From IMG/VR virus record IMGVR_UViG_2537561875_000003: a DNA stretch of 64,000 nucleotides, one strand, 5' to 3'. The notes below the pieces were generated by a model that ran no database searches, was not told the origin of the DNA, and saw nothing but the letters and a program-made list of their open reading frames with translations. The stretch's first letter is position 1. Every line of letters starts with the position of its first letter. Source of the DNA: a virus (lineage: Duplodnaviria; Heunggongvirae; Uroviricota; Caudoviricetes). Of the stretch, positions 1-64,000 are shown one piece after another. The position numbers and the translations under genes are program-made.

Positions 1-1081
1 CAGACATGTGCTCCTGCGACTGTGCCTGCAGGGCATCCAGACCGTTAAGCGGGGCGTTAACGAACTCAACCGTTTCTGGCTGGGTAGGGTTGTTGTCTTT
101 AGCGAATGCGCCACGGTTATCGCGGCATCGGTTGAAGACATCAAGCCTTGCCAGAAGACTATCTGCCCCACCGCCCTGCAGAATCGTGCTCATATTTGTT
201 CCGATTACCGGAACTGAGAACGAGTGAATCATGTCGCTGACGCTGTCGCGGGTACGAAGCCAGTTATTGACGTATGGCTCGGCAATCTGCGAGAGAGACA
301 GGCCGCGGAAGTTATACGATGCTTTCAGCAGATCAGGGACCTGCCGCGAGACGAAATCAATCATCCGGCTTGCATGTACGGTCCGGCCCATGACAAACCA
401 CTGCGTCGGCTTGTAGAAATCCGGGCTCAGCGGGTTGTCGGAGTTATAAATACCCGGATAGGTCCAGATAGGCTCGATGACCCTGAACCCCTGCAGGCTG
501 CCTTTCGTGATTTTCTTGTCGCTCATGAAGAGCTTCGATTGCAGCTCGTTGTCGTCCATCCATGCGGAGATTCCCCGCGGCGAACGAACGTCGATGTAAA
601 TCTGGCCGCCGCCGAAGTAACCGTCATGCTCTGCGGCTTCTTTAAAGCGCTCGCGCACCTTAAACCGCTTCATGGCCTCTTCGAGCTGCTTCACCCGATC
701 TGCCTTGTCTTCATCGCCGACAGTTTTGAGCTTTATCCATTTGCGGGTCATTTCTTCCGCGATGGTGCCGACCATCTTGCGATATTCAGGCTTCTGCGCC
801 AGCGTGGCCAGATACGGGTAGCCGGGAAAGCTATCAAAGTCGCCGTAGCCGTAACCGCCATACGCAGCATTGAGATCATCGTAAGGCGTGGAGTCCATTG
901 CCAGAATGGCGCTTTTGATAGCCTCGGGGATCACCCCTTTCGGCGGCTCGTAGCGCTGAAACTCTCTTTTCGGTAATGCACGGACTTCGGCCACGGCCTC
1001 TGGTCTGATCCCGACCTTCGGTGCTTCCGGTTCTTTTGCCGGCTCAGGCGCGGCGACTTCTTTCTTTTTAAACCACCACAC
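1..1081 (-). CDS. Portal protein, N-terminal part only (gene runs off the left edge). GTG start at 1081.
   Basis: Manual translation of the minus strand gives an open frame from the GTG at 1081 to the window edge (VWWFKKKEVAAPEPAKEPEA...YDDLNAAYGGYGYGDF...). It lies immediately downstream of terminase large, the usual position of the portal. It is absent from the ORF track because it is incomplete. Confidence 0.5.
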   Translation of the reverse strand, partial: MWWFKKKEVAAPEPAKEPEAPKVGIRPEAVAEVRALPKREFQRYEPPKGVIPEAIKSAILAMDSTPYDDLNAAYGGYGYGDFDSFPGYPYLATLAQKPEYRKMVGTIAEEMTRKWIKLKTVGDEDKADRVKQLEEAMKRFKVRERFKEAAEHDGYFGGGQIYIDVRSPRGISAWMDDNELQSKLFMSDKKITKGSLQGFRVIEPIWTYPGIYNSDNPLSPDFYKPTQWFVMGRTVHASRMIDFVSRQVPDLLKASYNFRGLSLSQIAEPYVNNWLRTRDSVSDMIHSFSVPVIGTNMSTILQGGGADSLLARLDVFNRCRDNRGAFAKDNNPTQPETVEFVNAPLNGLDALQAQSQEHMS

Positions 1082-2758
1082 TTAAATTCTCCTGAGTTGA
1101 TTCGGGTCGATAACCATCGGCTGCGGGCCGGAAATCAGGTTGTCGTCGATTGCGTCCATCCAGGTATCAAGGATGTCGTCGTTGTCGTGACTGTCATCAG
1201 CGGAGAAAGCAGCGCATTCCGTCATCGCCGTCAGCACCCACTCCGTTGAGCCTGCGATCGTGCCGTCCTCGTAGAAGATTCTGGAAAGCTTCTGTCCGTC
1301 GTCGGTGTGCGTCGCGGGGACAAACACTTTCCCGGTTTTGATTTGAGGGATGACGTTAAGGCAGCGAACGAGCTTGTTCTGCCCGGTGCCGCGCGGGATT
1401 TCCCTCACCGGGATGGCGAGTTGCCCGGGCGTCTGGCTACGTTTTTTCAGCGTGGTGATGAGGCCCTGTCCGGCTTGCTTCTCTTCAATGGCCATATGGC
1501 GGAGCGGCATAACCCGCATGGAGCCAGACAGGCGCCATTTTTCCCAAACCTCTTCCGCTTTCTTCAGGAGGTCTTCCGGGTCCCACCGTCCGCGAACGAC
1601 GTCGATGATGTACAGGTTCCCGTCCACGCCCATGCCAGCCAGCGTAAACACGGTGTAATCCAGCCAGTCCTCTACCTTCCCGCTGTTCGTATCGACGTAC
1701 ACGGCGCGGTGCGTAAGCTTCGGCAGCGTGGTGTACGTTCTGAACCAGCTGGTGTCGATAATCCCGCCAGTCAGCGCCATCGGGTTTTGCTGGTATTGCG
1801 ACAGGAAGGTATAGCGATCCTTTTCCCACAGTTGCAGGAGGTCGTTAACGTCTTCCATCTGCGGCCAGTAGGACCAGTAGCGAACACCACCAACGACCAC
1901 AGAATCGGTATCTTTGACCGTTTCCCAGCAAAGCGAACGCCATGGCTCATCGAGCGACTGGATGTACTTCTCGTCGATCATGGCCGGTATGGCGACATGG
2001 TGAAACGGCACCCCCATTCCGCCGGCAAGCATGAATCCCGTTGCATCGTCGGTGTGCAGGCGCTGCTGAATGCTCACAAACGGAGTCGGGTGCTCTTTCG
2101 ACTTATCGCCGCGGCGTGATCGAATGGTGTTTACCAGCAGCGTATTCGCGCTTTTGCGTCGGGACTCGCTGAGCATGTCCACCGGCTTGTTGTAGTCGTC
2201 CAGCATCACCATGCCGGAGAACTCTGGTCCGTAGTAGCCACCACGACCCCCGGTGATCTGCCCGTTGCTTGAGCGCGATACTGTCTGGCCTATAGAGCGC
2301 CCTCGCTCGTCCTTTATCTCCCACTCTTCTGCCTGGTTGACACCAAACGAGCAGGGCCAGAACTCCTGATACTCACGGCTGGCGATAATGTCGCGGGTGC
2401 GCCGGCTGTTACGCTTTACCAGCGTGTCAGCAAAAGAGATATTCAGGTTGCGAAAGCGTTTAAGCCGCTTCTCCTGCACCAGGGCGTTGACATACGCCGG
2501 GAAGTGGATGGAGAAGAACTCAGTTTTCGTACCGCCTGGCGGGATGTTGATAATCAGGTTTCGCGGGACAAGGCGCCCGGCAAGCAGATCATCAATTTTC
2601 GAAGCCATCAGGCGGTGATGCCAGTTAACCAGCAGCCGATCACCCTGAATCAGCTCGAACCATATCCGGGTGAAGTTCAGGAATGACTTCGTAGACTTTG
2701 AACGGATGATCACGCGCTCCGGGAATGACAGGTCATCCCATTCGATAATTCCGCTCAT
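1082..2758 (-). CDS. Terminase large subunit
   Basis: 558 aa with ATPase and C-terminal nuclease acidic motifs (DDILDTWMDAIDDN). It is preceded by a small terminase gene. Confidence 0.85.
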   Translation of the reverse strand: MSGIIEWDDLSFPERVIIRSKSTKSFLNFTRIWFELIQGDRLLVNWHHRLMASKIDDLLAGRLVPRNLIINIPPGGTKTEFFSIHFPAYVNALVQEKRLKRFRNLNISFADTLVKRNSRRTRDIIASREYQEFWPCSFGVNQAEEWEIKDERGRSIGQTVSRSSNGQITGGRGGYYGPEFSGMVMLDDYNKPVDMLSESRRKSANTLLVNTIRSRRGDKSKEHPTPFVSIQQRLHTDDATGFMLAGGMGVPFHHVAIPAMIDEKYIQSLDEPWRSLCWETVKDTDSVVVGGVRYWSYWPQMEDVNDLLQLWEKDRYTFLSQYQQNPMALTGGIIDTSWFRTYTTLPKLTHRAVYVDTNSGKVEDWLDYTVFTLAGMGVDGNLYIIDVVRGRWDPEDLLKKAEEVWEKWRLSGSMRVMPLRHMAIEEKQAGQGLITTLKKRSQTPGQLAIPVREIPRGTGQNKLVRCLNVIPQIKTGKVFVPATHTDDGQKLSRIFYEDGTIAGSTEWVLTAMTECAAFSADDSHDNDDILDTWMDAIDDNLISGPQPMVIDPNQLRRI

Positions 2759-2759
2759 A

Positions 2760-3245
2760 TCAGTCCAGCCCTTCTAACCTTCCCTCCAGCTTCTGCTGGG
2801 CCTTCGCATAGTCTTCAGCGGTGTACGTCACCTGATTCAGCGGGCCGCCGTCTTTACCGGTCAGCTCGACCTTTTGCTTGTTGCTGTAGGCATCGCCAAC
2901 CTCTTTTGCCGCCTGCTCCAGTAGCTGAGCTGTCATGCCGAGGTTTTTCATACCTTCGGCAGTCGTAGACATTCGCTGAAGGACGCGTAGGCGATAGGCT
3001 TTGTTGGCGATCGGGATGTCGGAGATTTCGTTGAGGAATCGGTCTCGGGTGCAGTTGAAAAGGTCTACCCATTTTTGAGCCAAACCTTTCCCAGCCACCT
3101 TTGTCGGGTCATGCGATGCCACCTGCTGGCGCGTCACCTGAACCTTAAATTCTTTTTGTACGGACTCGACGATTTGGGATGGCGTATCAAAGCAAGCGAG
3201 CTCTTGAACGATAAAGGCTCTCACTTCTGGTTTTAGTGCAGCCAT
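2760..3245 (-). CDS. Terminase small subunit (DUF2280-like)
   Basis: 161 aa, immediately upstream of terL and coupled to it. N-terminal MAALKPEVRAFIVQELACFDTPSQI is typical of lambdoid terS. Confidence 0.55.
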   Translation of the reverse strand: MAALKPEVRAFIVQELACFDTPSQIVESVQKEFKVQVTRQQVASHDPTKVAGKGLAQKWVDLFNCTRDRFLNEISDIPIANKAYRLRVLQRMSTTAEGMKNLGMTAQLLEQAAKEVGDAYSNKQKVELTGKDGGPLNQVTYTAEDYAKAQQKLEGRLEGLD

Positions 3246-3275
3246 AACCCACCGTCCGTATAAAGCAGTATAAAA

Positions 3276-3935
3276 TCACGCCAGTTTCAGCATGCACGTC
3301 CCGCAAGCTCTGGCAACATCGATATGAGCAACCTCCGCCGGCCTGTTCGCCGCATCCACCATTTCCTGCACATCTTTGCTGGCGCCGTAACGCCGGACCA
3401 CTCCGACGAATTCCTCGACATCATGGCCGCGAAGTTTGAGCACCGGCATCCCGGTCTCTTTGTTGAACTTCGGCGCGCCATAGTCATCGGTAGCCTGGGC
3501 GATGTGGTAAAGCTCATGCTCTACCAGTGCGCAGAACTCCAGATCGTTACATTGCTCGCAGTAGTCAGCAGCCAGGGTGATGATGAACTTCGGTATGCGA
3601 CCGAACCATTCATGCATCTGTTGCTCCATTCGGGCTTTCTGCCAGCCGCCGGCGCGCATCATTACCTGCTCACACTGGCCAAGCACAATGCGGCCGCTTT
3701 TGGCGAATGAGCCAGAAGCCCACAAGAACGCCACATCAGCGTCGAGCAAGTGCGCATGGTCAGGGTTATGGATTCGGCCGTCTTCGGAGAGGATGTTCTG
3801 ATTTACCCATTCCCCGATTTCGGCAGCAGGGATCAGCCGGGTATACGGCAGCCAGTTTTCGCCAGTGAAGTTGACGGGAGGGTATGGTCTGCGATTGTCA
3901 TTTTCAGTCATGCAGAACAATCCTCTGGAAACCAA
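3276..3935 (-). CDS. Phage protein with an HExxH (HELYH) metallopeptidase-like motif
   Basis: 219 aa ORF between the lysis cassette and terS; carries an HELYH motif. Confidence 0.4.
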   Translation of the reverse strand: MVSRGLFCMTENDNRRPYPPVNFTGENWLPYTRLIPAAEIGEWVNQNILSEDGRIHNPDHAHLLDADVAFLWASGSFAKSGRIVLGQCEQVMMRAGGWQKARMEQQMHEWFGRIPKFIITLAADYCEQCNDLEFCALVEHELYHIAQATDDYGAPKFNKETGMPVLKLRGHDVEEFVGVVRRYGASKDVQEMVDAANRPAEVAHIDVARACGTCMLKLA

Positions 3936-4232
3936 ACATACTTGCTCGGTAATTTCGACATCAAGGCATCAACAAACTTATATAAAACTCTGTCAATGGC
4001 GCTTTTAATGCACCATTTGCAGATCTTTATAATTACGCCTGCTTGCCAATTACAGGGCCAATCCGGATGCACTTCTTAGTGAGCCAACCCCAGCGCAAAA
4101 GCACTGAAAGAATCAGCAGCGGCTTCATGTATGGGCGAAGCGTAATTTCCGCCATTAGGATTCCAGTGGTGCGCATATGGCTTACCTCGTTGTGACATTA
4201 TCGAGCCACCTCTTGAAGTGGCTCTGTAATGC

Positions 4233-4508
4233 CTATAGCAACGGACTGCACAAAGCGCCGGTGTTGCGAGGACGGCGGCCGAAAATATTAACTTGCTCGC
4301 GCACGCTTTCACTGCACATTCGCTCTACGATTCGCCAGTCAGCCTTTTCAGGCGAGGCTTTCACGGAGACTGCGGAAATGACCCGCTCCACCACCCGGCG
4401 CAACTTACTAACCGCTCGGCTCACCGAGATGTCTTCAAACGAAATGGTAGTGATAATTGCCCAGCAAGCCGAGATGAAGCGCGAACACATATGACGCAAA
4501 CTGACCAT
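4233..4508 (-). CDS. Hypothetical protein
   Basis: 91 aa. Strong RBS (CAGGAGTAAATCC-ATG) upstream of the ATG at 4508. Confidence 0.35.
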   Translation of the reverse strand: MVSLRHMCSRFISACWAIITTISFEDISVSRAVSKLRRVVERVISAVSVKASPEKADWRIVERMCSESVREQVNIFGRRPRNTGALCSPLL

Positions 4509-4543
4509 GGATTTACTCCTGTTTGTTGATTTTCAGTGCCAGG

Positions 4544-5029
4544 TTATTTAAGGCACTGCGTGGTGATGTATTCCTGCAGCGCCCTCAGGGCTGTTTGGTC
4601 GCTGAGGATTCCGGACCGGATACCGAGAACGTTTCGTCCAGCAACTGCAGAGAGTTCGACGGTGGCATCATCGCCCACGCTGGCGGCGCCGGCGGTTTGG
4701 GTTGCGGCTGACACTGGACACTTGCCTTTGACGAGCACCCGACCACCATTATCAAGCTTGCGCTGCAGAGCATCATTTTCAGCTTTTGCATCGGCTAATT
4801 CCTTCGTGTATTTAGCATCAAGCGCTGCGACGTCACGCTGTCGAGTCTGCATGTCCGCGATCGTGTCATTTGCCAGGCTGAGTTGCTCAGTCACTTTGTC
4901 CCGCTGCCTTTTGAACTCGGTGGCATTGCTGTGGTAGTGACTGGCCAGCCAGCCGAGGCTGACTATCAGGCAGATCACAATGGCGCTGATAATGGCGGTT
5001 AACCGGCTCATTTCTGCCCCCACAAACAA
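4544..5029 (-). CDS. Rz-type i-spanin
   Basis: N-terminal TM, coiled-coil body, position after the endolysin, and an embedded +1-frame lipoprotein ORF. Confidence 0.75.
4585..4791 (-). CDS. Rz1-type o-spanin (embedded)
   Basis: 68 aa; lipobox LMVVGC; proline-rich mature part; fully inside the Rz gene in another frame. Confidence 0.7.
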
Positions 5030-5517
5030 ACTTCACGCTCAATCTCGCGGCGAGTTACCAGGCCTTTCCACTGTTTGCCCTTGGCATAGGTCCAGCGGCG
5101 CAGCTGATCGCAGGCACCTTTCTGGTCGCCCTGGTTGATTTTGCGCAGCAGCGTGGAGGCCTGGAAGTTACCAGCACCGACGTTATAGGCGAATGAGTAG
5201 AGGGCCCCGCGCATTGTTACGGGGATCGGCTTCTGGATGTACGGATCAATCTGGCGGGCGACGGTGTTCAGGTCTTTATTGAGCAGCGCACGGCATTCAG
5301 CCTCGGTGTACTTCTTGCCGAGCATGATGTCTTTGCCAGTGTGGCCATAGCAGACAGTCCAGACGCCTACCACATCCTGATAAGGGTTGTATCGCACACC
5401 TTCAAGACCATCGTTACCGGTTGGGCCGGTGATGAGCGCAGAGGCAATGGCTATGGCGCCACCACCGCCGGCGATCACGCCAATCAGTTTTTTCCTCATT
5501 GATGGCGTCATGCTCAC
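5008..5517 (-). CDS. SAR endolysin (GH24 T4-type lysozyme with N-terminal signal-anchor-release domain)
   Basis: Gly/Ala-rich N-terminal TM ([20 protein letters not shown]) followed by the GH24 catalytic E/D/T region ([23 protein letters not shown]). Confidence 0.75.
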
Positions 5518-5828
5518 CCCTGTGTATCATTTGCGATCCGCTTCAAGGCCTCGGTTACCACTTCGGCTGAAGCCGGGCGGTCACTTCCTGGCTTGTCGGA
5601 GACATCAGCCAGATAACTGGCCAACAGCTGCGTGCGTTTTTTCTCTTCATCCAGTCGCTCTCGCTCTTCTTTACGCTTTGCGTAATACGTCTTGATTGTG
5701 AAGAAGGCAGAGATCAGGGCGCCAATGATGAAGACATAATCCTGCAGACTCAGGACGGAAAAGATACCAAGCAAGGCTGACCACCAGTAAGGCAGATTGT
5801 GACCATCGGTTGGGTTCATACGTTGCAT
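5514..5828 (-). CDS. Holin (class II, two TM)
   Basis: 104 aa with two hydrophobic helices and a charged C-terminus, directly upstream of and coupled to the endolysin. Confidence 0.55.
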
Positions 5829-6096
5829 CTCTCACCTCCGATAATGTTCGGGGTGCTATCTGTAGTCAGTAAAAGGTTCAGGGCCGTCGGGCTGATTTAC
5901 CAACAAAGCGTCGAGGGTGATTCCCGCGACCCTGAAAATAAAAAACCCGCTCAAGGCGGGAAGAAATACCAAGGGTAAAAGCGACGGCGGTAGCCGTAAT
6001 GGTCCCAAGGTAGAGGGATATGGTGGCCTGTTGCGTTGCGCCAACAACGCCCTGATGGATTGGATTATGAGCCCGTCATCAGGTCAGGCCATTATC

Positions 6097-6173
6097 TGGT
6101 GCACCATTCAGGACTCGAACCTGAAACCGATAGCTTAGAAGGCTATTGCTCTCTCCGGTTGAGCTAATGGCGC
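6097..6173 (-). tRNA. Phage-encoded tRNA-Arg (anticodon UCU)
   Basis: 77-nt cloverleaf by hand: acceptor GCGCCAT/ATGGTGC, anticodon stem ATAGC/GCTAT, loop CUUCUAA, T-loop GTTCGAGTC, CCA end. Confidence 0.8.
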
Positions 6174-6178
6174 TGAAT

Positions 6179-6256
6179 TGGTGCTCGCATCAGGGTTCGA
6201 ACCTGAAATCATCCGATTATGAGTCGGGTGCTTTAACCTTGTTAAGCTATGCGAAC
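6179..6256 (-). tRNA. Phage-encoded tRNA with CAU anticodon (Met or Ile2)
   Basis: Acceptor GTTCGCA/TGCGAGC, anticodon loop CUCAUAA, GGTTCGAACC T-arm, CCA end. Confidence 0.65.
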
Positions 6257-6672
6257 AATCTGGTTCAGGGCTCTTGCGCGGCGGGTTTCAACGTGTCGTG
6301 CAGCACGTCTCTACCCAAGAGCCCTGACCGGATCGCACAACCACACTCTCGCAGTGGTTCGCGCTCATGCCCTTGAGTACCTGCCGCATCATCGCCGCTT
6401 ATAACCGGTGCGCGTCTGGCATTCGCGCTGCTTTACCGGGGCTTGTGTTGTTTATGAACCCTTACCCATCACCACACAGGCTCGCAATTACGCGACTCGG
6501 GGCAGCATCACTACTGCAGCATGGCCATTAGGCCGCGGTCGACCCGTTCCTATTCACATTTCCTGCCTCCAGAAACGCAAAAGCCCCGACGTTTCCGCCA
6601 GGGCCTTTTTATTCATCATGCCGCCACTTAAAGTTAAGGCAGCATATCAAAGTAGACTCAAATATGACGCAT

Positions 6673-7362
6673 TTAATCCAGTTTTGCAAGACTTGAGTCA
6701 AAATTTGTCGCCTTTTGTTGTGAACGTGATCGCGTTACCTGCAACAGGGCATCGCTATCAAGGCGCCGCAAGGTTGTTTTCATCTCCTCCCACCGCTCCG
6801 TAAACGTTTCTGACCAGTTCTTCGGGGTCACTCCGACCAGAGCGGCAAGTTTTTGGTATTCATACGTCTCCCGCCCTGCCAGCTCGGCTTTGACATCCTG
6901 CGCGGCCAGCCAGATGAGTTGACGCAGGCGATCGACTGTTTTCTTTGCAATGCGCACGCCGGCCAGCTTTTCGTAGAATTGCTCCCATGCCCACCGGGTG
7001 ATCGTCTCCTGGTGCTCCCAGCGGATATTGTCGCTGTAGTTCCACAGCAGCCACGATTTCTGATGCTCTTCCAGCGACAGCAGAGCCCGGCGCCAACTGG
7101 CCGTCGAATACTCAACGGGCAGAACGAGAGCGATTGATGAACCCTTAGCGCGGGACTGCTGCCCGGGAATTGGTGGGCTGGATGGGTTTACCATGCGGCC
7201 GGTTACCGGATCGGCTATTTTCTTCCTTCCCCGGCTGCGCGCCGTAGCGGTGAATTGCGCGTTTTCTGCAAAAGCAACCAACTGTCCTTTCGTCGCGCCG
7301 CTCAGATCGGCGGTGGCCACTATCAGCTGCTGGCGAACATACTCAAGATACTGGGTATTCAT
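6673..7362 (-). CDS. Late-gene antiterminator Q-like
   Basis: 229 aa in the Q position (after rusA and nin-region genes, before tRNAs and lysis). N-terminal [13 protein letters not shown] resembles lambdoid Q. Confidence 0.5.
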   Translation of the reverse strand: MNTQYLEYVRQQLIVATADLSGATKGQLVAFAENAQFTATARSRGRKKIADPVTGRMVNPSSPPIPGQQSRAKGSSIALVLPVEYSTASWRRALLSLEEHQKSWLLWNYSDNIRWEHQETITRWAWEQFYEKLAGVRIAKKTVDRLRQLIWLAAQDVKAELAGRETYEYQKLAALVGVTPKNWSETFTERWEEMKTTLRRLDSDALLQVTRSRSQQKATNFDSSLAKLD

Positions 7363-7499
7363 GCTTTCTCTCCTGAAGCCTGATAGATGCGGACGAAATT
7401 CTTCAAAATTCGGTAGTCAACCAGTACGGTGCCGCGGTGCCGGCAGAGACGGAGCTTTTGCCAGCGGTCGTGGATGCGTTCGATAACTTCACGGTTCAT
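7359..7499 (-). CDS. Small nin-region protein (46 aa, YlcG-like position)
   Basis: Found by manual translation ([23 protein letters not shown]...). ATGA overlap with the Q start. Confidence 0.3.
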
Positions 7500-7858
7500 G
7501 CGGCCTCCATTTCGGTAATGGTTAGCTCAAGCCGCCCACCTTTGACGACAGGCATTCTCTTCACGCTGTAGTAGTCAACCTGCTGGTCATCGAGCCAGAA
7601 ACCCGATTTCGTCAGGGCGTCGAATGCAGCTTTTTGCAGGTTGTCCAGGTCACGGCGCCGGCGATCCGGCATGTGGCACTCAATACGGATTCTCAGTGGC
7701 GTGGAAAGGCCGATATCAAGCATCAAGTCTTTGATGATTCTGGCGACACTGTCGCGGTATGCCTGCCCTTCCGCGCTGATGTGTGTGCGCCCCCGGTTAT
7801 GCCGGTAGTAGCGGTTGTTGCTTGGTGGCCAGGGTAATGAAATTCGATATTGGTTCAT
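7496..7858 (-). CDS. rusA: RusA Holliday-junction resolvase
   Basis: [18 protein letters not shown]...[26 protein letters not shown] matches the RusA family. Start taken at the internal Met, not the longest ORF. Confidence 0.8.
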
Positions 7859-8148
7859 GCTTTTATCAGCCCCTCTTTCATCCAGATAACCTGCGTTCTG
7901 GCCATTCCCTCCAGCGCGCACTCCTTCGCATACTCCGCATCTACCAGGCGCGTGCGGCGGTCTATTTCATCGTGACAGGATGAACAGGCGATAGCGGCGA
8001 TCAGATCAGGCGGCTTAATCCCGGTCCCGCACAATCCAGCAATGCGGATATGGGCCAATACCGTGGTTTCTGAGTTGCCGTTGCAGACGCCCGGGATGCG
8101 AACCTGGCATTCACGACCGCGAGCTGCTTTACGAAGATTGGCCATGCT
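7855..8148 (-). CDS. Cys-rich nin-region protein (YbcO/DUF1364-like)
   Basis: Synteny with DLP12 (ybcO-rusA-ylcG-quuD) and conserved Cys residues. Start chosen at [10 protein letters not shown]. Confidence 0.45.
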
Positions 8149-8357
8149 CACCCCCATATACGTTGACGAAGTGATCGCGGAGTATGCTCCGGGCGAACAC
8201 AAACCGGCAGCCGGGCGCTGACCGTCCAACTCAGATAATCCGCGTTAAGGCTTTTCTCTGTGACAATGCCTCGCGCCTGATATCTGGACACTAACTGTTC
8301 GGCCTGCTCGGTTGTGCAGTCGGGATGCTGGAACCATGAGTATTTCATCGCCATCAC
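8148..8357 (-). CDS. Hypothetical nin-region protein
   Basis: 69 aa ORF coupled to its neighbours. Confidence 0.3.
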   Translation of the reverse strand: MMAMKYSWFQHPDCTTEQAEQLVSRYQARGIVTEKSLNADYLSWTVSARLPVCVRPEHTPRSLRQRIWG

Positions 8358-8950
8358 CCCGCAAAGCTCAGCAGCTGACTGGCGGCGTTTTCAGCCTCAG
8401 CCGGCGAGTGGAACTTGCGACGCAGAATGTAGTTCCAGAGCACATTCAGCACTGATTTGTAGACGCCGTTGAACTGGCTGTCGTCCATGCTGGCGAAGGA
8501 GATCGACTTTGCGACACGACGACGGCTACCGTCAGGCATCTGGTATTCGTCGTAAAAGCCAGCCTGAATGGTTGCCCACTCGCGGAAGGATTCGAAGTGT
8601 TTCAGAAGCGCCATATCGCGGGAACGAGAAATGCCGACCGAGGAGAGATACATCTCCGCGGCGTTCTGGAGTGCAGCGCGCTGATCGAGGTCGGATGAAA
8701 GGAAGTCGATAAACCCGGATATGAGGTTGCGCTCCGCGGGCTCAATGAGACCACCGGAAGGCGTCCAGTAGTGATACCCGAGAGTCAGAAGTTTGAAGAA
8801 CTTCTTGTGGAATGCGTAATTCCGGGGCTTGCGGAACTCACCGCAAAGCAGTTGCCCCACGGGGATAAGTTGCAGGTATTCGCTGGTTCCCGGCTCTGCG
8901 GGAATCAGTACGTTTTGATAACTCTTCTCAAATTGCAGTGTTTGCGCCAT
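8354..8950 (-). CDS. Nin-region phage protein (DUF1367-like)
   Basis: 198 aa; recognisable conserved lambdoid nin-region family. Confidence 0.4.
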   Translation of the reverse strand: MAQTLQFEKSYQNVLIPAEPGTSEYLQLIPVGQLLCGEFRKPRNYAFHKKFFKLLTLGYHYWTPSGGLIEPAERNLISGFIDFLSSDLDQRAALQNAAEMYLSSVGISRSRDMALLKHFESFREWATIQAGFYDEYQMPDGSRRRVAKSISFASMDDSQFNGVYKSVLNVLWNYILRRKFHSPAEAENAASQLLSFAG

Positions 8951-9106
8951 GTGTCCCCACTTGGCGCCGGATAATCGTGTCAGTTGCTCAGGCTGACGAG
9001 GTAATTATCGCCCTTCCCGGGGAGAAAAGCAAAATGAGCATATACGATAAAAACCCCTCCGGAGAGGGGTTGAGATTAGCGGATGGCTTTGCGTTCTGCG
9101 GGGGAT

Positions 9107-9298
9107 TTAGGCACCGTTTACCTCTACGCATTGAATATTATCTACGCTTGGCGAAACGTCGTCCCAGGACCTCTTATCATCTGCAACTTTCATCGCCTTA
9201 ATGGCTGCTTTGCACTGCTCCATACTCTGCATGGGAACCACCTGCATATTCGATGTATTGCTGCTGATGACGAAAATCAGGAAGAAGTACGGCATCAT
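9107..9298 (-). CDS. Small protein with a hydrophobic N-terminus
   Basis: ATGATG start overlaps the stop of the upstream gene. MMPYFFLIFVISS looks like a signal or TM segment. Confidence 0.3.
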   Translation of the reverse strand: MMPYFFLIFVISSNTSNMQVVPMQSMEQCKAAIKAMKVADDKRSWDDVSPSVDNIQCVEVNGA

Positions 9299-9888
9299 TT
9301 CACCTCCTGCGGCGCTGCTGGCAGCGGCATCCAGTGAGTTGGTGTCCATGACGCGCCGGGGATCAACCAGCCGCTACTCTGCGCATCAGGGTGTCCAGGG
9401 ATATACGTTGCCCATTTGCAACACCACCGCGGCTTCTCTCCCCACCAACACCCGACCAAAACCTCATGACGATTGGGCGGCATGCGCTCGCTTACCGGAA
9501 TCCATTTACCCGGCACGGTAGCGGGTTCACTGCCGGGTGACTGCGGGGCGGCTGCTAGCATGGAGGCTCGGCAGGCGTTCCAGCCTGCGCTAAACTCATT
9601 TTCCTGCCAATCCACCATCAATTCAGGAACTACCGGCGCTGGCGGCGCTGGCGGATAATTTGCCAGCATCCAACTAATGACGTAGTCGGCCTTGAACCGC
9701 TCAACCGGAAATCCTTCATTCCAGTCACGGAAGTGATAGATAACTTTTGCCAGCTCAGGTTGAAGCGCCACCGGCTCGCTGTCCATTGCGGCCAGCGCCA
9801 TACGGGCCAACGCTTTGCTTTCGCCATGCTTCAGGAAACCGTCTTCAGCGATTTCCTGCAGGCGATCTCTGGATAGTTTGCTGGTCAT
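9295..9888 (-). CDS. DUF551-domain phage protein
   Basis: C-terminal WIPVSERMPP...HEVLV...WMPLP pattern typical of DUF551. Confidence 0.45.
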   Translation of the reverse strand: MTSKLSRDRLQEIAEDGFLKHGESKALARMALAAMDSEPVALQPELAKVIYHFRDWNEGFPVERFKADYVISWMLANYPPAPPAPVVPELMVDWQENEFSAGWNACRASMLAAAPQSPGSEPATVPGKWIPVSERMPPNRHEVLVGCWWGEKPRWCCKWATYIPGHPDAQSSGWLIPGASWTPTHWMPLPAAPQEVK

Positions 9889-10060
9889 TGCCGTTCCACC
9901 TTAATTTTTCTCAGCGATTCAAAATGCTTACGCATGGTTTCCTGCACATCTGGATGCCGCCAGTTGGTATGGATGCCGCCGTCTTCGTCGATGGTGAATT
10001 TACCTGCGTTTTCTTTGAGAACTCGCTTCAGGCGCTGCTCAGGGCTTTCGATCATGAACA

Positions 10061-10597
10061 TCACTCAGCCTCCACCTTGATGCCAGCGTCGGTTAGCATT
10101 GCCAGCACATCATCAAACTTGAGATATTCTCCTTCATCGTCGCTGTGCACATACCAGTCATCCCAACCATCAGCGCCTGGCTGAAGTCGTTGTGGCAGCT
10201 TCACGGTGACGGTGCGGGACTCCAGCTCGGCGATGCGCTTAGCTTGCCAGTCAACTAAGTCTGCAAGGCCAACACCTTTTTCGCGTAAACCGTAGTCATC
10301 CCGAAGCATGTCGTATACATCTGCTTTGGTCTGCGCCTTCTCCAGCGCCTCTACCAGCGCGAGGACGTTGGTAGGGTTAGCCAGGGCGATAAACTCTGCA
10401 TTCGCCTTTGCTTTGCGCTGACCGTCAAAACCAGCCCACTTAATGACGTCCCCGCAACGTTTGTCATCTGGCGTATGCACTGAGAAGGTCCGAGAGTCTG
10501 TATGGGTAAATGCCACCCATTGACCGGGCGTCGCTTTCATAGCTGCCGCTTTCATAGCTGCCGCCAGTTCGGTGATATCAGTTGTCATGCTCGCCAT
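10061..10597 (-). CDS. Ead/Ea22-like early protein
   Basis: 178 aa; PGQWVAFTHTD motif; position in the early region. Confidence 0.4.
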   Translation of the reverse strand: MASMTTDITELAAAMKAAAMKATPGQWVAFTHTDSRTFSVHTPDDKRCGDVIKWAGFDGQRKAKANAEFIALANPTNVLALVEALEKAQTKADVYDMLRDDYGLREKGVGLADLVDWQAKRIAELESRTVTVKLPQRLQPGADGWDDWYVHSDDEGEYLKFDDVLAMLTDAGIKVEAE

Positions 10598-11229
10598 CCT
10601 TCGCAGCTATAATTGCTGCATCCATCAAAGTCGTATGGGTTGTATTGCCAGGTAATGCGGCCACAATGTGGGCAGTTCCAGCGAACCTTTCCACTTTTTG
10701 CCTTCTGTCTGCGATTGTATTTTTTTAGCCATTCAGGCATCACCAGTCCGGCACCTTGAACCATAGTTCGGCGGTTGAAATCATTGATATTGAACGTGCG
10801 GCGCTTTACTGCATCTGCCATATGGAAGGGCAGCCACACAACGCCTGGCTCATCCGTGTTGGCTGATACAAAAACGAATGCCTTGCTGAAATCATCGGTT
10901 GGCAACCCTCCGCTTTGTAACCAGTAAACATCGTTCCCGTTCCAGTCACCTTTTTTATACGCAACGTATGCGCTGCAACCTTGCTCAACCACGCTATCGC
11001 ATGGGATGTACTGGCAATCCACATGCCATACAGCCAGGGCATCAACAGCATCAGCGCAAATCGGCTGGTCAATCTCTCTCCCGTAGTCCCAGCATCTCTG
11101 CGCCTCTTCCTGCGTATAAACGTGCGCGCGGTCGATATTGGAGCTGTATCCGTTTCCGTTATGGCAATGAAACGAGGCGTTGCTCCCCACAGTTTCTCGC
11201 GTGCAAAGCATGTAAAAACGGTTGCTCAT
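10585..11229 (-). CDS. Cys-rich hypothetical protein with a C-terminal zinc ribbon (CPHCG...CEGW)
   Basis: 214 aa ORF overlapping its neighbours by a few codons. Confidence 0.4.
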   Translation of the reverse strand: MSNRFYMLCTRETVGSNASFHCHNGNGYSSNIDRAHVYTQEEAQRCWDYGREIDQPICADAVDALAVWHVDCQYIPCDSVVEQGCSAYVAYKKGDWNGNDVYWLQSGGLPTDDFSKAFVFVSANTDEPGVVWLPFHMADAVKRRTFNINDFNRRTMVQGAGLVMPEWLKKYNRRQKAKSGKVRWNCPHCGRITWQYNPYDFDGCSNYSCEGWRA

Positions 11230-11675
11230 TTGTCGGCCCCCTCGCGCAGCTGCTTGGCCTGCTCATTAGCAACTCGACCTGATTCGCGCCATTGCTCGGC
11301 AATCAAACTATTCGCCTCATCTTTGGCTAATTTGAAAAAAAGGTTAGCCATATCCTCCACCCCATCAGCCTTAATCCCGGCTACGATGCGATCGGTGGCG
11401 GGGGTTTTTTCCGCTGCCAAATTAGCCCGGTGGTCATTCCATCCGCGCGCATATATCGGGTTTATGGACATGCCGTCCTTCACGCAGTACGCCTGACCGC
11501 CACGATTGATAACTTCAATTTCTTCTGCAATGCCAGCCTTCAGCCCCGCATTCTCCGCAGCCAGCTGCTGGTACGCTTTCGCCAGCTTCAGGAACTTCTG
11601 CTCTCTGATCGACGGCTCGCCTGCGCTCTCAAGGGAGGCGATGAGCTCATTTACAGCCTGTAGTGTGATAGTCAT
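11226..11675 (-). CDS. Hypothetical protein
   Basis: 149 aa ORF in the operon. Confidence 0.35.
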   Translation of the reverse strand: MTITLQAVNELIASLESAGEPSIREQKFLKLAKAYQQLAAENAGLKAGIAEEIEVINRGGQAYCVKDGMSINPIYARGWNDHRANLAAEKTPATDRIVAGIKADGVEDMANLFFKLAKDEANSLIAEQWRESGRVANEQAKQLREGADK

Positions 11676-11917
11676 TTGGCGGCTCCTTCTGCGAGCATGG
11701 CGATGATTTCTTCCGGGGTCTCTTTCACGTCAATGCGTTCTCCGGAGGTCATTTTCAGAATCGTCAGACCAGCGAAATACATGCTGGCGATGTGGTCTGC
11801 AGCAACAAACACAGGCTCGTAGACTGTTTCTGGTTCCCAACCGTATGCACCCTGGTGCTGTACCACGATTTTTTGTGTTAATTTCAGAAAAATCATTTTC
11901 TTACTCCCGCCAGGCAC
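11672..11917 (-). CDS. Hypothetical protein
   Basis: 81 aa ORF, coupled. Confidence 0.3.
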   Translation of the reverse strand: MPGGSKKMIFLKLTQKIVVQHQGAYGWEPETVYEPVFVAADHIASMYFAGLTILKMTSGERIDVKETPEEIIAMLAEGAAK

Positions 11918-12195
11918 TGGTTAAACAGTTTGGTCATTGGGTTTACACCGCCAGGACGCTGGCGATACTGAACAGACGGATCGCTGTCGGTTACGGCTGT
12001 TGTGTCAATCAGGGTGTAGCGGTAGCTCCTGCACTCACCCTCACGCTTAACCTGGCCGTCACGGTGCATCTGCCACAGGGAGGAATTGACCACTGAAGAG
12101 TCAAGCCCGGTGCCGCGGCGGATATCCTGAAAGTTGCAGCCAGGATGCTGGCCGATGAAGTTAATAACGGCTTGTTTGCCAGAGTTCTTTTTCAT
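11893..12195 (-). CDS. Hypothetical protein (possible winged-helix)
   Basis: 100 aa ORF. Confidence 0.3.
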   Translation of the reverse strand: MKKNSGKQAVINFIGQHPGCNFQDIRRGTGLDSSVVNSSLWQMHRDGQVKREGECRSYRYTLIDTTAVTDSDPSVQYRQRPGGVNPMTKLFNQCLAGVRK

Positions 12196-12929
12196 GACCG
12201 CCCTCTCCCCAGTCCAAATTTCGCCCGAATTTCTGCGATTTTGTTTAACCCCTGCTCCTGACTTAATGGCCGACCGCCAAGTTTTGGAATCTGCTTAACC
12301 GGCTCTGGAATCGCTTCTCCTGCGTTTAAACGACGCACCATACGCATCAGCTCATCCTGCGCCTTACGACGCAGCTCAGCGTCACTGAGGCCGTTTGCGC
12401 GCATGTCTGCGTACAGGCCAGTAACCATCCAGTAGCAGGCTTTGTGCTTCAGCGTTACCGGTGTGACGTTGTGCTCTGGCCACGGATAGGATTCAGCATC
12501 CGGGTATTGCCCGCGGGTCCTGCAGTACTGGTAAACCATATCGACCAGCTCCACTGCATCCGGCAGTCCGGAAGATACGGCTGATTCCGATTTGCACCAG
12601 GCGACAAACTGACCCGGCGATGGCATGAATGGGCGATCCTGTTTGCGGGCAACGCGCATTCCGGCGTTGATTTGCTCCATGGAGACAATCCCGTTTTCCT
12701 TGAACGCCAGGAGCCACTGCCGGCGCATCTCGTTCATCTCCTCGGGTGTTTTGCTGGCCAGCGCCGGAAACACAGCGAGCAACTGGCGGAACAGTTCGTT
12801 GAAGATCTCCGCAGTCTTTGCCGCCTGGCGCTTTACTGCCTGCTCGTCCTGCATTTCAGGAAGCCCGGCAGCCACGCGCTGGAAATTTTCCCGATCGAAG
12901 TTGTGCATGCTTTCAGCGATTGATTTCAT
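12192..12929 (-). CDS. P: Replication protein P (lambda P-like DnaB-helicase loader)
   Basis: Near-colinear similarity to lambda P that I recognise (FDRE...VAWC..ESYPWP...GEAIPEPVKQLP...AEI.AKFGL). Confidence 0.85.
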   Translation of the reverse strand: MKSIAESMHNFDRENFQRVAAGLPEMQDEQAVKRQAAKTAEIFNELFRQLLAVFPALASKTPEEMNEMRRQWLLAFKENGIVSMEQINAGMRVARKQDRPFMPSPGQFVAWCKSESAVSSGLPDAVELVDMVYQYCRTRGQYPDAESYPWPEHNVTPVTLKHKACYWMVTGLYADMRANGLSDAELRRKAQDELMRMVRRLNAGEAIPEPVKQIPKLGGRPLSQEQGLNKIAEIRAKFGLGRGRS

Positions 12930-13954
12930 TCGAGCACCCCGTAAATCCAGTCAGTGTTGTTCAGGTCGACTTTTGGCTTCCAGGCAACCTGAATCCCTGG
13001 CGCGCTGCGCTGCATGGTCAACTTGTCCCACTGCTTGCGCAGCGCATCAGGGCTCAGGATGTTGCGATGCCAGAACGAGTCTTTGCTGGCCCAGTCGTAC
13101 ATGCCGCAGATATTCTGGTGGCTACGATTGTCGATCTGACGCATCAGTCGAACCGTGTTTGACCAAGCGGTCATGTCAGGGGTTTTGCAGGTTGGGTTGA
13201 TCATCCTGACCCTGGAGAAAATCCACTCGGCAACGCGAACGTCTTCGGCGGTTCCCCACTTGCTGCCGCTGGGTGTGTAAACCGCAGCATCAGGATGAGC
13301 AGACAAAAATTTCTTCAGGCGGGCGTCAGAGGATTCGCCAGAATTCTCGGACGAAGATCTTTTAATGTTTTTATTCTTGTTATTACCTTCTTGTTCATGT
13401 TGTGCGGTTGTTTGTGCGGCTTCATGTGCGCCATCATGTGCGGGTACCACCTTCAAACCCGCGCCATTGCTGGACTCGTCATGTGCGCAAGTATGTGCGG
13501 CTTCATGTGCGGCTTCATGTGCGGGTAAATTGTCTGTTTTTTGAGCATATTCTGCAAAATTTGTGATGGTGATCACTCTCCCTTTTTGCTTCTCGCCTTC
13601 GATAGAAATCATCCCTTCGCGCACAAAAACGGCCAGCATTCTCTCCACTGAATCGCGACTAGTAGGATTCCCTTTCCGGTCGCAAAGCTGCAGCCCTAAA
13701 TCGGCCGCTGTGACCACCAGTTGTCCGGGCAGCAGTGACCACTCATGACCTTTGAAAGTCGCTTTGAATGGCTGACGAGCAGCATTAAGCAGCAGGTTTT
13801 CCCACAGGGTTCTGAGGTACACATCTTTTGCCCAGGACTGCTTGAGAACGCTCCGGTACAACGGGATGTAGCCAGATTTCTGGTTTTCCATCCGGTTGCT
13901 CCTGAATTGCCCCGGCGCGGCGCCGGGAAACTTGAGTATTTCTGCGGTGTTCAT
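12926..13954 (-). CDS. O: Replication initiator O-like
   Basis: Upstream of and coupled to P. Contains the iteron array, translated as AHEAAHEAAHTCAHD... Confidence 0.7.
   Translation of the reverse strand: MNTAEILKFPGAAPGQFRSNRMENQKSGYIPLYRSVLKQSWAKDVYLRTLWENLLLNAARQPFKATFKGHEWSLLPGQLVVTAADLGLQLCDRKGNPTSRDSVERMLAVFVREGMISIEGEKQKGRVITITNFAEYAQKTDNLPAHEAAHEAAHTCAHDESSNGAGLKVVPAHDGAHEAAQTTAQHEQEGNNKNKNIKRSSSENSGESSDARLKKFLSAHPDAAVYTPSGSKWGTAEDVRVAEWIFSRVRMINPTCKTPDMTAWSNTVRLMRQIDNRSHQNICGMYDWASKDSFWHRNILSPDALRKQWDKLTMQRSAPGIQVAWKPKVDLNNTDWIYGVLE
13395..13527. repeat. Origin iterons (about 12-bp period, YTCATGTGCGG-like, roughly 8 copies) inside the O gene, followed by an AT-rich stretch at 13528-13570
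   Basis: Direct repeats visible at 13395-13527: ttgtgcggttgtttgtgcggcttcatgtgcgccatcatgtgcgg...catgtgcgcaagtatgtgcggcttcatgtgcggcttcatgtgcgg. Confidence 0.6.
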
Positions 13955-14748
13955 GCTTCACTCTCCCAGCCGGCCTCTTTCAGGAATTCGCGATAGTTAT
14001 CCAGGATGGCGCGCGCATCAGCTGGCAGTTCAATGTCAGCCTGATCAGCGACTATCTGGAGAAACTGGCGCGCCTTTGCTGCGCTAAACTGCGGCAGCGC
14101 CGCGCTGCGGGTTAATTTCGATTTACCTGACGCTCTGGCCTTATCCATCTGGCGAATGGCTACAGAGGCCGCCTGGGGGCCGTGCTCGCGGGATAGTGCA
14201 ACCGCGGTTGTTGGGGATACCTCGCCGGCACGCACCATGCTGATCAGCTCTTCTCCACAGGTCAGCAAATGCAGGTGATAGTCGACGTCGGACAGAGAAC
14301 GCTTAACCTTCTTCGCGATCTCGTCCGGTTCCCACCCCTGATTTCTCAAACGCTGATATGCAGCTGCGCGTTCCAGAGCAGTGAGAGGCTTGCCCTGGTT
14401 CCGGGTAACCATGAAGGCGATACGATCAGCTTCGTTCCCGACGAAGTCTTTGCACTCAAGCCGGATGATGTCAGCGCCTGCTTTCGTCGCTTCAATGGCG
14501 CCGTAATAGCGGTGGTGGCCGTCGATAACCTTCACGCCCTTCTCGGTAACCTGGACGTCCAGCGGAGGCACCGACTCGCCGGCGATAAACGCATCGCGGA
14601 ACTCAGCGACGTGATCCTGGTCGATTTCGCGGATATTCAGTCCGGGCTCGACGTACAGCTCTGACAAAGGAACGGTGTAAGTTTTGTTAACCACCGTTCC
14701 GGTGCCGTTTTTGTCTTTGTGCTTGTAAAGCTGGTAAAGTGAACTCAT
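13951..14748 (-). CDS. ParB-like nuclease-domain protein
   Basis: N-terminal ParB/Srx motif (IDGHHRY). Confidence 0.55.
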   Translation of the reverse strand: MSSLYQLYKHKDKNGTGTVVNKTYTVPLSELYVEPGLNIREIDQDHVAEFRDAFIAGESVPPLDVQVTEKGVKVIDGHHRYYGAIEATKAGADIIRLECKDFVGNEADRIAFMVTRNQGKPLTALERAAAYQRLRNQGWEPDEIAKKVKRSLSDVDYHLHLLTCGEELISMVRAGEVSPTTAVALSREHGPQAASVAIRQMDKARASGKSKLTRSAALPQFSAAKARQFLQIVADQADIELPADARAILDNYREFLKEAGWESEA

Positions 14749-14834
14749 AATTACTCCTGTGAATTGATCCAGTTAATTCGCGTAGAAAGCCGTTAGTGCT
14801 CGAACACTGCGGCTTTCGCCTTTTCTACCCTTCA

Positions 14835-15155
14835 TTAGTCCCATCCCAACGGTCCTGGTCGGCACCGCTCTGCACGTAATCCGATATCTGCCAGCGTTTC
14901 TACCGACTGCAGGTAATGCCGGGAAACCACTACCGCTTCAGGCGGCACAACCTGCAGACCAAGCACGGACAACTCTTTTGCTATGTCAGCGAAATGCCCT
15001 TCCCCCTTTCTGCGACTGACTGTTGATTCACTGATACCCAATATCTCCGCGTAAGCCTTCTGCCCAATGGATGAAAGGCGGTTGAGTAAAACCCCTTCCA
15101 GCTCAATCGGGTTGAGGATCGGCGGTTCTAAGTTGCGGGCTATTGCGCTTTGCAT
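14835..15155 (-). CDS. CII-like transcriptional activator
   Basis: HTH (QKAYAEILGISESTVSRRK) and position immediately after cro. Confidence 0.45.
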   Translation of the reverse strand: MQSAIARNLEPPILNPIELEGVLLNRLSSIGQKAYAEILGISESTVSRRKGEGHFADIAKELSVLGLQVVPPEAVVVSRHYLQSVETLADIGLRAERCRPGPLGWD

Positions 15156-15173
15156 TTGTGATATTTCCTGTTG

Positions 15174-15407
15174 TTAAGCCGCGGAACATCTCGGACGTGA
15201 AAAAACAAGGCTCTCTTTTGATACGGGTTGGTAATGGCTAAACCCTTTGGTTGCCTCTTCTATTGCCTCTGCCTTCTCAGGCGATGCCCGACGGTTTCCA
15301 TAGGCGATTTGATCCAGATAACCAACGGTTGTGTTTGCCAGTTTTGCCAACTGAGCCCACTCGCCTGTGCTGGCATCTTTTCGCCAGCGTAAAAGTTCAT
15401 TACTCAT
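15174..15407 (-). CDS. cro: Cro-like repressor (YdaS/Cro HTH)
   Basis: 77 aa; divergent from cI; RBS GGGGAGG upstream. Confidence 0.55.
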   Translation of the reverse strand: MSNELLRWRKDASTGEWAQLAKLANTTVGYLDQIAYGNRRASPEKAEAIEEATKGFSHYQPVSKESLVFSRPRCSAA

Positions 15408-15438
15408 GGGACCTCCCCGTGACTTATTTAAAATGGAG

Positions 15439-15488
15439 TTTAGCGTTATGCTAAATACTAATCAAGAAAGATTTAGCAATTTGCATAT
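15439..15488. promoter_or_regulatory. OR-type operators of prophage A: TTTAGC-N5-GCTAAA palindrome at 15439-15455 and a half-site at 15472-15488
   Basis: 17-bp palindrome tttagcgttatgctaaa lies between cro and cI. The same consensus recurs downstream of cI. Confidence 0.5.
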
Positions 15489-15522
15489 TTATCATTCTGC
15501 TAAAAATGACAAAAATGAGCAG

Positions 15523-16200
15523 ATGGAAAGTAAAGAGATTAGAAAAGCGAATCTGGAGAACTTGATCGAACAGCAGCGTGTAGATGCAGGCCTGAACAAG
15601 GCTCAATTTGCAGAGCTTATCGATACAAGCCCAGCAGCTCTGAGTCAGCTGATAGGTGATAAACCTCATAGAAACATCGGCGATAAAATGGCTCGTAAAA
15701 TTGAATCTGCACTCAATCTGCCTTTCGGCTGGATGGATACGTTACATGCCAAAGAGAACCACACGAACGTAACATTCAGATCAGTAAATACCCCTCAGGG
15801 GAGCTACCCAGTGATCAGCTGGGTTAGTGCCGGACAGTGGATGGAAGCAGTAGAGCCTTATCACCGAAGAGCGATTGACCGCTGGTATGAAACAACCGTC
15901 GAATGCTCTGACGATTCTTTCTGGTTAGATGTCCACGGCGATTCTATGACATCTCCTGTCGGCCTTAGCATTCCTGAAGGTGCAGCTATCCTGGTTGATC
16001 CTGAAGTAGAGCCTATTAATGGGAAATTGGTTGTGGCCAAGTTGGAAGGCGATAATGAAGCCACTTTCAAAAAGTTAGTAATTGATGCTGGAAGGCGCTT
16101 CCTGAAGCCCTTAAACCCACAGTATCCGATGATTGAAATTAACGGAAACTGTAGGATTGTAGGGGTTGTAGTAGATGCTAAGATATTGAATATTCCATGA
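15523..16200 (+). CDS. cI: CI repressor (XRE HTH plus S24 LexA-like peptidase)
   Basis: C-terminal S24 motifs (GDSM, K dyad region). Start at MESKEIRK because the longer ORF overlaps the operator palindrome. Confidence 0.75.
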   Translation: MESKEIRKANLENLIEQQRVDAGLNKAQFAELIDTSPAALSQLIGDKPHRNIGDKMARKIESALNLPFGWMDTLHAKENHTNVTFRSVNTPQGSYPVISWVSAGQWMEAVEPYHRRAIDRWYETTVECSDDSFWLDVHGDSMTSPVGLSIPEGAAILVDPEVEPINGKLVVAKLEGDNEATFKKLVIDAGRRFLKPLNPQYPMIEINGNCRIVGVVVDAKILNIP

Positions 16201-16296
16201 TAATACCCCTTTAACAAACCCGCTCCGGCGGGTTTTTTTATGCCTAAAAACTCCCCAATACACTTCATCCAAAAATTAAACCCTAAGCAAATCAAA

Positions 16297-16362
16297 ACGC
16301 TAAATACCACATAGCGATAATTTAGCATTTTGCTATTGCCATTTATTTAGCATCGCGCTAAA
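16297..16362. promoter_or_regulatory. OL-type operators of prophage A (TTTAGCATTTTGCTATT at 16321-16337; TTTAGCATCGCGCTAAA at 16346-16362)
   Basis: Same palindromic consensus as the OR sites, located just downstream of cI and upstream of the first pL-side gene. Confidence 0.45.
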
Positions 16363-16392
16363 TTTAAGCCATCCAAACAACACAGCGATGAG

Positions 16393-16602
16393 GTGAACGT
16401 GAAACTTTTAGCAAACATAGATGAGGGCGTAGCAATTGACCTTGAAAAGGTTGCGTGCCTTCTGCGTGAAAAAGACACAAAAAAAACATTGGTTATTTTG
16501 GTTTCTGGCAGTCGCTTTGTCATAGAGCAGCCTCTTACGGAGGTATTGAAGATGATTAGTGACTACGAAGTTATGAGCAAAGAGGAGAAGGGTCTCGGTT
16601 AA
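16393..16602 (+). CDS. Hypothetical protein, first gene of the leftward (pL-like) operon
   Basis: GTG start with GAGGTG RBS; 69 aa. It is not arginine-rich, so not an obvious N. Confidence 0.35.
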   Translation: MNVKLLANIDEGVAIDLEKVACLLREKDTKKTLVILVSGSRFVIEQPLTEVLKMISDYEVMSKEEKGLG

Positions 16603-17206
16603 AGCCTCTCCCGAGAGGCGTTACCAAAGCCAGTTTACGAGCTGGTTTTGGTATCCAAACAACAACGTTGGCGCCGGTAATAGGTAACAACGCTCCGTTA
16701 GCCGCGATAAGGCAAAGGTGAAGAGATGATCCGCGAAGAAGATAAAACTGAGTGGTTTAAGTTTCTGGCACACGCATTCGCCATCGTCGTATGCGTACTG
16801 ATAGCAAGTGCATTCTGCCTGATACCTGGTGGTTCAGCATGAGCAAACAAGGCATTCGTTCACTGATTTACTGCCTGCTGATCTGCGGCGTTATCTGGAC
16901 AGCGTTGATTATCAAAATTCTGCACGTTACGGGGGTGTTCAATGGTTAGTCATCATTACGGGACACAGACCGTTAACCGCGGCGCCGTTCTCCCAGGGAT
17001 GCTCGTTAAGCATCGGGAAAGCACCTGGACAGCATCAGCAAATAAACGCGGCCGCCTGTACCTGCATCGCGGGATTGAGCGGACTTACACAACCGACTTG
17101 CTGGTTGAAGTTTATCTGAACGGGTTGGGACAAGGTCTCAGCCGGTAATCGAAACGAAGAATTTAACTGAACTATCAGGCGGCTTTCATCGCGCCGGGAG
17201 GCACGC

Positions 17207-17731
17207 ATGCTGAATAAAGAAAGACTTGATGAGTTATTAGATTATTCGCCTGATTCAGGGTTATTTACTTGGAAGGTTAACCGCCGGGGAAAGGCTAAGT
17301 CTGGATGTATCGCAGGAAGCAAAAATGGACAAGGTTACATTCTCATAAAAATTGACGGGAAGTTTTATTTTGCTCATCGCCTCGCGTGGCTAGTTACGCA
17401 TGGAACATTCCCAGTCAACATGATAGACCACATTGATGGCAACAGAGAAAACAATAAAATCAATAACCTAAGAGAAGCCACCGCTGAACAAAATATGTGG
17501 AATAGCGCAGCCGGGAAAAATAACAAAACAGGAGTAAAGGGTGTTAGCTGGGATGGCAGAAGGAAAAGATTCCGGGCCAGCATATCCATAAAAGGGAAAA
17601 ACAAAGAAATAGGGAGTTATTTGTCACTTAAAGATGCTGAGTCGGCAATAAAGGATTATCGGCTGAAACTCCATGGCAAATTTGCAAATAACGAAGTTAT
17701 TAATAACAACCTTTTGGAGGGGAAACCATGA
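17207..17731 (+). CDS. HNH homing endonuclease with an AP2 DNA-binding domain
   Basis: HNH_3 motifs (IDHIDGNRENNKINNLR) plus an AP2-like segment (GVSWDGRRKRFRASI). The region is AT-rich. Confidence 0.65.
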   Translation: MLNKERLDELLDYSPDSGLFTWKVNRRGKAKSGCIAGSKNGQGYILIKIDGKFYFAHRLAWLVTHGTFPVNMIDHIDGNRENNKINNLREATAEQNMWNSAAGKNNKTGVKGVSWDGRRKRFRASISIKGKNKEIGSYLSLKDAESAIKDYRLKLHGKFANNEVINNNLLEGKP

Positions 17732-18699
17732 GCGAAATAATGGATTTAGTCGTCATCGAGAAAAGGAACGCGATGGCGGTTTTCACCAATAACGACCAAC
17801 TCGATCCGCTTATCGAAGCGATCGAAAAAGAGGCTCGCAGTCTGGTGCCGGACGTGACCACCAAAAAAGGCCGCGACGCCATCGCATCCATGGCTCACAA
17901 GGTGGCGCGCTCTAAAACCTACATCGACAACGCAGGTAAAGACCTGGTCGCTGAGCTGAAGGCGCTGCCAAAGCAGATTGATGAAAGCCGCCGCGTTGTC
18001 CGTGAGCGTCTCGATGCACTGAAAGATGAAGTGCGTCGCCCGTTGACCGAATGGGAGGCGGAGCAGGAACGCATTAAGGCCGAAGAAGCCATGCTCGCCC
18101 TTCACGTCGAAGCACTGGCCATGAATGAAAACTTCGATCGGCGGCTGGCAGCTCGTATTGAGTCTGACCACGAAATGGCTCTGCTGATGAATGACGCTTT
18201 CGATCGTGAGCAGGCAGATAAAGCGGCTGAGGCTGAGCGCCAGCGCATTGCCCATGAAGAAGAAATTAAGCGACTGGCAGCAGCTGCAGCAGCCCGCGAA
18301 GTTGAGCAGCGCGCACAGCGTGAACGTGAAGAAGCGGCGCATCGTGAAGCTGTGTTGAAAGCACAAGCTGAGCAGGCAGAGCGAGATCGCATTGCAGCCG
18401 AGCAGAAAGCTGAGGCTGACAAGCAGGCCGCTATCGAAGCGGAGCGCCGCAAAGCTCAGGAAGAAGCCGATCGCATCCGCCGCGAGGCAGAGCAACGCGA
18501 ACAGGCCCGCCTGGCTGAGGATAAACGCAAAGCCGATGAGCAGGCGCGACGCGAAGCCGACGTTAAGCACCGCAAGGCTGTAGGCACTGAAATCGTCAAA
18601 GCTCTTCTGGCCAATACCAGCCTTACTCGGGATCAGGCTATCGAGGTGCTCACCGCGGTTAAAGACGGCCGCATTCTTCATACCGGTATCAGTTACTGA
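17728..18699 (+). CDS. Coiled-coil phage protein (Glu/Ala/Arg-rich)
   Basis: 323 aa with a long EAERQR/AEQKAEADK-type coiled coil; coupled to its neighbours. Confidence 0.4.
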   Translation: MSEIMDLVVIEKRNAMAVFTNNDQLDPLIEAIEKEARSLVPDVTTKKGRDAIASMAHKVARSKTYIDNAGKDLVAELKALPKQIDESRRVVRERLDALKDEVRRPLTEWEAEQERIKAEEAMLALHVEALAMNENFDRRLAARIESDHEMALLMNDAFDREQADKAAEAERQRIAHEEEIKRLAAAAAAREVEQRAQREREEAAHREAVLKAQAEQAERDRIAAEQKAEADKQAAIEAERRKAQEEADRIRREAEQREQARLAEDKRKADEQARREADVKHRKAVGTEIVKALLANTSLTRDQAIEVLTAVKDGRILHTGISY

Positions 18700-18700
18700 G

Positions 18701-18904
18701 GTGCTTATGAACATCAAATGTGAATGCACAGACATGCGCACATCTGTAGGCCCACATAACACGTTAACCGTCGAGCTGGAAGACGTGGTGCTGTCGGGAA
18801 CAGTTAACAGTCGTGAAGTCCTCATGCAACTGGATTGGGACGTGGTGATCGAATGTCTGGCGGAACATGGCTACGTCATTACTCATCGGGAGAAAGCAGC
18901 ATGA
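18701..18904 (+). CDS. Hypothetical protein
   Basis: 67 aa ORF. Confidence 0.3.
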   Translation: MLMNIKCECTDMRTSVGPHNTLTVELEDVVLSGTVNSREVLMQLDWDVVIECLAEHGYVITHREKAA

Positions 18905-19055
18905 GCGCGGCGGAAAAATGGGATGACGACGAATTCATTCAGCTGATGAGCGATGCGATCGGCGAACGTGATTTCGACGATGACGAACCAGTAAACCTTT
19001 CTGCGGAACGGCAGAACCCGGTGATCAGCTGGGATGAATTCGCGGGGAATTTTCA

Positions 19056-19709
19056 ATGACGGATAAAAAAGTATACGCCGCTATCAGCGCTGTGGCCGGA
19101 GAGCTGGCAGAGAAAGGCATCAGCAAGGCCAGAAAACAGGGCAGCCAGGTCAACTACGCATTCCGTGGGATCGATGACGTTTACAACGCTCTGGCCCCTG
19201 CCCTGGTGAAGCACAAGTTACTGATCCTCCCGCGGTGTACTGAGCGGTCATGCTGTGAACGAACCAGCAAAAATGGTGGCGCGTTGTTTTATGTAACCGT
19301 CCGGGCTGAGTTCGATTTTGTCAGCACGGAGGACGGCAGCATTCATACCGTCGTCACCTACGGCGAGGCGATGGATAGCGGCGATAAAGCAACGAACAAG
19401 GCCATGTCGATTGCGTACAAATATGCAGCCTTTCAGGCGTTCTGCATCCCTACAGAAGAGACGGCTGTGGACCCTGACTATGAGGCTCACCAGGTAAGGC
19501 CAGCAGACGCAGATCAGATTCTCGCTGATTTCACTGCTTACGCAGGCTCAGAGAACGATCCGAAGGCCCTCCAGGATAACTACGGAAAAGCATGGAACAG
19601 CCTTCATGGCTTCCCTGGGCATCAGGCGAAGTGCAGGGTCGTTACCGGCATCCGCCTGAGAGAGCTGAAACAAGCCGCAAGTGGTGGCAGCCATGAAAGT
19701 AACAGCTGA
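19056..19709 (+). CDS. erf: ERF-family single-strand annealing protein
   Basis: ERF motifs (KISKARKQGSQVNYAFRGIDDVYNAL...). Confidence 0.7.
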   Translation: MTDKKVYAAISAVAGELAEKGISKARKQGSQVNYAFRGIDDVYNALAPALVKHKLLILPRCTERSCCERTSKNGGALFYVTVRAEFDFVSTEDGSIHTVVTYGEAMDSGDKATNKAMSIAYKYAAFQAFCIPTEETAVDPDYEAHQVRPADADQILADFTAYAGSENDPKALQDNYGKAWNSLHGFPGHQAKCRVVTGIRLRELKQAASGGSHESNS

Positions 19710-19983
19710 GTCAATCCTGTCCATCCTGCGCAAGGACGCGCGGAACAACATTACGGTATTTCATCGCTGGCAGACCGCAGCAGGTGCCCTCGGGCACAAC
19801 GCAGGGATAACCCTGAATTTTCATGAACCTTATTACGCCGGGTGGGCGCCAGCACTTGAGATGAAAGAAGTGTTCATCTCGGCGCCGGAACTGGAAATGG
19901 TTAAGCCATTTCTGACCGTCGAGCGCTGGGGAAACGGGACGCTTGGCGGAGAAATATACCGGTTACCACGGGAGGCACAATGA
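19693..19983 (+). CDS. Hypothetical protein
   Basis: ORF overlapping the erf end. Confidence 0.25.
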   Translation: MKVTAESILSILRKDARNNITVFHRWQTAAGALGHNAGITLNFHEPYYAGWAPALEMKEVFISAPELEMVKPFLTVERWGNGTLGGEIYRLPREAQ

Positions 19984-20285
19984 ATAAGCAGAGCATCACA
20001 CCAGAGCAATTCCGCGCCGTCGCCGGAACCATGCCTGCCTGTCGCGCAGCGGATGCGCTGGGGATTAGCCAGGCAAACTTCTACCGCCTGGCACAGAGCT
20101 ATTCCATCAGCACAGCGTTTGTCTACAAGCCCTGGAAGCCAGAAGAGAAGCAGATCGCCGCTGAAATGCGCGCTGCAGGCGAGTCGCATAAAAGCATCGC
20201 AATGAAGATGGGCCGCAGCGTTGCGTCGGTATCCAGGACTTTAAGCCGCATGAGAAAGGCAGACACGAAAAGAGGTGCGCAATGA
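19980..20285 (+). CDS. HTH DNA-binding protein
   Basis: 101 aa with a predicted HTH (ALGISQANFYRLAQS). Confidence 0.4.
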   Translation: MNKQSITPEQFRAVAGTMPACRAADALGISQANFYRLAQSYSISTAFVYKPWKPEEKQIAAEMRAAGESHKSIAMKMGRSVASVSRTLSRMRKADTKRGAQ

Positions 20286-20809
20286 CTGATTATGGCGGAT
20301 CGAAAACTCCAAAAAATGAACGTGACTACTGGCAAACGCCGATTGAAATTTTCAACGCGCTCGACCGCGAGTTTGGCTTCTGGCTGGATGCTGCAGCCTC
20401 TGAGAGTAATGCGCTATGCGCTCACTACCTCACTGAGCTGGATGACTCGCTGAACAGCGAATGGACGTCATACGGGGCGATATGGTGTAACCCTCCCTAT
20501 TCCGATATCGGCCCGTGGGTAGAAAAAGCTGCTGAGCAATCCCGGGCGCAGTCTCAGGCTGTAGTGATGTTGTTACCGGCTGACATTTCTACCGGCTGGT
20601 TTATTTCAGCCATGCAATCAGCTGATGAACTCAGACTCATAACCGGCGGCCGTGTTCAGTTTGTTCCGGCATCCGTTACAGGAAAGCGCAAGAGCAACCC
20701 CAAAGGCTCGCTCCTGTTTATCTGGCGCCCGTACATCACCCCGCGACACATCATCACGACCGTATCGCTGGCTGAGTTAAAGCGGATCGGAAATCTGGAG
20801 GCAGCATGA
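20282..20809 (+). CDS. Phage N6-adenine DNA methyltransferase (Dam-like)
   Basis: NPPY catalytic motif (CNPPYSD) and the PF05869-like layout. Confidence 0.8.
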   Translation: MTDYGGSKTPKNERDYWQTPIEIFNALDREFGFWLDAAASESNALCAHYLTELDDSLNSEWTSYGAIWCNPPYSDIGPWVEKAAEQSRAQSQAVVMLLPADISTGWFISAMQSADELRLITGGRVQFVPASVTGKRKSNPKGSLLFIWRPYITPRHIITTVSLAELKRIGNLEAA

Positions 20810-21723
20810 CGCCAGAAGAACAGGAAAACGCTCTCCGCGCCCAGGCTCGTCGCTGCGCAGAAGAGATAACCAAAGCGATGAGCGTAAAGCCTAAACCGAA
20901 GTGGAACGCTGTATGCCCCCCCTATCCTTCGCAAGCACTACGAGAAGGTAAAGCCGATGGGTGTCAGCCTGGTGAAATTTGTCAGTGTTATTGGCCGCAT
21001 GAATGGGCGGTATGGAGTGGAATCATGAAAGAACGCGGAATGATTTTTAACGGGGAGATGGTGCGGGCCATTCTCGACGGACGGAAGACGCAGACCCGGC
21101 GCCCTATCAAATGGAAACAGACGCGATTCACTGAAATTGGTGAGCGTGAAGATGGTAGCCGCTGGCCTTGGAGTGAAGACGCAGAGCATGCTTGCGATTT
21201 CTGGCACCCATGCCCATTCGGCGCAGTCGGCGACCGCATCTGGGTGAGAGAGACCTTTTGCCCGGTAGATGACACTCAATATGGCGGGGAGAAGTGGGTG
21301 GATTACCGAGCAACTCCTAAGTTTGAAGCAAGCCACCCGGCAGGCTGGGACTGCGCGCCTAATGATGCTGAAGCCCTCAAATGGCGCCCATCTATCCACA
21401 TGCCGCGCTGGGCCAGCCGCATTCTGCTGGAAATCACCGACGTGCGCGTGGAGCGGCTGAACGCTATCAGCGAAGAGGACGCACAAAGCGAGGGCGTTCA
21501 TACCGAGGTATGGGACCAGACTGTAGTCGCAAGGAATTACGCGGCAATTGATGAGTTTTTCCAGTTTTGGTCCGATGACATGCCCCACTACGTAGAAATG
21601 AATCAACTATATCGGTCCTCATTCAGAAGCCTGTGGGACTCCATCTACGGCGAGGAAAGCTGGAAGGCCAACGGTTGGGTTTGGGTCATTTCGTTCAAAC
21701 GCGTTGAAGGCGGTGCAGCATGA
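20806..21723 (+). CDS. ASCH/PUA-like domain protein
   Basis: MVRAILDGRKTQTRRP matches the ASCH signature (ILxGxKTxTxR). ATGA coupling to the methylase. Confidence 0.45.
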   Translation: MTPEEQENALRAQARRCAEEITKAMSVKPKPKWNAVCPPYPSQALREGKADGCQPGEICQCYWPHEWAVWSGIMKERGMIFNGEMVRAILDGRKTQTRRPIKWKQTRFTEIGEREDGSRWPWSEDAEHACDFWHPCPFGAVGDRIWVRETFCPVDDTQYGGEKWVDYRATPKFEASHPAGWDCAPNDAEALKWRPSIHMPRWASRILLEITDVRVERLNAISEEDAQSEGVHTEVWDQTVVARNYAAIDEFFQFWSDDMPHYVEMNQLYRSSFRSLWDSIYGEESWKANGWVWVISFKRVEGGAA

Positions 21724-22424
21724 GATTCTTTGAAATCGACTCCAGATTTTTGATCGATACAGCATTTCACCGCCTGGAAATCATTCGTGATGATGGCTTG
21801 TATCGCCACCTGCGCATGCAGCAGCCTGGAACATCCTGCTACTACTACGACGTTATCACCTGGCCTGGTTACTTAACCGTAACCGGCGACATGGGAACGT
21901 GGACATTCAGTCGCATCGCGGACATGTTCGACTTTTTTGGCGCCTGGGAAGGTGGAATCAATACCCATTACTGGGCTGAAAAACTGGAGGCTGGCGCGGG
22001 ATGTTCGGCACGCGAAATGCTGGCGAAAGAGTATGACCACGACGCGTTCTGCAAAAGCCTGAAAGAGTCTATGAGTGATTACCTGGAGGACGACGAAAGC
22101 GAGGAGCCAGAAGAAGATGACGACTGGGACGACGATGACGAAACTCCGGATAGCGAAAAGGCTAAGGTGCGCGAAATCGTCCGTGAGTTGTGTCTGGCTG
22201 AGTTTAACAACGATTTTGAAGCCTATAACGCTGTTTATGATGCCGACTGGCCCGAAAGGTTTAGCGCCTGGGATATCTGCGACGGGCTGACCTTTAAGAC
22301 GTATACCAGCCATTTCCGGTGGATTTTATTCGCTATCACCTGGGCAATCAGCAAATACCACAATGCGAAGATTGTTGATAAAGCGATGGCTACGTTTCTG
22401 GCCGTGAAAGGAGTCGAAGCATGA
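21720..22424 (+). CDS. Hypothetical acidic protein
   Basis: 234 aa with a DDESEEPEEDDDWDDDDE stretch. Confidence 0.35.
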   Translation: MRFFEIDSRFLIDTAFHRLEIIRDDGLYRHLRMQQPGTSCYYYDVITWPGYLTVTGDMGTWTFSRIADMFDFFGAWEGGINTHYWAEKLEAGAGCSAREMLAKEYDHDAFCKSLKESMSDYLEDDESEEPEEDDDWDDDDETPDSEKAKVREIVRELCLAEFNNDFEAYNAVYDADWPERFSAWDICDGLTFKTYTSHFRWILFAITWAISKYHNAKIVDKAMATFLAVKGVEA

Positions 22425-22642
22425 GCGCAGAACTCATCGATCAGGCCAACGAGCTGGCAGAGCGCCGGCTGGAAATGACCATCCAGAACATGCGCATCAA
22501 CCATGCGGCGGTATCGGCTACTCACTGCCGCGACTGCGGGGAAGAGATACCAGAACCGCGCTGGGAAGCTGTGGCGGGCTGTCAGCGCTGCGCTGACTGT
22601 CAGGAAGATGAGGAATTACGCGGTAAACACCGGAGGCCGTGA
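22421..22642 (+). CDS. TraR/DksA-family C4 zinc-finger protein
   Basis: CRDCGEEIPEPRW...CQRCADC. Confidence 0.6.
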   Translation: MSAELIDQANELAERRLEMTIQNMRINHAAVSATHCRDCGEEIPEPRWEAVAGCQRCADCQEDEELRGKHRRP

Positions 22643-22881
22643 TGTTCAAACTAATTCAGAGAGGTCAGCTCTTTGCCGATTGCCACGGATGGCCGGTAAT
22701 TATCGCCAGCAGCGACGAAAAGACGGTTCGCTACTGGCGCCAGGGGCGGATCAACACCGCAAGCATAGACCGCTTTAACAATGACTTCGAGCCGCTCTCT
22801 CACGAAGAGTCCCAGCAGATAAAGGCAGAGCTGGAGCAGAGCGAACACATTAAGAAACTGCGCGCCCAGCAGGCGGCGTAA
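22639..22881 (+). CDS. Hypothetical protein
   Basis: 80 aa ORF. Confidence 0.3.
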   Translation: MMFKLIQRGQLFADCHGWPVIIASSDEKTVRYWRQGRINTASIDRFNNDFEPLSHEESQQIKAELEQSEHIKKLRAQQAA

Positions 22882-22893
22882 CCGGGAGGAAAT

Positions 22894-23229
22894 ATGGCGT
22901 CTGACAAACCGATAACAGCACAGCAGGCCGCCGATTTGCTCATCGTGTCGGCGCGGGTGATCTATCGTCTCATTGAATCTGGTGAGCTCGCCGGCCGCAA
23001 GGTCGGCAACAAGTACAGAACGACCGAGGCGGCTTGTATTGCATATTTGAAAACCCCGCGCGATCCTGTCATCGCGAACGCGGGTGAACATAAAGGAGAA
23101 GTTTTATGTCAATCACCCTCAGGGGCGGCGTGTGGCACTGTCATTTCTTTACGCCGTCAGGAAAAAGAGTTAGGCGATCTCTTGGCACGGGGGACAAAAA
23201 GCAGGCTCAGGAGCTCCACGACAAGCTGA
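22894..23229 (+). CDS. xis: Excisionase (Xis-like HTH)
   Basis: N-terminal [32 protein letters not shown] is excisionase-like. The ORF overlaps the int start by about 124 nt. Confidence 0.5.
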
Positions 23230-24269
23230 AGGCGGAAGCGTGGCGGGTTGACCAGATCGGAGACCTTCCCGTCAGAACCTTCGAAGAATGCTGCATCAGG
23301 TGGCTGCGGGAAAAAGACCATAAGCGATCGCTGGATGATGACAAAACCAAAATTGAGTTTTGGCTGCAGCATTTTTCCGGCCGTGATGTCTCGAAGATAA
23401 CGGCGGAGGAAGTTCACGAAGCCGTTAACGGGATGATCAACCGTAAGCACCTGCAGGTATGGGAGAGTAAACGCGATGCCGCGGTGAGGAAGGGTAAGCC
23501 GGTTCCTGAGTACAAACCACGGCAGGTTTCTCAGGCGACGAAGGCGCAGCACCTTTCCTTCATTCGGTCCCTTCTCAGGGCCGCCGCGAATGACTGGGGC
23601 TGGATAAAAACAGCCCCTGTTATCAAAACCCGCAAGCCTATCAGTAAGCGGATACGGTGGCTGACCAGAGAAGAAGCTGAGCGGTTGATCGAGTGCATGC
23701 CGGAGAGCATTAAGCCAGTGGTGATATTTGCACTGGCAACCGGCCTGCGCCGCTCAAACATCATCGGGCTTGAGTGGCAGCAGGTCGATATGCAGAGAAA
23801 GGTTGCATGGGTAAATCCGGAGAACGCAAAAGCGGGCAAGGCGATTGGCGTAGCTCTGAATGATACCGCATGCAGGGTATTAAGGGATCAGATAGGGAAG
23901 CACTCCCGGTGGGTATTCGTTCATACCACGGCAAAACATCGCTCTGACGGAACGCTGACGCCCGCGGTGAGAAAAATGCGGGTGGATGACAATAACGCCT
24001 GGCGCGCCGGGCTGAAAAAAGCGGGGATAGAGGATTTCCGTTTTCACGACCTCCGGCACACCTGGGCGAGCTGGCTGATTCAGTCCGGCGTCCCGCTTTC
24101 TGTTTTGCAGGAAATGGGCGGATGGGAGAGCATCGAGATGGTGCGTCGGTATGCTCACCTGGCGCCGAACCATTTGACCGAACACGCACGGAAAATTGAC
24201 GCCATTTTTGGCGCTAGCGACACAAATACGACACAAGGAGGAAATCAGGCTGGTTTAAAACTGGCGTAA
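23106..24269 (+). CDS. int: Tyrosine integrase, DLP12 IntD-like (argU-specific family)
   Basis: 387 aa, highly similar along its length to IntD as I recall it (...[44 protein letters not shown]). It converges on the tRNA 3'-end copy. Confidence 0.9.
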
Positions 24270-24280
24270 GTTACTGTTTC

Positions 24281-24330
24281 TTAATGGTACGCCCTACAGG
24301 GTTCGAACCTGTGACCTACGGCTTAGAAGG
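24281..24330. repeat. att core copy: 50 bp identical to the 3' end of tRNA-Arg(UCU). It is the junction between prophages A and B.
   Basis: ttaatggtacgccctacagggttcgaacctgtgacctacggcttagaagg is identical to 62714-62763. Confidence 0.85.
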
Positions 24331-24474
24331 GCGAAAATCTTTGATTCCTTTCAATTACCATCGATTTCATTAAATTTCACTTCATTGTTTTTAAAAGAGT
24401 TTATAGTGTTGAATGATTTCATACAGTCTCTTATCATTTCATCACAACTTGACCCGTAACCTGACCTTAAAACT

Positions 24475-25695
24475 ATGGCTAGCACTCTTTTAACAGACAG
24501 CAAAATCAGGGGCCTGAAGCCTAAAAATTCAGCCTATTATACCTGGCAAGCAGCCGCAACCCGCGGCACTGGCAGACTCGGTGTAAAGACTTACCCATCA
24601 GGAAGAAAAACATTCGTCTATCGGTATTTCATCAGCGGAAAAGAGAAGTTTATCGGTCTGGGCGACTTCCCTACCCTTACTCTTTCCGATGCAACCGAGA
24701 AAGCCAGAGCCGCTGCGGCCAGCATATCCGATCCCGCTAAGGCCCAGGTAGAACATGCATCACTTAAAAAGCTGTTTGATGATTATATTGCAGACCAAAA
24801 GGCCAGAGGCAAGCGATCTTACGACAAAACACAAAACCGAATTAATCAGGTTCTGGCAAGCCCGCATATCACCCCAGAGATGCCAGCAAAAGATGTAACC
24901 CCGGACCATATCAAACGCATACTTTCAGAATTTATTGCGAGGGATGCGCGCGCCGGCGCAAACAAAGTACGTTCGAATCTGCATGCCATTTTTAACTTTG
25001 GCCTGTTTGCAGATAACGACCCTGCGAATATCGATAAGAAAACAGTTTATGGTCTGGATCGCAACCCGGTGGCCGCGGTCCCATCGCAGCGCGGAGCAGA
25101 TAAAGCCCTTGACCGATTTTTATCATGGGATGAATTATCTGCGCTGCTGGCAGTCCTTTCCCGCCCAGCAGAAGCAATCCCAATGCATCCCGATTTCGTT
25201 CAGCTGCTGTTGTGTTGTTTACACACAGCAGGGCAGCGCCCGTGGGAGCTAATGACAAACACAAAAGATAACTGGGATAAGAAAGAAAAAACGTTGACGG
25301 TGCCGCCGCACATATCTAAAACGGGTGATTATCATGTCATTCCGTTGAGTGATTCAGCGACGCAGATCCTGCATGTGATGGAAAAACGCTATCCCAAATC
25401 CGATTTTCTTTTCCCCGCGGATACGGCTGAAGGGCATCTTCTTTCAGCTGAGTTCGGGAAGCAGGTAAGAAAATTTTGTGAACGGGAGCCATTTAATAAA
25501 TTCACGCCGAGGGACGTTCGGCGCACATTTAAAACGCTCGCCGGCGCGATGGGTGTAAGCACCGAAATGCGCGACAGATTGCAGAACCATAAAAGAGCCG
25601 GCGTATCAGCCAAGCACTATGACCGATACGACTACATTAAGGAAAAACGCGAAATTATATCGCAATGGGAAGAAAAGTTACTTTCACTCTGTTGA
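24475..25695 (+). CDS. int: Tyrosine integrase, P4-like (DUF4102 arm-binding N-terminus)
   Basis: 406 aa with an N-terminal LTDSKIRGLKPK arm-binding domain and a C-terminal catalytic R...H..R..Y region. Confidence 0.85.
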   Translation: MASTLLTDSKIRGLKPKNSAYYTWQAAATRGTGRLGVKTYPSGRKTFVYRYFISGKEKFIGLGDFPTLTLSDATEKARAAAASISDPAKAQVEHASLKKLFDDYIADQKARGKRSYDKTQNRINQVLASPHITPEMPAKDVTPDHIKRILSEFIARDARAGANKVRSNLHAIFNFGLFADNDPANIDKKTVYGLDRNPVAAVPSQRGADKALDRFLSWDELSALLAVLSRPAEAIPMHPDFVQLLLCCLHTAGQRPWELMTNTKDNWDKKEKTLTVPPHISKTGDYHVIPLSDSATQILHVMEKRYPKSDFLFPADTAEGHLLSAEFGKQVRKFCEREPFNKFTPRDVRRTFKTLAGAMGVSTEMRDRLQNHKRAGVSAKHYDRYDYIKEKREIISQWEEKLLSLC

Positions 25696-25776
25696 TCGGA
25701 TGTCGGGCCCAGCAGTGCAGTCGGGGAAGCCTGCTGGGTCCTTCCAGAAGGTGCCTCTATGCTGGAGTACTGACGC

Positions 25777-26100
25777 TCAAATTGGGCATTTATCTTCATC
25801 CTTCCCTATCCGGTTGATAACGAATGTCACTATTCCTAACACTACGACGTCGTCCAATGCCTCGCCTTCCAGCGCCTCACCATCACGAGTAATAAACGCC
25901 TTCCCAAAAACTTTCGCAAAATCTGTACCGCCGGAGTACTGGATCAATACCGTGTCCTGCTGCTTTGGTTTAACGGAGAAATCAACTACGGCATAACCAG
26001 TTTCTGTTTGCACGATCCGAGTATTGGGGCCGGTACCACAGAGTTTATCGACGGTCAGACGCCCTTCTACATAGTCTGCTGCTGGCGATGGAAAGCCCAC
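25777..26100 (-). CDS. Hypothetical protein, second gene of a 2-gene moron operon
   Basis: GTG start with GGAGGG RBS, coupled to the upstream ORF. Confidence 0.35.
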   Translation of the reverse strand: MGFPSPAADYVEGRLTVDKLCGTGPNTRIVQTETGYAVVDFSVKPKQQDTVLIQYSGGTDFAKVFGKAFITRDGEALEGEALDDVVVLGIVTFVINRIGKDEDKCPI

Positions 26101-26102
26101 GA

Positions 26103-26342
26103 TTACAGCCCTCCATTCGGGTTGTAAAGCTGGAAAGTGCGATCGTCACCTTCCTGAGTTGAGACGTCGCGGAATGTTGTCACGTAGTGCTCTATCCACT
26201 GGTTAGCCTGGCGCGGTGACCAGTGCCAGTTATATCTCTCCAGTTCCTGCAGAAATCGCCTGGTGGTGAGGATGCGCTTTCCGTTAGACAGGATATCTAT
26301 TGCGTTCCGGCACGCCGTCTCGATTTCGTATAAACGCGGCAT
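26103..26342 (-). CDS. Hypothetical protein, first gene of a 2-gene moron operon
   Basis: Start at the internal Met with a GGGGGAAG RBS. Confidence 0.35.
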   Translation of the reverse strand: MPRLYEIETACRNAIDILSNGKRILTTRRFLQELERYNWHWSPRQANQWIEHYVTTFRDVSTQEGDDRTFQLYNPNGGL

Positions 26343-26636
26343 ACTTCCCCCTATCAAACATACTGTATATAAATACAGTAAATGCATGTGTGCAGCAGAT
26401 CAATATTGGCAGTGGCTATCAATGATCGGCGCTGACGTAACGCATTGATGCCTCAATTCGACTGGCAACATTGAGCAGGGAAATATTTATAAATCGTCTT
26501 CACCCCCCCTCATATTACATCGGCTACCGACCCAATGTTTTAACTGCTCAGACCAGAAATATCTGGAAGCTTTAGGCATCTTCTTGGAAGATAGATGAGC
26601 GCAAAGACGCACACAGCAATAATTTATTCATCGCTT

Positions 26637-26669
26637 TCCCCCCGGCGTCCCTCCGGGGGGATTTTTTCT
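26637..26669 (+). terminator. Intrinsic terminator on the plus strand (ccccccggcgtccctccgggggg plus T-run)
   Basis: Perfect 8-bp GC stem followed by TTTTTTCT. No plus-strand ORF upstream. Confidence 0.45.
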
Positions 26670-26704
26670 CTACGTGCCCGTCAGGTAATCAGTAACGTAA
26701 ATAT

Positions 26705-27505
26705 TTAACCTAAATCGGTGATTCCCCATGCTGCACTGAGGTAGGCACTTACACTATCGAGGACTGATGCAACCTGAGCCTGAGTCAGCGCTGTTTCGAA
26801 AATAAGCTCCATCCCCATCGTTATGGCTGCGCCTGCAGGGTATGCAGCTGGCGCATGGTGTGAACCGATCCGGATCGTGCGGTCGGTATAAGCGGTTCGG
26901 TTGACCAGCGCTTTCGAGTTCTGCCAGTTAAGCGGCCCTCCCTGCCGGGCAGCAATCCTGGCGATCCCATTATCACCATCAACCAGCTCCACAAAAGCGG
27001 CCCACTTCGTTGTGTCGTATGCCGCGCTGTAGTAGTTGATCATGTTCGTTGGCGTTACGTTGTTGTCCTCTACAAAGGCCCCGTAAAGACTTTGCCCGGA
27101 AAACAGAAAAGCGAGTCCGTCGCCGCGATACACCGCCGGTGAGCCGGAATAGCTGTAGTTACCCATCATGAAGGCCTGCTGGGTTTCGGTAGCTGCCGTT
27201 GGTTTTACCGGCTTACAGATCACGATATGGGTCTGGTTTTTGGTAGAAACTTTTCCGGTATCAAAACAGTTACCGAAACTACAGACCGCCCCGAAATCAG
27301 CCTGGATCGATGGCGAACCGACTTTGGTCAGTGGAGCATTGTTGTCGGCACGGTTTCTCATGCTCAGCTCTAAGGTTCCGCCGTGGATGTACATCGCTTT
27401 CAACCCTGCGATAACAGGTAAATCCGGCTGCATGAAATGCCCTTTTTTCGGATGAGTTCCCGGAATAACGACGTCACCGAGTTTTGGGATATAGATATTG
27501 TTCAT
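26705..27505 (-). CDS. Tail-fibre-associated protein (distal receptor-binding or fibre-assembly candidate)
   Basis: 266 aa, immediately downstream of the tail fibre gene. Confidence 0.35.
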   Translation of the reverse strand: MNNIYIPKLGDVVIPGTHPKKGHFMQPDLPVIAGLKAMYIHGGTLELSMRNRADNNAPLTKVGSPSIQADFGAVCSFGNCFDTGKVSTKNQTHIVICKPVKPTAATETQQAFMMGNYSYSGSPAVYRGDGLAFLFSGQSLYGAFVEDNNVTPTNMINYYSAAYDTTKWAAFVELVDGDNGIARIAARQGGPLNWQNSKALVNRTAYTDRTIRIGSHHAPAAYPAGAAITMGMELIFETALTQAQVASVLDSVSAYLSAAWGITDLG

Positions 27506-27511
27506 AAGAAA

Positions 27512-29458
27512 TTAACCTTTAATCAGTGCATTGTAGAGTGACGTTGCGACCAGATTGCTGCCCGTAGCATTCGGGTGCAGGTTATCGAGAAAGCAGCCGA
27601 GGCTGTTCATTTCAGCCCAGGAGTCGAAAAGGTCATAGATGCTGAAAAACTCGACATTCAGCGTCTGTGACAGGTCGTACATGACGTCACGGAAATCAAC
27701 GATGGGCGTTATCGCTGTTCCGTTCGTGCGGGGTGGTGCCATCAGAATAAATCCCACGTCAGGGAGCACAGCACGACAGGCGGCCATGTACGTTTGCAGA
27801 GCAGTACGGAATGTGGCTGTCGATTCAGAAATCCTGTAATCGTTATTCCCGATGACAATCGCAATCACGTCAGGCTGCATTGTGCTCAGGTACTCCGCGA
27901 TTTTGTCGGAGAACAGCAGGAACTGATCGGCAAGAATCCCGGAATTCCCCGCCTTGCTCATCACACACCCCGCCACGCCACTGCGCCACAGATAAAACCC
28001 GTGGATAGCGACACGCCCCGTGTTGCCATCGGTTTTGATGTATATGGTTCTGACCTCGTCAGCCATGCCTGTCAGCAACACCGATTTTGTCGTGCCGGTA
28101 TTCCCGCAGACAACCTCTGTCCACTGAGTGATCCCGCCAGCGTCGTAGCCGTACTGGAAACGCCCGTTCAAATCCTGGTAGTAAATACGGCAGTCCGTGC
28201 AGCGGACATTCGTCACCCTGAAATAGTCGGTCGCCATGGTCGTATTGACTGACTGACCATCAATTCCGCAGCCGTACAGCGGCGCACCACTTGTCGGCGA
28301 TGAGTCATACAGATTCCACCCTGCAGAGCGGTTGATATTCGAGCCATCGCGTGCCGCTCCGTAGTTAACCGTGCGCCAGCCAAGACCGGCATCACCATAA
28401 TCATCATGCAGCAGCCCGGCGATAGCGGTCGCCAGTTCGTTATTCTGCGTCCAGCTGTCGCCCGTCAGCATGAAGTGTGGCCGGGTTGCAAGGCCAGCTT
28501 TGAGCTGCGCTTTCTTTGCTTTCCAGCGCCACAGGGTTCGCCCGTCGGTATGCAGAGGAATGTTATAAGCGGCGGTGTACATACGCCGCTGATACCATCT
28601 TGCGAAAATTCCCCTGATGTTTGGTCCGATACCCGTCGCATCAAGCTCGCCATCCTGGAACCAGAACGGGACATTTCCGGCGGCATCCATCATCCCTGGT
28701 ACAAAACCAGGGGAAACCAGAGGGACATTCTGGTTAAGCGCGCTGGCGATGATACCGTTGATATAAGCCCATATTTTTTCCAGCAGCCCCGTCGCAATTG
28801 CCGACGCATCCAGCCCACCATTCCAGTACACCGGTACATTGCCGGCGCTGTCCATGAATAACGGGAAAAACAGAGGGGAAACCCCCGTTACCTGCACATT
28901 CAACGCATCCCCCAGCCGCGCATGAACATCCTCATAGATCATCTGATACAACGATGTGGCAATCCGGGAAACCGCAAAACCGTTATCCCAGTACACAGGC
29001 ACGTTCCCGGCCCCATCGACAAAGAAAGGGAAGAAGTCACCACTGACAGCCCCGCTGGCAATAAACTCATCGATAAACTGGATAACTGCGTCGACAGAAC
29101 TCTGTGATGGCATCCTGCGCCCGGTTGCCGTCAGCGTCCCGGCGACATTTCGGTATTCGATCGCCAGAGCGGAATCATCCGGACTGCGTACGTAGGTGGT
29201 GGCACCTACTGGAATACTGGCAATATCAGCCTGAGCCTCTTCCACACTCTGGTATTGCTTGCCAAGTGGGATCAGGTTCTGGCGCGTTTCATCCACAAGT
29301 GCGGCGTTGTCTTCCTGCATTTTCCGCCAGGAGTCCAGCGGTTCACCGGCGCGATCGGGAACAGTAGCCGCAGGCCCGTTCGCCAGCTCATCGATTCGCT
29401 TTGCATTATCGAGCAGCACCTCCGGAGAAGTGCTCCCCAACGGCGGATTAAAGGCCAT
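27512..29458 (-). CDS. Tail fibre with a C-terminal SGNH/GDSL esterase domain
   Basis: Conserved fibre N-terminus (MAFNPPLGSTSPEVLLDNAKRIDELANG), three internal approx. 40-aa repeats (FFPFFVDGAGNVPVYW...), and SGNH blocks (LTGDSWTQN; GNNDY; DNLHPN). Confidence 0.7.
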   Translation of the reverse strand: MAFNPPLGSTSPEVLLDNAKRIDELANGPAATVPDRAGEPLDSWRKMQEDNAALVDETRQNLIPLGKQYQSVEEAQADIASIPVGATTYVRSPDDSALAIEYRNVAGTLTATGRRMPSQSSVDAVIQFIDEFIASGAVSGDFFPFFVDGAGNVPVYWDNGFAVSRIATSLYQMIYEDVHARLGDALNVQVTGVSPLFFPLFMDSAGNVPVYWNGGLDASAIATGLLEKIWAYINGIIASALNQNVPLVSPGFVPGMMDAAGNVPFWFQDGELDATGIGPNIRGIFARWYQRRMYTAAYNIPLHTDGRTLWRWKAKKAQLKAGLATRPHFMLTGDSWTQNNELATAIAGLLHDDYGDAGLGWRTVNYGAARDGSNINRSAGWNLYDSSPTSGAPLYGCGIDGQSVNTTMATDYFRVTNVRCTDCRIYYQDLNGRFQYGYDAGGITQWTEVVCGNTGTTKSVLLTGMADEVRTIYIKTDGNTGRVAIHGFYLWRSGVAGCVMSKAGNSGILADQFLLFSDKIAEYLSTMQPDVIAIVIGNNDYRISESTATFRTALQTYMAACRAVLPDVGFILMAPPRTNGTAITPIVDFRDVMYDLSQTLNVEFFSIYDLFDSWAEMNSLGCFLDNLHPNATGSNLVATSLYNALIKG

Positions 29459-29534
29459 AGTTTTTGCTCCAAAAAAGAGGTTTCGCCCAAACGAGGGTTT
29501 GAGCGAAAAGAGTTAATTAGGGGAATTTGTGGTT

Positions 29535-32500
29535 TTAGGCGACGTCGCCGGGGTATGTGGCGTCGTCGTACTGGTAGAAAATTTCTTTATATTCAGGTGC
29601 AGTAATCTGACAGTTGCTGTCACCCGATGGGGCAACCTCCTGGACTATCCCATGCCGCGCACCCTTTTCACTGTCGCAGAACAATAACTTCGGCAGATCA
29701 ATATCTGGGTCGTCCATAATCCAGTCGCCGGGATACAGGTCGTCGTTGTACGGCACCGTCAGCGTGAAATCATCTACCCGTTGCGGCGTTAGCATTCGCG
29801 ATGATGGTCGACCGTCCTGAAACTGTATCCAGCAGCGAGGATTCGCGTAGCTCCAGTCCAGTGGCTCCGTGACGTGCAGCGTGATTTCCTGGAAGTCGTA
29901 AATCATCGCGTCAATCAGGCAACTTTGGGTTTTCCCGGTTGGAATATCGTCGGACAAAATGATGTGATCACCGAAGTCATGACACCATCCCAGCATCGAC
30001 GTCGTAGCCGTATAGGTTCGGCGTTGGTGGAGATATTTCATTAACCGACGCATCCCGATACGCCAGGCGCGATCTGCAGTCATGGCAACATCAATGGTGT
30101 ATGCCTCCGTTTTGCGCGGAAAAGGATTTTCCGGCGTCCGGCACTGTACGGTTTCCTCCGCCCAGGTCACAGGGTTGATATATTTCACATCCACGCCATC
30201 AAAATCATCCTCCGACGGGACCCTGAATGACGTCTGCATTTCCTCGACGGTATCCTGAGGAGTAATGATCCCTGTCCAGCTTTTGACGCCCTCTCTCCCG
30301 ACAGAAAGCAACCCGTCAGACAGCAGAAAATACCCCATGCCAGCCTCGGCTATTTTGTCGAAAATATCCTTTGCTGACGTGCTGTCACTGCTTGCCTGGT
30401 GATCAAAATATTCGCCCCTTGGCGTCCAGTAGGTAGCCTCCAGCGTACTGAGCGCCGCAATGTCGATCTGGTCGTCGCGATATCCCAGACTGCGGGCAAG
30501 ATGCAGGAACGCACCGCTGATTGTCCTGTCACCACCGCCATCATAATTTCGTGTGGCGACAACACTCACACGCTTGTCTGACTGGGCCGCCAGCTGGCCG
30601 CCGGTTTCAACCGTGATCCCTATTGTTGATATCCCTGCGTAGGAGGTCGGACGGGAAAGCAAACGACCTCTGAGCGCCTGCCAGAACATGCTGTCTCTCG
30701 CGTTGTTGCTCCCCTGCTCGTTACGGCGGCGGCATCGAACCTCCACCAGCCCGGGAGAGGACAGATCAAAACGCTCTGTAAACCCGAGACCATTAATGTT
30801 TTTAAGCGCGTAAACCCCTGGCTTACTCGTCCACCCTGATCCGGAACCATAAACGCGATACTGGATTTCATACTCGACATGGCGGACCCGCTTATTCCCG
30901 TTGTTCTGGAACCCGCAAATTCCGTTTGGGAAAGCAAAGTTGACCTCGAAGGCGTCCACAACTTCATTTTGCGGGCAGGCCAGAAAGGGGCCGAGCCAGG
31001 TTTCATTATCGTTAATACCAGACGCGGCAAAATCCACGACGGTACGGGTCATAAAGCCTGACCAGGTGCTGTCAACGACACCGTTAACCACACGCTGTAC
31101 GGTCGCAGAGGGACCATCAGTAGACGCTATCTGGTATTCGTTGCCACGGTGCGCCAGGGAAATCCGCTGAGTGCCTTCCGGCAATCCGGAAAAGGCAGTG
31201 CCAGAATCGTATGCCAGCGTCACGCTGGCTGTTACCGCAGGGATTCCGCCGCTGGAGGCTGTACCAGCTGTAAATACCGGGCTGTCGCCAAATACTGACG
31301 CAGGCAGGAATGATGACGTAATGGAGCCGCCACGCCAGGGGCTGGAGATCTCGACGATACGTATCACGCCGCCATCATCCTGAGCAATGAGCCCAGAACC
31401 ATTCAACCCGCCGTTAATCGCTGCGAGCAAGCCAGACATTGTGCCGTAGTTGGCGACCAGAGATATGGTATAGGTGATACCCTGCCAGGTCAGAGCAAAG
31501 GTCTGGCTGGTTGTCGTAAAGTCATACGTTGACGGCGAGGCACTGGCGCGTAATACCGCAGTCGCTCCCCCTGTTCCCGGAACGGCGTCCTGGTGAGGGG
31601 TATACGTGGCGATCTGCAGGTCATAGTCAGTACCGTTAAACGTTAGGGTGACAGGCATTCCGCTGAATGGCGCAATCTCTGACACGACGTCGCCTGTCAG
31701 CACGTTAAAACCGCCCTCGATGGATACCTGATAATTCACTGGCGCTTTCAGGGTGACAATTGCACCGGCGATCCAGCCAGGAGGAAGTTTGTTCTCATCC
31801 TCGTCTTCATCATTATCATCATCGACATCGAGGCCAGAAAACGAGACAGAGGCACCGCTGACGCTCATGGCATCAGCAACGATATCACTGGCTTCAGGGG
31901 CAGTCTGAGCCATATCGAGGCCGCTGCCGCTCGAAGTTCCACCAACTTCCGTTGAGTTGAACCATATCTCACTGCGACGATCCCCGGCCACATTATCGCC
32001 GGGCCCATAGCTGGTATATGAAAAGCCCTCGCCTAAGGTCAACGCCGGAGTTTCCCCTACCCGAAAATCTCCACCGGTATAGGAGAAACGTCCATATCCA
32101 AGGCAGACAAACATTTCTACCGTCATTCTGGTGGGATCAGCGGGGTCGAATCGCGTTACCGGCTGCACCAGGTAATCCGGGTAAATCCGGTTTCGCCCAA
32201 ACGCCTCCCTAACGGGATCACCGAGTTTTGCGGTGTTTGCCCGCGCCGGGTTCAGATCCAGCGATGAAGCGTTACTGGATGAAAAACCGCCCAGCTCTGG
32301 TTTTGGGGCAAAGAATAATGCATAGGCCGTAGACGCAATGGATACGGCCACCGAAACCCACGCGGCAATTTCAAGACCCGTGCCATACGGAATGGGATAT
32401 ATCCGCACGTCACTGTCTGGCCGCAACAAACATAACGGCCATTCCGCCGGGGGGACTGCCTGGCCGTTCAGCTCGATCACGACAGGATGAGTTTTATCCT

Positions 32501-32612
32501 GTGAATAGCTCGGGACATTTCTGCTCATCCACTCATGCAGCGTCAGCACACCATGCTCGTGCGTTTCAAGGGGTTCACCCGGTAGCCGGGACGGGTAAAA
32601 CTTTATCGTCAT
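29535..32612 (-). CDS. Host-specificity protein J-like with an N-terminal gpI-like region (I-J fusion)
   Basis: 1025 aa after the K-like gene. The N-terminal approx. 100 aa resemble lambda tail-assembly protein I (hydrophobic anchor AAWVSVAVSIASTAYALF). Confidence 0.75.
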   Translation of the reverse strand: MTIKFYPSRLPGEPLETHEHGVLTLHEWMSRNVPSYSQDKTHPVVIELNGQAVPPAEWPLCLLRPDSDVRIYPIPYGTGLEIAAWVSVAVSIASTAYALFFAPKPELGGFSSSNASSLDLNPARANTAKLGDPVREAFGRNRIYPDYLVQPVTRFDPADPTRMTVEMFVCLGYGRFSYTGGDFRVGETPALTLGEGFSYTSYGPGDNVAGDRRSEIWFNSTEVGGTSSGSGLDMAQTAPEASDIVADAMSVSGASVSFSGLDVDDDNDEDEDENKLPPGWIAGAIVTLKAPVNYQVSIEGGFNVLTGDVVSEIAPFSGMPVTLTFNGTDYDLQIATYTPHQDAVPGTGGATAVLRASASPSTYDFTTTSQTFALTWQGITYTISLVANYGTMSGLLAAINGGLNGSGLIAQDDGGVIRIVEISSPWRGGSITSSFLPASVFGDSPVFTAGTASSGGIPAVTASVTLAYDSGTAFSGLPEGTQRISLAHRGNEYQIASTDGPSATVQRVVNGVVDSTWSGFMTRTVVDFAASGINDNETWLGPFLACPQNEVVDAFEVNFAFPNGICGFQNNGNKRVRHVEYEIQYRVYGSGSGWTSKPGVYALKNINGLGFTERFDLSSPGLVEVRCRRRNEQGSNNARDSMFWQALRGRLLSRPTSYAGISTIGITVETGGQLAAQSDKRVSVVATRNYDGGGDRTISGAFLHLARSLGYRDDQIDIAALSTLEATYWTPRGEYFDHQASSDSTSAKDIFDKIAEAGMGYFLLSDGLLSVGREGVKSWTGIITPQDTVEEMQTSFRVPSEDDFDGVDVKYINPVTWAEETVQCRTPENPFPRKTEAYTIDVAMTADRAWRIGMRRLMKYLHQRRTYTATTSMLGWCHDFGDHIILSDDIPTGKTQSCLIDAMIYDFQEITLHVTEPLDWSYANPRCWIQFQDGRPSSRMLTPQRVDDFTLTVPYNDDLYPGDWIMDDPDIDLPKLLFCDSEKGARHGIVQEVAPSGDSNCQITAPEYKEIFYQYDDATYPGDVA

Positions 32613-32989
32613 TGCCAGAACTCCACGCGGTTAAAGCGACGGATGAATCGCGCCAGTGGCAGAAACGTAACCCCCGAGCCTGGATTACATTCCGCGACCT
32701 GCAGCTGGTTATCGAGCATCACAACAATCCCAACATGGGAAACCGTTGAACCCGAATAGCAAGCAACTCCGGCGCCTTCACACGGGGCACAACGTTTCAG
32801 CGAAAGCATCAGCTTTCTCGCTTCCCGGTCGAGGCCCCCGCCGTCTTTGGTCACACCTGCAAAATCCGGCCATTCAGGTAGCCCAAGGTCGCGACGTATC
32901 TCATTTACAATGCCGAAGCAGTCGAGTAGCGGGTAGGCTCTACCGCCCTTCTGCCATTTAACAGAACGGTATTTATCAGGATTAAACAT
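32609..32989 (-). CDS. Tail assembly protein K-like (NlpC/P60 / C40 peptidase fold)
   Basis: Conserved Cys/His region (DCFGIV...HVGIV). Confidence 0.7.
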   Translation of the reverse strand: MFNPDKYRSVKWQKGGRAYPLLDCFGIVNEIRRDLGLPEWPDFAGVTKDGGGLDREARKLMLSLKRCAPCEGAGVACYSGSTVSHVGIVVMLDNQLQVAECNPGSGVTFLPLARFIRRFNRVEFWQ

Positions 32990-33001
32990 ATTTGCCTCAG
33001 G

Positions 33002-33478
33002 TTAGTAACGTAAGCCCGGATGTTCGGCGAGGTTGTAACGTTTACGGGGCCAGGCTGTTTTGAGGACATTCATATAGCCTGCCGTGACCTGAACTGCTGT
33101 CGGGGTCCAGGAGCCGGATTTGATATCGAGCGTATACGGTGATGATGCCGGAGCAGACAGATCGGATGAAATGTACCGCCGGAATGTCAGCGTGGCTGAT
33201 TTCATTTCATCCAGAATTTTATCGATCGCCTCAGAAACCCGTCCGTCAATATTGCTGATAGCAAACTTTAAATCCTGTGTCCCGTCGGCGTTCCTGGCTG
33301 GTAAGGCGATATCTATCGCGCTGGCCTCAAACGTCACCGGCTGACCATTTTCCAGCGTCACTGGAACGTCATCCCAGCCACTGGTTAGCCAGTAGTTATC
33401 ATCGCCTGCTGATATCTGCAGCGTATCGTGAATAACCTCCGATCCACTGCTGGCATATAGTCGCTCAAGAATTGTCAT
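33002..33478 (-). CDS. Minor tail protein (L-like position)
   Basis: 158 aa in the lambda M-L-K-I-J order. Confidence 0.45.
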   Translation of the reverse strand: MTILERLYASSGSEVIHDTLQISAGDDNYWLTSGWDDVPVTLENGQPVTFEASAIDIALPARNADGTQDLKFAISNIDGRVSEAIDKILDEMKSATLTFRRYISSDLSAPASSPYTLDIKSGSWTPTAVQVTAGYMNVLKTAWPRKRYNLAEHPGLRY

Positions 33479-33938
33479 GCTTCGGCCACTCTCTGTTTAG
33501 CGCGATATCCAGTAACGACTGGCCCGCCAGCCATTCCGGGTAATTTCCCCAGCCTGAAGGCGGTAACGGGCGTTCCCATAATTCCAGCGTTGCGCTGTAC
33601 TGCCAGTATTTTGGCGCGACCAGCGTCGGCCCTTCGTAAATATCCACGAACCTGGCTTTATAGGGCTTTACCCCGATGGGAGTCTGAAGTTTCAGATAGA
33701 ACCAGGACTGGCCATCTTTAAGCGCATCCCTGAAAAACGCCTCAAACACCTGCGCCAGAGCATCAGTTTTAAAAATCCATTTAACCGATGCCTGGGTGGG
33801 TGTTGAGGTATATCGCCTTCGTTGTTGAGCGCGACCGGACGTCATCTCCGTTCGCAGTAAAGGTGATATGGGCTTAAACCCGTACCCGTCCATAAGCGGC
33901 ATGGGCAGGTATTCATCCGGGTAGAAAATATCTGCCAT
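33465..33938 (-). CDS. Minor tail protein (M-like position)
   Basis: Immediately after the tape-measure gene. Confidence 0.45.
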   Translation of the reverse strand: MADIFYPDEYLPMPLMDGYGFKPISPLLRTEMTSGRAQQRRRYTSTPTQASVKWIFKTDALAQVFEAFFRDALKDGQSWFYLKLQTPIGVKPYKARFVDIYEGPTLVAPKYWQYSATLELWERPLPPSGWGNYPEWLAGQSLLDIALNREWPKHDNS

Positions 33939-33959
33939 GAATATTCCCTCCGGGCAGGT

Positions 33960-36900
33960 CTATCTTGGTTTTTTGGATTGGAGATTTGAATAAATAGCCC
34001 GACCGAATTTCTTCTGTGGGTTATCTATCTCGGCGGTTAGAGAGTTAATAATCCGCTGTTCAAGAGCATTATTTCTTCGCTCAACGGCCTGCATCGTTAT
34101 GTCATCCGGTTTGCCGGTGAACGTGCTTCGTGCGTCCACGCTAACAGCTATCCGTGGCTGCGCCTGAATCTGACTTGCTGCGTTCTGTACCGCAGGGGAC
34201 TCACGACCTACAGCACGAACCCCCAGCGAACCATCAGCACCACGGGTAAGCGGCATGATGGCTTCCGGCCCGGCCTCGCCGAATACACCCGCACCTTTCG
34301 CAAACGCAAAATATTGGGGAGTGCTGTAAACACCATTGCTGTAGGCAGAAAGTGACGGAGAATCGTAAACGCCTCCGAGAGCGTTAAATGAAAAATTAGC
34401 TCCCGCGCTTTGAATAGCGGTACCACTACTTGCCGCACCGCTGGCACCGCCAAAAAGACTACCGAACAACCCACCCGCTCCGCCGCCAAATGACGCCATA
34501 ATCGCTTTAGTGATCAACGCCTGTGTTGCCATCTGGATCAGCGTCTTAATCACCGTTTCGCCCAGGGAAGAAAAAATATTCGACATCCCATCTTTAAACG
34601 AAGCAGCGCCTGTCAGGACGTTTGTCAGGTTGTTGGAGATAGAGTTAGTGGTGGCATCCAGAATCTCGCTGGTTGCAGTGGCAGCCATTGAGCTCAGATC
34701 AGAAGCCTGATTGGCATAATTCATCAGGGAATCGCTGATCCCCGTGCGCCAGTCTGACTGCTGTTCATCGGTCTTTTTGTAGTAGTCCTCCTGAATCGCT
34801 AACCGTTCAGCAAGCGCCGCCTGCAGCGCTTCCGTTTGCTGTTTGTACTGGTCTTCAGAAATTTGCTTCTTGTTAAAGTCACGCTGAAGCTCATCCTGCT
34901 GCTTACGGAAGTCAGTGCGAATATCCGCCATTTCCTTCATGCGGTCGCGGGCTTTATCTCCCATCCCGGCGCCAAGAAAATCTATATTCCCCCGGTCACG
35001 CGCAGCGGCATTACTGTCAGCCAGCCCATCACGGAACGTTTGCAACTGTTCAGCAATGTTTTTCTGATCGATTAGTGCAGCATTTTGCAGGATTATTTCT
35101 TTTTTGGCTTGCTCAAGAGAGGCTAGCTCCCCCTGCGTCACCTGATATTTCATTTTAGCCAGTTCGGTATTCTGGCTTCCCAGGGCAATTTGTTCCTGCT
35201 GCTGTTTAATAAGGCGCTTGTAAACGTCTTCTGTCTTTTCAGCCGCTTTAACCTCTTCGCTTTTTGGCGCTTTCCGGGTGGGTTTATTGGATTCATCATT
35301 TCGCCATTTCGCCAACCCCTGATTAATATACAGATCGCGGTTAGTTTTAAACTGAGGTTCATCCTTGAGCCCTAATTCGTCAGCGGCATAACCTAACCGG
35401 GCTCTCTCCCTTGCTTCTCCTTTAAGCTTTGATAGTTCAAGGTCCTGACGGCTTTTTTCCAGAGCATTGGCTTGCTGTGATGTTAAATCAGCCTGAGGCA
35501 TTCGCATTGGCACGTTAACCAGCCCTTGCCTTTCCATTAAAAGCTGATTCCCCAATCCAAGTAAACGGTTAACTTCGGAATACTTACCAGTCATCATTAC
35601 AAGGTTCTGGTATTCAGAATTTTGCCGCCATGCTCTTTCTTTTATAAGATCGTTTCTTCTTCTTTCTTGTTCCTCCTGTGCCTTTAGTATATCACTTGCC
35701 TTTTCTCGCATCTGCCGTAGTTTGTCTTCTTCTACGACAACCTGTTCGGTAAGAATTGCGATAGCCTTTGTAATATTCAATTCATTTTCTTGAGTAATAC
35801 CTGGCTTGCTTCTACTTTCATTTAAATCCTTTATTTGTCCGTTAAGACTTTTAACGCTCCTTTCTTGTTCTTCGATTAGGCGCTTTTGTTCCTGCATCGC
35901 CTCAACCGATAATCTGCGATTACTATCGACCTCAGGCAGGGTCATTGAGGAGGTTTTTTCTCTGATTTGATCTATTTGGCTGGCATACTCCTGAGCTGAT
36001 TTTCTTGCTTGTTCCTGGCTTTGATACATAGCGTACCATGCGCCAGCACCCAGCATAACTAACCCGGGTATACCGCCGACCAGCCCAAGAGCCCCGCTCA
36101 TTAACCGGGTGCCGACAGAGGTAACGCTGTTAAGGTTATTTTGAGCAGAAATCCTGCCTGAAATATTACGGTTAAGCGCCGCTTGTGCTGCGGCAAGTTT
36201 TCTTTCTGCAATAGCCTGTGCATCGGCATTTTTTGCAGCTACAAGCCCCGCCTGAGCCCGCTCCAGAGCTGTTCGTGCTCGTACTTTTTCTGTAGCTGTT
36301 CCGGTGGAGAGAGCTGTGGTCAATCGACCTTGCGCAGCAGTAACCTTAGCTTCTGCGGCCGCAACCCTCTCCTGTTGTGCAGCCTGAACATCTGCACTTT
36401 TAGCACTCTGAAGGGCTTGCTGGGCGCGGTAAACGGCGGCGCGGGAAGCGGCAACAGAAGATTGCGCGGCTTTTTCCTGAGCGACTGCAAGAGCTACCTC
36501 AGATTTTGCCGCTGAGATAAGTGCGCCAGTAGCACTGCTTGCGCTGGTAACAATCCCGCCAAGATACCGTGCTAATCCAATCCCAACCAGACCACCTGCA
36601 GCGGTGGTAACCAGTGACATATTATCTGCTACGTCACTGAGGGCCCCGCTGACAGCAGAAGATGTAAGTGAATCCAGCGTACCTGCCAGCCCATCAAGAC
36701 CGCCAGAAAGTGCGTCTGTTGCACCAGTCGCCTGGTTTACCCCACCGACCCATGCCATAAACGAGTTAGTGACTTTTTGCATTGAGCCGGACACTGTCGG
36801 CGGTAACGAGGAAAACTCCCCCTGTAACACACCTAACTGGCTGATTAATGCTGGTACGACTTTATCAATCGTGAGTTGCCCCTGGTCAGCCATCGCTTTA

Positions 36901-37538
36901 AGATCTTTTCGGGCAACCCCCATACCAGCAGCCAGGGCACGGATGACACGATCCCCAGCTTCGTTAACCGCGTTAAACTCTTCGCCACGCAAAACACCCT
37001 GAGCAAGCGCCTGGCTAAACTGGGTAATAACAGAACCGGCTTCTTCTGTACTTGCACCAGATAGCTTTAGTCCTGTTGATACCGCTTCGGTGATTTTGAG
37101 TACTTCATCTGAGCTGTAACCAAATTCACGCATTGATGCTGCGGCGCGTGAAAATAAATTAGCGTTATCAGTAAAAGCAGTGCCCGTACTCTGGCTGATC
37201 GCCATTAATCGGGTCTGAGATAAAGTAAAATCATTCGTAGACACTGAGGCTTGTTTAAGCCGTGCATTTACTGAGTTCCATTGATCTGCAATCTGAACCA
37301 GTTTTCCTGTTGCAAATGCTGCAGCTGCAGCTGTGGCAGCCCGACCCGCTGAAGCAAATCCATCCGTTAAATCGGAAAGAGCTTTTTGGCTTTCTTTCGC
37401 AGCGGCAGCAGCCTGGCGCCCACCATTCTGCATGGTTTTATAATAGTCTTGCCCCATGCGTGAAGCTCGGGCGATCTCAGTCTGGAATGATTGAGAGTTT
37501 GCTGAAACCTTTATGATAAGCTCACGTAGGGTTGCCAT
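33960..37538 (-). CDS. Tail tape measure protein
   Basis: About 1190 aa, Ala/Gln-rich helical, with a Gly-rich C-terminal region. Start at ATG 37538 with GAGGA RBS. Confidence 0.85.
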   Translation of the reverse strand: MATLRELIIKVSANSQSFQTEIARASRMGQDYYKTMQNGGRQAAAAAKESQKALSDLTDGFASAGRAATAAAAAFATGKLVQIADQWNSVNARLKQASVSTNDFTLSQTRLMAISQSTGTAFTDNANLFSRAAASMREFGYSSDEVLKITEAVSTGLKLSGASTEEAGSVITQFSQALAQGVLRGEEFNAVNEAGDRVIRALAAGMGVARKDLKAMADQGQLTIDKVVPALISQLGVLQGEFSSLPPTVSGSMQKVTNSFMAWVGGVNQATGATDALSGGLDGLAGTLDSLTSSAVSGALSDVADNMSLVTTAAGGLVGIGLARYLGGIVTSASSATGALISAAKSEVALAVAQEKAAQSSVAASRAAVYRAQQALQSAKSADVQAAQQERVAAAEAKVTAAQGRLTTALSTGTATEKVRARTALERAQAGLVAAKNADAQAIAERKLAAAQAALNRNISGRISAQNNLNSVTSVGTRLMSGALGLVGGIPGLVMLGAGAWYAMYQSQEQARKSAQEYASQIDQIREKTSSMTLPEVDSNRRLSVEAMQEQKRLIEEQERSVKSLNGQIKDLNESRSKPGITQENELNITKAIAILTEQVVVEEDKLRQMREKASDILKAQEEQERRRNDLIKERAWRQNSEYQNLVMMTGKYSEVNRLLGLGNQLLMERQGLVNVPMRMPQADLTSQQANALEKSRQDLELSKLKGEARERARLGYAADELGLKDEPQFKTNRDLYINQGLAKWRNDESNKPTRKAPKSEEVKAAEKTEDVYKRLIKQQQEQIALGSQNTELAKMKYQVTQGELASLEQAKKEIILQNAALIDQKNIAEQLQTFRDGLADSNAAARDRGNIDFLGAGMGDKARDRMKEMADIRTDFRKQQDELQRDFNKKQISEDQYKQQTEALQAALAERLAIQEDYYKKTDEQQSDWRTGISDSLMNYANQASDLSSMAATATSEILDATTNSISNNLTNVLTGAASFKDGMSNIFSSLGETVIKTLIQMATQALITKAIMASFGGGAGGLFGSLFGGASGAASSGTAIQSAGANFSFNALGGVYDSPSLSAYSNGVYSTPQYFAFAKGAGVFGEAGPEAIMPLTRGADGSLGVRAVGRESPAVQNAASQIQAQPRIAVSVDARSTFTGKPDDITMQAVERRNNALEQRIINSLTAEIDNPQKKFGRAIYSNLQSKKPR

Positions 37539-37552
37539 TTGTATCCTCACAG

Positions 37553-37577
37553 GTATAAAAAAAACCGCCTAAGCGGT
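37553..37577 (-). terminator. Intrinsic terminator on the minus strand (aaccgcttaggcggtt plus U8) between the moron and the tape-measure gene. The hairpin is symmetric, so bidirectional.
   Basis: Hairpin flanked by an A-run on one side and a T-run on the other. Confidence 0.5.
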
Positions 37578-37600
37578 TTTCTTTAATTAGCAAGAATGTA

Positions 37601-38122
37601 TCAACTACAAATCTCGCCCCATAGTTTAGAAAATTCAGTTCCACCATCATCAATAATGGTTATTCCACTTTTACTTACATACCTTTTAAACCCAGCATAT
37701 GCACCAAAGCTGTTTTTAGCATTTACTTGTCCGCATACATATCCGTCACGACCAATGATCTGGTTTTTGAAGGTTGCAGATTCGGGGTCTTTTAATTCAG
37801 CCTTAACACTAGGGTTGCTTGCTGATATAACATTCATGTTGTTGTATCTTTTCTGCCTATCGTTCTCGCTAATTCTCATTAGCTCCTCATGGTTCTCATA
37901 CCTCTCCCCCCACAAAGGGACCATTGAGTTAACAAAAAACAAGACAAAAACAGAACCGAGAATTATCAAAAGAGAAGCAATTTCCCCGCCAATCTTATCT
38001 ATATATTTTAAAGGAATAACCAAAACAGCAAAAAGAAACACAATTGATATTGGTTGCCTTAACGCAATAATAAATGCTATAGCAAAAACTACTAAAGATA
38101 AAACGCCCAATATTTTTTTCAT
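37601..38122 (-). CDS. Moron: membrane protein (3 predicted TM helices plus an approx. 100-aa C-terminal soluble domain)
   Basis: The gene region (37560-38190) is clearly lower in GC than both flanks. It is inserted between the GT chaperone genes and the tape-measure gene and has its own downstream terminator. Confidence 0.6.
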   Translation of the reverse strand: MKKILGVLSLVVFAIAFIIALRQPISIVFLFAVLVIPLKYIDKIGGEIASLLIILGSVFVLFFVNSMVPLWGERYENHEELMRISENDRQKRYNNMNVISASNPSVKAELKDPESATFKNQIIGRDGYVCGQVNAKNSFGAYAGFKRYVSKSGITIIDDGGTEFSKLWGEICS

Positions 38123-38196
38123 TTTTTATCCCAATAGGTAGAAAAGAACTAAAATCCTACCATTGGATAAGTAAAACTTCAGCTATCATTGTTTGT

Positions 38197-38502
38197 TCAA
38201 GCTGATGCTGCGAGCAAAGCGGCCTCCAAGCCTGCAAAGGGATCGCCGCCGTCGTTTACCTCAATCTCTTCTGTGCTCCACTGAAGCTGAGCATCTTCAA
38301 TGGTGACTTTAACGCCCTGCGCTCCGTAAACCGCAGATACCAGCTGAGCATTGAGGATATCGCCGCGAATATCGCCGATTGGGCTGATACGGTCGTACTC
38401 AGCCCACATCCTGAATTCGCCGACCGTCATGGTTTGTCGCAGTTCGCCCAGCGTGCGGCCCATCCGGAGCGCCAGCGCCATCAGGAACTGCATGCCAGGC
38501 AT
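38197..38502 (-). CDS. T segment of the tail assembly chaperone G-T (expressed by -1 frameshift)
   Basis: Open in the -1 frame relative to G from 4 codons before the G stop. Candidate A_AAG slip site. Confidence 0.5.
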   Translation of the reverse strand: MPGMQFLMALALRMGRTLGELRQTMTVGEFRMWAEYDRISPIGDIRGDILNAQLVSAVYGAQGVKVTIEDAQLQWSTEEIEVNDGGDPFAGLEAALLAASA

Positions 38503-38504
38503 TT

Positions 38505-38909
38505 TTACTTTGCATTAGCATCATCCGCGTCACGAATGAGATCAAGTGCCTGCTTCAACAGCCGGGAATGCACGGGGCCATAGATCGCTTCAACCTGTTC
38601 GGTGTCATCGACAGTAAAGACGGGCTGCAGGTCGGTATCCAGCAAAATATCGATGAAAAGCGTGACGTCGGCCCGCATCGTGCGGAAGGCTCGTTCTGAA
38701 GGGGTCAGTTCTGGTGCCTCTGGTGCTTCCTGCCCTTCCGGTGGTTTGGGTTGTTCCGGGCTGGCGATCCCCTGCCAGCGAATCCAGGCTTCTGCTGAAG
38801 GCTCACGAATGATGACTTTGGCGTTATCCCACTCCGGAACGGAGACTTCTTTTTTACGAAAGCCCGCCATCGGTGCCAGTGCCAGTGCTTTAAGACTCGG
38901 TTTTGACAT
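38505..38909 (-). CDS. Tail assembly chaperone G-like
   Basis: 134 aa acidic protein between the major tail gene and the tape-measure gene. Confidence 0.6.
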   Translation of the reverse strand: MSKPSLKALALAPMAGFRKKEVSVPEWDNAKVIIREPSAEAWIRWQGIASPEQPKPPEGQEAPEAPELTPSERAFRTMRADVTLFIDILLDTDLQPVFTVDDTEQVEAIYGPVHSRLLKQALDLIRDADDANAK

Positions 38910-38939
38910 TAATTTTATCGCCGGTCTCCCGGCGCTCCG

Positions 38940-39656
38940 TTAATTGATGGTGACGGTGCAATCAGAAGAAGTGATCACAGTGCCATCGGCATCAGTAACC
39001 ACGCAGGAATAAACCCCGGCATCACCGGATACAGCGCTGGCTTTCGTAAACGTTGCGCTGGTCTGGCCGCTGACCGTCGAGGTGCCCTTTTTCCAGACGT
39101 AGGTATAAGGTGCCGTACCGCCCTGGACGACTACGCCCATAGTCAGGGCGCTTCCTGCCGCGACCGTTTGAGACGCCGGAAGGTCAGTAGCAAACGACAG
39201 AACTCCTGGGGCGTTAATATTGGTGGGTTTACCTTTCAGACGCAGCGAGAACGTTGCAGCAACAACACCGTTGGTTTGAGAATCCCAGGTGTGCTGACGT
39301 ACCTCAGCGCGCATCAGGAATCCATTACCAGACGGGAAAATAACCTTAAACCCATAAACCCCGTCGTTATCATATGCTTCACGAAGTGCATCCTGCGCCG
39401 GGTTGCGGTAGAAGTTACCGGAAAGTGACATTTCAGACGGAGCAGGAAGGCCGTTGATATTTTCCGTTTCATCCGAACAGAGCGTTGTCACGTCAATATC
39501 GTTTTTCTGACCAGCGGTAAAGCTTGCCTGTTTGATAGTGCAACTCAGGTTTAACCAGGTTGCGGTATCCAGCTCTGCCGCAGTGACCGGCACAGAGGTA
39601 ATCATTACTACCGTTTTTTGGGCACGTTCAAATAGTGCTGACATCGCAGCCTCCAT
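38940..39656 (-). CDS. Major tail protein with a C-terminal Ig-like (Big_2) domain
   Basis: V-like N-terminal region plus a C-terminal Big_2-like segment (...YTYVWKKG...GVYSCVVTDADG). Confidence 0.7.
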   Translation of the reverse strand: MEAAMSALFERAQKTVVMITSVPVTAAELDTATWLNLSCTIKQASFTAGQKNDIDVTTLCSDETENINGLPAPSEMSLSGNFYRNPAQDALREAYDNDGVYGFKVIFPSGNGFLMRAEVRQHTWDSQTNGVVAATFSLRLKGKPTNINAPGVLSFATDLPASQTVAAGSALTMGVVVQGGTAPYTYVWKKGTSTVSGQTSATFTKASAVSGDAGVYSCVVTDADGTVITSSDCTVTIN

Positions 39657-39700
39657 AAATGAAAAAACCGCCAGCGGCGGTCGGATTGGATTGGTTTTTG

Positions 39701-40048
39701 TCAGGCAATAACCGTTATTTCGAGAGTTGCCCGATGAAGATGGGTTGTCGTGTCGTAGCCAGGAATTTTTGTCACCTCGACAGGTGAAAGAACCTGCAGG
39801 CGAGCCAGGGCGTCCAGGCGTAACGCTCTGGCTTCGTCATTCGTTTCAGCCCATACATCAACCTGAATGCGCAGTGTCGACTCTGCCTGGCCGCAGAAAA
39901 CATCCCCGGATACTTCAGTCGGTATCGAGAAGATGATGTAAGGCGCGGGGACATCGGGAAGCCCGTCACTACCCAGCGATACCACATACGGATAAACCCG
40001 CCCGTCTGCCAGCGGCGACAGCAGGTCATAGAGATCATCCTCTGTCAT
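39701..40048 (-). CDS. Tail terminator / tail completion protein
   Basis: 115 aa between the gp10-like gene and the major tail gene. Confidence 0.45.
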   Translation of the reverse strand: MTEDDLYDLLSPLADGRVYPYVVSLGSDGLPDVPAPYIIFSIPTEVSGDVFCGQAESTLRIQVDVWAETNDEARALRLDALARLQVLSPVEVTKIPGYDTTTHLHRATLEITVIA

Positions 40049-40494
40049 TTTGATAACACCTCATCAATAGCCTGATTCATCCGCTGCATCGCCACCTGCG
40101 CAGCCTCTTCCATGCGGGTATCAAAGGCCGGACGAACAAACGGATGTGCTGGCGCCGTAGCTGTCCCCAGCTCCACGAAGCGCCAGTAAAACGCATTCCG
40201 CTTGTTGCTGGCCTTCATGGTGATGTCGCTGTTCCCCGTTTGCGGATTAACACCGCGAATATGCACCCCTGAAGCGATTTCACCGCGACGGCGGCTTTTC
40301 TGAGTGACGACAACAACGTTTTTCTTCAGCTTGCCGGTTTGCTCGGGAGCACGATCAATCACCTCCTGCCGGAGAACTTCAGCCCCGGCACGAGTGGAAT
40401 CACGAAGGACTTTATTGTTTTCGGCTTTGCTGAGGGTTTGCAGATCTCGGGCGATATCCTGCAGCCCGGAAAAATCCAGATTCACATCAATCAT
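40045..40494 (-). CDS. HK97 gp10-family neck protein
   Basis: 149 aa resembling the HK97 gp10 family (MIDVNLDFSGLQDIARDLQ...). Confidence 0.55.
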   Translation of the reverse strand: MIDVNLDFSGLQDIARDLQTLSKAENNKVLRDSTRAGAEVLRQEVIDRAPEQTGKLKKNVVVVTQKSRRRGEIASGVHIRGVNPQTGNSDITMKASNKRNAFYWRFVELGTATAPAHPFVRPAFDTRMEEAAQVAMQRMNQAIDEVLSK

Positions 40495-40829
40495 TTTTCG
40501 GCCCCCTGTTTGCAGAGAATTTCCAGCCGGGTACCTTTTATATCCGGAACCGGAGGCCCGGTAACGTTAAGAACTGCGCCTTTAAACGGACCAGTACGGA
40601 CCTTCAATCGGGATGAGGCTGAAATATCCCTGCGAAAACGCACCCAGACTCGGATTGTCGCATCGGCATGCTCTGCGCCAGCGGCTAAGAGCTCCCGACC
40701 GCTTATCCCCTTAACCTCGGCCCAGATGGTTTTCCCATCTTCCCAATTTTCAACTGGCTGGCCTGAAGGCGTTCTGGTGGTGGTGAAATTTTGGATGGTG
40801 ACCCGGTGCCGTAATCGTCCTGCCTGCAT
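40491..40829 (-). CDS. Head-tail adaptor / head closure protein
   Basis: 112 aa; position and size. Confidence 0.55.
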   Translation of the reverse strand: MQAGRLRHRVTIQNFTTTRTPSGQPVENWEDGKTIWAEVKGISGRELLAAGAEHADATIRVWVRFRRDISASSRLKVRTGPFKGAVLNVTGPPVPDIKGTRLEILCKQGAEK

Positions 40830-40840
40830 AATTCCCCCGC

Positions 40841-41167
40841 TTAAATACCATAAATTTTGTAAGGCTGGAGAAGTGACTCGACAGTAAACGGAATATCTGT
40901 AGCAGCCTGACCGACAGAGACCGTTTCACGGTTTTCGTACCAGTGACCGATAAGCAGAAGCATCGCTGCTTTCACATCATCGCCAGGGAGAATTGAATCA
41001 GGATCATCTGCATACCCCTCGCTGGTTTCGGACTCATACATTTTGCGACGAGTCCATGTTTCGACATAACGAGAAGCAGCTCCGATGTAGAGGGTCAATA
41101 GTGAGTCGTCATCGGTAAAGTCAGGCTCAATGCGACAGTGCTTTTTAACCACTTCAAGTTCTAACAT
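40841..41167 (-). CDS. Head-tail connector (gp6-like)
   Basis: 108 aa; gp6-like N-terminus. Confidence 0.55.
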   Translation of the reverse strand: MLELEVVKKHCRIEPDFTDDDSLLTLYIGAASRYVETWTRRKMYESETSEGYADDPDSILPGDDVKAAMLLLIGHWYENRETVSVGQAATDIPFTVESLLQPYKIYGI

Positions 41168-41463
41168 TATTTTTTAGCCTTCTTCTCTGGCACAGTTTCC
41201 GGCTGTTCCGGCTGTTCCGGCTGTTCCGGCTGTTCCGGCTGTTCCGGCTGTTCCGGCTGTTCCGGCTGTTCCGGCTGTTCCGGCTGTTCCGGCTGTTCCG
41301 GCTGTTCCGGCTGTTCCGGCTGCGCAGAATTATCAACATCTACCAGCCGTGCATAACCTTTTTGAACCAACTCACGGCCATGCTGTTCCAGCGTCTCCAG
41401 TGACTCGCCTTCAGTCACCACTACCCCACCAAAATAAACTGGTTTCACCGCGATAAGTTTCAT
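41167..41463 (-). CDS. Small head-region protein with a (PEQ)n repeat of about 13 units
   Basis: 98 aa between the major capsid gene and the connector gene; contains the tandem repeat. Confidence 0.5.
   Translation of the reverse strand: MKLIAVKPVYFGGVVVTEGESLETLEQHGRELVQKGYARLVDVDNSAQPEQPEQPEQPEQPEQPEQPEQPEQPEQPEQPEQPEQPEQPETVPEKKAKK
41195..41330. repeat. Perfect tandem repeat of a 9-bp unit (ccggctgtt), roughly 13-15 copies
   Basis: Directly visible at 41195-41330. The frame-shifted ORF giving SRNSRNS is an artefact of the same repeat. Confidence 0.9.
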
Positions 41464-41505
41464 CGTGTTACTCCGAAAATAGCGGCCCGGAGGCCGCCAG
41501 AAAAA

Positions 41506-42723
41506 TTACTGGCCGCCGGAAGCCGGCACAGTAAAGGAGCCATAAATAAATGCTTCAGGGCGTTTTACTGCTAACGCCAGACGCTCTTCACAGCGAATAG
41601 AGATCATGTTTTTCTCGAAGTCATCGCTGTTCTCCGTCGAGATCACAACGTTTGCGTCTTCGCGGTCGAAAAGCTGTGCCGCAGCATTAAATGCACCTGT
41701 CAGGAACTTGCCCTGGAAAGCTGCTGCTTCAGTGGCGACAACCGGAAGCCCCCACAGCGTCGGCCCCGTCAACGCAGCCGGGTTCGCCAGGATATAGCGC
41801 CCCAGGGTGTCTTTAGTCAGTTCGATTTTCGCCCAGTCCATGAAGTGCAGGACGTGACCGGATGCAGGGAATCGGGCAAGTTGAGCCTGAAGCATTGCCA
41901 GGCGCAGATCGTCAATACCGTTCTGCTGTTCAACGGCAAATGCCGCGCTGTAAGCCGTGGCCTGCGGCACGATGCCATGGAGGTGAGCGCCAGTGCCATC
42001 ACCAAACAGAATCTCCTGCTCTTCGACGTACTTAAGGCCGTAACGCATTTCCGCATCAATCATGGACTGCAACTGGGCGAAGTCGTCCAGAATCTGCTTG
42101 GATGCCTTGAACATGTGCGCGATGGTTGTCACTGGAGTGATTTTCGGCGTGAACTCAATATTGCTGTACGGCTTGGTTGTGTTCTCCGGTACCACTGCCG
42201 CAGCATTGGTAAAGCCGGTCTGCTGCACCCAGAAAATGGCCGGTGAACCCGTACGGCCTGGCGCGATAAGATCGCGAATAAATAACCGCTGCTTTGGCGC
42301 TACATCAATACCCGGCAGTCGTTGTGGTTCAACAACCCCCTCAGGAACGTCACTGGAAATCAGCGCAGCTTTTACAGGAACAGAAATACGCTTGTTCCCT
42401 TCGATGCTGGACGACAGAACTTTAATGGCTTCAGCAGAGATAACCTGCTGGCCGACAGTTTCAATAACCTGTTTTGCGTTTGCCAGCGGCATCTGTGCAA
42501 CATGCTGCTCCAGTTCGCCCAGCGCAGCCTTCAGAGTCTTTTCGGCTTCTTTCAGCGCATTAAACTCAGTCGCCATTTTGTCCACGGTTTCTTTGGTTTC
42601 CGCCGACAATTTGCCGTTCTTTTTCGCTTCAGTCAGCGCTTCTTCCGCTTTGGCGTTAAATTTGCCGGTTGCTTCTTCAATGGAAGCGGTGACTTTTTTC
42701 AGAATCTCGTTTACATCAGACAT
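41506..42723 (-). CDS. Major capsid protein (HK97 fold)
   Basis: 405 aa; N-terminal delta-domain-like coiled coil then HK97-fold body; follows the protease. Confidence 0.85.
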   Translation of the reverse strand: MSDVNEILKKVTASIEEATGKFNAKAEEALTEAKKNGKLSAETKETVDKMATEFNALKEAEKTLKAALGELEQHVAQMPLANAKQVIETVGQQVISAEAIKVLSSSIEGNKRISVPVKAALISSDVPEGVVEPQRLPGIDVAPKQRLFIRDLIAPGRTGSPAIFWVQQTGFTNAAAVVPENTTKPYSNIEFTPKITPVTTIAHMFKASKQILDDFAQLQSMIDAEMRYGLKYVEEQEILFGDGTGAHLHGIVPQATAYSAAFAVEQQNGIDDLRLAMLQAQLARFPASGHVLHFMDWAKIELTKDTLGRYILANPAALTGPTLWGLPVVATEAAAFQGKFLTGAFNAAAQLFDREDANVVISTENSDDFEKNMISIRCEERLALAVKRPEAFIYGSFTVPASGGQ

Positions 42724-42732
42724 AAATGGTCC

Positions 42733-43581
42733 TTATTTGACTAACGCCGCAAGAGCGCTTTCAAGTGAATTGAGGGTTTCAGGTTTGATATCTTCGGCAG
42801 CGCCCGGCTTACCATCGGGATCGGTAACAGCGCCCGGCGTGTTACCTGTTAATGCTTTGATTAATTTCCGGCGCTCGGACCGGGGGGTATTTGTTTTCGC
42901 CAGCAGTGCATCAAGTTTGCGAAGCGCAGCTGCAGGTGATTCGTCGCCGTCGCTGACCGCATCAGCAGAAAGCAGGCTGTCTGCCAGTCCCTTCGCCACA
43001 GCATCGCTGCCACCGATATAACTTTCGGCGTCCATTAGTTTCTGAACGGCGGCAAAATCAAGGCCGGATCGCGCCGCGTAAATATCAGCCATTGCGGTAT
43101 CGAATGGCTCCAGTGACTGCGCCAGTTCAGCGAAGTCATGGCGGTTTCCCATCGCGTACAACCAGCAGTTATGGATCATCAGAAAGGCACCGCGGCCAAT
43201 CTGAATATCATCCCCGGCCATCGCAATTATTGAGGCGGCACTGGCGGCAATGCCCAGCACCTTCACCGTTACATGGCCTTCGTATTCGCGGAGAAGGTTA
43301 TAAATAGCCAGACCTTCGAACATGTCGCCACCCGGCGAGTTGATATTCACCGTAACATCTGCGCCGTTCATCGCCCGAAGCGCACCGGCAATACGTTTAG
43401 CTGTTATCCCTTCACCCCAGTAGTCCTGCCCTATAACATCAAAAACAGAAATAGTGTTATCGTCAGTAGTCGCCGCCTTGATCCCACCGTCCCAGCGGTC
43501 CAGTGCGGACGGTAATGTTTCACAGGTAACGCGCGCGCAGGGGCGACCCGCCGGCGCCACCGGAAGTTGTTTTTTGCTCAT
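42733..43581 (-). CDS. Prohead protease (ClpP/S49-like)
   Basis: 282 aa with a ClpP-like Ser/His region, between portal and major capsid. Confidence 0.8.
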   Translation of the reverse strand: MSKKQLPVAPAGRPCARVTCETLPSALDRWDGGIKAATTDDNTISVFDVIGQDYWGEGITAKRIAGALRAMNGADVTVNINSPGGDMFEGLAIYNLLREYEGHVTVKVLGIAASAASIIAMAGDDIQIGRGAFLMIHNCWLYAMGNRHDFAELAQSLEPFDTAMADIYAARSGLDFAAVQKLMDAESYIGGSDAVAKGLADSLLSADAVSDGDESPAAALRKLDALLAKTNTPRSERRKLIKALTGNTPGAVTDPDGKPGAAEDIKPETLNSLESALAALVK

Positions 43582-43594
43582 CAGGAAAGTGCTC

Positions 43595-44902
43595 CTAAGC
43601 GGCCTGTTTCAGCGGAGATTGTTCAAAGGAAATGTCGGGGAATACGTGGTTATGCAGCTCTCGCAAAGCCAGCGCCTGAACGGCAGGGTTGCTGCTTTCG
43701 AGATTTTTCAGTTGCGTCAGGTTGAGCTGAACGGTGTAAATATCGCCCCCTTCTATCGGCGGCATGTTCTCAAGACGGCGAACGTCATTGCGAGACATCC
43801 AGCCATTCTGCAGTGCGCTGGTATAGTAAGCAGCACGACCAGCGCTATCGGCGCGCAGAAGCCCTTCAACGGAGAACTCAGCAAACAAGTCCTCATCACT
43901 GTTCAGAAGACAACGCGATATTTCCTGCTCAATATTGACCAGGAGAGGACGCAGGGTATGAGTCAGGAACAGCATGTTCATCCCTTCAAGACTCGAAGCC
44001 CAGCTGGATTGTTTTGTCGTATGGCCGACCATAAATGGCGGTACGCGAAACCAGCGACAAATTTCCTCAATACTGAATGAACGGCTTTCAAGGAGTTGCG
44101 CGGCCTCCGGGTTCATAGTGACATTCTGGTAAGTCAGTTCATTTTCCAGAACCATCAGTTTCCCGGCGTTTTTAGAACCAATAAAAGACTGAAGGTTTTG
44201 ACGCAATCTTTCTCGCTGTTCCTTATTAAGCGCCGTTTTTGAAGACAGGAAACCGGTACTTTGCAGGCCATTTTCGAAGATTTTTGCCGCGGCTTCATCA
44301 ACCGACATAGCAGCGCCGAAAACGTCAACCCCGGCCATTGTCGGCATCATCCCGCACACACCATCAAGACCAAATCCGCGGATATGCATCATCCGGTCTA
44401 CTGGAATGATCCGCTTAACGCTATTTTCCGTGTATGTATACTGTAACTTCCCGCTATCGAGTCGCTTTACAACCATATTCTGCGGAAGTAACGGCACCAG
44501 CGAAACCAATTTGCTGCCGATATATAGCTTCTCGACAAATGCATTACCACGCAGGCAAATACTGGCCACAATCATCAACATGAAACGGGAAGGGGTCATT
44601 TCCGGGTTAGGACGCCTGCATAATATCTGGTAGGCGGGATTGTTCTGGGCCAGCTTTCGCGATCCATCAGCCTGCCGCTCGTAAATTTTAAGCGGAAGCG
44701 TGGAAACTGACTCACTTAAGAGTCTTACGCACGCCCAGACAGCAGAAAGCCGGATAACTTTGTCAGCGGTAACCACTTTTCCGCTACTGCTGGTTCCGTA
44801 CCACTCCCGCCAGAATTCACCGGTCGTCAGGCTTATGGGAACACCAAGCCAGTTTAAAAGAGCGCTCTTAACGCGCCCTGGTTGCTGTTTATTCTTAGCC
44901 AT
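43595..44902 (-). CDS. Portal protein (HK97 family)
   Basis: 435 aa after terL. Confidence 0.85.
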   Translation of the reverse strand: MAKNKQQPGRVKSALLNWLGVPISLTTGEFWREWYGTSSSGKVVTADKVIRLSAVWACVRLLSESVSTLPLKIYERQADGSRKLAQNNPAYQILCRRPNPEMTPSRFMLMIVASICLRGNAFVEKLYIGSKLVSLVPLLPQNMVVKRLDSGKLQYTYTENSVKRIIPVDRMMHIRGFGLDGVCGMMPTMAGVDVFGAAMSVDEAAAKIFENGLQSTGFLSSKTALNKEQRERLRQNLQSFIGSKNAGKLMVLENELTYQNVTMNPEAAQLLESRSFSIEEICRWFRVPPFMVGHTTKQSSWASSLEGMNMLFLTHTLRPLLVNIEQEISRCLLNSDEDLFAEFSVEGLLRADSAGRAAYYTSALQNGWMSRNDVRRLENMPPIEGGDIYTVQLNLTQLKNLESSNPAVQALALRELHNHVFPDISFEQSPLKQAA

Positions 44903-46644
44903 CAGATACCCACTATGATCGGATCGTCAAAAAAGCCCTCTATATCGCCATCATCAGGCTCATAACCTTCTGCAGCACCAATTGCCATCGCCGACGCAAC
45001 CACACCATCTATTCGACCAGTACTCTTTTTCTTGGCGAATATGCGGTTTTCTTTTTGGTCGGCTTCGGTTACGGCGGAAGCAGCGTTCCATCGGAGGCAG
45101 GGGTTTGTTTTAATAATGATTACGCCATCATCGAGCATCTGTTCAAAAAGTTCGATGGAATGAGGCATCCACAGTCCGGAATCCTGCGCCTTGTAGTATC
45201 CCTGCCCGTGAGGTATCAGCGGTACTGATACAGAAGCGCTCTCTAATTCCGGCTCAAGATATTTTATGCGGTACTGGTCGAAGGCGATCGCCTTGATATC
45301 GAACAACATGGAAAGATCAGCAATGCGCTCAGCAACAAAGCCATATTTCACCGCCTTTCCGGGAGTGGTATGAATATGGCCTCCCCGTTCCCATGCGTCG
45401 TAAGGTACGCGGTCTGTTTTCGCTCTATCCAGCAAAGTATCTTTTGGTGTCCAGAACTCCACCAGCAGCTTTCTTTTTTTAGGGAAAAAGAGCGCCAGAG
45501 ACGTAAGGTCGCGAGTTCCTGAAAGGTCCAGGCCGCCATAACATTCTTCTCCCTGCAGCTCCTGCAGGTCAAAGTCCTCTTCGCACCCCATCCACACATC
45601 GCTACTCATCCATGGGTTATCGGCATCCACCCACTGACAGAAGTTTAACCGCCGAACAATGCTTTCCTTCGACGGCATCCCCCGAGCCTGAGTAACCTGC
45701 TCACGCAGGTAGCGATCGGTAAAAGTATGACCGAGAGAGGGGTTTGCTTTTTTCCAGCAGGACTCGTCCTTGAATGGGTCTTCTCCTTCGTCCAGGGAGC
45801 AAATGAAAGAAAAGAAACTGTCATCCTCAATCGAGCCTTCGGCAACTTTACGCCCATACTCGTGATAGTCGTAGCAGACGCTGGTTTTGTCGTGGCCGCT
45901 GTTAGTGATCATGAAAATCAACGCCTGGCGACGACCTTTCGTCCCGGCGCGCATCATTTCCACAACCTGGTTGTTTTTGTGCTCGTGAATTTCGTCAATC
46001 AGTGCACAGTGTGGGCGTGGCCCTGACTGCCCATCATCCGAACTGATAGGCCGGAAAAATGAGCCGGTCTGAAGAAATGCAAGGTTCCACTCTTTCCCGG
46101 CACCGCCTGATTTATTTATTCGCTGTGCTAACGCAGGGGACTGATCCACCATCGCGACAGCATCACGAAAAAGGATCATGGCCTGGTCTTTTTTCGTTGC
46201 TGCTGCATATATCTCGGCACGAGGCTCCTTATCTGCTGTTAGACAGTAAAGCCCCACTCCGCCAGCCAGTGGTGATTTGCCGGAACCCTTACCAGATTCA
46301 ACGTACACCATGCGAAATCTACGATAACCATCCGAGTTCTTCCAGCCGAATATCGACCCTACAATAAAGCACTGCCACGGTAGCAGGTTGAAGGGTTTAC
46401 CTTCATGCTCACCACCGTTGAGCTTCAGTACCTTGGCAAAAAAGTCGATGGCGCGCTGCGCCGCTGCAACATCCCATACCAACCCGCGAGCATGGCAGGA
46501 TTCCAAATCTTTGAGATGTCGCTTACAGGCATTCCTGATGTCAGGCCCGGCAATTTCTTTGCCGGAGTCTACATCCCGCGCATATTGCGTGGCGGGATCA
46601 ACCGAAGAACTGGTTGAGCGGGTCTTCTTCTTTTTCTCCACCAT
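44902..46644 (-). CDS. Terminase large subunit
   Basis: 580 aa with Walker A (VESGKGSGKS) and a C-terminal RNaseH-like nuclease domain. Confidence 0.9.
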   Translation of the reverse strand: MVEKKKKTRSTSSSVDPATQYARDVDSGKEIAGPDIRNACKRHLKDLESCHARGLVWDVAAAQRAIDFFAKVLKLNGGEHEGKPFNLLPWQCFIVGSIFGWKNSDGYRRFRMVYVESGKGSGKSPLAGGVGLYCLTADKEPRAEIYAAATKKDQAMILFRDAVAMVDQSPALAQRINKSGGAGKEWNLAFLQTGSFFRPISSDDGQSGPRPHCALIDEIHEHKNNQVVEMMRAGTKGRRQALIFMITNSGHDKTSVCYDYHEYGRKVAEGSIEDDSFFSFICSLDEGEDPFKDESCWKKANPSLGHTFTDRYLREQVTQARGMPSKESIVRRLNFCQWVDADNPWMSSDVWMGCEEDFDLQELQGEECYGGLDLSGTRDLTSLALFFPKKRKLLVEFWTPKDTLLDRAKTDRVPYDAWERGGHIHTTPGKAVKYGFVAERIADLSMLFDIKAIAFDQYRIKYLEPELESASVSVPLIPHGQGYYKAQDSGLWMPHSIELFEQMLDDGVIIIKTNPCLRWNAASAVTEADQKENRIFAKKKSTGRIDGVVASAMAIGAAEGYEPDDGDIEGFFDDPIIVGI

Positions 46645-47062
46645 CCACTTTCACCTTCGTTCTGGCGGCCGGAGTCAGACCGAATTCAACCAGGTAACTT
46701 TTAAAACGTCGATCAGCATCCGCCAACATTGCTACTGCCGGGTTAGCCTTAATCAAAAAACCGCCCTCGGTCTGCACGGTGTAAGTTCGCCCCTCGTCAG
46801 CAATAGTCAGGCGAAGCTGCAGAATGTCGGCGTAAATATCGCAGAGTCGTTCGAGCGCCAGCGTATCGGCAATGGTTAAAATGCCCATGCCATCCAGCAG
46901 CACGGTCAGCTTCCCCCACGCCACCTTTCCCCAGTCAGTGAGGTGCTCTGGAGGGCTTGGTATTTCTCGCGCTGGCGATGGTTCTTTGTCATTAAGTTTG
47001 CGTTTGCCCGGGTTGCCGGTAACCACTTTGAGGTGGGTCGGTTTCGGGCGTCGTCCTGCCAT
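46598..47062 (-). CDS. Terminase small subunit (P27 family)
   Basis: 154 aa overlapping the terL start. Confidence 0.7.
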   Translation of the reverse strand: MAGRRPKPTHLKVVTGNPGKRKLNDKEPSPAREIPSPPEHLTDWGKVAWGKLTVLLDGMGILTIADTLALERLCDIYADILQLRLTIADEGRTYTVQTEGGFLIKANPAVAMLADADRRFKSYLVEFGLTPAARTKVKVDGGEKEEDPLNQFFG

Positions 47063-47164
47063 CGGAACCTCCCGGAAAAAAACTTTTCATTTCGCGGTTG
47101 TGCACAAAAAGGACTGGCGGCGGTCATTTGGGTTCGAGGTTCTGAACTTTTGACCCGCCCCTCC

Positions 47165-47255
47165 CCCTCAGATGAGAATTGATATCATTTGATTCAAAAT
47201 GATTTCATTTGCAATCATTCCCCCGCAAAAAATGAGATTAAATATCATTTAAACC
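47165..47255. promoter_or_regulatory. Candidate cos/terminase-binding region with two 21-bp direct repeats (atgagaWtRatatcatttRa) and ATCATTT repeats
   Basis: atgagaattgatatcatttga and atgagattaaatatcatttaa lie between HNH and terS. Confidence 0.4.
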
Positions 47256-47586
47256 AATGTGAGTTAGGATCCAGGGGCATTCCGCTCTCATCACAACCGA
47301 TGACGGTGCCACGCTTCTCCATTCGCTGCTTCGTTGAGTCGTGGTGCTGCTTACACAACCCTTGCCAGTTCTTCCGGCTCCAGAAAAGCTTTTGCGCCTT
47401 CGCTATTTCCTGGCTGTCACCAGAGCGCAGAGCCTCTTTCAGTTTGTGCGGGATGATGTGGTCAACCACCGTTGCCGCTGTCACCCTGCCTTGCTCCTGG
47501 CACATGACGCACAAGGGGTGCGCACGTAGGAAGATAAGACGCTCTCGGTCCCACTTGCTGCCATAGATACGGGGCTCTTTGTTCAC
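47245..47586 (-). CDS. HNH endonuclease (packaging-associated)
   Basis: Cys4/His motif (HPLCVMC...VDHIIPH...CKQHHD). Typical HNH-terS-terL arrangement. Confidence 0.75.
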   Translation of the reverse strand: MNKEPRIYGSKWDRERLIFLRAHPLCVMCQEQGRVTAATVVDHIIPHKLKEALRSGDSQEIAKAQKLFWSRKNWQGLCKQHHDSTKQRMEKRGTVIGCDESGMPLDPNSHWFK

Positions 47587-47641
47587 GTAATCGCTCCTTG
47601 AGCATTATCACAGGCACTCAGCGAGTGCCTGCTGTAATGCC

Positions 47642-47887
47642 TTAGCTCGCCTGTTCTGCGATGGTATCAAACAGCGCCAGCGCCTCGGTCGACTCCTGAA
47701 CTGCTTTGATGGTCCGCGCCACCACTTCGGATTCAGTTGTCACGCGACTGTACTGCTGGATGAACAGCTGATATTTGAGCTGGCTATCCTGGACGAACTC
47801 AATCGCCTTAGCAGCGGCCGCGGTGTCGTAGTTCAGGGTGGAAAGCAGATTCAGTCGAATCTGTTCTGCCGGTGTGATCTCTGCCAT
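47642..47887 (-). CDS. Hypothetical protein
   Basis: 81 aa. Confidence 0.35.
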   Translation of the reverse strand: MAEITPAEQIRLNLLSTLNYDTAAAAKAIEFVQDSQLKYQLFIQQYSRVTTESEVVARTIKAVQESTEALALFDTIAEQAS

Positions 47888-48179
47888 GTTTTACCTCTGT
47901 GCGATGTGGGGAGCTTATCGAAGCCACTCGGCAGAATGGCTCCTGTAATGCTTTAGCTGCGGTGCTCCATTATTAGGAATGCCCCGCTACGCTTGTTATA
48001 TCCGAAATGTTACCTAAACTAACTTATGACTTTGCTCTGCCATGACAAAGTCTGCCGTTCTACCCGTGAGCTTATGGATGAGCCACTCTCAAGCCTTCCT
48101 GGCTCTCAGTTTTATTCTCAACCAGTAGAAAATAAACCAACTTCGTGGCTACAATCAGTCATTGGCTGGCTGTACAGCA

Positions 48180-48217
48180 CCCCGTAGCTTTGGGATTTCC
48201 TCCACGGGGTTTTTTAT
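48180..48217 (+). terminator. Intrinsic terminator on the plus strand (ccccgt...acgggg plus T6) in a noncoding stretch
   Basis: Stem at 48180-48185 / 48204-48209 followed by TTTTTTAT. Confidence 0.4.
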
Positions 48218-48284
48218 AACACTTAAGGCAGATGCTTCGGTTTAGCATTATCGAAGCCCCTTAGCTCAGGAGCTTCTGTAATGC

Positions 48285-48485
48285 CTACTGCTGGGCCCTG
48301 TGTTCGTAACGGGAAATGGTCTTGCCGTTTGCGTTCATCACATAGGCCACCTCCCCCTGCTTCAGGAACACGTTCTGGTCCATTCCAGACACTGAGATAC
48401 TCTGCTGATTGGGGTTGAAACCAACGCTCAGGCCGCTATGGATTTCTTCGCCGCCGCCAGGCGACATCACTTTTACTGTCAACAT
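48285..48485 (-). CDS. Small hypothetical protein (66 aa)
   Basis: AGGAGAAGAAGC-ATG RBS at the internal Met. Confidence 0.4.
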   Translation of the reverse strand: MLTVKVMSPGGGEEIHSGLSVGFNPNQQSISVSGMDQNVFLKQGEVAYVMNANGKTISRYEHRAQQ

Positions 48486-48611
48486 GCTTCTTCTCCTACT
48501 TCTGGTAATAAAAATGCCGCACGGTGGCGGCACTGATCGAATATCAGGATGTTGCAAAAAGTAACGCTCGCTTATCTTTGAGTTTTCACACAAAAAGTAA
48601 GGAGCGTTTTA

Positions 48612-48863
48612 ATGTCCGTTGATAATCAGAAACTTTTACAGAAAATCGTCGAGGAGCTGGAGTCACTCAAAGGTGAGACCGAGATCTTATCTATCGCTGT
48701 ATCCTGCCTCTTCAGCGAGTTGCCAACAGATAGCGCCAGTAACGTGAGGGCTAAATTCACAAAATCCGTGAATGAACTAAAAACAGCGGCAGCAGCTAGT
48801 CGGAGGAGGTCGCGTCGCGACGTATATTCAAAAGCTCTGTCAATGATGACCAAGCCTGAGTAA
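48612..48863 (+). CDS. Hypothetical helical protein
   Basis: AAGGAG RBS; 83 aa. Confidence 0.45.
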   Translation: MSVDNQKLLQKIVEELESLKGETEILSIAVSCLFSELPTDSASNVRAKFTKSVNELKTAAAASRRRSRRDVYSKALSMMTKPE

Positions 48864-49068
48864 TTTCGGCATCAAGGTTGCTAAGGAATACGCTTCTGGC
48901 ATCCTGCGTGTTCCTTTCCTCTTCCGGCTTTAATGCTGCCGGCACTGCAACAGAGATGTTGATCGGCAGGTTAAGGCTTCTCAGTTCATCCTTGAGCAGG
49001 CGCACCTTTTCGATGACTGAATCAATGGCGTTGTCATCAATTTCAATTACGAGTTTTCGTTCTTTCAT
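48796..49068 (-). CDS. Hypothetical protein
   Basis: GGAG RBS at the internal Met; converges on and overlaps the 48612-48863 gene. Confidence 0.4.
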   Translation of the reverse strand: MKERKLVIEIDDNAIDSVIEKVRLLKDELRSLNLPINISVAVPAALKPEEERNTQDARSVFLSNLDAEITQAWSSLTELLNIRRDATSSD

Positions 49069-49200
49069 AGATACTCCGTTCCGGGCATAAAAAGTCCCGC
49101 TATTGCCAGTCATCACGATTGAAAGTTGCCACAGAGTAGCGGGCAATATTTCTCCGCTATACTGTTAAATCGCCGAGCTCAACAGAACAGGAATGAAAAT

Positions 49201-49485
49201 ATGATCGATCATTACTATGTAACTCATGCTCAACTCCTGGCGCTGAGAAACGTTGTTGCTTTTATTGTGCAAACGATGCCTGAAGAACAAAAAGAGAGTG
49301 TCCTTCAGGTTTTGAAAAAATTTGCTGAAATAGAATTAATGGATGGTATCGACGCGCCGCCTACGAGTGATATCACCCCGAAAACAGTTGAGAAGTTAAA
49401 TAAAGCCTACAAGGCAATCTTCACTGACATTATCGATCTTTCAACGCCTGGCAGGAAATCTGCTTCAGCAAGCTACCTGCAATAG
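49201..49485 (+). CDS. Hypothetical protein
   Basis: Start at MIDHYY with AGGAATGA RBS. Divergent from 48796-49068. A weak terminator hairpin follows at 49508-49537. Confidence 0.4.
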   Translation: MIDHYYVTHAQLLALRNVVAFIVQTMPEEQKESVLQVLKKFAEIELMDGIDAPPTSDITPKTVEKLNKAYKAIFTDIIDLSTPGRKSASASYLQ

Positions 49486-49575
49486 CTCTCGACCTTATCT
49501 CCATGATGGCCAGAACGTTCTCGTCTGGCCCTTTCTCAAGTTTGCTCAGTCGAAATTCAATATTCTTTGCCTTGG

Positions 49576-49806
49576 TCATCGCGTAACCCTGCCGGTTAGT
49601 TGCGGGCAGTTAGCCTGCACTGATTTGTTTTGCGCCAGGATGTCACGCTTGGTCTGCTTATCCAGCACGTCGATATCGTGGTCGGTCAGGTAGATGACCC
49701 TCACCCAGCTGCAGGCCGTATCAACGACTACCGGGGCGGGTAAATCTTTCGCGCAGCTCGCGATCAACATCGTCATCGCCCATACGCTTAACGTCTTCCT
49801 GTACAT
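49576..49806 (-). CDS. o-spanin (Rz1-like lipoprotein), overlapping the i-spanin
   Basis: Lipobox LIASC; 76 aa. Confidence 0.6.
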   Translation of the reverse strand: MYRKTLSVWAMTMLIASCAKDLPAPVVVDTACSWVRVIYLTDHDIDVLDKQTKRDILAQNKSVQANCPQLTGRVTR

Positions 49807-49996
49807 CGCTTGCCTCTTTCACAACTTCCGCCTTACGTTCTGCCGCGGCGACGGTGGCGGCGGCGTTCTCTTCGGTACGCTGCTGATCGGCTTTGGCTTC
49901 TGCCTTACTGGTCCCGCGTGAATGACCAATGCCGAACGCACCAGCGATAGCACCCAGGATGACAACCACCAGCCCAGCAATAATTTCAAAGCTCAT
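49721..49996 (-). CDS. i-spanin (Rz-like)
   Basis: N-terminal TM plus a charged coiled coil. Confidence 0.6.
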   Translation of the reverse strand: MSFEIIAGLVVVILGAIAGAFGIGHSRGTSKAEAKADQQRTEENAAATVAAAERKAEVVKEASDVQEDVKRMGDDDVDRELRERFTRPGSR

Positions 49997-50340
49997 TGCT
50001 GCGGATCCTTCAGTTCGTCGGCCTTCTCTTTCAATGCTGGCTGGCGCACGTATTGCGATAGCACGGCCAGCACCACCAGCGCCGGGCTAATCAGTGCAAC
50101 GATGTTTGGCGGCAGGATATTTTTGATATCCGGCGGCAGCATCGCCCAGGCGTGCAGCGCAGCATCCGGGAACGACTGCGCCCATACACCAACCAGCGCG
50201 CCGATAGCTCCCAGCTTTACAGACCACGTTTTCAGCAGCAAGCTGGCATGCCCTACGAACTCCAGCCGGGTATATTTGCGAAGAAGTAACAGAACGAGCA
50301 CAGCCACCAGCACAAGCAAAGCGAAAATAATCATCTTCAC
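49993..50340 (-). CDS. Membrane lysis-accessory protein (LysB/antiholin-like)
   Basis: 115 aa with multiple TM segments, between endolysin and spanins. Confidence 0.4.
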   Translation of the reverse strand: MKMIIFALLVLVAVLVLLLLRKYTRLEFVGHASLLLKTWSVKLGAIGALVGVWAQSFPDAALHAWAMLPPDIKNILPPNIVALISPALVVLAVLSQYVRQPALKEKADELKDPQQ

Positions 50341-50876
50341 ATGACACGCTCCTTAACCCAGCCGTAGAGAAAATCCTCGTTGGCTTCGCGGCCCTCCGCC
50401 AGTTCGAGGTATCTGGCACCCTGGCTGCAGTTCAGCGCACGCAACAGAACCTGTTCACCCTCTTTCCCGCGGGCTGAAAGGTATCCCTTAAGCGCGGTGA
50501 TGGTTCGGGGGCCAATGGCGCCATCCGGGATCAGATCGGGGTATAGCTTCCCGCGCATGTTCAGAGCAGTGAGCCAGCGCTGGAAAAACTTACTGGCGAC
50601 GCTGGGCCCCATGTTCACGCCAGTGTCGCAAAGCTCATCCGCCAGTAACGTAGACAAACTCGCTACCTGGTCGAACCGGGGGCCGGTCCAGTAATCGCTC
50701 AGCAGGATTTGCTTTGCTGTTTCCCTTGGCAGGTTTCGCATATCACCGGTGTAGCCATGCGCACGGGCGGTGGTTTGCGTGATGCCCCAGCGGGTTGGCC
50801 CGCCTTTATCAGAGGGGTGATCGACATAACCACCCTCTTTGCCGAGGATCCCCTCGATAATCTGGTCTGCTGTCAT
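50337..50876 (-). CDS. Endolysin (GH108 N-terminal domain plus peptidoglycan-binding domain)
   Basis: GH108 motifs (EGGYVDHPSDKGGPTRWGIT). Confidence 0.75.
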   Translation of the reverse strand: MTADQIIEGILGKEGGYVDHPSDKGGPTRWGITQTTARAHGYTGDMRNLPRETAKQILLSDYWTGPRFDQVASLSTLLADELCDTGVNMGPSVASKFFQRWLTALNMRGKLYPDLIPDGAIGPRTITALKGYLSARGKEGEQVLLRALNCSQGARYLELAEGREANEDFLYGWVKERVM

Positions 50877-51184
50877 GGCGCCTTGACTCCGGTAATGCGC
50901 TCCCAGAAATAGGTCAAAGCAACAGAACCCATTGCCCCGCTAATCCCGGAAGTGGCCAGTATCATGTAAATGCTCAGTCCGCTTTCAATGCTCACCAGGC
51001 CAGCAATAACGCCGGTAAACCCTGAAACCACCATTTGGGCAAGAGCATTGATCAAGCTCCATGTTGCCTTGCTCTGCTTCACATCTATCAGGTAGCGGAC
51101 AAGTCCACCCCAGCAAGCAATAATCAGCAGAACCAGCCAGGACATCCCGGCAATGCTCTCTTTGTCTTGCATACGTTTAGCCAT
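50873..51184 (-). CDS. Holin
   Basis: 103 aa, about 3 TM, upstream of and coupled to the endolysin. Confidence 0.6.
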   Translation of the reverse strand: MAKRMQDKESIAGMSWLVLLIIACWGGLVRYLIDVKQSKATWSLINALAQMVVSGFTGVIAGLVSIESGLSIYMILATSGISGAMGSVALTYFWERITGVKAP

Positions 51185-51349
51185 AGTTACCGCCTCCGAT
51201 GAAAGATCGGGAAGCTGAGTGAATAAATGTGCGGGCTCTGCGCAAGCGCCCTGCGATTGGGTTATGAACCGTCGCAGGTGAGCCCTGTATGGGGAAAGGC
51301 CGCCAGATGGATTTACGACAAAGCACAGAGTGAGTGACGTTCTGGCGGC

Positions 51350-51385
51350 ACAAATAAAAAAGGCCGCGCTAATGCGCAGCCTGTT
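51350..51385 (-). terminator. Intrinsic terminator on the minus strand upstream of the lysis cassette (ggctgcgcattagcgcggcc plus U-run)
   Basis: Hairpin followed by TTTTTTATTTG on the minus strand. Confidence 0.4.
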
Positions 51386-51457
51386 ATTGTCGTGGGTAAT
51401 ATTTTTACGTCACTTAAGGAAAGCTACTACCGAAATAGCCAGTATGTAGGTGCCAGA

Positions 51458-51703
51458 TTACTTACCAAGTGCTTTTTTTACCTCTTCTGGCATGGAATCC
51501 CGAAGTTTCGTCGCTTCCAAAAAATATGATGTCAGCATTTTCATTACATCCAATTCCAGCATGCTTTCTTCACCGCCACGTCGAACCCTGGCAATAATCT
51601 CCTTTACCTGGGCCACAGGGGGAGCCACCGGAGCCATATGTTTAACCATTGCTTCTGCTACTATCTTTGCCTTTTGATTCGGATCTAATGGTTTATTTTC
51701 CAT
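51458..51703 (-). CDS. Hypothetical protein
   Basis: 81 aa. Confidence 0.3.
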   Translation of the reverse strand: MENKPLDPNQKAKIVAEAMVKHMAPVAPPVAQVKEIIARVRRGGEESMLELDVMKMLTSYFLEATKLRDSMPEEVKKALGK

Positions 51704-51899
51704 AACTGATATCTCCTGATCTGGGAGAGTTTGTTATAGCGCGTAATCTTCCCCCAGAAAAGCAAAAACCCCGCCGGTTGGCAGGGTTCAGAATCAGTTT
51801 CATTTGGATGTACGTATCCATGATTAGAAGCATACAGGACACTTTTATGCAAAGTCAACATTAACGTGCAAAAAAATGTCGCCATTTGCTCCGATCACA

Positions 51900-52682
51900 T
51901 TAGTAAGTCGTTGCCTTCTCGAATTCTACAGCCGCTTGTCGCTCACCCTTACGCAGCATGTCCACCAGCCCCTCATAGAACGGTTTCCAGTTGCGTGACC
52001 ACGAAGACTGATGGAGATCAGGGAGACGCTTCAGAATGGCGCGGTGAACCGTCGCTGAGGGTACAACAGAGAAGCCATTTCCAGAGCAGCGCTCACATGT
52101 TTTGAAAACCGGTGCGCCAAGTTCTTTGGTCGCTTTGCGATCTAACACCTCCCCTTTACCACCACACCTGCATCGCGCATGGATCACTTTCTTTCCTCCA
52201 CACACTCCACAGACCCTTTTCACCAGTTCATTTTTAATCTTTGGGGCCTTCACCTCGACACCGTCTGCATCGAAAATACCAGGGTGCTTAATTACATCTT
52301 CATGGCGGGAAATAAAGCCGGTACCGCTGCAGTTGTGACACGTTGCGCTGGTGGCCGCCGAACGTGAGTATTCCGCAAAGGCAAATTGCGCCAGCGTAAA
52401 CATGCAGCCTCCGAGCTCGTCACCAGCGGCTTTGCGGACATTTTTAGGAGCGTTTTTGATGGCAAACTGCGCCAGCGCTTGAACTGCGAGCTGTTCATCC
52501 GTTTTGCTGATACCAGCCTTTCCGAAGAAAGCGGCCAAGCCGAAGCGTGCCCTGCTGCTGGTCACACCGATCCCGGTCATAATGTCTGTGCCATTCAGGC
52601 GATTCGGCGATGTGCTTTTCACGTCGTCGCTGATATGCATCCCCTGCGGGCTAAAGTGTTTGAGGGAGGCTTCCAGTTTCAT
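51900..52682 (-). CDS. Putative late regulator in the Q position, with four CxxCxGxG (DnaJ-type) zinc-finger repeats
   Basis: CHNCSGTG, CGVCGGKK, CRCGGKG, CERCSGNG. Upstream of a candidate late promoter/terminator pair and the lysis genes. Confidence 0.4.
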   Translation of the reverse strand: MKLEASLKHFSPQGMHISDDVKSTSPNRLNGTDIMTGIGVTSSRARFGLAAFFGKAGISKTDEQLAVQALAQFAIKNAPKNVRKAAGDELGGCMFTLAQFAFAEYSRSAATSATCHNCSGTGFISRHEDVIKHPGIFDADGVEVKAPKIKNELVKRVCGVCGGKKVIHARCRCGGKGEVLDRKATKELGAPVFKTCERCSGNGFSVVPSATVHRAILKRLPDLHQSSWSRNWKPFYEGLVDMLRKGERQAAVEFEKATTY

Positions 52683-53155
52683 TCTTCGCACTCCCCGACC
52701 AGGTTCAAAATAATGCAATCAAACAGCGAATCCCGTTCCTCAAAATAGTCACATGCCAGTAACCACTTGCAGACTGTTAATGCTTCAGCCCGGGTAACAG
52801 GTTTCATGACGCACAAAAGGTCAGTGAGCCACCCACGCCGATCCCAGATAATCTGGACGTAGCCATCGCCATTTTGTGTTTTATACCTGTGACGAAGTAC
52901 AGATTCCCAATAATCCCATTCAATGGTTACATCGCTTAATGTCCAGGGAGAGAGGAGGATGTTTTTAAAACCTTTTATTTCTCTTACGCGAAGTTCTTCT
53001 GCCTCACGACTTAAGTTTTTTTCATCGGCCCAGTTTGCATAAATATGACTGAAGCACTCCATAACAAGACGCTCAGCATCAGTAATTTTCTCAGGCGAAA
53101 AGTCCTGTTCGATGGTGAAGAATTGGTTATGTTGCAGATTGTTATTGTTCATCAT
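52679..53155 (-). CDS. Hypothetical protein
   Basis: 158 aa, coupled. Confidence 0.35.
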   Translation of the reverse strand: MMNNNNLQHNQFFTIEQDFSPEKITDAERLVMECFSHIYANWADEKNLSREAEELRVREIKGFKNILLSPWTLSDVTIEWDYWESVLRHRYKTQNGDGYVQIIWDRRGWLTDLLCVMKPVTRAEALTVCKWLLACDYFEERDSLFDCIILNLVGECEE

Positions 53156-54114
53156 ACTGCCACCTTTTTATAGAAAACTTGTTCACGAACCTGATCGCCG
53201 TTCATAAGCATATCATTGAAATCTCCGTTATCCGGCCAGCGTATGCTGACTTTCACCAGGTCGTTTTTCGCCAGCAGGTTTGCGTGGGCGCACTCGAACG
53301 CCGCGGCATGTCCAGTTGCAGAGTGCTTGTCCATGTCGGCAAAAATAATCAGATGCTTCACACCCGCCGGTACCCGGAATTTCTTCATAAACCCGCTGTT
53401 GATTACCGCCCAGGTATTGACGCCATAAACCTGATTACAGGAGAGTGCTGTTTCGATACCTTCGGCGATGCCGATCGTCGTTGATACCGGAAACATGCGA
53501 ATGGCCACAGAGCGGGCGTGATCCAGATAGCTGTCCTCTTGAAGCGACTTAAGACGTTTGGCGCTATCAATATCTGCCTTCCTGTCGCCGTCCAGCAGCG
53601 TCTGGTGCAGGTAACAAAGCTCAGCTTTGTCATCGGTAGCCAGGGCATACAGAGCTTGATAAACGCGCCCCGCATGGCGTTGGCGGTCACAAAAACGGAT
53701 GCCTTCTGCCGGCAGGCGGCTTATCCCACGTTGCAGAAGGTAACCAGCCGCGCTAGTTCCCCTTAAATCGAGCAACTTTGAAAACTTACTAATGACTCGC
53801 TGGCGCTGCCGCGCCGCCGAACTGTTAGCAGGCACGTTGATGCGCTGATAGTTATTCCCGATGAGCTGGTCCACTTCTGCGCAGATGGCGGAAAAGCTTT
53901 TTGACTGGGTAAGGGTCAGCAGCTTCATACCGTCGCCGCTACCGCATACGCAAATCCATGTGCCCTGACCATCACGGTCATCTACGCGGAACTTCCCCCT
54001 CGCCTTACATACCGGACACTCACCTTTGTAATGGTGTTTCCCGGTGAAAGGAGGTAAGCCGTAATATTCAAAGATTTCAGCCCACCGGCCTTTTGCAGCT
54101 TCTGCTGTTTTCAT
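53152..54114 (-). CDS. DNA primase (zinc-ribbon plus TOPRIM)
   Basis: CPVCKARGKF...WICVCG zinc ribbon; TOPRIM acidic motifs (IIFADMD). Confidence 0.7.
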   Translation of the reverse strand: MKTAEAAKGRWAEIFEYYGLPPFTGKHHYKGECPVCKARGKFRVDDRDGQGTWICVCGSGDGMKLLTLTQSKSFSAICAEVDQLIGNNYQRINVPANSSAARQRQRVISKFSKLLDLRGTSAAGYLLQRGISRLPAEGIRFCDRQRHAGRVYQALYALATDDKAELCYLHQTLLDGDRKADIDSAKRLKSLQEDSYLDHARSVAIRMFPVSTTIGIAEGIETALSCNQVYGVNTWAVINSGFMKKFRVPAGVKHLIIFADMDKHSATGHAAAFECAHANLLAKNDLVKVSIRWPDNGDFNDMLMNGDQVREQVFYKKVAV

Positions 54115-54115
54115 A

Positions 54116-55774
54116 TCACTGACTCACTCTGTTTACGTTTTCCTGAAACTTTCGTTTTGCTTCGATAATTAATTGCCCATCGCTACCCTCAGGAGGCTCA
54201 TATTTGATACTGGCGCTCGGAGGTGGAAATAGATCCTGGTCAGGTTTCTTCCCCATCTGCTGCAGGCGTTCGCGGCGTTTAGCAAATTTGATAAGTTTGT
54301 GTTTGATGTGATTGCTGACCTCCGGTGTGATCTCCATTGGAAAGTCGCTTAAGCCGTTGGGCCATTCGCCGAATTTCTCCTGAAAGGTATGAGCACACCA
54401 GCCATCGCTGACAGGTTTCCCCTGCGCCGCACGATGACGCTGGTAAAACTTGATCTGACTCCACCAGGACTGCTTGTCGCTTTTGGTATAAACCGTTTCG
54501 TGCTTGCTCATTTTTTTGATGTTGCGGGTGCCGTCAGTCTCGACGTCCTGACCAACGAGCGGTTTAAATCCGCACTTTGGGCAGACGTAAACGCCGGATG
54601 GCTTCATGAAATGACATTCGGGGCATTCTTTCGGAAGTTTTTCTTCGCGTTCCTTAGTTGCGCCGGCAGCGGCCGCTTTCATGCCGTCGTTTTTGGATGG
54701 CAGATCGTCGTATTCGATGGAGTCAGGGAAGCCGAGGCGATGCACAGTGCCACTGTGATCAAAAATCAGGCAGGCATCTTTCCCGGGTGCAGTTCGCAGT
54801 CCGCGGCCAAGCGCCTGCAACCAGCGGATTTCACTCTTTGTCGGCCGGGCGTAGATAATGCAGCGAACATCGCTATCAAAACCGGCTACCAAAACACCAA
54901 CACTGACGATTATTTTTGTGGCGCCAGTCTCGAAGCGATGAATCATCACCTGCCGTTCTTCGTGGGGTGTTTCTGCGACCATGACCTCAGCATTAATACC
55001 CGCCTTGTTAAACTGCATGGTTACAAAGTTTGCGTGAGCCTTGTTAACGCAGAACGCCACCGTAGGAAGGTCACGACCATGACGAAGCCAGTTATCGACG
55101 ATATCGCCCACCAGGTCAGAACCGCACATGATTTCCGCCAGCTGGGACTCGTCGTAATCAGTACCGAACTCTATAGATGGCTTTGTTTCTACCCCGCTAA
55201 GATCTGGTTTTGTTGGGGCGAAAAATTCGTACTTACTGAGGTCACCACGCTGGATCAATTCGCCAATCGTCGTTGGCTTAATCAGGTGTTGATAGTAATG
55301 GCCCAGGAACGGCGCAAAAGGGGTACCAGATAAACCGATAACCTTCGCTTTTTTCTCCGCTGTGATCCGTTCGATTTCTTTCAGGATACGGCGTTTACGC
55401 AGGTGCGCCTCATCGACAATAAGCAGATCGATGTTTTTGGGAAATTCACGCCTAATGAGCGTGTCAGCACTCGCAATCTGGATCAGCAGATTAGGGTCGT
55501 AGTTCGGGTGATCACGCCAAATAAAACTAATCTGGTCTTCCGGCAACCCGTATTCTGTAAAGCGCTGGGCGGTCTGGTTAATCAGGATCGTATACGGGGC
55601 GACAAACAGAACACGCATACCACGACTGACCAGGCCGGAAGCGATAAACGCAGCCAGGCCTGTTTTTCCGCTTCCGGTCGGTGCGTAGACCATGAAGGAA
55701 TCGTGCGCCTTCCAGGTGCGCCGCAGCATGTTAAGCCCGCGTTCCTGTGCAAAGTTCGGTGTGATGTTAAGCAT
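54116..55774 (-). CDS. SF2 DEAD/DEAH-box helicase
   Basis: Walker A (APTGSGKT), DEAH box (LLIVDEAH), and a C-terminal zinc ribbon (CPECHFMKPSGVYVCPKCG). Confidence 0.8.
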   Translation of the reverse strand: MLNITPNFAQERGLNMLRRTWKAHDSFMVYAPTGSGKTGLAAFIASGLVSRGMRVLFVAPYTILINQTAQRFTEYGLPEDQISFIWRDHPNYDPNLLIQIASADTLIRREFPKNIDLLIVDEAHLRKRRILKEIERITAEKKAKVIGLSGTPFAPFLGHYYQHLIKPTTIGELIQRGDLSKYEFFAPTKPDLSGVETKPSIEFGTDYDESQLAEIMCGSDLVGDIVDNWLRHGRDLPTVAFCVNKAHANFVTMQFNKAGINAEVMVAETPHEERQVMIHRFETGATKIIVSVGVLVAGFDSDVRCIIYARPTKSEIRWLQALGRGLRTAPGKDACLIFDHSGTVHRLGFPDSIEYDDLPSKNDGMKAAAAGATKEREEKLPKECPECHFMKPSGVYVCPKCGFKPLVGQDVETDGTRNIKKMSKHETVYTKSDKQSWWSQIKFYQRHRAAQGKPVSDGWCAHTFQEKFGEWPNGLSDFPMEITPEVSNHIKHKLIKFAKRRERLQQMGKKPDQDLFPPPSASIKYEPPEGSDGQLIIEAKRKFQENVNRVSQ

Positions 55775-55940
55775 TGTCAGCCCTTTTTGAGTTCTACTTT
55801 TCCAGGAAGAAACCTTCCCTACCTCTTATCGGGATCCCGCGTACCAGTTTGCTAGTGCACCGCTCTTTTATGGCTCTGCCTTCAAGATCGGTACCTACTT
55901 AACCCATGTACCTGTCTATTGGAAAAGGACGCTATTCCTG

Positions 55941-55990
55941 CCCTAACTCCCAACTCCCCCCAAACCCCCCTCTTCCCTCTTCCCCATCCC
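55941..55990. repeat. Strongly strand-biased poly-C tract (G-rich on the minus strand; G-quadruplex candidate)
   Basis: ccctaactcccaactccccccaaacccccctcttccctcttccccatccc inside a 300-bp noncoding region. Confidence 0.6.
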
Positions 55991-56083
55991 ATGTACTCGC
56001 AATCTGGTACGCAGAACAAAAAACAGTCAAGGTGGTTACCCTGCTATCACCCGGCACCTTTAAGCCCGGTGACAATCGGATCG

Positions 56084-56368
56084 TTACCGTGATCCGGCCA
56101 GGGGTGGCTGGGTCGTATACCCCTGCAGTGCGCGTCCGTGCGCATCCACGAATCTGCGAAGCCTCACATTGGCTTCATGCCGAGCTCGGTTCTCCTGTCG
56201 GAATGAAACGGGCTCGGCGTTAAACTCAATTTCGTAAACCTCTGAATACTTCAGAGCTATTTTCCGGCGCAGTGATGAAGGCAATCTCAACAACTGCTCC
56301 TGTATCCACTGAGCATCCGCATGGCAGTAAAGCGCTGGCATTTCAACCCTGACGAAATCCTGTTGCAT
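56084..56368 (-). CDS. Hypothetical early protein
   Basis: 94 aa. Confidence 0.35.
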   Translation of the reverse strand: MQQDFVRVEMPALYCHADAQWIQEQLLRLPSSLRRKIALKYSEVYEIEFNAEPVSFRQENRARHEANVRLRRFVDAHGRALQGYTTQPPLAGSR

Positions 56369-56492
56369 TGCTTACTCTGCCCGCTTCGCAATGAGGTAAA
56401 AAATCCCGCTTATTGGGTCATACCTGATGCTGCGTGGCAGCAACTTCAGGAAGTAGCGCGGATCAGGCATAGCGGTTGACTGTTGTGACATG

Positions 56493-56726
56493 TCACACCT
56501 CTGCAATTCGTGGCATCCCATCAAGCTCGCTTGGATACAAGTCAGGGCGAACCTGATGAGGGGTAATGGCCCAGCCGACAAATTCGCAAAGTTTCAATAC
56601 AAAGCGAGCAGGGATTACAGACTTAGCAAACCACTGATTCACTGCCTGGGGAGTTACTCCCAAGCCTTGAGCAATCGCTCTTTGGGAAGTAATGGCACAC
56701 AATTTCACCCGAATCTCTTCGTTCAT
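56493..56726 (-). CDS. cro: Cro-like repressor (YdaS/Cro HTH)
   Basis: HTH (RAIAQGLGVTPQAVNQW); divergent from cI. Confidence 0.55.
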   Translation of the reverse strand: MNEEIRVKLCAITSQRAIAQGLGVTPQAVNQWFAKSVIPARFVLKLCEFVGWAITPHQVRPDLYPSELDGMPRIAEV

Positions 56727-56745
56727 AAATCACCATCAAGTTAAA

Positions 56746-56831
56746 CTTTATTTGAATGAGTCTATATCAAGATTTAATTAACATGCAAGAAGTAAAACCA
56801 TGCGTTAAACTTGAGATCAAGCATTGCTTTA
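56746..56831. promoter_or_regulatory. OR-type operators of prophage B (variants of TCAAGTTTAACTTGA)
   Basis: tcaagttaaacttta and gttaaacttgagatcaag lie between cro and cI. Confidence 0.45.
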
Positions 56832-56866
56832 GATAATGGCTTTAATGAAACTTTTGGAGAGATACA

Positions 56867-57541
56867 GTGGCCATGGCAAACATGATTCAAGAACTTCTGA
56901 AGGAAAAAGGGTGGAGTAAAGCCGAGCTGGCTCGTCAGTTAGGGGTTAGCACGCAGACGGTTGTCTACTGGACGAAGGGAGACACTGTCCCAAGGGGTAA
57001 GAGATTAGCCCAGCTTTCTGAAATCAGTGGATACCCACAATCCTGGTTTCTGGGTGAGGGACAACCCGCCACCTTCCCTGCGTCCGCTCAAAAAGGAGAT
57101 ACTGATAGCGTTAAATTCAAAGTATTAGATATTGAATTCAGTTGTGGTGATGGAGTTAGCGTGAAAAGTGACTTCATTGATGTGGTCCGCTCCATAGAGT
57201 TAGACCCCGAGTACGCCCGTCAAGTTGTAGGCAACAGACCCTTCAAGAACATTGAGATTGGCAATGCCAGGGGTGATAGCATGTCGCCAACAATAGCACC
57301 GGGTGATTTATTATTTCTAGATAAAACAATAACATACTTCGATGGTGACGGGATTTATGCTTTTTGTTTTGAAGGTGAATGTTATGTAAAGAGGCTGCAA
57401 AAAATAGGCAGCAAAATTGTAGTATTATCTGACAACTCGAATTACCAATCTTGGAGCATCGAGAAGGATGCCTTGGATATGCTCTACATCCAGTCAAAAG
57501 TTATCTCATCAGTTCCTTTCAACATTAACAGATTCGGTTAA
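56867..57541 (+). CDS. cI: CI repressor (HTH plus S24 peptidase)
   Basis: XRE HTH (WSKAELARQLGVSTQTVVYW) and S24 motifs (GDSMSPTI). Confidence 0.8.
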   Translation: MAMANMIQELLKEKGWSKAELARQLGVSTQTVVYWTKGDTVPRGKRLAQLSEISGYPQSWFLGEGQPATFPASAQKGDTDSVKFKVLDIEFSCGDGVSVKSDFIDVVRSIELDPEYARQVVGNRPFKNIEIGNARGDSMSPTIAPGDLLFLDKTITYFDGDGIYAFCFEGECYVKRLQKIGSKIVVLSDNSNYQSWSIEKDALDMLYIQSKVISSVPFNINRFG

Positions 57542-57552
57542 TTATTGATAGA

Positions 57553-57583
57553 CAACGGGCTTTTGCCCGTTCCTCCCTTTTAA
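57553..57583 (+). terminator. Terminator after cI (aacgggcttttgcccgtt)
   Basis: Hairpin followed by a T-rich stretch. Confidence 0.4.
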
Positions 57584-57606
57584 ATCTACCTATACCAAAA
57601 AAACAA

Positions 57607-57668
57607 TCAAGTTTAACTTGACTGCATAAAATCATAAAGCTAACCTCTCACTATCAAGTTTAACTTGA
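57607..57668. promoter_or_regulatory. OL-type operators of prophage B: two perfect 15-bp palindromes TCAAGTTTAACTTGA (57607-57621 and 57654-57668)
   Basis: Perfect palindromes spaced 47 bp apart, upstream of the first pL-side gene. Confidence 0.55.
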
Positions 57669-57703
57669 TTTAGTAAGCGCTCAATACTTGTGTGAGGTGA
57701 ACA

Positions 57704-58117
57704 ATGAAAACTCCAATCCAAATGCTTGAAGTGTTTGTATCAGACATAATAGAAAACACTGTTCTTCTGGAGGAGATCTATAAAAAAAGTAACGAGAATT
57801 ACGAAACAGATTGTTCTATAAACAGCCTAATTCGTTCAATGCAAAAGACCGTAGATAACATGAACGGATATATTAAGAGTCATATTAATTCAGTCAAACC
57901 CTGCATACCTGTAGCGGCCAGAAACGATCTGGCTGATGATATATTCGATGTGATTCTTACTGCTAAAAAACTTGAAGCACTCGCACAAACTTATAGTGAG
58001 TCTTTTTTTACTGACGAGGACAATGACAACCCCGCGTGCCATATGTCAGCTGTGATATTTGACTATGCTCGTGAACTTTGCACTGATCTTAAGGCTATCG
58101 AGAATAAAATAGGCTAA
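57704..58117 (+). CDS. AT-rich acidic hypothetical protein (first gene after OL)
   Basis: 137 aa; clearly AT-rich relative to its surroundings. Confidence 0.4.
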   Translation: MKTPIQMLEVFVSDIIENTVLLEEIYKKSNENYETDCSINSLIRSMQKTVDNMNGYIKSHINSVKPCIPVAARNDLADDIFDVILTAKKLEALAQTYSESFFTDEDNDNPACHMSAVIFDYARELCTDLKAIENKIG

Positions 58118-58299
58118 TTACGAAACCAGTTTAGAACGGCCTTGGGGTGCCGGGGGTTCTTGCCCCCTAAATATTGCGAGGTATTTGTTATGAGTTTCAT
58201 TATTGACCGCAACGCATATAAAACCGCCCTGCTTTATGCAGCTAACGGGCACGAAATAATAGCAGGCCTTTATCTGCGTAAAGCCTACGGGAGGTAATT

Positions 58300-58524
58300 A
58301 TGGGTATGCAGCGCCGCCAAGATATTCAGTGCGTCACCATTAAGGCTGAGCAACTTAACTTCCTTATGCAGACAATTTTCACACATCATAAGGACTTTGA
58401 CTGCCATCAACTTGATGGGGTTTTAGGTCTTGCATATGACCTTGCTGGCGAGGTCTATTCATGGATGGAAAAAGAGGAAAAGATTGTACAGCAAAATGAA
58501 GAACACAAAAGAAGGGGTAATTAG
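58300..58524 (+). CDS. Hypothetical protein
   Basis: 74 aa. Confidence 0.3.
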   Translation: MGMQRRQDIQCVTIKAEQLNFLMQTIFTHHKDFDCHQLDGVLGLAYDLAGEVYSWMEKEEKIVQQNEEHKRRGN

Positions 58525-58890
58525 ATGAGTAACTTAATTACTACCTATCGCCGCCGAATTTTAAAAGCAGCCTTGTTACGCCACCAGCGAAAGACTGGGA
58601 GTAGCTTACTTGTCATTAAGCTTAACAAGGGTGGGATTAGTACTATCGAATTAACTGAGATTCTTCTTGATGGATTGTTGCGGAAATTCGAGCGACTGGC
58701 GCTCGGTGAATACGGAAATGTGGAAGGTGTGAAAGTTCTTAAGGGAATTTACAGCAACTCTGTTGATGTTAATGGCAGCGGCGAATTCCTCACAGAAAGC
58801 GGGAAAGAGTTAATCGACGAGCTTATTTCTGAACTGGTGGAGTTCGTCAAAAAGCAGAAACCAGTTACTGCGGAGTCCGGCAATGAATAA
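58525..58890 (+). CDS. Hypothetical protein
   Basis: 121 aa. Confidence 0.35.
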   Translation: MSNLITTYRRRILKAALLRHQRKTGSSLLVIKLNKGGISTIELTEILLDGLLRKFERLALGEYGNVEGVKVLKGIYSNSVDVNGSGEFLTESGKELIDELISELVEFVKKQKPVTAESGNE

Positions 58891-59137
58891 CCAGCAAACA
58901 ATGCTCTATCAGGGTGTGCTGATCCCCCGCCCCGTGTTGAACGTGGATCTGCATGTCCTCCCTGATTTTACCGGGCGGGTAGTCGTGCACATCGAGAACG
59001 GGAGGGTGATATGCGACCGCCAGCTGTTCGACGACGAGCACATTTGCACACTGGCCACGTTTATCGAAATGGCGCGAGAAATGGAGCTGAGATTTGAGGA
59101 GGTAGCTGGTGGCACTGACAGCGATACGAATTCCTGA
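58883..59137 (+). CDS. Hypothetical protein
   Basis: 84 aa. Confidence 0.3.
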   Translation: MNNQQTMLYQGVLIPRPVLNVDLHVLPDFTGRVVVHIENGRVICDRQLFDDEHICTLATFIEMAREMELRFEEVAGGTDSDTNS

Positions 59138-59323
59138 GAGGGTTCACCTGCAGGCGCTGCAGGTCCTGCTGCGGTATCGGCGCCGGAGGATATTCCCGCG
59201 GCGAATGCGCCGCACCGGCTACCTCAGCCTGAAGGTTAACCCACGCTGGCGCCTGTTATCGAAAGACGATGGCCGGAACTGGGAAGTTATGAGTCATGAA
59301 ACCTATAACCGGGAGAAAGACAA

Positions 59324-59749
59324 ATGATCGACAACCGCACTGCCAGCGCTATTGATCTGGCATTACAGAAGCACCACACGCCAGTCGGCGACCTGTACGC
59401 CGCTATTCGTCACGGCCGCATGAAGCGTTGCTTTAGCCGGGATACCGCAATTCGTTACCTGGCGTTCTTCATGACCTCCCGAGCTTTTGGGCGTTCTGGT
59501 TTCAAGCAGCGTTATCCGGACGTGCAGGTAATTCATCCACTGAATCCAGAACTGAGTAGCTGGCAACGTGGCGCCGTGACCACTGAGTATTTCAACGCCC
59601 ACCAGCGCACCGTTCGCCGGCTGCGTCGCATCCTCGCCCGCAAAAGAGAAATGCAAAAGTGGTGCAAAAAGTGGGATGCCATGCACGACCGCTACGTGAA
59701 AGAGCGCGAAGAACTACAGGCCTGTAAGCCTGGAGGGCTGAGTCGATGA
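59324..59749 (+). CDS. Hypothetical basic protein
   Basis: 141 aa. Confidence 0.35.
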   Translation: MIDNRTASAIDLALQKHHTPVGDLYAAIRHGRMKRCFSRDTAIRYLAFFMTSRAFGRSGFKQRYPDVQVIHPLNPELSSWQRGAVTTEYFNAHQRTVRRLRRILARKREMQKWCKKWDAMHDRYVKEREELQACKPGGLSR

Positions 59750-59940
59750 TTGCTTACTTACGCGTTGTTCTATCGGTGGTGATTGTCGCCAGCGTTTATG
59801 GGCTGTTCGTTCCGATCCTCATTTCGATGAAGGACACGACAGCAGTTATATCCGGTTTTGCCCTGGCGATTCTGACCCCGCCGTGCATCTACGCCATTTG
59901 TAAGGGTCTTGCACTTACCGTAACGAAGGAAAAGAAATGA
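59746..59940 (+). CDS. Small 2-TM membrane protein coupled to the SPFH gene
   Basis: GGAGGG RBS; 64 aa with two hydrophobic helices; ATGA overlap with the next gene. Confidence 0.45.
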   Translation: MIAYLRVVLSVVIVASVYGLFVPILISMKDTTAVISGFALAILTPPCIYAICKGLALTVTKEKK

Positions 59941-60872
59941 AAAATGCAATTATGGCTTCAATTATCGCACTCTCTGCCATCGGCCTTGTTGGTTGCGATC
60001 GAGTTGAGCCCGGCAACGTGGGTATCAAGGTGAATAAGTTGGGTGACGATAAAGGCGTTGGTGAAGTCGTCGGAGTCGGCCGCTACTGGACCGGCTGGAA
60101 TACCGAGGTTTATATCTTTCCGACCTTCAAGCAGATGAAAACGTATGATGACGCTTTCAACTTCCAGATGAGCGATGGCACCACCATCGGCTACCACATC
60201 GGGGTCGCGTACAAGGTTGATCCGACCAAAGTTACAACTGTTTTTCAGACCTACCGTAAAGGCGTGGACGACATCACCGACACCGATCTGCGGCAGAAAA
60301 TTGCTGACGCCCTTAATCGTCTCGCAAGCCGGATGAGCACCGATAAATTCATTGACGGCGGGAAAGCTGAGCTGCTTGAAAACGCACTGAAAGAGATCCA
60401 GTCCGATATGGGGCCGGTTGGTATCCAGGTGATCAGCCTTTCTTACGTCGGCCGTCCGGAATACCCGCCGACAGTGATCGAAAGCATCAACGCCAAAGTT
60501 ACGGCAAATCAGAAAACGCTGCAGCGTGAACAGGAAGTTAAACAACGTGAAGCTGAAGCCAACATGTTGCGAGCCGAAGCCGATGGACAGGCGGATGCAA
60601 AGCTGAAACTGGCTGAAGCAGAAGCAAAGTCTATCCAGATCCGTGGGCAAGCCATGCGTGAGAATCCTGAAGTACTGCAACTGGAGGCCATCAACAAATG
60701 GAATGGCACCCTGCCCCAGTACATGACCAGCGGAACAAACACCCCGTTTATCCAGGTTAAATGCTCCACCAGCCCGGCGACAAGCCGGGCACATATGAGA
60801 GGTTCGCAATGCTTCAGAATATGCTTAACCCGGAACCAACCTCAACAGGGATCCGGTCTGGAAACCGGGTGA
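59937..60872 (+). CDS. SPFH/band-7 (flotillin/HflK-like) lipoprotein
   Basis: Lipobox LVGC and an SPFH core (GNVGIKVNKLGD...YHIGVAYKV) followed by a coiled-coil Ala/Glu-rich region. Confidence 0.65.
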   Translation: MKNAIMASIIALSAIGLVGCDRVEPGNVGIKVNKLGDDKGVGEVVGVGRYWTGWNTEVYIFPTFKQMKTYDDAFNFQMSDGTTIGYHIGVAYKVDPTKVTTVFQTYRKGVDDITDTDLRQKIADALNRLASRMSTDKFIDGGKAELLENALKEIQSDMGPVGIQVISLSYVGRPEYPPTVIESINAKVTANQKTLQREQEVKQREAEANMLRAEADGQADAKLKLAEAEAKSIQIRGQAMRENPEVLQLEAINKWNGTLPQYMTSGTNTPFIQVKCSTSPATSRAHMRGSQCFRICLTRNQPQQGSGLETG

Positions 60873-61387
60873 TAGGCTACTCCGCTGCTATTCGCCTGCT
60901 GGATAACGGTCGCTATGACAAACACCTCGCCGAAGGAATGGAAATTCTGGCCTGCATCATGGAAGCGGTAGAAAGCTGCTGGATCACGCTTAACATCGAG
61001 AAGCAAATCATCGTCTGGCGCTGGTTGCTTGCCGCAGTATTCATTACTGAGGAACTGGAGAAAAACGGAACTGTCGACGTTCCGAATGATACTGGCGGTG
61101 TTGATACTGCTGTTATCTATTCCAGCAAGCATGGCGCCATTAGCGTTTACCCAGGGCCGGAACGCTTTGCGCTCGCAAACCACATTGAGGCCGGCGCCAT
61201 TGAGAAGTACGGACCTGATGTTGGCCCGCAGCTGGCGCTGCGGATGTATCAGGACATGGTTGTTGCTGATGAAGAACACGGCTTCAGGTTGTCGGCTATG
61301 GGCCGGGAAGGTTTCAACCTTCTGCATGACGGCTTTATAGAACAAATCCAGACCGAAGGTGTGCCAGAAGCACCGATTATGCATTGA
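60809..61387 (+). CDS. Hypothetical protein
   Basis: About 192 aa. Confidence 0.35.
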   Translation: MLQNMLNPEPTSTGIRSGNRVIGYSAAIRLLDNGRYDKHLAEGMEILACIMEAVESCWITLNIEKQIIVWRWLLAAVFITEELEKNGTVDVPNDTGGVDTAVIYSSKHGAISVYPGPERFALANHIEAGAIEKYGPDVGPQLALRMYQDMVVADEEHGFRLSAMGREGFNLLHDGFIEQIQTEGVPEAPIMH

Positions 61388-62118
61388 GGGGAATGATGAT
61401 GAATAACTTGATCACCAACAAACCATCCATGACCAGCCTTGAGATCGCCGAGCTGGTAGAGAAACGCCACGACAACGTGAAACGTACCATTGTGACACTG
61501 GCTTCAAAGGACGTTATCCGGTCTCCTCAAATTGAGGTTCTCGAAAGAATCAATAACTTAGGATTTGCCGTCAATGATGAGGTTTACAAATTCGCAGGTG
61601 AAGAAGGAAAACGCGACAGCATCATTGTGGTCGCGCAACTTAGCCCCGAGTTTACCGCCAGACTGGTAGATCGCTGGAAGGAACTGGAAGAAGAACGAAC
61701 CCGGCCAAAATCACAGGCAGAGCTTATTGCGGAAATGGCCCTGCTGAATGTTGAGCAGGAGCGCCGCCTGTATCAGGTAGAAGAACAGGTCGAGGCTGTA
61801 GCTGAAACGGTTGAGAACATTAAGCGTGGCAATATGCGGGCCGGGTATGTCGGTTATCGCCAGGTGGTCGCAAAAAGCGGTATGACCGATGCCAAGTGCC
61901 GAAACCTTGTTAACGCATACCGTATTCCGACCGATACACACGAGTTCATGACCCCTGACGGCCTGCTCTCCCGCAGGGCTATTGTGGAACTTGAGCCGTT
62001 CATGAAGGCATTCCGCCAGATGATGGCAGAAGCCGAGCCCCGCGGCACCCGCTGGTACCACCCGAAGATGGGACTATTTCAGGCAATCGGATGGGAGGAA
62101 AAACATTGTGAAGATTGA
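61384..62118 (+). CDS. Rha-family phage regulatory protein
   Basis: N-terminal pRha motif (MTSLEIAELVEKRHDNVKRTI). Confidence 0.6.
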   Translation: MRGMMMNNLITNKPSMTSLEIAELVEKRHDNVKRTIVTLASKDVIRSPQIEVLERINNLGFAVNDEVYKFAGEEGKRDSIIVVAQLSPEFTARLVDRWKELEEERTRPKSQAELIAEMALLNVEQERRLYQVEEQVEAVAETVENIKRGNMRAGYVGYRQVVAKSGMTDAKCRNLVNAYRIPTDTHEFMTPDGLLSRRAIVELEPFMKAFRQMMAEAEPRGTRWYHPKMGLFQAIGWEEKHCED

Positions 62119-62329
62119 GTTTCACGATCAAGGGGCGGTTTCGGCCATCACGGTCACCAGCACCGTATTTGAGTTCCGCCGGCACAATCGGGCGATTGAT
62201 GTCGCACTGTTCCTGACGCCCGAGATGACCAGCCAGAGCAGCGGCTTTTTCATTATGAAGACGATTTTAAGTGGCAAGACACATCACGCGCTGCGTGCCT
62301 ACAAACATCTAATCCGTGAGGCGAAGTGA
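62108..62329 (+). CDS. Hypothetical protein
   Basis: 73 aa. Confidence 0.3.
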   Translation: MKIEFHDQGAVSAITVTSTVFEFRRHNRAIDVALFLTPEMTSQSSGFFIMKTILSGKTHHALRAYKHLIREAK

Positions 62330-62462
62330 TGGACTGGCCAACAGCGTTTTGCACCGTCGGTTGTGCGTTTGCCATTGCCTGGTGCTTAAGGATCTAATCG
62401 ATGAATAGTGAATTTGAATTGTGGCGCCACTGTCGTGGCCTGAAAGTGGTGTGAGGTTGAAA

Positions 62463-62645
62463 ATGGCGACTCGATATATTGGCATTAAAGAAATGTGCAC
62501 GCTGACCGGAAAGAGTAAGCCGACCTTGTGGAGGATGTACGCGAAGAGGAAGGAATTTCCGGCACCAGAGAGAACGCCCAGCGGAATTTTTCTCGGATGG
62601 CCCGAAACGGTTTACGAAGCCTGGGTAAACAAAGCAAAAACCTAA
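62463..62645 (+). CDS. AlpA-family excisionase-like regulator
   Basis: YIGIKEMCTLTGKSKPTLWRM...FPAP...LGW matches the AlpA family. GAGG RBS. Confidence 0.65.
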   Translation: MATRYIGIKEMCTLTGKSKPTLWRMYAKRKEFPAPERTPSGIFLGWPETVYEAWVNKAKT

Positions 62646-62713
62646 TACTTGACCCGTTACCTGACCTGCTCATGTAGCGGGTTTTCTTATTATAATAGTT
62701 AACTTATTGATTA

Positions 62714-62763
62714 TTAATGGTACGCCCTACAGGGTTCGAACCTGTGACCTACGGCTTAGAAGG
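62714..62763. repeat. att core copy (attR-like) inside the 3' end of the intact tRNA-Arg
   Basis: Identical to 24281-24330. Confidence 0.85.
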
Positions 62764-62794
62764 CCGTTGCTCTATCCAGCTGAGCTAAGGGCGC
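62718..62794 (-). tRNA. argU: tRNA-Arg (anticodon UCU), argU-like chromosomal integration target
   Basis: 77-nt cloverleaf: GCGCCCT acceptor, D-loop AGCTGGATAGAGC, anticodon stem-loop ACGGC-CUUCUAA-GCCGU, T-arm ACAGGTTCGAACCCTGT, ACCA end. Close to E. coli argU. Confidence 0.9.
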
Positions 62795-63133
62795 CCTGAG
62801 AAGCGAGTGCTTCGCGGAGTGAAACGCGTGGAATTATACGGTCCACGTCGGTCGAGTCAATCCATTTTGCCAGGAAACTGCGGAGCTTATACGACGCTGG
62901 CGAAATATCCCCCACCAACTGTACAAGAAGCATACCGCCGGGGCTAATGCGCGCGTAAATCGACTCAGTGGCCAGGCGCAACGCACCTATAACCATGTAA
63001 TAACCATGGTCATAACAGGCTAAATTAGCCTCAGACAGGATAAAACAGCAAACGAGGACTGACAGCGAGGCCCGCTTCTGACAAAATATCCTCATCCCCC
63101 TTTCGTAAAGATACAGATGGAATCCTCTCTCTG

Positions 63134-64000
63134 ATGGCAGCAAAAATTATTGACGGTAAAACGATTGCGCAGCAGGTACGCTCTGAGGTTGCGGAAAAAG
63201 TGAAGGCTCGCGTTGCGGCCGGAAAACGCGCCCCTGGGCTGGCCGTCGTGCTGGTCGGCAGCAACCCGGCCTCGCAGATTTATGTCGGCAGCAAGCGCAA
63301 AGCATGTGAAGAAGTGGGCTTCGTCTCCCGCTCTTACGATCTCCCGGAAACCACCAGCGAAGCCGAGCTGCTGGAGCTTATCGACACTCTGAATGCCGAT
63401 AAGACCATCGACGGTATTCTGGTTCAGCTGCCCCTGCCGGCAGGGATCGATAACGTCAAAGTTCTCGAGCGCATCGCGCCGGATAAAGACGTCGACGGCT
63501 TCCATCCTTACAACGTTGGCCGCCTGTGCCAGCGCGCGCCGCGCCTGCGTCCGTGCACTCCGCGCGGTATCGTGACCTTGCTGGAACGCTACAATATCGA
63601 CACCTACGGCCTCAATGCGGTGGTCATTGGCGCTTCCAATATCGTCGGTCGCCCGATGAGCATGGAGCTGCTGCTGGCCGGCTGCACCACCACCGTCACC
63701 CACCGCTTTACAAAAAACCTGCGCCATCATGTCGAAAACGCCGACCTGCTGATCGTCGCGGTGGGCAAACCGGGCTTTATTCCTGGCGAGTGGATTAAAG
63801 AAGGGGCGATTGTGGTCGATGTCGGCATCAACCGTCTGGAAAGCGGCAAAGTGGTCGGCGACGTGGTGTATGAAGATGCCGCCGAACGCGCGTCCTACAT
63901 CACCCCGGTTCCCGGCGGCGTTGGCCCGATGACCGTCGCCACCCTGATCCAGAACACGCTGCAGGCGTGCGAAGAGTATCACGACGTTGAGGAGGCCTGA
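63134..64000 (+). CDS. folD: Bifunctional methylenetetrahydrofolate dehydrogenase/cyclohydrolase FolD (complete, 288 aa)
   Basis: Near-identical to enterobacterial FolD along its full length ([19 protein letters not shown]...[15 protein letters not shown]). Confidence 0.9.

What the first reader, a model, noticed from the sequence alone, without database searches (positions are those of the whole stretch)
59746..60872. Coupled small 2-TM protein plus SPFH/band-7 lipoprotein in the early-left operon of prophage B
SPFH proteins (HflK/C, flotillins, QmcA/YqiK) organise membrane microdomains and regulate proteases. A phage-borne copy (lipobox LVGC, SPFH core, long Ala/Glu coiled coil) is translationally coupled (ATGA) to a 64-aa 2-TM protein. 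The pair resembles an SPFH-partner membrane module. Here it sits in the prophage region that usually carries lysogenic-conversion, exclusion and anti-defence genes. HflKC controls FtsH turnover of lambda CII, so a phage SPFH could also modulate the lysis-lysogeny decision.
Basis: partly seen in the sequence, partly recalled or inferred. Interest (0 to 1): 0.65.

Follow-up and report, generated by a model that had tools for sequence, protein, structure and literature searches.

The report
Phage SPFH lipoprotein with membrane partner
A Klebsiella prophage carries a small two-helix membrane protein gene overlapping a gene for a lipid-anchored SPFH (band-7) scaffold protein; the pair is real and travels together through many unrelated phages, but it is an ordinary copy of an already annotated family whose function nobody has tested.

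Summary
59746-59940 encodes a 64-aa two-TM protein (PHROG 1130). It overlaps by ATGA an SPFH/Band-7 lipoprotein (Pfam PF01145, E 1e-31; PHROG 200; lipobox LVGC). The protein is already in NCBI as WP_004177213.1, 'SPFH domain-containing protein', Klebsiella pneumoniae.

One correction: the family protein is 275 aa. In this window the stop codon is TGC (60762-60764) where relatives have TGA or TAA. That adds a 36-aa out-of-frame tail running to 60872.

The pairing is not a local accident. In 222 of 229 fetched viral loci (121 distinct protein pairs), a partner homologue lies directly upstream of the SPFH gene. This includes lambdoid, P2-like, P1-like and SSU5-like phages, Pseudomonas and Burkholderia phages, and virulent N4 (gp19-gp20). 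Flanking genes vary. Both genes are under purifying selection (SPFH dN/dS 0.006).

The predicted fold matches cage-forming SPFH proteins such as HflK/C, prohibitin, erlin and stomatin. The protein fails the HflK/HflC equivalog models, and the partner has no NfeD domain.

Because virulent phages carry the pair, a role specific to the lysis-lysogeny decision is unlikely. The best model is a mobile early-expressed cassette that builds a periplasm-facing SPFH ring around its 2-TM partner on the inner membrane. Its physiological output is unknown. Interest is moderate.

The parts
59746..59940 (+). Gene for the 64-aa partner protein. It has two predicted transmembrane helices, basic termini and a short neutral or acidic loop, giving a predicted N-in/C-in hairpin with the loop in the periplasm.
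   Evidence: ORF. phrog_1130 E 1.4e-27 over the full length. Hydropathy. Homologues aligned. dN/dS 0.14-0.17 against Fraca and phiP27. No Pfam family.
59797..59835 (+). Conserved motif Y18-D30 (YGLFVPILISMKD) at the periplasmic end of TM1 and in the loop. Pro23 is invariant across enterobacterial, N4, SSU5, Pseudomonas and Burkholderia phage partners.
   Evidence: Alignment A3. The same motif is in GAP31_161, L157 and L159.
59925..59930 (+). Shine-Dalgarno-like GAAGGA, 6 nt before the SPFH start codon and inside the 3' end of the partner gene.
   Evidence: Read directly from the sequence.
59937..60764 (+). SPFH/Band-7 lipoprotein gene at its canonical extent: 275 codons plus the position of the family's stop codon.
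   Evidence: Pfam PF01145 E 1.2e-31. phrog_200 E 1.7e-112. All 80 close relatives are 275 aa. The exact 311-aa protein is WP_004177213.1.
59937..59996 (+). Lipoprotein signal peptide with lipobox L-V-G-C. The Cys20 codon is at 59994-59996. Asp at +2 and Arg at +3 follow.
   Evidence: Sequence. Cys20 is invariant in alignments A2 and A4.
60000..60560 (+). SPFH (Band 7) alpha/beta domain, residues 22-208.
   Evidence: Pfam envelope. AF2 model strands and helices at residues 20-175. Foldseek probability 1.00 to HflC, HflK, prohibitin, erlin and stomatin.
60468..60662 (+). Single long Ala/Glu-rich helix, residues 178-242. It corresponds to the wall-forming coiled-coil helix of SPFH cages.
   Evidence: AF2 secondary structure, block pLDDT about 80-91. 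Full-length alignments to cage-forming SPFH chains.
60696..60716 (+). C-terminal motif K254-W-N-G-T-L-P260. K254, W255, G257 and P260 are invariant from Klebsiella to Staphylococcus, Caulobacter and crAss-like phage homologues.
   Evidence: Alignment A2 invariant columns.
60762..60764 (+). TGC (Cys) codon at the position where relatives have the stop codon (TGA or TAA). This is a stop-loss allele.
   Evidence: DNA alignment A1. 80 of 80 relatives have TAA or TGA here. Three distinct 311-aa variants exist in K. pneumoniae.
60765..60872 (+). A 35-codon extension plus its TGA stop; with the TGC codon at 60762-60764 this adds 36 residues (CSTSPATS...GLETG). It is an out-of-frame read of the 5' end of the next gene and is not part of the family protein.
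   Evidence: The phrog_200 match ends at residue 284.
60772..60790 (+). GC-rich hairpin GCCCGGC-GACAA-GCCGGGC just after the canonical stop. No T-run follows it.
   Evidence: Conserved in Klebsiella phage ST512-KPC3phi13.5, Fraca and phiP27 although Fraca and phiP27 carry different downstream genes. Present in 40 of 80 close loci. Folds in the MFE and centroid structures.
56867..57571 (+). Context: CI-like repressor gene followed by a terminator-like site (57554-57571). This marks the head of the leftward early region.
   Evidence: phrog_4 and phrog_6201. Terminator scan.
62421..62794 (.). Context: the end of the operon and of the prophage. It holds an excisionase-like gene 62421-62645 (+), a terminator-like site 62663-62683 (+) and tRNA-Arg(TCT) 62718-62794 (-) next to folD.
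   Evidence: phrog_66.. ARAGORN. folD ORF 63134-64000 (the folD name is from my own reading of the translation).

Best explanation
The two genes form one horizontally mobile phage cassette, and the window holds an ordinary, slightly damaged copy of it.

**Proposed mechanism**
1. The SPFH protein is exported, lipid-modified at Cys20 and held on the periplasmic face of the inner membrane.
2. Like other SPFH proteins with the same layout (SPFH domain, one long helix, conserved C-terminal segment), it assembles into a ring or cage over a patch of membrane.
3. The 64-aa partner is made in step with it from the overlapping reading frames. It sits in that patch as a hairpin, with its conserved P-x-L-I-S-x-x-D loop facing the SPFH domains. 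This would be analogous to QmcA-YbbJ (26:26) or HflK/C-FtsH.
4. The cassette lies in the leftward early operon, downstream of the CI-like repressor gene, and has no promoter-like site of its own. It is therefore probably made early in lytic growth.
5. The same cassette serves virulent and temperate phages of many hosts under very strong purifying selection. So it most likely acts on a conserved property of the host inner membrane, insulating or reorganising it during infection. It is unlikely to act on a phage-specific protein or on the lysogeny decision.

**Shown:** domain identity, lipobox, fold class, pair conservation, mobility, selection, presence in virulent phages and operon position.

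**Inferred:** inner-membrane retention, oligomerisation, direct contact with the partner, early expression and the physiological output.
For: - **Identity:** SPFH domain and family membership.
- **Anchor:** The lipobox Cys is invariant.
- **Fold:** AF2 model with mean pLDDT 79.5 shows an SPFH domain plus a 65-residue helix. Foldseek probability is 1.00 to HflC 7vhq_G (E 2.7e-14), prohibitin 8rrh, HflK, erlin, stomatin, flotillin and QmcA-YbbJ 8z5g. These are all ring or cage formers (PMC12624060 abstract; PMC13086221 on the 26-heterodimer YbbK-YbbJ cage).
- **Pairing in fetched loci:** The partner is adjacent in 222 of 229 loci, giving 121 distinct protein pairs. Spacing is an overlap of 4, 8 or 20 nt, or a 3-nt gap.
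- **Pairing in annotated phages:** It is also seen in P88 gp11-12, SSU5 061-062, N4 gp19-20, D14B and phiE125 gp44-43. In phiP27 and in P1-like contigs the partner ORF is unannotated. In GAP31 it lies two genes upstream.
- **Mobility:** Flanks differ, with at least 13 downstream and at least 8 upstream gene families.
- **Selection:** SPFH dN/dS is 0.006 (4 nonsynonymous against 102 synonymous changes). The partner is 0.14-0.17.
- **Topology of the partner:** It has basic termini and a neutral or acidic loop, interpreted with the positive-inside rule (established knowledge).
- **Natural fusion:** A natural in-frame fusion of the two proteins exists (P0088, 347 aa).
- **Expression context:** No promoter-like site lies near the pair, and the operon is bounded by terminator-like sites.
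Against: - Nothing here shows oligomerisation, contact between the two proteins, or localisation.
- Asp at +2 is the enterobacterial inner-membrane retention signal. The Arg at +3 may weaken it (my recollection of the lipoprotein-sorting literature, not checked here).
- A prophage-encoded 'HflK/C-like' protein of Pasteurella was found in outer-membrane vesicles (PMC9872710). Its homology to this family was not verified.
- The C-terminal 25 residues of the model have low confidence.
- The simple promoter scan could miss a real promoter.
- In GAP31 one ORF separates the two genes. In phiEa21-4, crAss-like phage, Kayvirus and U47 the neighbouring small membrane ORFs are not detectably homologous to the partner.
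- The physiological output is a guess by elimination.
Confidence: 0.45

Rival explanations
1. Superinfection exclusion. The periplasm-facing lipoprotein and its 2-TM partner would block a step of DNA entry by other phages at the inner membrane. Known examples of this kind are T4 Imm/Sp, the TP-J34 Ltp lipoprotein and HK97 gp15.
For: - The pair sits in the early-left region of a prophage.
- It has the right topology for a lipoprotein on the outer face of the cytoplasmic membrane.
- In N4, the gene directly upstream of gp19-gp20 is annotated 'superinfection exclusion, similar to P22 gp17'.
- In Vi01-like phage SH19, the SPFH gene neighbours an annotated superinfection exclusion protein (PMC3220722).
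- The precedents named in the statement come from my own knowledge.
Against: - Exclusion proteins are usually fast-evolving and phage-specific. This SPFH protein is 80-85% identical between lambdoid, P2-like and P1-like phages, with dN/dS 0.006.
- There is no PADLOC hit.
- There is no Pfam hit of any kind for the partner.
- The neighbouring annotations are by similarity only, not tested.
Confidence: 0.25
2. HflK/C mimic. The phage SPFH protein would bind or displace host HflK/C around FtsH and change FtsH proteolysis. In temperate phages this would shift CII-type lysis-lysogeny control.
For: - The closest solved relatives by sequence are HflK chains (E 1.4e-3). HflC is the top Foldseek hit.
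- The weak NCBIfam hits are all to HflC or HflK.
- The predicted periplasmic orientation matches HflK/C, which protrude into the periplasm (PMC13086221).
- FtsH is universal, which would fit the broad host range.
Against: - The protein fails the HflC and HflK equivalog cut-offs by a wide margin.
- There is one SPFH gene, not a K/C pair, and a lipid anchor replaces the TM helix.
- Foldseek does not separate HflK/C from prohibitin, erlin or stomatin.
- The cassette is in virulent phages that make no lysogeny decision.
- There is no evidence of FtsH contact.
Confidence: 0.12
3. Lysogenic-conversion or virulence lipoprotein. It would be made in the lysogen, reach the outer membrane or vesicles, and act on the animal host (for example as a TLR2 agonist) or on envelope properties.
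For: - A prophage-encoded 'HflK/C-like' SPFH protein of Pasteurella multocida, 25-35 kDa, is found in outer-membrane vesicles. It activates TLR1/2, and its deletion attenuates virulence (PMC9872710).
- The +3 Arg might weaken inner-membrane retention (own knowledge).
- PHROGs files the partner under 'moron, auxiliary metabolic gene and host takeover'.
Against: - No promoter-like site was found near the pair, and it lies inside the early operon downstream of the repressor's terminator.
- The cassette is conserved in virulent phages and in phages of environmental hosts.
- A partner with only a six-residue periplasmic loop could not reach an outer-membrane protein.
- Homology of the Pasteurella protein to this family was not checked.
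Confidence: 0.08
4. Lysis-timing module. The 64-aa protein, with two TM helices and a charged C-terminus, would be a holin or antiholin-like protein that the SPFH protein holds in check.
For: - The partner has the anatomy of a class II holin (the comparison is from my own knowledge).
- In Kayvirus Sb-1 the SPFH gene follows the endolysin gene. In a crAss-like phage it lies near a peptidoglycan hydrolase gene.
- One of nine partner homologues gave a sub-threshold Pfam holin hit (E 0.038).
Against: - The prophage has a complete lysis cassette elsewhere: holin 50873-51184, endolysin 50337-50876 and Rz-like spanin 49721-49996.
- The pair sits in early or middle regions in lambdoid phages and in N4.
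- The partner hits only phrog_1130 and no holin PHROG.
- The single Pfam hit is at chance level.
Confidence: 0.05

Closest known systems
Phage 'SPFH domain protein / lipoprotein' family (PHROG 200) with its upstream 'membrane protein' (PHROG 1130). Examples are N4 gp19-gp20, SSU5 061-062, P88 gp11-gp12, phiP27 L05 and phiE125 gp44-gp43.
   Same: Direct homologues of both genes in the same order and the same tight spacing. Identity of the SPFH protein is 99% to the Klebsiella phage ST512-KPC3phi13.5 protein, 85% to phiP27, 82% to P88, 75% to SSU5 and 61% to N4.
   Different: This copy has lost its stop codon and is 311 aa instead of 275 aa. Database names for the family are inconsistent or wrong ('serine protease', 'lipoprotein', 'HflK family'). 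The small gene is often unannotated.
E. coli HflK/HflC-FtsH complex
   Same: SPFH fold followed by a long helix. It is the best Foldseek hit and the only sequence-level PDB hit. The extracytoplasmic orientation is predicted to be the same.
   Different: It is not an orthologue (27 bits against a cut-off of 134). There is one SPFH gene, not two paralogues. It has a lipid anchor instead of an N-terminal TM helix and a much shorter helical region. Its partner is a 64-aa hairpin, not a AAA+ protease. No link to FtsH has been shown.
SPFH-NfeD operons (E. coli QmcA/YbbK-YbbJ, PDB 8z5g; YqiK-YqiJ)
   Same: An SPFH gene is paired in an operon with a small membrane protein. In QmcA-YbbJ the two build a 26:26 cage. 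QmcA is also a structural match (E 9.9e-8).
   Different: The partner has no NfeD/OB-fold domain and no Pfam match at all. QmcA-YbbJ faces the cytoplasm, whereas this protein is exported.
Pasteurella multocida prophage protein PM0222 ('HflK/C-like')
   Same: A prophage-encoded SPFH protein of about the same size. It is the only phage-associated SPFH protein with experimental data that I found.
   Different: It is reported in outer-membrane vesicles and as a TLR1/2 agonist and virulence factor. Its sequence relationship to this family was not tested here.

Membership tests
SPFH / Band 7 superfamily (Pfam PF01145) | Sequence match to the Band_7 profile above the curated gathering score | tested here: met
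   110.6 bits against a cut-off of 23.6, E 1.2e-31, profile positions 2-176 of 176.
SPFH / Band 7 superfamily (Pfam PF01145) | Alpha/beta SPFH fold followed by a long helix, as in solved SPFH assemblies | tested here: met
   AF2 model with pLDDT 79.5. Foldseek probability 1.00 to HflC, HflK, prohibitin, erlin, stomatin, flotillin and QmcA over 245-300 columns.
SPFH / Band 7 superfamily (Pfam PF01145) | N-terminal membrane anchor | tested here: met
   Signal peptide plus lipobox LVGC, with an invariant Cys20. This is a lipid anchor rather than the more usual TM helix or hairpin.
SPFH / Band 7 superfamily (Pfam PF01145) | Assembly into a large ring or cage on a membrane | not testable with these tools
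   Only a monomer could be modelled, and no coordinates or PAE are returned.
HflK / HflC (FtsH modulators; TIGR01933, TIGR01932) | Score above the equivalog cut-off | tested here: not met
   HflC 27.2 bits against 134.4. HflK 18.4 bits against 159.4.
HflK / HflC (FtsH modulators; TIGR01933, TIGR01932) | Two adjacent SPFH paralogues forming a hetero-oligomer | tested here: not met
   Only one SPFH gene is present. The neighbours are a 64-aa hairpin protein and a phrog_1515 protein.
HflK / HflC (FtsH modulators; TIGR01933, TIGR01932) | Binding and regulation of FtsH | not testable with these tools
   Needs co-purification or substrate half-life assays.
SPFH-NfeD operon | Partner carries an NfeD (OB-fold) domain | tested here: not met
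   No Pfam family for the window protein at E up to 0.1. No NfeD hit in any of nine homologues at E up to 1. The protein is 64 aa, almost all membrane-embedded.
SPFH-NfeD operon | SPFH gene and membrane partner are adjacent in one operon and conserved together | tested here: met
   222 of 229 loci. The same holds across annotated phages.
PHROG 200 + PHROG 1130 phage cassette | Both proteins match the family profiles and lie head to tail | tested here: met
   E 1.7e-112 and 1.4e-27. 4-nt overlap.
Class II holin / pinholin | Encoded in the lysis cassette next to the endolysin and matching a holin family | tested here: not met
   The lysis cassette is at 49721-51184 on the other strand. No holin PHROG or Pfam match for the window protein.
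Known anti-phage defence systems (PADLOC-DB 2.0) | Significant match of either protein to a defence-system model | tested here: not met
   Only a chance-level PbeC hit (E 0.042, 10 bits) for the SPFH protein and nothing for the partner.

The most novel reading that the evidence does not exclude
The cassette would be a third, so far undescribed kind of SPFH-partner system, alongside HflK/C-FtsH and SPFH-NfeD. It would be a lipid-anchored, periplasm-facing SPFH cage with its own 64-aa hairpin client. Virulent and temperate phages across Proteobacteria would spread and use it to take control of, or shield, the host inner membrane. Possible actions are caging FtsH or another conserved membrane machine, blocking DNA entry, or blunting membrane-depolarising defences.
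Probability: 0.3. Interest if true: 0.7.

Novelty: new member of a known kind. Interest (0 to 1): 0.4.

Why it matters
For this window it matters little. The genes are one copy among many (the partner's 90%-identity cluster alone includes a member seen on at least 1,000 contigs). They are already labelled 'SPFH domain-containing protein' and 'hypothetical protein' in public databases.

The family is more interesting than the instance.
- It is a two-gene membrane cassette kept almost unchanged in lambdoid, P2-like, P1-like, SSU5-like and N4-like phages, and in Pseudomonas and Burkholderia phages.
- The SPFH gene is under very strong purifying selection (dN/dS 0.006).
- No function has been tested. 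A 2026 paper still says the reason a phage carries it 'remains unclear' (PMC13239085).

SPFH cages have recently been solved for HflK/C, prohibitin, erlin, stomatin, flotillin and QmcA-YbbJ. A small homo-oligomeric phage version with a minimal client could be a simple system for asking what such cages do. It could also reveal a general phage strategy at the inner membrane.

Tried and rejected
**Searches and checks that led nowhere or were rejected**
- **E. coli origin:** A megablast of 59300-61400 against all complete E. coli genomes found nothing. The nearest DNA is in Klebsiella prophages.
- **Defence system:** PADLOC gave only chance-level hits.
- **NfeD, T4 Imm-like or holin identity of the partner:** No Pfam family for the window protein. 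Nine homologues gave only scattered single hits with E above 0.01.
- **HflK/HflC orthology:** Rejected on the NCBIfam cut-offs.
- **Own promoter (moron-type expression):** No sigma-70-like site on the + strand near the pair. None was found ahead of the P1-like RCS47 copy either. The scan is crude, so this is weak negative evidence.
- **Hairpin after the stop as an intrinsic terminator:** It lacks a T-run, and the terminator scan did not call it.
- **Literature:** Searches for SPFH with prophage, phage-encoded, superinfection exclusion, anti-phage and N4-like found only annotation-level mentions and the Pasteurella study.

**Corrections and things not attempted**
- **First tallies undercounted the partner:** The first count of the close-relative set gave 78 of 80. 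The four Pseudomonas-type loci L139, L141, L149 and L162 were artefacts of my start-codon finder, and L060 and L228 were cut by a contig end.
- **Modelling the two proteins together:** Not attempted. The structure tool returns no coordinates or PAE, so an interface could not have been judged.
Full report
**1. What is in the sequence**

On the + strand, 59746-59940 is a 64-aa ORF with two hydrophobic segments. Its stop overlaps, as ATGA at 59937-59940, the start of a 311-aa ORF that runs to 60872. A GAAGGA ribosome-binding site lies at 59925-59930.

The long ORF matches the whole Pfam Band_7/SPFH profile (PF01145, residues 22-208, 110.6 bits against a cut-off of 23.6, E 1.2e-31). It also matches phrog_200 'lipoprotein' (E 1.7e-112). 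The short ORF matches phrog_1130 'membrane protein' over its full length (E 1.4e-27).

The N-terminus MKNAIMASIIALSAIGLVG-C is a lipoprotein signal. Its Cys is invariant in 16 diverse homologues and in a second set of 50.

The exact 311-aa protein is in public databases as WP_004177213.1, 'SPFH domain-containing protein [Klebsiella pneumoniae]'. The 64-aa protein is listed as a 'hypothetical protein' of K. pneumoniae. No complete E. coli genome carries this DNA. The nearest matches are Klebsiella prophages at 94.6%.

**2. A correction: this copy has lost its stop codon**

The annotated homologues in Klebsiella phage ST512-KPC3phi13.5, Escherichia phage Fraca and phiP27 are all 828 nt, or 275 aa. 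A DNA alignment shows GTT AAA TGA (or TAA) where the window has GTT AAA TGC, at 60762-60764.

All 80 close viral relatives end at codon 276, 59 with TAA and 21 with TGA. The extra 36 residues are an out-of-frame read of the next gene's 5' end. The phrog_200 match stops at residue 284.

The allele is real rather than a sequencing error. Three slightly different 311-aa variants exist in K. pneumoniae, on about six contigs in all. It is rare against the 275-aa form.

The family C-terminus is uniform. Homologues end within a few residues of ...PF(I/V)xVK. Whether the tail harms the protein is unknown.

**3. Context**

- The pair lies in a + strand operon that starts after a CI-like repressor gene (56867-57541; phrog_4 and phrog_6201) and a terminator-like site (57554-57571).
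- The operon ends with an excisionase-like gene (62421-62645), a terminator-like site (62663-62683) and tRNA-Arg(TCT) at 62718-62794. folD follows.
- The other arm of the prophage is on the - strand. It holds a helicase, a full lysis cassette (holin 50873-51184, endolysin 50337-50876, Rz-like spanin 49721-49996) and a large terminase.
- 'Early-left operon' is therefore a fair description.
- No sigma-70-like promoter was found near the pair.
- The upstream gene (59324-59749) is joined to the small ORF by the same ATGA overlap. Coupling is thus a habit of this operon and not in itself evidence of partnership.

**4. Is the pairing conserved?**

By tblastn the SPFH protein is found in 679 phage records from very different groups. 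They include Klebsiella and Stx prophages, P2-like P88, P1-like phages, SSU5-like phage-plasmids, N4, Seunavirus, Kolesnikvirus, Bruynoghevirus, Burkholderia phiE125, Caulobacter, crAss-like phages and Staphylococcus Kayvirus.

In annotated records, a small membrane protein gene sits directly upstream in these phages:
- P88 (gp11-gp12)
- SSU5 (061-062)
- N4 (gp19-gp20)
- Pseudomonas D14B
- phiE125 (gp44-gp43)

In phiP27 the small ORF is there but unannotated. It is likewise untagged in the Stx phage records. P1-like contigs carry a 78-aa partner ORF that overlaps the SPFH start by about 20 nt; RCS47's own record annotates nothing in that gap. These small proteins are homologous. They share a motif, YG(L/F)x(V/L)Px(L/M)(I/V)Sx(K/x)(D/S), with an invariant Pro at the end of the first helix.

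I then fetched three sets of IMG/VR loci: close relatives of the window protein, Pseudomonas D14B-type, and N4-type (which also brought in SSU5-like and P1-like contigs). I scored them with HMMs built from both alignments. Results:
- 229 loci have a full SPFH gene.
- 222 have a partner homologue ending within -40 to +60 nt of the SPFH start. The overlap is 4 nt in 125, 20 nt in 46 and 8 nt in 7. A 3-nt gap is seen in 39.
- 3 loci are cut by a contig end.
- 4 are not detected by the HMM. Two of these carry motif-bearing membrane ORFs (L157, L159). One has a 38-aa remnant (L144). One, only 26% identical, has a different one-TM ORF (L167).
- Some contigs were fetched twice, so the fairer count is 121 distinct protein pairs.

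In GAP31 the partner homologue lies two genes upstream. In phiEa21-4, a crAss-like phage, Kayvirus Sb-1 and U47 there are small membrane ORFs nearby, but none is detectably homologous.

Around the pair the genes change. There are at least 13 downstream and at least 8 upstream families among the 80 closest loci. The pair therefore moves as a unit.

Other evidence for a real, linked pair:
- Both genes are under purifying selection. For the SPFH gene, window against Fraca gives 4 nonsynonymous and 102 synonymous differences (dN/dS 0.006). For the small gene dN/dS is 0.14-0.17.
- A natural in-frame fusion of the two exists (P0088, 347 aa, 8 member sequences). I give this little weight because it may be a mutation.

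**5. Fold and family**

An AlphaFold2 model built on a 50-sequence alignment has mean pLDDT 79.5. It shows an alpha/beta domain (residues 20-175), one 65-residue helix (178-242), a short helix (244-254) and a low-confidence tail.

Foldseek against the PDB gives probability 1.00, over most of the length, to HflC (7vhq_G, E 2.7e-14), prohibitin, HflK, erlin, stomatin, flotillin and QmcA-YbbJ (8z5g). All of these are ring or cage formers (PMC12624060; PMC13086221). The hits do not single out one subfamily.

By sequence the only PDB hits are HflK chains, at E about 1e-3. The protein fails the NCBIfam equivalog models for HflC (27.2 against 134.4 bits) and HflK (18.4 against 159.4). It is an SPFH protein, but it is not HflK or HflC.

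The partner has no Pfam match, so it is not NfeD. PADLOC finds nothing. BFVD lists many viral 'Band 7' proteins, none with a functional name.

The family has its own invariant C-terminal motif, K254-W255-x-G257-x-x-P260.

**6. Topology (inferred)**

A lipobox means the protein is exported and acylated. In Enterobacteriaceae, Asp at +2 is the inner-membrane retention signal (established knowledge). CDR is kept in the Klebsiella, E. coli and Salmonella phage copies, and N4 has CYDR. As I recall the sorting literature, a basic residue at +3 can weaken retention, so this step is not certain.

The partner has basic N- and C-termini and a neutral or acidic six-residue loop. By the positive-inside rule the loop, with its conserved motif, faces the periplasm. 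That is where the SPFH domain would sit. Such a short loop could not reach the outer membrane. If the two proteins touch, they do so at the inner membrane.

**7. What it most likely does**

The structural reading is reasonably supported. It is a lipid-anchored, periplasm-facing SPFH ring or cage with a dedicated hairpin partner in the enclosed membrane patch. The two are made in matched amounts from overlapping genes and probably expressed early. The physiological output is not known.

Two observations narrow the possibilities:
- The same cassette is in virulent phages (N4, GAP31; distant homologues in Kayvirus and others). A function tied to the lysogeny decision or to lysogenic conversion therefore cannot be the general one.
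- The SPFH protein is extremely conserved across phages that share little else and across hosts. This fits a conserved host membrane target better than an arms-race exclusion factor.

I put 0.45 on a generic host-inner-membrane takeover or shielding role. I put 0.25 on superinfection exclusion. Its support is the lipoprotein precedents and annotated Sie genes next to the SPFH gene in N4 and SH19. The remaining weights are 0.12 on FtsH modulation, 0.08 on a conversion or virulence lipoprotein like the Pasteurella PM0222 case (PMC9872710, homology unverified), and 0.05 on lysis timing.

**8. Novelty and score**

Both genes belong to catalogued families and are annotated in public records. The literature I could search contains only annotation-level remarks. 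One 2026 paper says the reason for a phage SPFH lipoprotein 'remains unclear' (PMC13239085).

I found no description of the near-universal pairing with the small hairpin protein. That is a modest new point about the family, not about this window. The window copy is a new member of a known kind, and one carrying a stop-loss allele.

Interest is 0.4. The instance is ordinary, but the family is a tractable and apparently unstudied SPFH-partner system.

Noticed in passing
window 60762-60764 and 60765-60872: The SPFH gene's stop codon is TGC here, against TGA or TAA in all 80 close relatives. This adds a 36-aa out-of-frame tail with three Cys residues. Three 311-aa variants exist in K. pneumoniae, so the allele is heritable and not a sequencing error.
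   Followed up: yes
window 60772-60790: A GC hairpin, GCCCGGC-N5-GCCGGGC, lies right after the canonical stop. It is kept in Fraca and phiP27, where the downstream gene differs, and in 40 of 80 close loci. No T-run follows, so it is not a standard intrinsic terminator. It may mark the 3' edge of the mobile cassette or stabilise the mRNA. Annotated terminators follow the SPFH gene in phiEa21-4 and CcrSwift, and one lies under the tblastn match in Stenotrophomonas phage Paxi.
   Followed up: partly
window 60761-61387: The downstream gene (phrog_1515) is annotated in relatives as starting at the ATGA overlap (60761). An in-frame ATG at 60809, preceded by GAGAGG, lies beyond the hairpin and may be the real start. 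In GenBank phage records this gene carries the implausible name '2-polyprenylphenol hydrolase related flavodoxin oxidoreductase'.
   Followed up: no
window 62108-63134: The prophage abuts tRNA-Arg(TCT) (62718-62794, - strand) next to folD. An excisionase-like gene (62421-62645) is the last gene, and there is no integrase between it and the tRNA. The close relative Klebsiella phage ST512-KPC3phi13.5 has an integrase at the corresponding end.
   Followed up: no
window 59746-60761 compared with L002 (Fraca) 4078-5093: Synonymous divergence jumps from 0.13 in the small gene to 0.98 in the SPFH gene, while the proteins stay 95% and 99% identical. This suggests a recombination junction near the gene boundary.
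   Followed up: no
P0088 (347 aa, NCBI, 8 member sequences): A natural in-frame fusion of a P1-like-type partner protein with the SPFH lipoprotein. It was probably created by an indel in their 20-nt overlap, and the lipobox is retained.
   Followed up: partly
L003 (phiP27) 3965-4153; P1-like IMG/VR contigs such as L078 26-262; Stx2 phage records: The small partner gene is unannotated in several reference phage genomes; RCS47 (L005) annotates nothing in the matching gap, though I did not confirm the ORF in that record. The SPFH gene is variously mislabelled 'serine protease', 'transposase' or 'HflK family protein'.
   Followed up: yes
L007 (N4) 1362-2786; phage SH19 74,140-75,457 (PMC3220722): In two unrelated virulent phages the SPFH gene lies next to a gene annotated as superinfection exclusion (in N4, 'similar to P22 gp17'). 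The annotations rest on similarity only.
   Followed up: no
window 59109-59749 and 58525-59137: The genes upstream of the pair (phrog_1886, 1525, 340 and 1737) all have unknown function and are chained by 4-nt overlaps. phrog_1886 accompanies the pair in 39 of the 80 closest loci.
   Followed up: partly
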